DNA from: a virus
Taxonomy: Duplodnaviria; Caudoviricetes
Length of the DNA: 28,080 nucleotides
Virus record (IMG/VR): IMGVR_UViG_3300027852_000470
Coordinates: 1-28,080 of that record
Strand: one strand, 5' to 3'
In this document: piece after piece, positions 1 to 28,080 of the stretch
Position numbering within the stretch: the first letter of the stretch is position 1
Layout: each line of letters starts with the position of its first letter
The notes under the pieces: model-generated
What the model saw: the letters and a program-made list of their open reading frames with translations, nothing else
Databases searched by the model: none
What the model was told of the DNA's origin: nothing
Translations under genes and position numbers: made by a program

Positions 1-51
1 GTCCGGGCTCAGGTCGGGGCTCAGGTCGGGGATCAGGTCGGGGATCAGGTC
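1..51 (+). repeat. 12-bp tandem repeat GTC(C/G)GGG(C/A)TCAG, 4 full copies visible, truncated by the window edge
   Basis: gtccgggctcag gtcggggctcag gtcggggatcag gtcggggatcag gtc, encoding V-x-x-Q units. Confidence 0.95.
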
Positions 52-684
52 TACGGGAACCATGACGCATCATGGCTTGGTTTTTATGATTTTTTTAAGA
101 ATGTGCTAAATATTGGCGCCTGTAAAAAACTAAATGGTTTAATGGATTTAGCTAAATTTTGTGGTTGGTGGACACCGTATGAGAGCGCCGCAATTTTACA
201 GGATCGCCCGCAAAAAATACATTTCGATAATCAAAAAAAACTACACAACGAAGCCGGACCGGCGATTATGTATCGTGATGGCTTCTCTGTTTTTTCGTGG
301 CACGGAACCCGCGTTCCTGAAAAATGGATAATGGAGAAAGAAACTATTGACCCGACAGAAATTCTACAATGTAAAGACGTAGAGCAGCGGGCAGTCGGTG
401 CTGAAATTATTGGATGGCCCAGAATATCGGAACAGCTTGACAGAAGGGTCATTGATGGCGACCCTGAAACAGACGTTGGAGCGTTAGTAGAATTAACGAT
501 GCCGGGGCTTTCGCGACCCGGCAGATTTCTGCAAGCAAAATGCCCTCGCAACGGAATTATATGTGAAGGTGTACCTTATACCAGCGATGTTGACGACAAG
601 CCCATTGAAACCGCAATGGCCGCGCAGGCTTGGCGTGATGGAATATCGCAAGTCGAATATGAACACCCTATTTTTAGAACTTGA
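1..684 (+). CDS. DUF6745-like phage protein, 5'-truncated, with N-terminal QVxx tetrapeptide repeats
   Basis: Frame 1 is open from base 1 (VRAQVGAQVGDQVGDQVYGNHDASWLGFYDFF...), so the ORF extends upstream of the track start at 103. Motifs GWWTPY, LHNEAGPAI-YRDGF-WHG and DVEQR resemble DUF6745. Confidence 0.75.
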   Translation, partial: VRAQVGAQVGDQVGDQVYGNHDASWLGFYDFFKNVLNIGACKKLNGLMDLAKFCGWWTPYESAAILQDRPQKIHFDNQKKLHNEAGPAIMYRDGFSVFSWHGTRVPEKWIMEKETIDPTEILQCKDVEQRAVGAEIIGWPRISEQLDRRVIDGDPETDVGALVELTMPGLSRPGRFLQAKCPRNGIICEGVPYTSDVDDKPIETAMAAQAWRDGISQVEYEHPIFRT

Positions 685-697
685 ACAGGAGATTAAA

Positions 698-1051
698 ATG
701 AAAAAAATTATAGCAGCACAAGGCGAAGTACGTATTTATAAAATTGATACGCTGCCTGAAGGTATGGAAACCGTGAATGTTGAAAAGAACATGCGCGGTG
801 ATCACATCATATCTCACAGTGAAAAAGGCCATCATCACGTGTTACCCGGCGATGCTGAGGTAATGGAGCGTGTTGATAATGTTCCAGCCGGGATGCAGAT
901 ATTCTATGCAATGCTGGATAACCCGGGGGCCTTGGTTCAGGATGCTTCAGACGCGCATGAAAAAGTTGATCTTGATGCAGGTCTTTACGAATTCAGGATA
1001 GCCCGTGAGTTTAACCCTTTCACAGAAGAAGCTCGACGGGTAGCAGATTAA
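698..1051 (+). CDS. His-rich hypothetical phage protein (117 aa), typical neighbour of DUF6745 genes
   Basis: AGGAG at 687-691 favours ATG 698 over the track start 563. Motifs QGEV, HSEKGHHH, YEFRIAREFNP, C-terminal RRVAD. Confidence 0.75.
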   Translation: MKKIIAAQGEVRIYKIDTLPEGMETVNVEKNMRGDHIISHSEKGHHHVLPGDAEVMERVDNVPAGMQIFYAMLDNPGALVQDASDAHEKVDLDAGLYEFRIAREFNPFTEEARRVAD

Positions 1052-1084
1052 ACAATCCCCCGCGAAACGCATAGGAGATAGAGG

Positions 1085-1276
1085 ATGGATAAAATAAAAC
1101 ATTTATTGGATGCGATGGTAAGCCTTCTTATTGCTTTCACAGTATTGTTACTAATGGGGGTGTTCTTGTTTACTGGCTCCATTCCGGGAATGGATGAAGT
1201 GCATTTATGGTCACTGCAAGAGGCCACTTTCTTTGGTTTACTGTTTGTCGCTGCTGCGATTTATTTTAAAAGTTGA
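1085..1276 (+). CDS. small two-TM membrane protein
   Basis: AGGAG SD; two hydrophobic stretches. Confidence 0.7.
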   Translation: MDKIKHLLDAMVSLLIAFTVLLLMGVFLFTGSIPGMDEVHLWSLQEATFFGLLFVAAAIYFKS

Positions 1277-1299
1277 TGCCAAAGATAAGGAGATAGAGG

Positions 1300-1566
1300 A
1301 TGGAACTGTATTTAACGGAAATATTCAAATCTAAAAAACAAGAAAAACCAAAACCATTACCGCGATTTAATGTTGGCGAATGGGTTTTATACCAGAATAA
1401 ACTTGAATGTATCTGGTTGGTTCATGATAATCCTGATTATGGGTATTTGTATACGCTTACACAAGACAACGGAAAACACTCGCACGGTTCACTTGTGGAA
1501 AAATGGCTTACTAAGCTTGAAATACCGAGGGCGTTTATTGCTGATATTGTGAAAGCCGAAACATGA
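1300..1566 (+). CDS. hypothetical protein, possible SH3-like beta fold
   Basis: AGGAG SD; PRFNVGEWV motif; ATGA overlap with the next gene. Confidence 0.65.
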   Translation: MELYLTEIFKSKKQEKPKPLPRFNVGEWVLYQNKLECIWLVHDNPDYGYLYTLTQDNGKHSHGSLVEKWLTKLEIPRAFIADIVKAET

Positions 1567-1874
1567 CATACAGCGACTTCCTGAAAACACAGTCTTGCAT
1601 CGTCACCAACGACACGGCGACCGACTATATGGCTATCGACCCTGCACATATCCGCAAAGGGGCCAATGGCGGGTTAAACAAGAAACCCTCCGATCAGTTT
1701 ATTATACCGCTTCGCCATGACTTACACCAGTTGCAGCATTCAATGGGAGAACGCAGTTTTTGGCTTTCCGTATTCAACAACGAAATAGATGGCGTTTATT
1801 ACGGTGAGCAAGTGATGTTTGAGGCTTTGCTTGCTTTGTCAGAGAAGCAATACAAGGTTTGGAAAAATGGCTAA
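1563..1874 (+). CDS. DUF968-like putative HNH/His-Me nuclease
   Basis: C...DPAHIR-G--GG---KPSD--IIPL----H--QH--GE--FW pattern. Confidence 0.65.
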   Translation: MTYSDFLKTQSCIVTNDTATDYMAIDPAHIRKGANGGLNKKPSDQFIIPLRHDLHQLQHSMGERSFWLSVFNNEIDGVYYGEQVMFEALLALSEKQYKVWKNG

Positions 1875-1926
1875 AGAAGTAAGAGTGCGGAAGGATGCTG
1901 AAGGGAAATATTGGAATGTCAAATGA
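1867..1926 (+). CDS. 19-aa mini-ORF MAKEVRVRKDAEGKYWNVK
   Basis: ATG overlaps the upstream stop by 8 nt (ATGGCTAA) and the ORF end overlaps the next start; read by hand. Confidence 0.4.
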   Translation: MAKEVRVRKDAEGKYWNVK

Positions 1927-2344
1927 ACTTTACTGGCTGCGCAGAACTATAGGCGGGTATGCTCCCGCTGACAATCGAACAGAGGAAAGGTCCAACAAAT
2001 TCAAACTTGATGAATTAGTTGGCACCAAGTTTGAAAAAATACGCGCACCGAGACACCATAGATTTTATTTCGCTATGCTTCGCCAGGTACTAAAGCAGCA
2101 AGAATATTATAAGTCTGAAAGCCATTTATTGCATGGCCTGAAATTATACTTTGGTATGATTGAAAACGAAGTAATTCTGAAAGATGGCAGAACAACATAT
2201 GAACTAGAATCAATCGCATTCAACAGAATGGACGAAATCAGATTCACCGAGCTTGTGAAGAAGACGAAAGACTTTATTGCCGCCGAGGTGCTTCCCGGGA
2301 TTACAGAGGCAGAAATGCGGAGAGAAATAGAAGGTTTTTTATAA
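1916..2344 (+). CDS. DUF1367-like protein (nin/recombination region)
   Basis: PAD...K-R----HRFYFAML, SIAFNRMDE--F motifs. ATG 1916 is the likelier start (track gives 1895). Confidence 0.7.
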   Translation: MSNELYWLRRTIGGYAPADNRTEERSNKFKLDELVGTKFEKIRAPRHHRFYFAMLRQVLKQQEYYKSESHLLHGLKLYFGMIENEVILKDGRTTYELESIAFNRMDEIRFTELVKKTKDFIAAEVLPGITEAEMRREIEGFL

Positions 2345-2390
2345 TACATGGATTGGACAAGAACGATCTGGCGAGAGAGCTTGAAGGATT

Positions 2391-2732
2391 TTGACAGTGA
2401 AAGTAATCGACCACAAAAACAGCGAACAATACATGCAGCGCAAGAAAACACCAGACGGAAGGTTTATGCATTGTTGCTGCGTATGTGGGTATATTGATGC
2501 TTGGAGCGGCGCATGGTCTTGGTACGGGAGCCTGCTAGAGATAGACGATGGAGATGCTGTTGCTAAATTCTGCTCTCAAATATGTAATACAGCCGGAGGG
2601 GAGGATGCGGAAAACGTGACCGACGAAATGAAGAAAACAGCGCGAGACAACGAATGGCGACCGCCGATTACTAGGTATCGAGAAGCCACTGACGCCGAAA
2701 AATACAACGCTGCGCTCAATAATAAAAAATGA
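2391..2732 (+). CDS. putative zinc-finger protein
   Basis: HCCCVCG...FCSQIC cysteine pairs; start codon uncertain (TTG 2391 or GTG 2397). Confidence 0.6.
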   Translation: MTVKVIDHKNSEQYMQRKKTPDGRFMHCCCVCGYIDAWSGAWSWYGSLLEIDDGDAVAKFCSQICNTAGGEDAENVTDEMKKTARDNEWRPPITRYREATDAEKYNAALNNKK

Positions 2733-2755
2733 CACTACGATAAAAGGAAACCACA

Positions 2756-3358
2756 ATGCCAATAACAACAAACCTGACACCAGAAGACATTGAAAGAATG
2801 AAAGGGCTTTATGAATCCGCCGGGCCTGAGTTTGTGAAAATAAGCGATCTGGCGGCGATGTTCGGAGTAGCTCGAACCAGAATTTGCATCATGCATAAAC
2901 AGCTTGGGTGGGTGCGGTCGCCTGAATATTTCGCTCATATCAAACAAAACAGGTACAGGTTCAAGCGATGGGAAAGCTTGACCGAGACAGAGACAGAAGA
3001 TGCCCGTGTTTTGTTTGAGGAAACAGCAACGCTCGGGCTAACAATATCCCGGCATCTAGGGATTTCACAGGCTCAGTTTGCCGCAATGCTAGCCGCTAAA
3101 AAATGGAAGCGAGGGAAAGCGTTCAAAGAAGACCTTGCCAAGAAAAAGAAGACAACAGCGGCGTTACGTGGAACAAGAGAAAAGGCTTTGTCTCGCCATT
3201 CAGACCCGTGGCGGGATGCCATCGCCGCCATAAACGAAGCGCGTACAGATCAGGGGATGGACCCAATAAATTCAGCAAGTTTGCAGTTTAGTGCCGAGAC
3301 TATGAAGGGCTCGTTTAACCCGGATTGCAGGTTTTCCGAATTCAGACACACAGAATAA
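2756..3358 (+). CDS. putative tandem HTH DNA-binding protein
   Basis: AAGGA SD; two HTH-like units (ISDLAAMFGVARTRI...GW and ISRHLGISQAQF...KW); basic C-terminal half. Confidence 0.55.
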   Translation: MPITTNLTPEDIERMKGLYESAGPEFVKISDLAAMFGVARTRICIMHKQLGWVRSPEYFAHIKQNRYRFKRWESLTETETEDARVLFEETATLGLTISRHLGISQAQFAAMLAAKKWKRGKAFKEDLAKKKKTTAALRGTREKALSRHSDPWRDAIAAINEARTDQGMDPINSASLQFSAETMKGSFNPDCRFSEFRHTE

Positions 3359-3362
3359 TAGC

Positions 3363-3391
3363 TTGCATTCGATGTGAATATGTTTTATATT
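3363..3391 (+). promoter_or_regulatory. sigma70-type promoter TTGCAT-N17-TATATT
   Basis: -35 at 3363-3368, -10 at 3386-3391, intergenic, followed by GAGGAGG SD. Confidence 0.7.
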
Positions 3392-3415
3392 GAAGCAGTA
3401 AGAGGAGGCAATTAG

Positions 3416-3649
3416 ATGACCACGGACGATATACCGATACATCTTTTCAATTACGATTGGTACGGTCAAAAATGGTCGTTTCAAATAGCGGCGAACTCGA
3501 AGGAGGATGCTGAAGAAATACTGGCCGCACTTCCATTCAGGGCCAGATATGACGGTCCTCTTTTCGCGTCCATCCCCGGCGATATTCCTGCTGCCGGATT
3601 TATGGCAAGATTTATAGTTTGGTGGAAAAATTTATGGACCCATGGCTAA
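3416..3649 (+). CDS. hypothetical protein
   Basis: Strong SD directly downstream of the promoter. Confidence 0.7.
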   Translation: MTTDDIPIHLFNYDWYGQKWSFQIAANSKEDAEEILAALPFRARYDGPLFASIPGDIPAAGFMARFIVWWKNLWTHG

Positions 3650-3669
3650 AATAAGAGGAGAGAAAAGTT

Positions 3670-3936
3670 ATGATTAGCTTCGATACAGAAAACGCAAAGA
3701 TATATACCATTGTAGACAGTGCTGAAGATCGCCTAAAAGCCGCTGGTTATGTTGTTGGCGCTGTCGTAAAAAGCGGGCGCGATGAATACAAACTCACAAG
3801 GGTCCGCGTGGACACTAATAGGTCCGGGATTTATATATCACTAATGGGGCGCAAAAGATTGAAATCTGGCTGTTTTGGTATTCGTGAATGTCATGTTTGG
3901 AGTGATTCAAATGTTGAGGTAATAACCAATGACTGA
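3670..3936 (+). CDS. hypothetical protein
   Basis: GAGGAG SD; 8-nt overlap with the next gene. Confidence 0.65.
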   Translation: MISFDTENAKIYTIVDSAEDRLKAAGYVVGAVVKSGRDEYKLTRVRVDTNRSGIYISLMGRKRLKSGCFGIRECHVWSDSNVEVITND

Positions 3937-4267
3937 CAAGACAGAGGCGGTGGCTAGCGGAATGTTGGACGCAATTGGAAATCGCAATAATTTAAGTGAT
4001 GAGCAATGGCTCGTGACAGTAGCCCAAGCCGCCATAGAAGCTTATGACCTATGGTTAGCTGAGAATGCTTGGCAGGATATAAGCACAGCGCCGAATGATG
4101 GGCGAATGATATGGACATATAACAAGCTTTGTTCAACTGAGCCAAAACTAAGGCCCGCTGACGGTGGTTTTTGGCGATACGAAATAGAGCATGGATCAAA
4201 AGTAATGCCTATGATTTGGTGCGAACAACATATACCAGCCCCACCAGCACAGGAGAGCGATAAATGA
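3929..4267 (+). CDS. DUF551-like phage protein
   Basis: WQDISTAPNDG...W----PAPP signature. Confidence 0.6.
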   Translation: MTDKTEAVASGMLDAIGNRNNLSDEQWLVTVAQAAIEAYDLWLAENAWQDISTAPNDGRMIWTYNKLCSTEPKLRPADGGFWRYEIEHGSKVMPMIWCEQHIPAPPAQESDK

Positions 4268-4458
4268 CGTTTAAATATATCAACGATTATTATGGGCTGT
4301 CGGTAAAGCGTGGCTCAAAAATCAAATTCCAAGGCACTCCCTGTACTGTTGTTAGCGCCCCCTGCCATTATTTGAATGTGGTCAAAGACGACACGGGAAA
4401 CAGGCTAAACAACCTTCATCCAACTTGGGAAATAGAATATTTGGACCAACAACCATAA
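4264..4458 (+). CDS. small phage hypothetical protein
   Basis: YINDYYG...KRG and LHPTWEIEYL motifs; AGGAG SD. Confidence 0.7.
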   Translation: MTFKYINDYYGLSVKRGSKIKFQGTPCTVVSAPCHYLNVVKDDTGNRLNNLHPTWEIEYLDQQP

Positions 4459-4516
4459 CCCGCTTACCAGCCACAGGAGAATAGAGATATGCCCCTATCT
4501 GTAAACGTGAGGTGAT

Positions 4517-4717
4517 GTGATGCTTTGGCTAATGCAGTTAATATTCAATATTCATGCACGGAATAACGAGTTGAAAGTAATCAAAAATATTTCATGGATA
4601 CCATATCGTGATGCAATCTCAGGAGAATTATGCTGGCCTACTGCGCGGGTAGTTTACAAAGGCGGTCAAGTTTTTACATCGTCTCCAATATGGCCAACAC
4701 TAAAGCAGAAAGGCTGA
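4517..4717 (+). CDS. hypothetical protein
   Basis: GAGGTG SD at 4509-4514; stop abuts the next ATG. Confidence 0.5.
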   Translation: MMLWLMQLIFNIHARNNELKVIKNISWIPYRDAISGELCWPTARVVYKGGQVFTSSPIWPTLKQKG

Positions 4718-5167
4718 ATGATGAGTGATATTAAAGTAGAGGGTTTATATTGCCCGGAATGCGGTGAACCTCATGTGGACGTTGGCCAATGGGCGACAAA
4801 GCCACACCACAAACATTTGTGCCATCACTGTTTTCATATTTGGGATGTTCACCCGTACACCTGCGGTTCGGGAGCGTATAGGGATGGTGGCAAGTCAAAG
4901 CTGCGGGCTGAAGGCTTTGAAAGCGGCTGTTTATATTCGGCTATCGAAATCACAGCACTCAGGGCAGAGCGTGAAGACCTAAAGCATGACATTGGTGAAG
5001 CATTAAAGGCCAACACAGCCGAGCAACTGGATAACGAAAAGCTACAGGCAAGGTATATCAAAACACTGGAAATCGTCTGTGAGGAATTTAGATATTTGTC
5101 GCGACCTATACCGAAGCATATTGAAATCGAACTGGCAACGATGAAGAAAGGCAATAGCGATGGATGA
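4718..5167 (+). CDS. zinc-finger plus coiled-coil phage protein
   Basis: CPECGEPHVD...PHHKHLCHHC followed by a heptad-like region. Confidence 0.65.
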   Translation: MMSDIKVEGLYCPECGEPHVDVGQWATKPHHKHLCHHCFHIWDVHPYTCGSGAYRDGGKSKLRAEGFESGCLYSAIEITALRAEREDLKHDIGEALKANTAEQLDNEKLQARYIKTLEIVCEEFRYLSRPIPKHIEIELATMKKGNSDG

Positions 5168-5249
5168 CATAGAAACTATATTTAACATAATACATTTAAT
5201 CACTGTCGTGGTCGGCGTGTTAATTGTATTGAAGATGTTGAAAAGTTAA
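5160..5249 (+). CDS. 29-aa single-TM peptide MDDIETIFNIIHLITVVVGVLIVLKMLKS (not in track)
   Basis: 8-nt ATGGATGA overlap with the upstream stop; AAGG upstream; hydrophobic core with basic tail. Confidence 0.55.
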   Translation: MDDIETIFNIIHLITVVVGVLIVLKMLKS

Positions 5250-5280
5250 CGACTACCGATCGCCGATGGATAGCATCTTG

Positions 5281-5313
5281 AAAGCAAAAGGCCCCGTTTG
5301 GCGCCGGGGCCTT
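5281..5313 (-). terminator. intrinsic terminator at the convergence of the two arms, possibly bidirectional
   Basis: 9-bp stem AAGGCCCCG (5288-5296) / CGGGGCCTT (5305-5313); T-rich tail TTTTGCTTT on the minus strand. Confidence 0.8.
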
Positions 5314-5351
5314 AATACTGAGTAGAGACTTTAACGTAAGGAAATACCTAA
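5281..5351 (-). ncRNA. candidate sRNA of about 70 nt
   Basis: Bounded by the promoter at 5385-5358 and the terminator; contains no ATG. Confidence 0.45.
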
Positions 5352-5357
5352 AAAAGT

Positions 5358-5385
5358 ATTCTACCAAAATTACACCAGATTGCAA
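5358..5385 (-). promoter_or_regulatory. promoter TTGCAA-N16-TAGAAT with extended -10 (TGn)
   Basis: Minus strand reads TTGCAA TCTGGTGTAATTTTGG TAGAAT. Confidence 0.6.
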
Positions 5386-5408
5386 CCCCTAACTAACAAT
5401 ACCGTTAA

Positions 5409-5582
5409 TTACTTTTTACCGATAGCATGGCGCACAGTAGACAGCCCTAGCGCACCAAACACAATTTCTATTGCATCTATGATTGAAAGTTCGCCATCAA
5501 TATAACCTACAGCGGCTCCCGCGATGGCAATAAATGCCAGAAGATAGGTTTTATATCCGTTAAGCTTGCTAATTTTTATCAA
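5409..5582 (-). CDS. 57-aa two-TM holin-like protein (not in track)
   Basis: MIKISKLNGYKTYLLAFIAIAGAAVGYIDGELSIIDAIEIVFGALGLSTVRHAIGKK; TTG start overlaps the upstream TGA; GYKTY...LGL--VRHAI pattern. Confidence 0.7.
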   Translation of the reverse strand: MIKISKLNGYKTYLLAFIAIAGAAVGYIDGELSIIDAIEIVFGALGLSTVRHAIGKK

Positions 5583-5803
5583 TGCTCTAATCCTTCCTTT
5601 AGCCTGTTCAGACGTATCAGATCTTCAATCCGCTCCTTTTCCAGCCAGATTATACCCTGCTCAATCTTTGAATGAACGGCATTGTGTTCCTTGATTAGTA
5701 TGTCTATTGCCTTGTCTGTTATGGCGTCGGCTTTTTCGTCAACTCTGACAGCAGCAGCACAGCCAGAAGCAAGTAATAGCGAAATGATTAATATTGCTTT
5801 CAT
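5579..5803 (-). CDS. lipoprotein, candidate o-spanin
   Basis: Signal peptide with lipobox LASGC; helical mature part; downstream of endolysin. Confidence 0.55.
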   Translation of the reverse strand: MKAILIISLLLASGCAAAVRVDEKADAITDKAIDILIKEHNAVHSKIEQGIIWLEKERIEDLIRLNRLKEGLEH

Positions 5804-6099
5804 GATTTACCCTTTTCCGCGTTTGCTATCTGCCGGCTGATATCTTTCAACTGAACTTTTAAATCTCGTAGTCGTTCCTTTAATGCCTGTGTTTCCCCGG
5901 TTGATTTTATTCTATCTTCAGTATCCCATATTCTGCGCTGGATATCCCTGCGGCTGTCATACATGATGGCAAGGCTGTTGCCTGCTACTTGTTCCGCAAT
6001 CTCTGTAACCTCTGACAACATGGCAGGACGATCTATCACCACGCCCGCTGTGAGAGTGCCTAACACAGCTAAAACACCGCCCATCATCTTTTTGTCCAT
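5800..6099 (-). CDS. N-terminal membrane anchor plus coiled coil, candidate i-spanin
   Basis: GGVLAVLGTLTAGVVI then charged heptads; lies between endolysin and lipoprotein. Confidence 0.5.
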   Translation of the reverse strand: MDKKMMGGVLAVLGTLTAGVVIDRPAMLSEVTEIAEQVAGNSLAIMYDSRRDIQRRIWDTEDRIKSTGETQALKERLRDLKVQLKDISRQIANAEKGKS

Positions 6100-6100
6100 G

Positions 6101-6556
6101 TCATGACCTGCTTAAACTCTGCGCAGCAATATATTTTTCAACCGTCCCGCGACCTAATGGCGTATTATAATGTTGTTTCCAATATGCTGCCCTGCCCTCT
6201 TCTGTGTCTGGAATCGGGTCCGGTTTCATCCAGTAATGTATCCGACAGATGGCCGTGGCAAATTTCAGATTCCAGATTATTTGTGATACGCCAGGCACAT
6301 CGTTACCGACAACCATCGCCATGATCTTGGCTAGCATTGCAGGACGTGCCTTCAAGTACCGATCGGTTATGTCTTCGTATGTTGCTGGCTCACACTGATA
6401 GAATCCCACAGCAGGCCCGTTAATCTGTTTTAGGTGGTGAAACCCGCTTTCAACCATTCCTGTGCCTATAACAAGCTCCACCGCGTTCTCAGAGTACATT
6501 CCAAGCTCTCGAAGCGTTGGTCTGATGATAAGGTCGCGTAGGTGGTCTATGTTCAT
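6101..6556 (-). CDS. endolysin, lysozyme-like/transglycosylase fold
   Basis: ES catalytic motif (VESG), GPAVGFYQCEPAT, YWKQHYNT-LG-GT; ATG 6556 overlaps the upstream TGA. Confidence 0.8.
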   Translation of the reverse strand: MNIDHLRDLIIRPTLRELGMYSENAVELVIGTGMVESGFHHLKQINGPAVGFYQCEPATYEDITDRYLKARPAMLAKIMAMVVGNDVPGVSQIIWNLKFATAICRIHYWMKPDPIPDTEEGRAAYWKQHYNTPLGRGTVEKYIAAQSLSRS

Positions 6557-6672
6557 TGAGCGAGCCCGGCGGCCATAACCATCCATTCCTGAATCGTATC
6601 AGCCCACTTGCCAAGCGAAAAACTTGCAAACACAACGCCCGCACCACCGAATAACGCTACTATCTTTGTCAT
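6553..6672 (-). CDS. 39-aa hydrophobic peptide (not in track)
   Basis: MTKIVALFGGAGVVFASFSLGKWADTIQEWMVMAAGLAQ; ATGA overlaps at both ends. Confidence 0.65.
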   Translation of the reverse strand: MTKIVALFGGAGVVFASFSLGKWADTIQEWMVMAAGLAQ

Positions 6673-6842
6673 TGCCCACCGCCCTTGCTTGTGTTAAAAA
6701 TGTAGACAACAAGGGTTACTAAAGCAGCAGCCATGCCTTTGATGGCCCACCAGAAGAACCCCATAATTCTATCAAGTTTCTTTTCAGCTTCGTCTAGCCT
6801 TTTTTCGTTTTCGCTATGGCGCTGGTTATTTGTCTTTACCAT
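6669..6842 (-). CDS. 57-aa coiled coil plus C-terminal TM protein, XhlA-like architecture (not in track)
   Basis: MVKTNNQRHSENEKRLDEAEKKLDRIMGFFWWAIKGMAAALVTLVVYIFNTSKGGGQ; starts 2 nt after the upstream stop. Confidence 0.7.
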   Translation of the reverse strand: MVKTNNQRHSENEKRLDEAEKKLDRIMGFFWWAIKGMAAALVTLVVYIFNTSKGGGQ

Positions 6843-6844
6843 CC

Positions 6845-7342
6845 CTACAACCCCGAAATATTTCCATTATGATTTTTACGGGATTTATGAAACCCGAAAT
6901 TCCCCATATCAGAAGCCCGTCTAATACGATTGCTATTAGAAAAGCGATTTCGAACAAGGTATCCACCAGCGGCCCCATACATTGCTATAATCTGGGCATA
7001 GCCTACTATATCTGCTATAATCATGCTAGTATGCAGGGATATTAAATCAATATATAGGGGCGCATAACCGAAAACTACCAGCAAGGCTATCAGGGCAACG
7101 ATAACTCTGGACAACCACAAGTCACCCTTGAACAGCATTAGAGCAAGCGCCGTTGCCGTTGTTACCGCGACAAAATACAAACTGTCATCGCCGAACGTAA
7201 AATTAGCGCGAACCGGCAAGATATAGGCAAGCCAGTTTAACCCCATGACCACGCCAACGAATAAATATCGTTTGCTGGCCAGACAAAGGGCAACAGCGGG
7301 CAAAAACGCTATCATGTATACTATTCCCCAAAACCCGAACAT
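6845..7342 (-). CDS. multi-pass (about 5 TM) membrane protein with basic C-terminal tail
   Basis: Repeated hydrophobic segments; GGGAG SD; own upstream promoter. Confidence 0.75.
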   Translation of the reverse strand: MFGFWGIVYMIAFLPAVALCLASKRYLFVGVVMGLNWLAYILPVRANFTFGDDSLYFVAVTTATALALMLFKGDLWLSRVIVALIALLVVFGYAPLYIDLISLHTSMIIADIVGYAQIIAMYGAAGGYLVRNRFSNSNRIRRASDMGNFGFHKSRKNHNGNISGL

Positions 7343-7377
7343 CTCCCACTCCCGTCAATTGCTACTTCTGAGGTTGA

Positions 7378-7406
7378 ATAATACACCACCATAATATAAA
7401 ATGCAA
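7378..7406 (-). promoter_or_regulatory. sigma70-type promoter TTGCAT-N17-TATTAT
   Basis: Minus strand reads TTGCAT TTTATATTATGGTGGTG TATTAT, intergenic. Confidence 0.65.
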
Positions 7407-7451
7407 AAAGGCGCTGTGTTTCCGGGGAATTGAAATATTGGGGTTAGCGCC
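7405..7451 (-). terminator. possible large-loop terminator
   Basis: GGCGCT (7451-7446) / AGCGCC (7415-7410) followed by TTTTT; the 30-nt loop is atypical. Confidence 0.3.
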
Positions 7452-7809
7452 CGCCCCCGTCGCGTGTCTCGGCCTGTTTTACGACTTCAGCCAGGACTTC
7501 AGGTTCAAACTTGCTATTGCAGATTTTATTCAGGCTTTCGTGATTTCTGGCTTGTTCGGCAATTGCAGATCCAAGAAGGCTGGAAACATTCGAAAACATA
7601 TCGTAATTATCCGCGAATGTAAGATTGCTGATACCAACGCTTCGTCCCTGTTCATTGTTTCCGAGCCCTTCAAGGCTGGTTCTTCCTTCGTCGGCAAGCC
7701 TCATTGCATCACGAAGGCACCGCTCCATAGCAATGTTACGGGATGAAGTGCCAACCATTGCCGCCATTGCGTCTGGCGTAACATCTTCAAGTTTGATCTT
7801 GTCTGCCAT
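7444..7809 (-). CDS. hypothetical helical protein ending in DGGGR
   Basis: AAGGA SD; 3 nt downstream of the previous gene. Confidence 0.7.
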   Translation of the reverse strand: MADKIKLEDVTPDAMAAMVGTSSRNIAMERCLRDAMRLADEGRTSLEGLGNNEQGRSVGISNLTFADNYDMFSNVSSLLGSAIAEQARNHESLNKICNSKFEPEVLAEVVKQAETRDGGGR

Positions 7810-7812
7810 TTT

Positions 7813-8067
7813 TTATATTCCTTTTGGGTTTCTGGCTAAACGACTAGCGTTAACTCGATCCTGTGTCTTTACCCCGGCAGCCACATCGCGGACCAGAGCG
7901 GGTCTTGCTGACACATCGTCTCCAACATCGACAACATAAGTATTGGCGTTTTTGCGGGCAACCTCTACGCCATCTTCTACGTAGACTGTATTCTCCGATA
8001 CTTCCATTCGTCCGTCAGGTAAAACCATAATTATTTCTTCCGTCTTTTTAGTAATTGGCATTTCCAA
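7813..8067 (-). CDS. putative tail fibre assembly/chaperone-like protein
   Basis: Directly follows the fibre gene; I-VL-DG--EV...EDG-EVAR...GDDVS pattern. Confidence 0.55.
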   Translation of the reverse strand: MEMPITKKTEEIIMVLPDGRMEVSENTVYVEDGVEVARKNANTYVVDVGDDVSARPALVRDVAAGVKTQDRVNASRLARNPKGI

Positions 8068-8072
8068 TATCC

Positions 8073-8972
8073 TTATGTTGTCTGATAAACAAAGTTTGCG
8101 TAGAGCTCGCCTTCCGCCGTTGCTTCCGTTTCTGTCACCGAAACACTACCTGTCGTGGTCGAAAATAACTGGAGCATGGCGTAACTTTGTCCAGGAACAA
8201 CATACCCACCCAGAATATTGGAGGCTGTCAAACTTAAACTGTTATAATACGCTATATTGAGAGCGCCACGCGATAGCGTGGTAGAATCGCAAACAAACGG
8301 AAGCGCTCCGACCCGCATGTCTCCCGCCGCACCTCCAAGGCCAGACCATGCAAGCCTCATAGCGCCATAACATAATTTGCCAATCTTTACATACTCGCCC
8401 GTTTGATTGGTGTATGTTGGCGATCCCGCAGTGGTGGTTCCGTATAGGGTTGGCGTGAAGACTCCGACTACTTGCCCTTCCTGTGCCGCAATAGCCTGAC
8501 CGACCCTTTGAGCAGTCCAGAACCTTGTTGTTGTTGCTGTTCCCGCCTCGGCCTCCGCCTGACTGACGACAGAAAGATTAATGTCCGCCTCTTCTACGGT
8601 ATCCGTAGCGTCCGTCACCCATGTAATAGTAGATGTCCCGATTGTAATGTCATTAGCGGTAGTTACACGGTATCTTACCCCGCCCGCTACAGTTCCGCCC
8701 GCAACATAAACAACCGTTCCCTGAACAACGTCTCTCGTCCCGTTAAAATCAACTGAGCGTGTCCATGAACCGGAGCTTACATCATAGATTCCATTCTCTA
8801 CGCCGTCCGTCTGGTCTTTTACAAGAACACGCTCATCTGCAACCACGGCGACACCATCAATTGTTTGCGTCCCCGACAATGTTATATTTGCTGTCGTCGC
8901 AGCAGCCACAGGAGCCTTGATAGCAAGACTTGCTGTTACGCCATTCAGCCTGTCTGTTGTTGTAGATGTCAT
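8073..8972 (-). CDS. tail fibre / receptor-binding protein
   Basis: N-terminal KAPVAAATTANITLSG-QTIDGV...RVLVKDQT---ENGIY domain, SQAEAEAGT fibre repeat, C-terminal GVFTPTL...GEYVKIG beta domain. Confidence 0.8.
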   Translation of the reverse strand: MTSTTTDRLNGVTASLAIKAPVAAATTANITLSGTQTIDGVAVVADERVLVKDQTDGVENGIYDVSSGSWTRSVDFNGTRDVVQGTVVYVAGGTVAGGVRYRVTTANDITIGTSTITWVTDATDTVEEADINLSVVSQAEAEAGTATTTRFWTAQRVGQAIAAQEGQVVGVFTPTLYGTTTAGSPTYTNQTGEYVKIGKLCYGAMRLAWSGLGGAAGDMRVGALPFVCDSTTLSRGALNIAYYNSLSLTASNILGGYVVPGQSYAMLQLFSTTTGSVSVTETEATAEGELYANFVYQTT

Positions 8973-8988
8973 TCTGTTGCTCCAATAA

Positions 8989-9017
8989 TTGCATTATACA
9001 CTTTATTGTTATACAAT
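8989..9017 (+). promoter_or_regulatory. sigma70-type promoter TTGCAT-N17-TACAAT
   Basis: -35 at 8989-8994, -10 at 9012-9017, GGAGG SD at 9028-9032. Confidence 0.75.
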
Positions 9018-9038
9018 CCTACCCCTCGGAGGATAATC

Positions 9039-9299
9039 ATGAAATACATACTTGTTTTTATACTCTTTGCGCTTTCATCTTGCGCGGCATCAACAGACGC
9101 GGCTATGAAAACATGGGTTGGTCACCCGGAGCCCGAACTCCTGTCAGTATGGGGAGCCCCTGACAAGACAACGACTTCAGGCACCAAGACAATCCATACA
9201 TGGGCCGGACGAAACACTTACGGCCAAATAATCTGCTCAAAAACCTTTGTCGTCGCCAACACAAGAATTGAATCCTATTCAACAGATTGTTTCTTCTAG
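9039..9299 (+). CDS. 86-aa lipoprotein moron, antisense to the late operon
   Basis: MKYILVFILFALSSC lipobox; WVG-PE-ELL-VWGAPD resembles SmpA/BamE/BLIP-like domains; two further Cys. Confidence 0.8.
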   Translation: MKYILVFILFALSSCAASTDAAMKTWVGHPEPELLSVWGAPDKTTTSGTKTIHTWAGRNTYGQIICSKTFVVANTRIESYSTDCFF

Positions 9300-12200
9300 T
9301 TCCTGTAATCTTTTTTAACAAACGCCTCGACAGGATTAAACCCGTCTTTTTCACCTGCCATATAGTCAGTGAAATATTCTCCCATAATTAATGCCTGTCC
9401 AGTCGGTATCGGAACTGGAGAAACAACGCCAAGGGTTTTGACGCCCGCCCTCACCAGCGCCTTGTCTATTTCGCCTTGCTTGACCTGATCTGCAAACTTC
9501 ACAATATTTCTGGCGGCGCCTGCTGCCGGAGAAACCTCATATTGGAAATCGCCAATTGTCGAAGAGGCAATATCACGAACAAAAGGAATACCGCTCATCA
9601 GGTGCATAGCCCATATTTCAGCCATCCACTCGCCATAGCTTTCATCATCGTCCGGCCCACCTACCCCGGCAAGGTGGTAGCCTATCTCTATCGCTACCGA
9701 TGGAATAAATGTCAACAGCATCATATTAAATGAAAACTGTGTTATTTGCGCAGGCGTTGGATTGCGTTTCAGCATTTTAGCTTCATCAATTACCATATTA
9801 TTCATAGATGAAAAATACGTCATGAACATTGTAAACAGCCGTTGCCCCTCACCTCCCTTTTGTATTGGCGCAAGGTCTTTAGCCGAGCCCGAGCCCTGCG
9901 TTTGCCGAACAACAGAATTTGCGTATTCTACAGCCGCATCGTCTCCCTTATCTGCATAATTATCGAGGTGCCACCCATAAGCCGCCGTCCATGTTGGAAG
10001 GTCAACCGCTAACTGCATTTTAGCGATATGCCAGAAAAAAGAATCCTCGTAATATGATAAAGGCCCTTTCTTCAGCTTCTTTGTCGCATCATGAATATCA
10101 CGGTCAAAGGTTCTTGCCCTTTCACGCATAAAGGAAGACTTTTCATAAATGGCTTCCGTGTTTTTCTTTATTGTCGCCGGAGATCCATAAAAATCCTTAA
10201 TCCCTTTCATGGAATATTTAAGCCCGTCGACAACGCCAGCATCCTGAATAAACCGTGCCATTGTCTGCGTATATCCTAAAGGCTGGACCAAGGCAGTAGT
10301 AAGCTTGTACCCCATCGCCATTATCGTTGCGCGTTTACGAACATGACTGAATACTTTATCGGCAATGGATGTCGGAACCACTGAATCACCGGCGACAGAA
10401 TCGACCAGCCAGTCGCGCAGGATATCTATCTGCGTCTCGCCAACGGTTTCCCGAAGTGTCTGTATCATTTCAGGATGATTGATAATCTTTGTCGCATCAA
10501 TAGCCGCTTTTCGAAACGACAAATCATGGATGGTTTCGTCAACGGCTTCAAAGAAAGTGCCAAGGTCAAGGCGTATCACCATGCCATTAATCGGAGCCAG
10601 TCTTTCCTTTGTCCTGCCCTGATTGGTTGTTGGCCGCCCGATATCACCCATAACCATACGCTTATAGACATCTTCTGCATTATTCCGTTTCGCCTGATCT
10701 GACAGGCGCGATGAATATTTAATCGGATAATACCCGCCGTCATACGTACCATAAGGAGTCTCTACAGGCACGGCTTCGACCTTTGGCGCTGCATAACCCT
10801 TTGTTTCCTTATCGAGCGTGACGGTTTCCTCCCAGAATGTGTCTATATAATCCCATGCAGATTGTACCATGTCCCAGTCACGTTTATTCATTCTAGCAAG
10901 GACAGCCTCTAGCCCTGCTTCGCTCCATCCATTGCCCTTTAACAGCTTTGCGCGGTTATCGGCATTGCCAACATTCAATGCTACTGAAATAATACTTTCT
11001 TTTGTCAGGCTGTCATTGATTTCTGGAATGAAGAATTTATGCGTGAATAGATGCCTTGCCTCTTTTCCCGTGAAATCCTCGAATATTTCCTTTATTGTCG
11101 ATGCCGCTTCGCCGCGCCGTTCTTGCAGATTATCGTCAGCCTTGGCTATAATCTGGAATAGATATTCATGCATAGGCCCGGGTTTGAATCCGTCCAGTTC
11201 ACGCATGAAGGCTTCAGTCTTACGCAAGCTGGCCTTATGCTCGAACCTGGACAGTATTTTTTCTTTATCGGTCAATGAAAGTTTACGTTGTCTGGTCTTT
11301 CCCTTCCAATTCTGCCAGATAGAGCCGGTTATTTCATCGACAACAGCATTCAGTTCGCGTTTGGCCTTGTCAGACAATAGTCTGTTCTTTAACCGCCCTA
11401 CTTTGGCAAGATGGTCTACAGTGTCTTTCAGGCCCCGTAGTTCCTCCATTGTCGTGTCTTTGTAGTGCTGCCGCTTTGAATCATTCAATAGATTGTCAGG
11501 GACGCTCACAGGCTCGTTATTCTCGTTTTTCTCTGCTACCCATGCCGCAAGGCTCTTGCGCTTCTCTATGGCCTTCAGAGAGACAGCACGGCGAAAGTCG
11601 TATTTTTCCAGAAGTGCTGATATTTGCTCCCTGTATTCAGGGTCTACGCTGTTCTTTTTACTTGTTGAGCGGTCAAACGCCCGGCTCATCTTGTCCAGTT
11701 CGTCTTTTGCGTTTCTGGCTTCCATCGCAAGGTAATGATTAAGGATCTGTTTTAGCTTGGCTTCCCTTGCCGTTTCAAAGTCTTTTTTCAATAGCGCCCG
11801 CGTTGCGTCACGGGATGCCTTCTGTGATGCCGCTGTATAGCGTCCGACCTGAATAGCCTCATTGGACTTCTTGCCAGCAATAATTCGTATCGCAGCCGCC
11901 TTGGCCACAGATGCAGGAGTAGGATTGTCGCCTGTTTTAACGGACAAAGCCTTTAGCTCCATTGCAAGGAATTGCCCGCGCTCGTCATTCATCACCGCTT
12001 CGCTTGCCGCTTCCGCAGCCTGCCCCTTGTTTTCTGTCAGGGAGCCATGACGTTCCTTCATTACCTTATCGGCTTCCGCGTCAATCTCTGCATTGCGCTC
12101 GGTCTTGTTCTTTGCGTTATTCATCAAGGCAAAAAGCAGTTCATCGCCAGATGTCAGGCCGACAGTATCAGCAATGAAATCAGGATGAATGCCGCCCTCT

Positions 12201-15200
12201 TTTCTTGTGATGCCGTGAGGCAGTCTTTTTAATGCTTCCTCGCCATGCATATCGACTACAGCGCCACGCGATAGAGGGTTTTTGTCACGGATAAGGTCAA
12301 GAGCCCTGTAGGCCGGCCTTGCATTGATTTCTTCAGCTACTTCCGCACGGACATTGACACGCTCGTCTTTCCACTGCGCGGTTGCCTCGCGGGTTTCTTC
12401 TGCAATTTTCCGCTTCTCTAGCTCATCAGTTGCTTTTTCAGAGGCCCGTTGCGCCGCTTCCGCATACGCCTTGCCACCGTCCGGCATGATTTCTGACATT
12501 GTGTCCAAGGCAACAAACCTGTTTACCTGTTCGGCTTCTGCTATCTCTGCGTCTGTCGCCAGTAGTCTGTCAAACACGCCCCTGATTTCGTCGTTAATCT
12601 CTACATCAAGCTTGAGAAGTGTTTTATAGACATCAATCAGCCATGCCCGCATACGTGAGAAAGCGCCTTGAAGTTCGGTCGATGGTGCCTTTCCTTCTCG
12701 TAAGTATGCCTCGAATGCTCTGGCCATTTTCTCTTGTGGCTCGGTCTGGTTAAACCCCTCAATGGTTTCCGCACCGGCGAACTTCATCATCACGCCAAAA
12801 TCAGCCGCAGCCTTTTCATTGGTTTCAGCAAGTTTTGATAGTGTGTTTACAAAGAAATGCCCGCTTTCATGTAAAAAAGAACTTAAATTTTTGTTTTTAC
12901 CGAGATTAATAATCGTCTTGTCAGGAAAGAACTGAATTGATGCGAGTTTGTCATCTTGATACAGTATCTGTGCGTCGTCAGGGTCAAAGGTGCCTCGATT
13001 GTGGATGGATTTGATTTGGGAAGGTTCGAACACAACATAATGGTCTGCAATCTGTTCCGTCAACCCAACAGCATCATCAAGGTTTTTAATTATTACCCCA
13101 TCATATCCATCACGTTTAGCATTCTGTATTTGCTTAGAAATATTATCCTCAATGGCTGTATAAAATTCTCCTTTGGCGTCAATTACTAACGGATTTTTTA
13201 TAGATAGATACGTTGGAACAATATTTTGACCATTGAGACGATTACTAAAGTCCGCAAAACCGGCATCAAGCTTTTCGGCTTCAATTATTTTTTCATCGTA
13301 AGTGGCCCAATCTCTTTTTTTCTCGGCATTTTCCGCTTCTTTTAATATTTTTTGCACACGAACATCAGTAGCAGAATAATCAGCGTAGCTTTGTGCCGTT
13401 CGATGATCACTAGTAAAAAAAAATCCTTGCCCAGCACTATTAGCTCCAGTGGCTACGCCAAGTTTCTGAGGGTCAAACGAGACAATATTGGCATCAGTCC
13501 CATGATAGACTACTAGAGGCTTGCCGCTCTCATCGACAACCTTGCTATCGCCAAACCATTTCTTGAAAGCATCAGTCTGTTCAAACTCTATGCCGCCGAC
13601 TTCGCCCGTTGCCTTATCAAGCGCCGCCTTGATTTCTTCGTTCGTCGCATCAATATCAATGCCGAGACGGTCAATCATTTCTTCAAGGTCTTTGGATGCC
13701 CGAACTCTTGCTGCTTCCGCCTCGTTACCCGAGCCCTCGACATATAACTCTTCACCTGTCAGGGCGTCGATAAACCCGGCCAGATCCATTTGCTCGTTTT
13801 CAGGGAAAAACCCGGATTCAACCGCTGCTGTCATCACATCGTCAAGGGCTTGTCCGTCATCACGCAGCATCTTGCGCTGGAAGGGTTTTAACTCTTTGTC
13901 AAGCCCTTCTAAATCGCCTCTGTCGTCCTTAACGCCAAGATTGCGGGCGAACTCTTGCAGGCTTTCACCGAACAGTTTTGTATCACTCGCAGCTATTCCG
14001 CGCCGCGTCCGGTCAATAATCAGGTCAAGGCTGTCAATTTGTGATTTAACGCTTTCAGGAAACGGGCCTTTAATCGCAAGGTTTCCATAAATGGTTTCAG
14101 GATCAACGTTATATCTTTCCTGCATTACCTTTGCATGAGCTTTGTGTAGCGCCGCTTGTTGTGTTGCGTTCGCAGGAGTTTCCCCCGCTGTCATAAGCTG
14201 TTCTTTGACATTATCAAAAACGCGGTCTACCGGGGCTTGTGCCTTTCTGATTGTCTCATCTGTTTTCAGGGCTTCCTGATATTCACTTTCAAACAGGTCT
14301 GTGATTTCATCATTAAACTGATTTGCCTCGTTTACCGTCATGTCATCAGTATGAAACTTGATATCACCGGCCAGCGCCTTGTGTGCATCTGTCCCGGCTA
14401 TACTGGTTTGGTAATCTTCAAGGGGGATAGGAACAAACTGGCCAGTCGCTTCCGCTTCTTCAATTTGCGCCTCATAGTCGCCAATGTCAAAACTTTGATA
14501 TAATGTTCGGAGGGCTTCAGGAGCAACATAGACATTTTCCACGGTTCCCGCTTTACGCACCTGTTCAACAAACTCACGGTATTTGGCTGGAAGGCGTTCA
14601 CGCACCCTGGATGCAGCCGCATTGTCACCCATTGCCTGAATGACCGCTTCTGTCTGTTTTGCCTTGTTAGCCTTAATCCGGTCCTGCATTATTCCCGCGC
14701 CGCCACGACCCGCGCCCAGTAATGTACGGAACAAGGCACCCGCACCACCGGCAGCAAGCGCCTCACGGTCTAATCCTTCTGTGAGGTTTTTGTCAGGGTC
14801 ATACGTCATCATTGCAGACAGGTTATGCATGATGCCTTCAATGACCTCTTGTCCCGCCTCTATGCCACCGGCAATCGCTTTATCAGTAATCCACCTGAGA
14901 ACATTGCTCTTGATTTTGGGAGGAACACGATTAAGCAGGGCGTCAAGGCCCATTTTCTCGGTTAAGGCAGTAACCGCGCCGCCCGTCAGAATAGCAGCGT
15001 CTTTATCCGCTTGGGAGCCTTGGCTTAATTCAGCATCTTGCGCGACGATATCGGTGCCTTGCCCAAACAACGCACCCACTTGAGCCGGAGCCCCGAAAAT
15101 ACCGATAAGAATCTGTGCCGATATCTGGCCAACACCGCCCGTTATGTCTGTTGCGAGATTCTGTCTCTCAGGAGGAACGCCTATTTCTTTTCCAAGGTCC

Positions 15201-15784
15201 ACCCACGGGCCACCTGTTTCTTTTAATAGCTCAGAAGGGCTGGCCCACCAAGGCAAGACAGGTTTTTCAAAGAAATCCGCTGCTTCATCAAGACCGAGAG
15301 CGCGAAGGGGATGGACAGACAAATACCTTCCCAACGATTCCCACGCCTCGCCAACACCGCGCACCATCCGTCCCGGCGTAGCAACAGCCTCACCGGCAGG
15401 AGCCCTCACAAACGTATCAACAGCATCAAAGTCTTTCCAAAGCTTTTCATACCATGCAAGGTTTTCTACATCATCATGTCCGATTTTCGCATTGTCAGGA
15501 TTAGCCATAAATCGTGATGTAACAGGAGATTCCGCAAGGTCTTTGACAATCTTGTTGCTGCGCTCATGTTGTTCAAGCTCTTCAAGATTACGCTCGACCA
15601 TATCAACAGAAAGATTGGTTTTCTCTGAAATGCCGACTGCCTTTGATGCACTTTCCGGGTTAGACTTCAACCCATTGTTAATGGACGTTTGCAGGCTGAA
15701 ATCAAAATTAAGCGGACGACCTGCAGTATCCTTTGTTTCTTCATCAAGCGATGGAAGATTAAAATTAAAGTCAAGTTCAGCCAT
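9296..15784 (-). CDS. large internal virion/ejection protein (T7 gp16 position) with ART-like and HExxH peptidase-like domains
   Basis: 2162 aa; last of three internal-protein genes; FKKWFGDSKVVD--GKPLVVYHGT...GFFFT...YLSIKNP...GYDGVII...VVFEPSQIKS; FLHESGH...EKMARAFEAYL. Confidence 0.8.
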   Translation of the reverse strand: MAELDFNFNLPSLDEETKDTAGRPLNFDFSLQTSINNGLKSNPESASKAVGISEKTNLSVDMVERNLEELEQHERSNKIVKDLAESPVTSRFMANPDNAKIGHDDVENLAWYEKLWKDFDAVDTFVRAPAGEAVATPGRMVRGVGEAWESLGRYLSVHPLRALGLDEAADFFEKPVLPWWASPSELLKETGGPWVDLGKEIGVPPERQNLATDITGGVGQISAQILIGIFGAPAQVGALFGQGTDIVAQDAELSQGSQADKDAAILTGGAVTALTEKMGLDALLNRVPPKIKSNVLRWITDKAIAGGIEAGQEVIEGIMHNLSAMMTYDPDKNLTEGLDREALAAGGAGALFRTLLGAGRGGAGIMQDRIKANKAKQTEAVIQAMGDNAAASRVRERLPAKYREFVEQVRKAGTVENVYVAPEALRTLYQSFDIGDYEAQIEEAEATGQFVPIPLEDYQTSIAGTDAHKALAGDIKFHTDDMTVNEANQFNDEITDLFESEYQEALKTDETIRKAQAPVDRVFDNVKEQLMTAGETPANATQQAALHKAHAKVMQERYNVDPETIYGNLAIKGPFPESVKSQIDSLDLIIDRTRRGIAASDTKLFGESLQEFARNLGVKDDRGDLEGLDKELKPFQRKMLRDDGQALDDVMTAAVESGFFPENEQMDLAGFIDALTGEELYVEGSGNEAEAARVRASKDLEEMIDRLGIDIDATNEEIKAALDKATGEVGGIEFEQTDAFKKWFGDSKVVDESGKPLVVYHGTDANIVSFDPQKLGVATGANSAGQGFFFTSDHRTAQSYADYSATDVRVQKILKEAENAEKKRDWATYDEKIIEAEKLDAGFADFSNRLNGQNIVPTYLSIKNPLVIDAKGEFYTAIEDNISKQIQNAKRDGYDGVIIKNLDDAVGLTEQIADHYVVFEPSQIKSIHNRGTFDPDDAQILYQDDKLASIQFFPDKTIINLGKNKNLSSFLHESGHFFVNTLSKLAETNEKAAADFGVMMKFAGAETIEGFNQTEPQEKMARAFEAYLREGKAPSTELQGAFSRMRAWLIDVYKTLLKLDVEINDEIRGVFDRLLATDAEIAEAEQVNRFVALDTMSEIMPDGGKAYAEAAQRASEKATDELEKRKIAEETREATAQWKDERVNVRAEVAEEINARPAYRALDLIRDKNPLSRGAVVDMHGEEALKRLPHGITRKEGGIHPDFIADTVGLTSGDELLFALMNNAKNKTERNAEIDAEADKVMKERHGSLTENKGQAAEAASEAVMNDERGQFLAMELKALSVKTGDNPTPASVAKAAAIRIIAGKKSNEAIQVGRYTAASQKASRDATRALLKKDFETAREAKLKQILNHYLAMEARNAKDELDKMSRAFDRSTSKKNSVDPEYREQISALLEKYDFRRAVSLKAIEKRKSLAAWVAEKNENNEPVSVPDNLLNDSKRQHYKDTTMEELRGLKDTVDHLAKVGRLKNRLLSDKAKRELNAVVDEITGSIWQNWKGKTRQRKLSLTDKEKILSRFEHKASLRKTEAFMRELDGFKPGPMHEYLFQIIAKADDNLQERRGEAASTIKEIFEDFTGKEARHLFTHKFFIPEINDSLTKESIISVALNVGNADNRAKLLKGNGWSEAGLEAVLARMNKRDWDMVQSAWDYIDTFWEETVTLDKETKGYAAPKVEAVPVETPYGTYDGGYYPIKYSSRLSDQAKRNNAEDVYKRMVMGDIGRPTTNQGRTKERLAPINGMVIRLDLGTFFEAVDETIHDLSFRKAAIDATKIINHPEMIQTLRETVGETQIDILRDWLVDSVAGDSVVPTSIADKVFSHVRKRATIMAMGYKLTTALVQPLGYTQTMARFIQDAGVVDGLKYSMKGIKDFYGSPATIKKNTEAIYEKSSFMRERARTFDRDIHDATKKLKKGPLSYYEDSFFWHIAKMQLAVDLPTWTAAYGWHLDNYADKGDDAAVEYANSVVRQTQGSGSAKDLAPIQKGGEGQRLFTMFMTYFSSMNNMVIDEAKMLKRNPTPAQITQFSFNMMLLTFIPSVAIEIGYHLAGVGGPDDDESYGEWMAEIWAMHLMSGIPFVRDIASSTIGDFQYEVSPAAGAARNIVKFADQVKQGEIDKALVRAGVKTLGVVSPVPIPTGQALIMGEYFTDYMAGEKDGFNPVEAFVKKDYRN

Positions 15785-17688
15785 TAGTTACCCGCATTTT
15801 TATTGGCCACGTTCCACATGGTTAAGATATTTGCCCTGTTTACTGGAACCCCTTGCCGCCGCAGTGAATCGGTAATCGCTGTCAGGGACTGAACAAAGAT
15901 TTCTCTCTGATCTTCAGGGATATCAGCATCTTTGGCAAACGTCATTTTCTCGTCTTCTGACAAAAGGCTGAACAGTTTTTCATCATCAAACGAAACCCAC
16001 GTATCGGACTGGTCATACACAACCTTTTCAATACTCATCTGGTCAAGGATTTTCTGCTTGTCGGCCCACTTCACCGCGCCTTCAGCTATGACACGCCTGT
16101 CATATTCTGTTTGCCATGCGACGAACTTATCCTGATCTTTTTTCTTGTCAATGCCAACACGTTGCGCTGTATTGGCAATTCTTTGAAGTTCGGTCATGCC
16201 GGACGCCCCGGCTTTCTCCGTCGTACCCTTCCCAACCGCCTGCAATGCCGCCCTGTATTCTGGAAGGATAATATTTTCATATTGATGCTTGGTTACGCCG
16301 AACTCGTATTTTCCCTTGACCTCTTCAGGCGTAAGAGATGCAAATTCCCTCACACTGGCAGAATCAATTACAAACTTCTCCCATGTTTTGCCGCCGTCTC
16401 CGACTCTTAGATAATCAGGGTCAGCCTCGACAAGCTCAGCTTCCTGCTTGGCTTTCTCGACATACCGTCTTTGTGTCGCCGATAATCCTTTAAGGTCAGC
16501 CTCGGTCAAATCCTCGTTATTTACGGCCTTTTCAGAAGCGGCATCAAATCTCGCCTTGTCTTCGCTTGCCTCTGAACTGCGCCGGATAGTATCATTTTTA
16601 ACAAGGGCCGCAATTGTATCATCCTGATCCTTCGGGTCTTCAATCGTTTCTTTCGCAAACTCCACCTTTGCCGCCAGCGTCTCGAATCCGTTAGCCTCAA
16701 TGTTTTCCGTCAGTCCCTGCACCCTGCCCCGCCTCGCCAGATCATCAGACGCCTCTTGCTCCTGAAACCGTGTTTTAACCCGCGCAACAAGCTCGTCGGC
16801 CTTGGCCCTTGTTGGTGCCAGCTTTCGGGCCTTCGCCAGTTGCTCTGCAAGCGGCCCGCCCTCTCCGCTGATTTTAGCCGCGTTGTCATACGCCCATTGT
16901 TTGACCTCCCCGCCTTTTAATGTGTTTTCAATGGCGTTGAATTGGCTGCCGTCAATTTCGCCATTGGCCTTGGCTTTGTTGTAATATGCCCGCGCCTGAT
17001 CTGCGTCGATAGCATTAAGCCGCGTAATCTCCTGCATATGGATTGCTGTGGCTGTAAATTCAGCCTTTTCCTGCGCGGCTACTTCACTGTACCCCTTTTT
17101 TGTGTAGTAATCGAAAGCCTGGTCATAGGCCAGCCCGGCAAATTCCGCCGCCTTTTCCGGGGATTCTGCTGCCTCGTCAAAAATAGATTTCTGTCGCGCC
17201 GTAAACGACGCATCATTAACCGCTGTTCTCTGTGCGCTGAAATGTACTGCTGACCTGTCAAGGGCAGATTGCCGCCGCGCATTAAATGACCTTGTGATTA
17301 AATCACGAACACGTTGGGATGACGCCTTTGCCATGGATTTTTCATACAGGGCGTCAAGCGCATCAACATGGGATTTTTTGTCATTTATGGCGTGTTCACC
17401 ATATTTGCCAAGATATCCGGGGTTTTCTTCTGTTCCATGCAGTATAACACGGAGGGAATCGCTGTATTCAACATCAAGGTCGCGGGCTTCGCGTTCAGCC
17501 TCTTCTCTTGCTATTTTATCAGATGCCGCATCAAGGGTTGCGCCGATACGGTCAGTAGAAGCGGCTAACTGATTGTAGCCGGACGCAGCCTCCCTTGCTG
17601 CCATACCAGTACGAGCCCCGACGATACTACGAGGCGACCGAGATGATGGCCGTGGACCGAGATTTTCAAATGTTGGTAATGTAGGCAT
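15784..17688 (-). CDS. internal virion protein (T7 gp15 position)
   Basis: 634 aa, Ala/charged helical composition, MPTLPTF start, synteny. Confidence 0.65.
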   Translation of the reverse strand: MPTLPTFENLGPRPSSRSPRSIVGARTGMAAREAASGYNQLAASTDRIGATLDAASDKIAREEAEREARDLDVEYSDSLRVILHGTEENPGYLGKYGEHAINDKKSHVDALDALYEKSMAKASSQRVRDLITRSFNARRQSALDRSAVHFSAQRTAVNDASFTARQKSIFDEAAESPEKAAEFAGLAYDQAFDYYTKKGYSEVAAQEKAEFTATAIHMQEITRLNAIDADQARAYYNKAKANGEIDGSQFNAIENTLKGGEVKQWAYDNAAKISGEGGPLAEQLAKARKLAPTRAKADELVARVKTRFQEQEASDDLARRGRVQGLTENIEANGFETLAAKVEFAKETIEDPKDQDDTIAALVKNDTIRRSSEASEDKARFDAASEKAVNNEDLTEADLKGLSATQRRYVEKAKQEAELVEADPDYLRVGDGGKTWEKFVIDSASVREFASLTPEEVKGKYEFGVTKHQYENIILPEYRAALQAVGKGTTEKAGASGMTELQRIANTAQRVGIDKKKDQDKFVAWQTEYDRRVIAEGAVKWADKQKILDQMSIEKVVYDQSDTWVSFDDEKLFSLLSEDEKMTFAKDADIPEDQREIFVQSLTAITDSLRRQGVPVNRANILTMWNVANKNAGN

Positions 17689-17703
17689 TATCTATAATCC
17701 GCG

Positions 17704-18279
17704 TTATTTGAGTCTTGGCCCATTCCAGGTAATCCCGGTTCGAGAGTCATAAGAAGAGGTGCTTGTATCGCTTATTTGAGCCCCGTATTTTTCATACATG
17801 CTCACCCCGTCACTTGCCAGATTTGTAAATGCGCGGCTTCGCGCCATATTCCGCGCTACTTTCCCGGCTCGGGCTTCCTCCTGCCCTTCATACACTTTCA
17901 TATCAGCTTGCATTTCAAGGTTTCTGGCGCGGTCTTCACCAATGAATAATTCATTCAAGGCACGGAATTCACCCTCTTCCCCGATATCACCGAGGATATT
18001 TTCTACAGATCCACCCGTGCCGCCGCCGCTTGCCGCAGCAACAGCTTGCGCCCGCGATGAAATCAGATTTCCCTTGCGTCTTTCGTTTATTGCCGCCCGC
18101 TGGGATGCCGCCCGCTCTTGTCCTGCATTCTGCCTTGCCTGCGCCGCCTGATGGTTAAGCATCTTCTGGCGGGCGTTAGCGGCCTCCTGTGCGGCTTTTC
18201 CCGCAGCAGATGTCTGTATGAAAGAGAATGCCGCCTTGGCTACGGACATCCCTATCTTTATTCCTACCGGGATTGCCAT
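17704..18279 (-). CDS. internal virion protein (T7 gp14 position)
   Basis: Hydrophobic N-terminus, Ala/Gln/Arg helix, AAASGG---GS motif, synteny. Confidence 0.7.
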   Translation of the reverse strand: MAIPVGIKIGMSVAKAAFSFIQTSAAGKAAQEAANARQKMLNHQAAQARQNAGQERAASQRAAINERRKGNLISSRAQAVAAASGGGTGGSVENILGDIGEEGEFRALNELFIGEDRARNLEMQADMKVYEGQEEARAGKVARNMARSRAFTNLASDGVSMYEKYGAQISDTSTSSYDSRTGITWNGPRLK

Positions 18280-18626
18280 TTGTAAACGCCTCCATACTCG
18301 GTTGACACCACGAACTCAAAACCAAGCCATTCAATAAGCCTGTCGGACCCTTCGACGTCAGGGCTGGCCAACGCCATACAAGGCCCTTTGCCTATAATAT
18401 CATGAATTTTTCTTGAAAACTTCATTATTGACACCTTATATGGCCTGAACTCGTTATTTATTTCAACAAAGGCACACTTTGGATTGTATGTTATCCCGCC
18501 TATAGCCACCGGCCTGCCTTCCAACGTCGCCACCCATGCCCGCATTGTATTGGTTGGCGCATCACCGTACATCTCGATTATATCTGCCCGCGTTGCAGGT
18601 CTTAGTTCAGGTCTTGTCTGTTTCAC
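18264..18626 (-). CDS. GNAT-fold-like protein (T7 gp13 position)
   Basis: LRPATRADI, GRPVAIGG, RLIEWLGF motifs; follows tail tubular B. Confidence 0.65.
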   Translation of the reverse strand: MKQTRPELRPATRADIIEMYGDAPTNTMRAWVATLEGRPVAIGGITYNPKCAFVEINNEFRPYKVSIMKFSRKIHDIIGKGPCMALASPDVEGSDRLIEWLGFEFVVSTEYGGVYKWQSR

Positions 18627-21357
18627 GCAGACCTACCACAGCCGCAAGAATAGTTGCCGGTCGCGGAGCGTTGGATTCAAGACAGAACCTTGCGTCCGTA
18701 TCCCATGTTCCTGCAAACTCAAACATATCTTCATCATACTCTGAATGCACAGTATCCAAGTCTACCTCTGCGCCTTTATTATCAATAAGCGGCAGATTAT
18801 CCATGTTGTCAAAGTCAGGGCCGTATTTAACGCCCTGCGCGTGAGTGTCACACATTATCAGCCCCGCATGTGTAACTCGCTTGCGCTGTGTCAAGGCTGT
18901 ACCAAGTCTTGTAGCATAGGCGAGTTTTGTAGATTTAAATCTTGCTCGGTAAGCAAGGCCGACAATTCCCGTAGTGGCGGAATAACTTGACCCTTCGTCT
19001 GTTAGCGCCGCAATGCTGCCATCAGATTCAACCGTAAATGTTGCTATTTCATCAGCAGAATCTTTAAGGCATATACCATCAGCCCATACCACAACAGTCT
19101 TGCCCACAAGATGAGAGCATGTCCCGGCAGGAACAGATGTAGCAGCAGGGGAATTGGTAAATGTTGCAAACGAATCTGCCTGCTTGTTAAGCGTACCACC
19201 AACAGCCTCACTTTCAAGCGCCCATTTTTCAAGATACCTGACTGTGCCGCCATTTACTGTTCTTTTGACAAGGTAATAAACCTTGTCCTCAACTGCCCCC
19301 GGCAACACAACAACATCCTCGACCAGACCGTCTGTTTCTATATCTATCCAGCAGAGAACTTCATTTGCCAACTCCCTGATTAACATTGCCACAGTGCCAT
19401 CAGAACGGACAAAATGTATTCTTGTATCAGGCTGTCTCTGCACATCAACGCGGACAATTTCAGGCTCGCCAATTTCAGGAATTATGTCTGTTAAATCTGT
19501 AGGGCTGTAATCATTGTCATCAAACGAGAACGCCATCTCGTAAACTCTTGTCCCGCCCCTTTGCACAAATATTCCATTGGCATCCACCTTGATTGCCGGA
19601 ATTTTTGCCGAGCCTTCCGTAGATGCTGCTTTCTGGTTAAAGTTATCGGGCGTTAATGGCTCATCAAAACTTGTCGATCGTATCGAAATTTCGGCCCCGG
19701 ACGTTCCTGCGATTAGCCGTTGGAGAGGTAAAAGCCAGTTTACAACATCAACAGGACCAGAGCCTATTAATCTGTTGATAGGGCCTGAATCACCCTCTTG
19801 ATCTTCATCAAAACTATCAAAAGCATCTGATATAGACCCGTTAAATTTGCCCTTGCCCGCCATGTCAAGACGACCCTCATAGAACGCAAGAGCGGAAGGC
19901 CATCCTCGATAAGTGGACCACGCCCCTTCTGACCAGTCACGGGATGCGTCAGTGCCGCCCATGTTGGTCAAGACTGCTGCCGAAACAACGGTTGCACTTG
20001 TATATCCTGTCACACGGCAAATACCCTTCAATCCCCCCGAAGCATAGGTCAGGGTCAAAGAAACTGTACCGGACGTAAATTCCCCGGACTTGACACCTAT
20101 TCGATAATAGATAATCTGGTTGTCAAGGCCATCGTCATAATTAATCGTCGCATTGGTGGTGTATGTCGTAACATCTGTCCACGACCCTATTTCATCAACT
20201 GACCGTTGTAATGTAACTGTTGCCACCCATGTTCCGAGCCGGACAATCTCAAATATTCGAGAATCGGCAACTCCCGTAACCCTGATAGGATCTGTGAACT
20301 CATCTTCAGCCGTTACATTAGAAATCACTTGCTGGCCAATAGAGGTAATGCTTAATAACGCGCCCACATGATTAGCGTCGAAGAAATTCCTCGACGCCGT
20401 TACCGTAATATCGCCGCTCAAACCGTCGGGCGTAAGTTTGATAGATGTTGTGTTGATGTCCCGAAAAGGACCATCCAAAGGCTGATAAAGGGAAATCCCC
20501 CATGACTTCGAATTGGTACTGATAAACCGTTCAAGCTTCCGTTGCTGGTATCCCTCGCAGGCAATGAAGATAACATCGCCGGAATCGTCATGCCTTAGCA
20601 AGTCAAGGTCGCCGCTTGTCGTCCACGGGCTCGGCAATGTCAAGTCGCCCGAAGAATCCACGGCAACAGAATCCACAAGAGCTTTTGCTTGCGACCGGCT
20701 GGCAATCTCTATATGGAAATCACCTGTAGGGGTAAAGGCAAATGAATACGTACCCGTCCCCAGATCTGTTTCGCCAATATATTCCCCGTTCCCTGTCGTA
20801 GAGCCTATTTTAATAGTCACAGGGCCACGCTCAATAGTAAACGTGACGCCATGCTCTACGTTTTCATCGGCCCCCGCCACGCTAACCTGTTGCCTTCGAA
20901 TGGCGGCGTTAAACAGTGTACCTACCAACTCACAATAGCCGCCTGTCAACCATTGAGATTTAGCCCCCGCTTCATCGTTATCTATCCAGCTTGATACATC
21001 GCTATCAAACGTGCCATTTGTGATAGCTGTAGAGACGCTTGGCCTTGTGACGATGACATCATCTACAACAATCCTGATTCCCGTCGCGGTAACTTCGGCA
21101 AGAGCGATGTCTGTTGTTGAAAATATAAACGGGATATACTTTGCTGCGACATTTGACGGAGTGCCAAACAGATATTCAAGGCCGGGACGTAACGACATGG
21201 AGCCAAGAACCCGAGGCGGGTAATTCGTCTGCTCATCAGCAGAAAACGCCATGCGTTGAAGGTCAACACGGGCAAGGGCCTTGCGACTTACCCGACCGCG
21301 ATTAAACGCAAGGATAGCCTCGTTTGTATCGCCGTCTCCATATCTGCGTTCAGCCAA
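18607..21357 (-). CDS. tail tubular protein B / nozzle
   Basis: 916 aa; FNRG-VS---LARVD...N------G----RPG start, GWPS--AFYEGRL, GL-Y C-terminal motif. Confidence 0.8.
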   Translation of the reverse strand: MAERRYGDGDTNEAILAFNRGRVSRKALARVDLQRMAFSADEQTNYPPRVLGSMSLRPGLEYLFGTPSNVAAKYIPFIFSTTDIALAEVTATGIRIVVDDVIVTRPSVSTAITNGTFDSDVSSWIDNDEAGAKSQWLTGGYCELVGTLFNAAIRRQQVSVAGADENVEHGVTFTIERGPVTIKIGSTTGNGEYIGETDLGTGTYSFAFTPTGDFHIEIASRSQAKALVDSVAVDSSGDLTLPSPWTTSGDLDLLRHDDSGDVIFIACEGYQQRKLERFISTNSKSWGISLYQPLDGPFRDINTTSIKLTPDGLSGDITVTASRNFFDANHVGALLSITSIGQQVISNVTAEDEFTDPIRVTGVADSRIFEIVRLGTWVATVTLQRSVDEIGSWTDVTTYTTNATINYDDGLDNQIIYYRIGVKSGEFTSGTVSLTLTYASGGLKGICRVTGYTSATVVSAAVLTNMGGTDASRDWSEGAWSTYRGWPSALAFYEGRLDMAGKGKFNGSISDAFDSFDEDQEGDSGPINRLIGSGPVDVVNWLLPLQRLIAGTSGAEISIRSTSFDEPLTPDNFNQKAASTEGSAKIPAIKVDANGIFVQRGGTRVYEMAFSFDDNDYSPTDLTDIIPEIGEPEIVRVDVQRQPDTRIHFVRSDGTVAMLIRELANEVLCWIDIETDGLVEDVVVLPGAVEDKVYYLVKRTVNGGTVRYLEKWALESEAVGGTLNKQADSFATFTNSPAATSVPAGTCSHLVGKTVVVWADGICLKDSADEIATFTVESDGSIAALTDEGSSYSATTGIVGLAYRARFKSTKLAYATRLGTALTQRKRVTHAGLIMCDTHAQGVKYGPDFDNMDNLPLIDNKGAEVDLDTVHSEYDEDMFEFAGTWDTDARFCLESNAPRPATILAAVVGLRETDKT

Positions 21358-21994
21358 TTAACTGCCCCCGATTACCGCCATCCCTGCGACCCCAATTCCT
21401 GCGCGATCTGTTCCAGCTTCCCTCTTCAGGTATAGAGGTGCCTTCATTCATCGCATCTTTGGCACTCAGACTGGCAAGTGAGCGTTTTAACTTCATTTCT
21501 ATTTTTTCTTCCGTCTTTTCGCTCTTTGTCAGCTTGGCGACAATACGGGAGGCAAGATAAATTTCAACATGCCGTGTAAAGGCTTCTGTCCAGTTTCCAA
21601 GGTTGTTGCCGTAATTAGCCCCATCAGAAACCATCTTGACGTAAAGAGTATCAACATCAGCCCACCAATAGCCTGCTTCATCAGCGAATTGGTGAGCCTT
21701 GTATTTTGTTGTAAAATACTCTTCTGGCGATACGACAGATGTTCGTACCCAATCAGATGGCTTTGAAAACGCCCTTGTAAAACCAAACTCAGGATCAAGG
21801 CTCGGGTCATACTCGATTTTCAGCGACCGCATGGCGAAGTTCCAGAACCCGGCTTCAAGGCAGGTCTTGACGGCCCCACCCGACCAGACATCGTCAAGCA
21901 ACCGTCGCGGCTCCCTGTCTTCAGTCAGTGAAGCAAGCTTGCGCTCACCGCACAAAATCAGGGTAGCATTATAAATTAACAGTTTGTCAGCCAT
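21350..21994 (-). CDS. tail tubular protein A / adaptor
   Basis: I-N--L--CGE--L-SL-E, WNFA, P-DW-R, YLA motifs. Confidence 0.8.
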   Translation of the reverse strand: MADKLLIYNATLILCGERKLASLTEDREPRRLLDDVWSGGAVKTCLEAGFWNFAMRSLKIEYDPSLDPEFGFTRAFSKPSDWVRTSVVSPEEYFTTKYKAHQFADEAGYWWADVDTLYVKMVSDGANYGNNLGNWTEAFTRHVEIYLASRIVAKLTKSEKTEEKIEMKLKRSLASLSAKDAMNEGTSIPEEGSWNRSRRNWGRRDGGNRGQLIG

Positions 21995-22447
21995 TTAAGC
22001 CGCCAAACTTTGCGCGTTATCAGCCATCCACTTGATAGCATTGCTTTTCTGCGCGAAACCGTCTTTCATGATTGCCTTGTCAGACTTCCGGCGAACGCCA
22101 AATTTGTTATAGGGGCTAATCCATGTGACATACAGATTGTCCGTTTCCATCGCGCTATCATCGACTTCATCAAGCTTGACATCGCGCAGGATTTGTAACT
22201 TTGCGCTGTGAGGCCCTACATGAAGAACCAGATATTCAGCCCACCACGACCCATCCTGACATGTTGCCTCAATACGGTCGTTGGCCTGAATGCCTATTTC
22301 TGTCGCTACATGCTTCCAGTATTCAGGATTACACAAGTCAGCGACCTTGACGCCCTCGACCGGGGTTACGCACCAGAAATTACGTGCTGAGTTTGCAAGC
22401 TTGATATGGCCCCTGTTCAGGTGGCCGACATGATGTTCTTTTGGCAT
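21995..22447 (-). CDS. hypothetical virion-module protein
   Basis: GGAGG SD; stop abuts the next ATG. Confidence 0.7.
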   Translation of the reverse strand: MPKEHHVGHLNRGHIKLANSARNFWCVTPVEGVKVADLCNPEYWKHVATEIGIQANDRIEATCQDGSWWAEYLVLHVGPHSAKLQILRDVKLDEVDDSAMETDNLYVTWISPYNKFGVRRKSDKAIMKDGFAQKSNAIKWMADNAQSLAA

Positions 22448-22463
22448 AGTGCCTCCATTGAAT

Positions 22464-22493
22464 AAAAAAGAAACGGGGAGTCGAAACTCCCCG
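22464..22493 (-). terminator. intrinsic terminator after the capsid and decoration genes
   Basis: CGGGGAGT-TTCG-ACTCCCCG followed by TTTCTTTTTT. Confidence 0.9.
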
Positions 22494-22500
22494 CCATTGG

Positions 22501-22758
22501 TTAAACGGTAACTGTAGCCGCGACGACCGTAGCCGCGCCGCCTGCCGTAACCGCAGAGACGAACATTGGCGTCATAACGCCAGCCGTATCGAAAACCCAG
22601 ACAGGATCGCCGACCTTCATTCCAAGGGCATCGCCGTTGGTGAAGTACCCTGCTGCATCAACATCACTGTCAACATCAGCAGAGGAATAGTGCCAGACAG
22701 ACGGCCCGCTCATAGTGCTGGACATCTTGGCTGGAGGGTTAGTTGTTGCATAAGCCAT
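22501..22758 (-). CDS. putative capsid decoration/cement protein
   Basis: 85 aa, beta-rich, AGYF...MKVGD; perfect AAGGAGGT SD; between capsid gene and terminator. Confidence 0.6.
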   Translation of the reverse strand: MAYATTNPPAKMSSTMSGPSVWHYSSADVDSDVDAAGYFTNGDALGMKVGDPVWVFDTAGVMTPMFVSAVTAGGAATVVAATVTV

Positions 22759-22771
22759 TTGTCAAACCTCC

Positions 22772-23629
22772 TTATGTTGCAACGTTAGCAGAGTTATCAT
22801 GCAAAATCTGCACAATACCGGAGTTCTGGAGCTTTTTAGACCCCATGAACGTAGAACAACGACAGTATGAATAATCCTGTTCGTCTTCATATCCGATAGC
22901 AGTATCCATGCCTTCTTTATCAATGGCATGTCCAATACTGTTTTTGTGATAGATATAGCATTTCTCGGAAGAGCCCGCACCGCCCGCACCGACCGACCCG
23001 GTCAGACGAGGATGCATGATCCAGTTGACACCCGCCCACCGAAGATATGTCTGCACAGGTCCGCTAAACGGCTGGACCTTGACATAATCAGCAGAAGAGA
23101 ATTCAGGCAACTGCATCAATTCCCCCCAAAAACCGGGAGAAATCAGGCCAAACATATTATCCTGTTCATCAATTGGAACAAGATTGTCACCAAGAATAGT
23201 CAATGCATGCATGACTTCACTCAATGAGGCGGTAGATGCAGCGCCGGTATCATTGGTTGCTGCATCAAGTTGCGCAATGATATCGTCATCAATCTTCCGA
23301 TTGACAACGCCCATTGTCGTTACCTGCATAAGCGCAGTTTGATTGCCTTGGGACGCGAAGATATTAAACCGCGACTTTCGGACAAGATCATGCCACTCAG
23401 CCAACGTCGCCGTGTTCTGAGTGTTACTGTCGGCACGCGCAGGGATAAGCCCGTCCGCACCACGGGTTACAGCCGTTGCGCTTCCACTGTCAGAGACAAG
23501 GAAAACGGCTTCATTCCCGTTTACGTTCGCTTCCGTCACAACCGTATGACGCAAGCGTGATTGCCTATCCTCAAACCCGAGGATAAACTCGTTTCTGTAT
23601 TTTGTTTGATATGCTGATGTGTCAGCCAT
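22772..23629 (-). CDS. major capsid protein
   Basis: 285 aa; F---F--RQSRLR-TV, RKIDDDII, C-terminal GS------GIVQI; strong SD; follows scaffold. Confidence 0.85.
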   Translation of the reverse strand: MADTSAYQTKYRNEFILGFEDRQSRLRHTVVTEANVNGNEAVFLVSDSGSATAVTRGADGLIPARADSNTQNTATLAEWHDLVRKSRFNIFASQGNQTALMQVTTMGVVNRKIDDDIIAQLDAATNDTGAASTASLSEVMHALTILGDNLVPIDEQDNMFGLISPGFWGELMQLPEFSSADYVKVQPFSGPVQTYLRWAGVNWIMHPRLTGSVGAGGAGSSEKCYIYHKNSIGHAIDKEGMDTAIGYEDEQDYSYCRCSTFMGSKKLQNSGIVQILHDNSANVAT

Positions 23630-23661
23630 AACAAATCTCCTTTCAAAAAGATTTCAAATGA

Positions 23662-23779
23662 CCGTTTACTCGGGTTGTCCGCTTTTGTATTGGCGCAGGT
23701 TGTCCATAAGGGGCTGCTAGGATTAGCGGGGCTTTGTACTCGGGTTAGTAAAATGGCGGGGCCTTTCGGGTTGTCCGCC
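23662..23779 (-). promoter_or_regulatory. structured RNA element in the capsid 5' leader
   Basis: Three GGACAACC strands each pairing with a GCCCC strand; GAAA and UUAU tetraloops. Confidence 0.7.
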
Positions 23780-24675
23780 TATGCTCGCGCTCGGGATTTC
23801 TCCTTTGCGCCAAGTAATTTCAAATATTCATCCTGCATCGGCTGGTCTTTGACATAAGCCGCATTGTCTGTTCGCATCACCTTTTCAATTTCGGCAATTC
23901 TGGCATCAAGCGCGGCAGCAGGATCGCCACCACCAGCGCCGACAACTGTTACCAGTGGATTAATATCACGCATCTGGCCAACAAGCCATTTCAAAACTTC
24001 AGGATTGCTGCCTAGAGGCTTTCCGTCTTCACCCCTTGCCGAGAGAATAGCGTTCTTGACCTCTTCGCCGCCACTGTCGAGCCAGGCATTCATATCGTTG
24101 AGATTGCGCCGGAAATCAGCGCCCCAGTGAGTATTCAACTCATCATCGGTATCTTTCTTTGCCTGTGCGTCGGATTCCGCCACTTCGGCAAGAGTGTTTT
24201 CTATATGTTCGTAATACGCTGCCATCGCTTGGTGCACGACAGGGGCAGGAGCATTGATTTCATGCATTTTTGCCGACAGAACATCCATTCCCGCCTGATC
24301 TTCTTCACCGATAACCAAACCATCCGGCAAACCTTCCATATATCCGGCTGCTTCGCTCGGGACGCTTTTCTGTTCCCGCCACGCTGCTTTTTCTTCATCT
24401 GTTCCCTCATCAGGAAAGGCCACGTTGATATCAGCCGATTTGTATTTGGTTTCCAGCTCCATATATGAATCGAGAATTTTACCCGGCGCGTCAAACCGTC
24501 CTGCACGGGCCAGCTTCTTTTCGTCGCCGCCAGAAATTTCCTCGCGCCAGTTTTCAGGCCAGATAACCTTGCTTTCCTGTCCGGGGTTGCTCAGGGTTGT
24601 TTCTGTCTTTGTTTCTGTGGCTTCGGTTTTTACTTCAGTAGCCTCAGTAGCTTCGGTTTGCATTGCTTCAGACAT
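23779..24675 (-). CDS. capsid scaffolding protein
   Basis: Acidic low-complexity N-terminus, WPENWR, SY-ELE, L--HWG-DF, LGSNPE; between portal and capsid. Confidence 0.8.
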   Translation of the reverse strand: MSEAMQTEATEATEVKTEATETKTETTLSNPGQESKVIWPENWREEISGGDEKKLARAGRFDAPGKILDSYMELETKYKSADINVAFPDEGTDEEKAAWREQKSVPSEAAGYMEGLPDGLVIGEEDQAGMDVLSAKMHEINAPAPVVHQAMAAYYEHIENTLAEVAESDAQAKKDTDDELNTHWGADFRRNLNDMNAWLDSGGEEVKNAILSARGEDGKPLGSNPEVLKWLVGQMRDINPLVTVVGAGGGDPAAALDARIAEIEKVMRTDNAAYVKDQPMQDEYLKLLGAKEKSRARA

Positions 24676-24931
24676 TCTTGTTTCCTTTCGGGAAAAGTTT
24701 TTCCATAGGGGTTATTACTAAGTGCACGATTTGATTTCCGACAAACCGCCTGCCCTCGGCGAACGCTGTCAGCCTGTCTCCGTCAACACCGGAAGCAAAG
24801 GACATGCTTTCACGGTCGCTGATTATTTTTACGATATACGACATCGCGGTTATCTGTTGCTCTGGCGTAGCCTCGCCACGCTCCATAGCCCTGATAGCAG
24901 CCACAGCAGGCTTAGACAGCTTGATTTTCAT
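24668..24931 (-). CDS. Bbp19-like head-module protein
   Basis: TAFAEGRRFVG-QI motif immediately after the portal. Confidence 0.7.
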   Translation of the reverse strand: MKIKLSKPAVAAIRAMERGEATPEQQITAMSYIVKIISDRESMSFASGVDGDRLTAFAEGRRFVGNQIVHLVITPMEKLFPKGNKNV

Positions 24932-26585
24932 CCATCACTCCCATTGCAGCAGCCCCTTTGCCGATTTGTTCGGCTACTTCACCGCCACGCTGCAAATCAT
25001 TCATCATCTGCTCTTGCTCTTGCTGTTCTGCCCGGGCCTCGGCAATTTCATTCATTGCGTCATCATTTCGCATCCATCTTGCAGGAGCGCCCGCTCCCTT
25101 GATTGCGTCTCTCAGGGCCTTCCTGCTATCAACCATACTGAACAGATCCGGCTCCATCGCAGCAGCATCGGCCAGCAATGCCTTGGTTTCCATGTAAATC
25201 TGCGTATCCTTGCGGTCTTCATTTTCCTGTAATGGAGAGGTAAACTTGAACTCCACTTCAGCCCCGCGCAACTCTTCAGGCATATCCCTTGGATCACCAA
25301 AGGCTCCCGCCTGCATCATTGTTGCAAACGTCATGTCACACAGGCCGCCATTATATTCCTGCTCCATCGGCTCAAACAACGGTAACGCCTGCCTGATATA
25401 TTCCTGTATTCTCTGGCTGGTTTCATAGGCTGTCATACTGCTACCGGCCTCAGGAAGTGTAAGCTTATCCAGAAAAAACGCTTCCCTAATCATTTCCTTT
25501 GCATCTCGCGCCATTTCAGCGCCGAAAGGCAGTCCGCTGTAATCTTGTGGAATTGGTCTTAACGCCTCGCCTAGACGCTCGTCATATTCAGCATCAACCC
25601 ATGTTACACCACCAGACCACAGTTCCAGATTTGACTTGATCATCTGAGCCTGACCAATCATAGGCGGCTGCGCTGCCTTTTCTCCCGCATCAAGAAGCGT
25701 ATAGGTCATGGACTGAATTAGTCTTGCATCAGGCAGCGCTGTAATAGCAGCAGGCGAATAAGCATATGCCGAGCCAGAAACCGTCTGCCAGCGCGGAATA
25801 ACATACGTCAACAAATGCGACGGCACTTCTTCAATAACATGCCGATTAGTCACATCAACATAATAGGACCGGAACCGAAACTTCTTCTCTCTTGCAGGCA
25901 CATCGCCTGCCCGTTCCGTTGGAACCATGATATGTCGGCAGTCAAGTTCTTGATAAGGGTCTTTTCCGTCTGCTTTTTTCTTCACCTCTGGATGGTTTTT
26001 GTTCCCGAAAGTGTACATCAGGTCAATTGCTGTCGGCTTCCATTTCCTGTGAACCGTATCAACTTCACCCTCGGCATTTTCCGCCCACGCCACATCTCGC
26101 AGATGCCAGTCACGAAACAACAAGGTATTTCCGTCTCTGTTGCGTTCAACCTGAATTACAGCTTGCCCAAAGGCAGCAAAATCCTGATCCCCTTCTTTTG
26201 TCGCACGAACAAATTGAGCCTTCCTGTCGTACATGGCTCGATACTGAACTTCAGACGCCCAGTCGAGCCATTTTCTCGACTCCCCGTTGTCAATGTCCTC
26301 ATGCCCTGTTCTCAGCCCGTAGTGGCCTGTTTCCACTCCGAACCATGTTGTCCCGCGCCTGCGCAACATGGTTGAAAACGAGTTGGACAAATCACGATGA
26401 GCCAAAACCGGATATGAGTTTGACAGATGCGAGGTCAGATCATCGCCGGGCGTAATTTTGTTTGTGAAGTCAGCACGAAGAGGATAAAAATTCTCGGCAA
26501 TCTCCTGCCACAAATTAAGCAATGACGAGCGTTTAGAGAACAGGTTATCCCCCTGCTTGATTAACTCTTCTGCGCGGGCGTCCAT
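24912..26585 (-). CDS. portal (head-tail connector), T7 gp8/BPP-1-like
   Basis: 557 aa; WQEIAE-FYP, PRW---SG--Y--SPA--ALPD, MTAYE---R--E, F-SPL. Confidence 0.9.
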   Translation of the reverse strand: MDARAEELIKQGDNLFSKRSSLLNLWQEIAENFYPLRADFTNKITPGDDLTSHLSNSYPVLAHRDLSNSFSTMLRRRGTTWFGVETGHYGLRTGHEDIDNGESRKWLDWASEVQYRAMYDRKAQFVRATKEGDQDFAAFGQAVIQVERNRDGNTLLFRDWHLRDVAWAENAEGEVDTVHRKWKPTAIDLMYTFGNKNHPEVKKKADGKDPYQELDCRHIMVPTERAGDVPAREKKFRFRSYYVDVTNRHVIEEVPSHLLTYVIPRWQTVSGSAYAYSPAAITALPDARLIQSMTYTLLDAGEKAAQPPMIGQAQMIKSNLELWSGGVTWVDAEYDERLGEALRPIPQDYSGLPFGAEMARDAKEMIREAFFLDKLTLPEAGSSMTAYETSQRIQEYIRQALPLFEPMEQEYNGGLCDMTFATMMQAGAFGDPRDMPEELRGAEVEFKFTSPLQENEDRKDTQIYMETKALLADAAAMEPDLFSMVDSRKALRDAIKGAGAPARWMRNDDAMNEIAEARAEQQEQEQMMNDLQRGGEVAEQIGKGAAAMGVMDENQAV

Positions 26586-26795
26586 TTAGCCACCCAATGT
26601 CGAGGTATTAACATTGCCAGTGTTAATCGTGGAAAGCCGACCGGATCGGGAACGTCGCGTTGAGTTCCTGCGTCTTGCTGCGTTCTTGGCCGCTATGTTT
26701 TCAGGATCTGGCATAGGCGCAGGGTCTTCAATCGGAGGTAATGGCTCGGCCTTTGGAACCTTTGGGCTGAATAATGATTTACCGGGGAGTCTCAT
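26586..26795 (-). CDS. small Pro/Arg-rich virion protein (T7 gp7.3 position) ending in TLGG
   Basis: RRSRSGRLSTI motif; directly upstream of portal. Confidence 0.65.
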   Translation of the reverse strand: MRLPGKSLFSPKVPKAEPLPPIEDPAPMPDPENIAAKNAARRRNSTRRSRSGRLSTINTGNVNTSTLGG

Positions 26796-27145
26796 CTGCT
26801 TCTCCTTAGATACTTGTATAATTGATATGGCGTTATTGCTGTTGACCGGATAGAAAGCACGGCCTTTACCATTCCCACGCAGTTAGCTATGGCAAACGGT
26901 GATTTAGGCGGCTTGTCACGCTGTTCTGTTTCAACAACTGTAAAGCCCTGTAATTCGTAAAATTCCTTTAAATCTTCTGTTTCCATGCTCTCGAATATGT
27001 CAATGTTTGGTATGCCTGCCCGGCCATCAATTACCGCCCATCTATCCCCGTCCCGAACGACAACAAACACATGACGGAACCGGGGATTTAACAGTTTGCT
27101 CAAAAGCCCTTCCCCGTGGCCATGAAAGATAACCAGAGCCTTCAT
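26792..27145 (-). CDS. putative permuted papain-like (NlpC/P60 superfamily) enzyme
   Basis: H25 (RHVFV), D40, N88-C89 (NCVG) and TPYQL; ATGA overlaps at both ends. Confidence 0.55.
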   Translation of the reverse strand: MKALVIFHGHGEGLLSKLLNPRFRHVFVVVRDGDRWAVIDGRAGIPNIDIFESMETEDLKEFYELQGFTVVETEQRDKPPKSPFAIANCVGMVKAVLSIRSTAITPYQLYKYLRRSR

Positions 27146-28080
27146 CGTTTATGCATTCTACTTGTTATTACCTTTGGCGTCAGAACACCCATTCTCTGGT
27201 CTTTCTGGATTATCTGACCTAAAGCTGTCGCCTCACCCTTTGACCAACAAATAATTACCACATCACCCTTATCAGGAGACCTGCCTAAATTTGCAACAAC
27301 ATCCTCTTTTGTTTCGGCCTTTATGCACATGACGCCTTTATGTTGAACAGGCTTCCATCGAATTGACGTAAGGTCAGACAAAAGCTCCTGATCTGGCGGA
27401 AGCTGTATGTGAGAGCCTCCCGGCTGTGACGGATCAAGCGCCTCCCTGAATTTCCAATGAACCTCAGACCTGTAATTATAAAACCCTAACTTTCTGTCTT
27501 TTGTTCGCGCATTGGAGCCCTCGGAGCCTTTATGCGCGTATGGTTCAACACCGTTATCCTCTAGCGTTGTGTACGGGACGCCGCCATATCCACCGCCCAT
27601 ATCAATGATAACGACCGCGTTATCTGTGCGGTTCATTATTACCAGACCTGCAACCTCCTTACCGAGAGGCGTTTCCACACCAGGAATTTCTATAATCGGA
27701 GCAAACCAACTGTCGTGTCGCCATGCCAGAGTAGTTTTATCCTTACCACCAGCAGAGGGGTCAACCGCCATTGAAGACATTGGAATGCCCGCAGGAGGAT
27801 GTTCCTTCCATCTTGCTTGCGCTGCCTGTATCCATGCTGTCGGGATAAGCTGCCACTTGTCATCATCCCGCCCTAACATAAAGTTACCGTCACGAACGGC
27901 AGACCTCAAAGGCTCTGGCAAGGCATCCAGTACCGCCGCATATCCTGAATCCACCAGATACGGATTATCGGATAGAGAGGCTCTAATAAACGTCCTCGTA
28001 TGCGGTATGACCGGACGGTCTTGTCCCGGGAATTCATAAGGCTCCGGGCCATCAACCTCAAAATCCTTTCCATCAGGATC
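27142..28080 (-). CDS. terL: terminase large subunit, 5'-truncated (C-terminal nuclease domain)
   Basis: Frame open to the window edge; RTFI-A-L-DNPYL, AVDPSAGGKDKT, IDMGGG-G, RSPDKGD. Confidence 0.9.
   Translation of the reverse strand, partial: DPDGKDFEVDGPEPYEFPGQDRPVIPHTRTFIRASLSDNPYLVDSGYAAVLDALPEPLRSAVRDGNFMLGRDDDKWQLIPTAWIQAAQARWKEHPPAGIPMSSMAVDPSAGGKDKTTLAWRHDSWFAPIIEIPGVETPLGKEVAGLVIMNRTDNAVVIIDMGGGYGGVPYTTLEDNGVEPYAHKGSEGSNARTKDRKLGFYNYRSEVHWKFREALDPSQPGGSHIQLPPDQELLSDLTSIRWKPVQHKGVMCIKAETKEDVVANLGRSPDKGDVVIICWSKGEATALGQIIQKDQRMGVLTPKVITSRMHKR

Follow-up and report, generated by a model that had tools for sequence, protein, structure and literature searches.

The spacer that precedes the major capsid gene of the phage studied here is almost certainly an RNA structure maintained by selection. 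It is built from three copies of one asymmetric five-by-two internal loop, and comparison of related loci indicates that the leader is a real, uncatalogued family of cis-regulatory RNAs.

Gene context and the loop trio

The window, that is, the whole stretch of 28,080 nucleotides that was analysed, is a phage contig whose minus strand carries a late operon. This operon includes the portal gene (24912-26585, PF12236), an ORF of 87 aa, a scaffold-like gene of 298 aa (23779..24675), the major capsid protein gene of 285 aa (22772..23629; phrog_3437, PF19821) and tail genes. An earlier sequence-only reading of the window had labelled the 87-aa ORF, which lies between the portal and the scaffold-like gene, as "Bbp19-like"; this label found no confirmation, the ORF having no family match. 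The 298-aa product appears scaffold-like from its position between the 87-aa ORF and the capsid gene, its assignment to phrog_3742 and a weak profile match to the annotated scaffolding protein of phage CKB-S2 (E 3e-5); comparison with the annotated scaffold of MEP301 gave E 0.004. Its structure model is all-helical, has no significant match in the PDB and contains no known RNA-binding fold that we could find, and no solved structure matched the capsid protein significantly. The start of the scaffold-like gene overlaps the upstream ORF, and its UAG stop codon overlaps the first base of hairpin 1 of the leader. No sigma70-like promoter was found ahead of the leader in the window, where the stretch is intercistronic. 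An intrinsic terminator-like hairpin (22495-22472, minus strand) follows an 85-aa gene located 3' of the capsid gene and would bound the capsid transcript.

The three ACAAC/CC loops that the sequence-only reading had described are all present on the minus-strand transcript with their helices. Hairpin 1 (23755..23779, minus strand) carries loop module M1 with the long strand first and a GAAA tetraloop, while hairpin 2 (23695..23717, minus strand) carries module M2 with the short strand first. Module M3 encloses hairpin 2 and is formed, on the same strand, by a short strand with its inner helix (23725..23732) and a long strand with its inner helix (23673..23683). M3 is in turn closed by an outer helix, P0, with its 5' strand at 23736..23743 (CCG at 23743-23741, UAC at 23738-23736) and its 3' strand at 23662..23669, both on the minus strand. 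The CGG of the latter (23664-23662) doubles as the base of a further minus-strand hairpin (23623..23664), which is present in the minimum free energy (MFE) and centroid folds and is predicted to mask both the Shine-Dalgarno sequence (23641-23637) and the AUG of the capsid gene (23629-23627).

All three loop-bearing helices are found in the MFE structure of the window leader (ViennaRNA). The stability of this fold is unexceptional, with z 0.13 and -0.88 versus shuffles, and the third helix is lost from the centroid of a longer stretch. The string GGACAAC occurs five times in the window versus 2.68 times expected, a count that is unremarkable alone because 9 of 100 shuffles reach five. The clustering of the loops in the spacer, unlike this count, is remarkable: any 8-mer was found three times in a 150-nt spacer in 44 of 5000 dinucleotide shuffles. 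It is the comparative evidence that is decisive. A descriptor scan of the whole window for such hairpins matched only hairpins 1 and 2, and a covariance model matched a single site, 23622-23749, in the window, which had belonged to the training set of the model.

Conservation and covariation of the leader

Three scans with the capsid protein, the first two of them represented by the best 80 of 556 and the best 80 of 522, gave 192 loci. Twelve loci with less than 170 nt upstream were dropped, and the remaining 180 yielded 116 non-redundant leaders. Using a parser that relies on loop-strand sequence and spacing only, with anchors chosen without pairing information, we found the M3-M2 core in 94 of the 116 non-redundant PF19821 capsid leaders and in none of 348 shuffles. 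When 21 of the 22 leaders missed by the parser were searched with the covariance model, 13 scored E <0.01, and several others show variant loops by eye. Hairpin 1 is optional in the family, being found in 68 of the 94 core-positive leaders, where its flanks covary.

The stems of all three loops covary. Pairing frequencies at individual positions exceed those in cross-locus permutations, which, like our shuffle controls, ignore phylogeny: 0.84 versus 0.42 at outer position 2 of M1 (n 68), 0.92 versus 0.53 at inner position 1 of M2 (n 59) and 0.83 versus 0.43 at inner position 1 of M3 (n 94). In a sequence-only alignment of 57 leaders, chosen for a high parser score and short inserts, RNAalifold recovered M2 de novo, but not M3 or P0. 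When the structure comprising M2, M3 and P0 was specified on this alignment, 79.6% of the cells were paired versus 64.4% in shuffled and at most 48.6% in slid controls, and 16 of its 19 pairs showed two-sided changes. The stems contain 40 G-U versus 17 A-C oppositions, and GNRA sequences cap 16 of 62 and 18 of 84 apical loops; the excess of G-U over A-C and the common GNRA loops suggest that the structure is formed by RNA of the coding (sense) strand. M2 and M3 lie on one long irregular hairpin with near-fixed spacing in most leaders (14-16 and 14-18 nt), and roughly 40 nt separate the end of the element from the capsid AUG. The suggestion of the sequence-only reading that selection acts on RNA structure in the spacer is thus borne out by the frequency of the core and the covariation of the stems.

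The number of modules varies: the leader of locus L082 has four loops, and those of L264 and L276, which precede distant capsid genes, apparently have two each. In 17 leaders overall, hairpin 2 has an A-rich repeated apical loop of the GCAA type.

The loop module and known RNA motifs

Over 256 copies the module has the consensus G[N Y A M C]C opposite G[C N]C. Of these copies, 254 keep the G-C pair, 251 the C-G pair and 253 the A, counts that are partly circular, as copies were picked by similarity. The five-by-two register is confirmed because the next pair out (long9:short1) covaries; three copies of one such loop, in both strand orders, are thus supported as they had been read from the window. 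Between the first loop base and the last base of the short strand there is weak mutual information (0.121 versus at most 0.082 in permutations), mostly due to A-C.

The closest motif that we considered is the C-loop, which has been seen in rRNA helices, a bacterial mRNA and viroid loop 26. It is described as a motif within a hairpin stem with three loop bases, a longer strand that usually starts with C and Watson-Crick pairs closing both ends, and as a protein-binding, twist-increasing motif (PMC9516175); the usual effect of C-loops is on twist, and not on contacts with other RNA (PMC2441787). In three dimensions, a C-loop has crossed cWS and tWH pairs that make up two triads. The module is likewise an asymmetric loop in a hairpin stem, and the Y of its Y-A-M core is C in 203 of 256 copies. 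The flanks differ: one is C-C in 229 of 256 modules, and the other is A-C in 124 of 256, with standard pairs in only about 68 of 256. The alternative register of the loop is excluded by the long9:short1 covariation. Judging from these sequences, the module resembles a C-loop but fails its closing-pair definition.

The view that the leader belongs to no named RNA family agrees with Rfam 15, whose covariance models, at gathering score, gave no matches in the window and none in eight related loci, the best hit of a permissive scan having E 2.8. Fremin et al. 2023 (PMC10690425) report unnamed candidate RNAs before capsid genes, for example DNAVirus_3698, 5613 and 7287. Compared by listing rather than by alignment, none of these candidates is listed with PF19821, and the loop string is absent from the part of the supplement text that was searched. 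We found no description of the leader RNA in the literature compared, the alignments of PMC10690425 and the supplement of PMC5737381 lying outside this comparison.

Association with the capsid gene

Two reverse pattern scans gave 86 matches, which were not deduplicated and partly overlap the earlier loci. Seventy four matches lie directly before a capsid homolog, four before one set back by an insertion and two before distant PF19821 capsid genes, so that a capsid gene follows in 80 of 86 cases; the others are two contig ends and four unrelated sequences. An inserted radical SAM gene separates the scaffold gene from the leader in 14 loci, where the leader is still found with the capsid gene. 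The tie to the capsid gene that had been proposed for the window therefore holds in the family, both by the reverse matches and despite insertions upstream. The loop spans capsid proteins of 21-31% identity.

The radical SAM gene (PF04055) overlaps the scaffold stop in these loci (L011:1924-2817 and 13 others), and ten of the 14 also carry the A-rich GCAA-type loop on hairpin 2.

Directly upstream of the leader a sigma70-like promoter was predicted in 17 of 87 leaders versus 4 of 870 control windows, and in the promoter-bearing loci hairpin 1 starts near the predicted start site. The term 5' leader, used in the sequence-only reading, thus looks true for these 17 homologs and does not fit the window, where the element is intercistronic. 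Loss of hairpin 1 showed no link with the promoter, which was found in 14 of 62 leaders with the hairpin and 3 of 25 without it.

Scaffold starts of the PF19821 family show no enrichment of the module, descriptor matches near them reaching at most 5 of about 88 loci in a 100-nt bin. An apparent fourth copy within the capsid coding sequence, at +100 to +200 in 21 of 116 loci, was rejected, being explained by conserved peptide codons. In cultured phages with distant capsids, the covariance model gave no capsid-leader match in Hodr, Vibrio 1.254.O, MEP301, CKB-S2, HTVC034P, MT838907 or HMO-2011. In CKB-S2 two module-like hairpins were noted by eye only, and a relaxed descriptor missed both.

Several loci show interruptions or additions near the capsid gene. 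Insertions near its start were found in L043, L070 and L240, with a LAGLIDADG endonuclease (PF00961 in L240) and, by eye, group I intron-like ends; in L217 an HNH endonuclease ORF lies between the leader and the capsid match. The leader is intact upstream of the interruption in L043, L217 and L240. Two features stand out in L040 (L040:1-225 and about 811-1970). An incomplete, diverged leader copy is found 2.3 kb upstream of the genuine leader, and the ORF between the two copies has the look of a peptidase or peptidoglycan-binding protein, its C-terminus resembles the terminal helices of the scaffold, and by these resemblances it possibly encodes a capsid-loaded cargo. In L203, L219 and L249 the capsid ORF directly after the leader has an N-terminal extension of 40-55 aa.

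A candidate switch at the ribosome-binding site

Switch geometry was analysed in 88 leaders, six of the 94 with uncertain starts having been dropped. Two pairing partners are available to the conserved GG that follows M3, one upstream in P0 and the other downstream in the base of the hairpin at the ribosome-binding site. Both helices are more stable in their own leader than in cross-locus combinations (-7.26 versus -5.41 kcal/mol for P0 closing M3 and -10.15 versus -8.15 kcal/mol for the ribosome-site hairpin), and a control pairing showed no such gain. At the base of the ribosome-site hairpin G-U and G-C interchange, and its register in the spacer covaries. Pairing of CGG with the AUG, although predicted in the window, was rejected as a family trait, as the AUG register does not covary.

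Overlap between these helices was found in 65 of 88 leaders, versus 35-45 when the upstream strands were shuffled and 43-55 when they were swapped. Locking P0 lowers the predicted cost of opening the ribosome site from 13.1 to 7.6 kcal/mol in the window and by a median of 2.4 kcal/mol over the 88 leaders, versus 0.5-1.4 with shuffled upstream strands; the coupling energy is above the shuffles with p 2e-4 without phylogenetic correction. In nine of the 88 leaders a locked P0 makes the site harder to open, in the window the upper Shine-Dalgarno hairpin still forms with P0 locked, and the distal part of P0 is 63% paired. These folding calculations lend moderate support to a partial ON switch operated by the locking of P0, and we regard a switch of this geometry as somewhat more probable than its absence. 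The sequence-only reading had attributed switch potential to alternative pairings of a UUUACU linker; that potential survives only in candidates missed at the time, since P0 and the ribosome-site hairpin are, with moderate support from modelling, the better ones.

The layout, in which the closing helix of a sensor hairpin overlaps a hairpin at the ribosome-binding site, is that of translational ON riboswitches and of protein-responsive leaders such as those of ribosomal proteins, and differs from them in having three repeated small loops instead of one pocket.

Proposed mechanism and alternatives

We tentatively propose, from the folding models and the position of the element, that the conserved capsid leader is a protein-responsive switch in which free scaffold binds the loops and raises capsid synthesis, so that, as also suggested in the sequence-only reading, a bound protein would control the scaffold:capsid ratio. 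The default state would be the form with the site-hiding hairpin, P0 and the base of this hairpin being predicted to compete for one strand. A dimeric or oligomeric ligand may bind M2 and M3, stabilise P0 and thereby loosen the ribosome-binding site. The weakest step is the identity of the ligand, which would be unassembled scaffold, spare scaffold calling for more coat.

HMO-2011, a cultured phage, is relevant here. Its scaffold leader (L285:23563-23525) contains two nested four-by-two G[CUAC]/[CC]C loops, with 2 nt between their end and the Shine-Dalgarno sequence. These loops are among 36 matches of a loose descriptor in 40 kb on both strands, and the coat leader has a looser variant of the loop. 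With loops abutting the scaffold's own Shine-Dalgarno sequence, the same binding would repress scaffold. Free scaffold fits best, because such a ligand would block scaffold translation in HMO-2011 and open capsid translation here. No homology was detected between the scaffold and coat proteins of HMO-2011 and their counterparts in the window, which is awkward for a phage protein as the ligand. Two results given above also count against scaffold as the ligand, the scaffold model having no known RNA-binding fold and the PF19821 family showing no excess of the loop at scaffold starts. A phage RNA switch extending over podophage groups with undetectably related head proteins, in which scaffold is sensed via the repeated loop with capsid turned ON and scaffold OFF, is possible but doubtful.

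Scaffold:coat balance in tailed phages is known mainly from autoregulation by the scaffold of P22, and translational autoregulation of P22 gene 8 was reportedly described by Wyckoff and Casjens in 1985; we know of no defined RNA structure associated with it. The P22 scaffold represses its own gene, whereas the element described here precedes the capsid gene and is predicted to activate it. A control site of the P22 type, at the start of the scaffold gene itself, finds no support in the PF19821 family and is present, by position, in HMO-2011. Both systems would involve post-transcriptional control among the head genes of a podophage; in P22 the scaffold N-terminus has been implicated in such control (bioRxiv 10.1101/2022.12.13.520362). 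The starts of P22 genes 8 and 5 have almost no spacer and lack the loop. P22, invoked as a precedent in the sequence-only reading, thus holds for the logic of the regulation and not for the RNA.

Unassembled major capsid protein could instead control its own translation, by blocking 30S entry or by positive feedback via P0. The capsid gene is the only one with which the element is linked in the PF19821 family, the loop persists over the diverged capsid proteins described above, and such coats commonly have the HK97-type fold even without sequence similarity. We nevertheless consider this unlikely: the geometry of P0 points to activation by a bound ligand, so that coat levels would not be balanced, and the loop also precedes the scaffold gene of HMO-2011.

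A conserved host factor, such as a ribosomal protein or an RNA chaperone, recruited by the loops to enhance or stabilise head-gene messages would explain the same loop in phages with undetectably related scaffold and coat, and the protein binding of C-loops (PMC9516175) is in line with it. Prophages of varied bacteria carry the loop, among them those of culturable Mesorhizobium and Methylobacterium strains. Searched with the full model only, however, each of five host genomes gave one match, which fits the known prophage leader, and no further copy. CsrA/RsmA sites, which have an invariant GGA exposed in a hairpin loop, were rejected: no more than about 164 of 256 long strands contain GGA, the GG of which lies in a helix. 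On balance a host factor is quite improbable.

Alternatively, the loops may bind no ligand and be architectural, through a C-loop-like twist or tertiary packing, so as to set a fixed translation level, protect the message or mark it for processing. The near-fixed spacing of the modules, the start of hairpin 1 near the predicted start site in promoter-bearing loci and the usual role of C-loops in twist (PMC2441787) are consistent with this. Against it, the unpaired bases are nearly invariant in three copies across different helical settings (for the A, in the partly circular count given above), and one copy is on a dispensable hairpin; repeated recognition is the better fit to both. Such conservation of sequence is unusual for RNase III sites, which argues against a processing site. 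The chance that the loops are purely architectural therefore seems small.

It is very improbable that the leader is a riboswitch sensing a small molecule, an ion or pH through repeated binding pockets: translational ON riboswitches likewise have a sensor stem that overlaps an expression hairpin, and the loop is closed by A-C and C-C oppositions, but there is no Rfam match, and the element accompanies head genes only and has no metabolic genes around it.

Hardly credible is an alternation of UUUACU (23747..23752, minus strand) between two AGUA-containing repeats, since this linker, whose local and long-range pairings appear in the MFE or centroid of the window phage only, is not conserved in the 88 leaders, with own versus cross-locus energies of -1.97 versus -2.07 (local) and -2.85 versus -2.69 kcal/mol (distal). 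The underlying 10-mer repeat, present as reported at 23746-23737 and 23676-23667 of the window, is not a family trait (a repeat of at least 9 nt in 2 of 88 leaders) and is a by-product of the quasi-symmetric P0 helix.

Implications

The element is a marker for capsid genes in a large phage family that is mostly uncultured, and it offers a compact testable target with a defined loop in three copies, a predicted switch strand and compensatory variants in about 100 natural leaders. Activation by a protein, if it occurs, would make it an unusual kind of ON switch, with an assembly intermediate as the driver. If scaffold is indeed what is sensed, the leader would provide RNA-level feedback on head stoichiometry in podophage groups whose head proteins are undetectably related.
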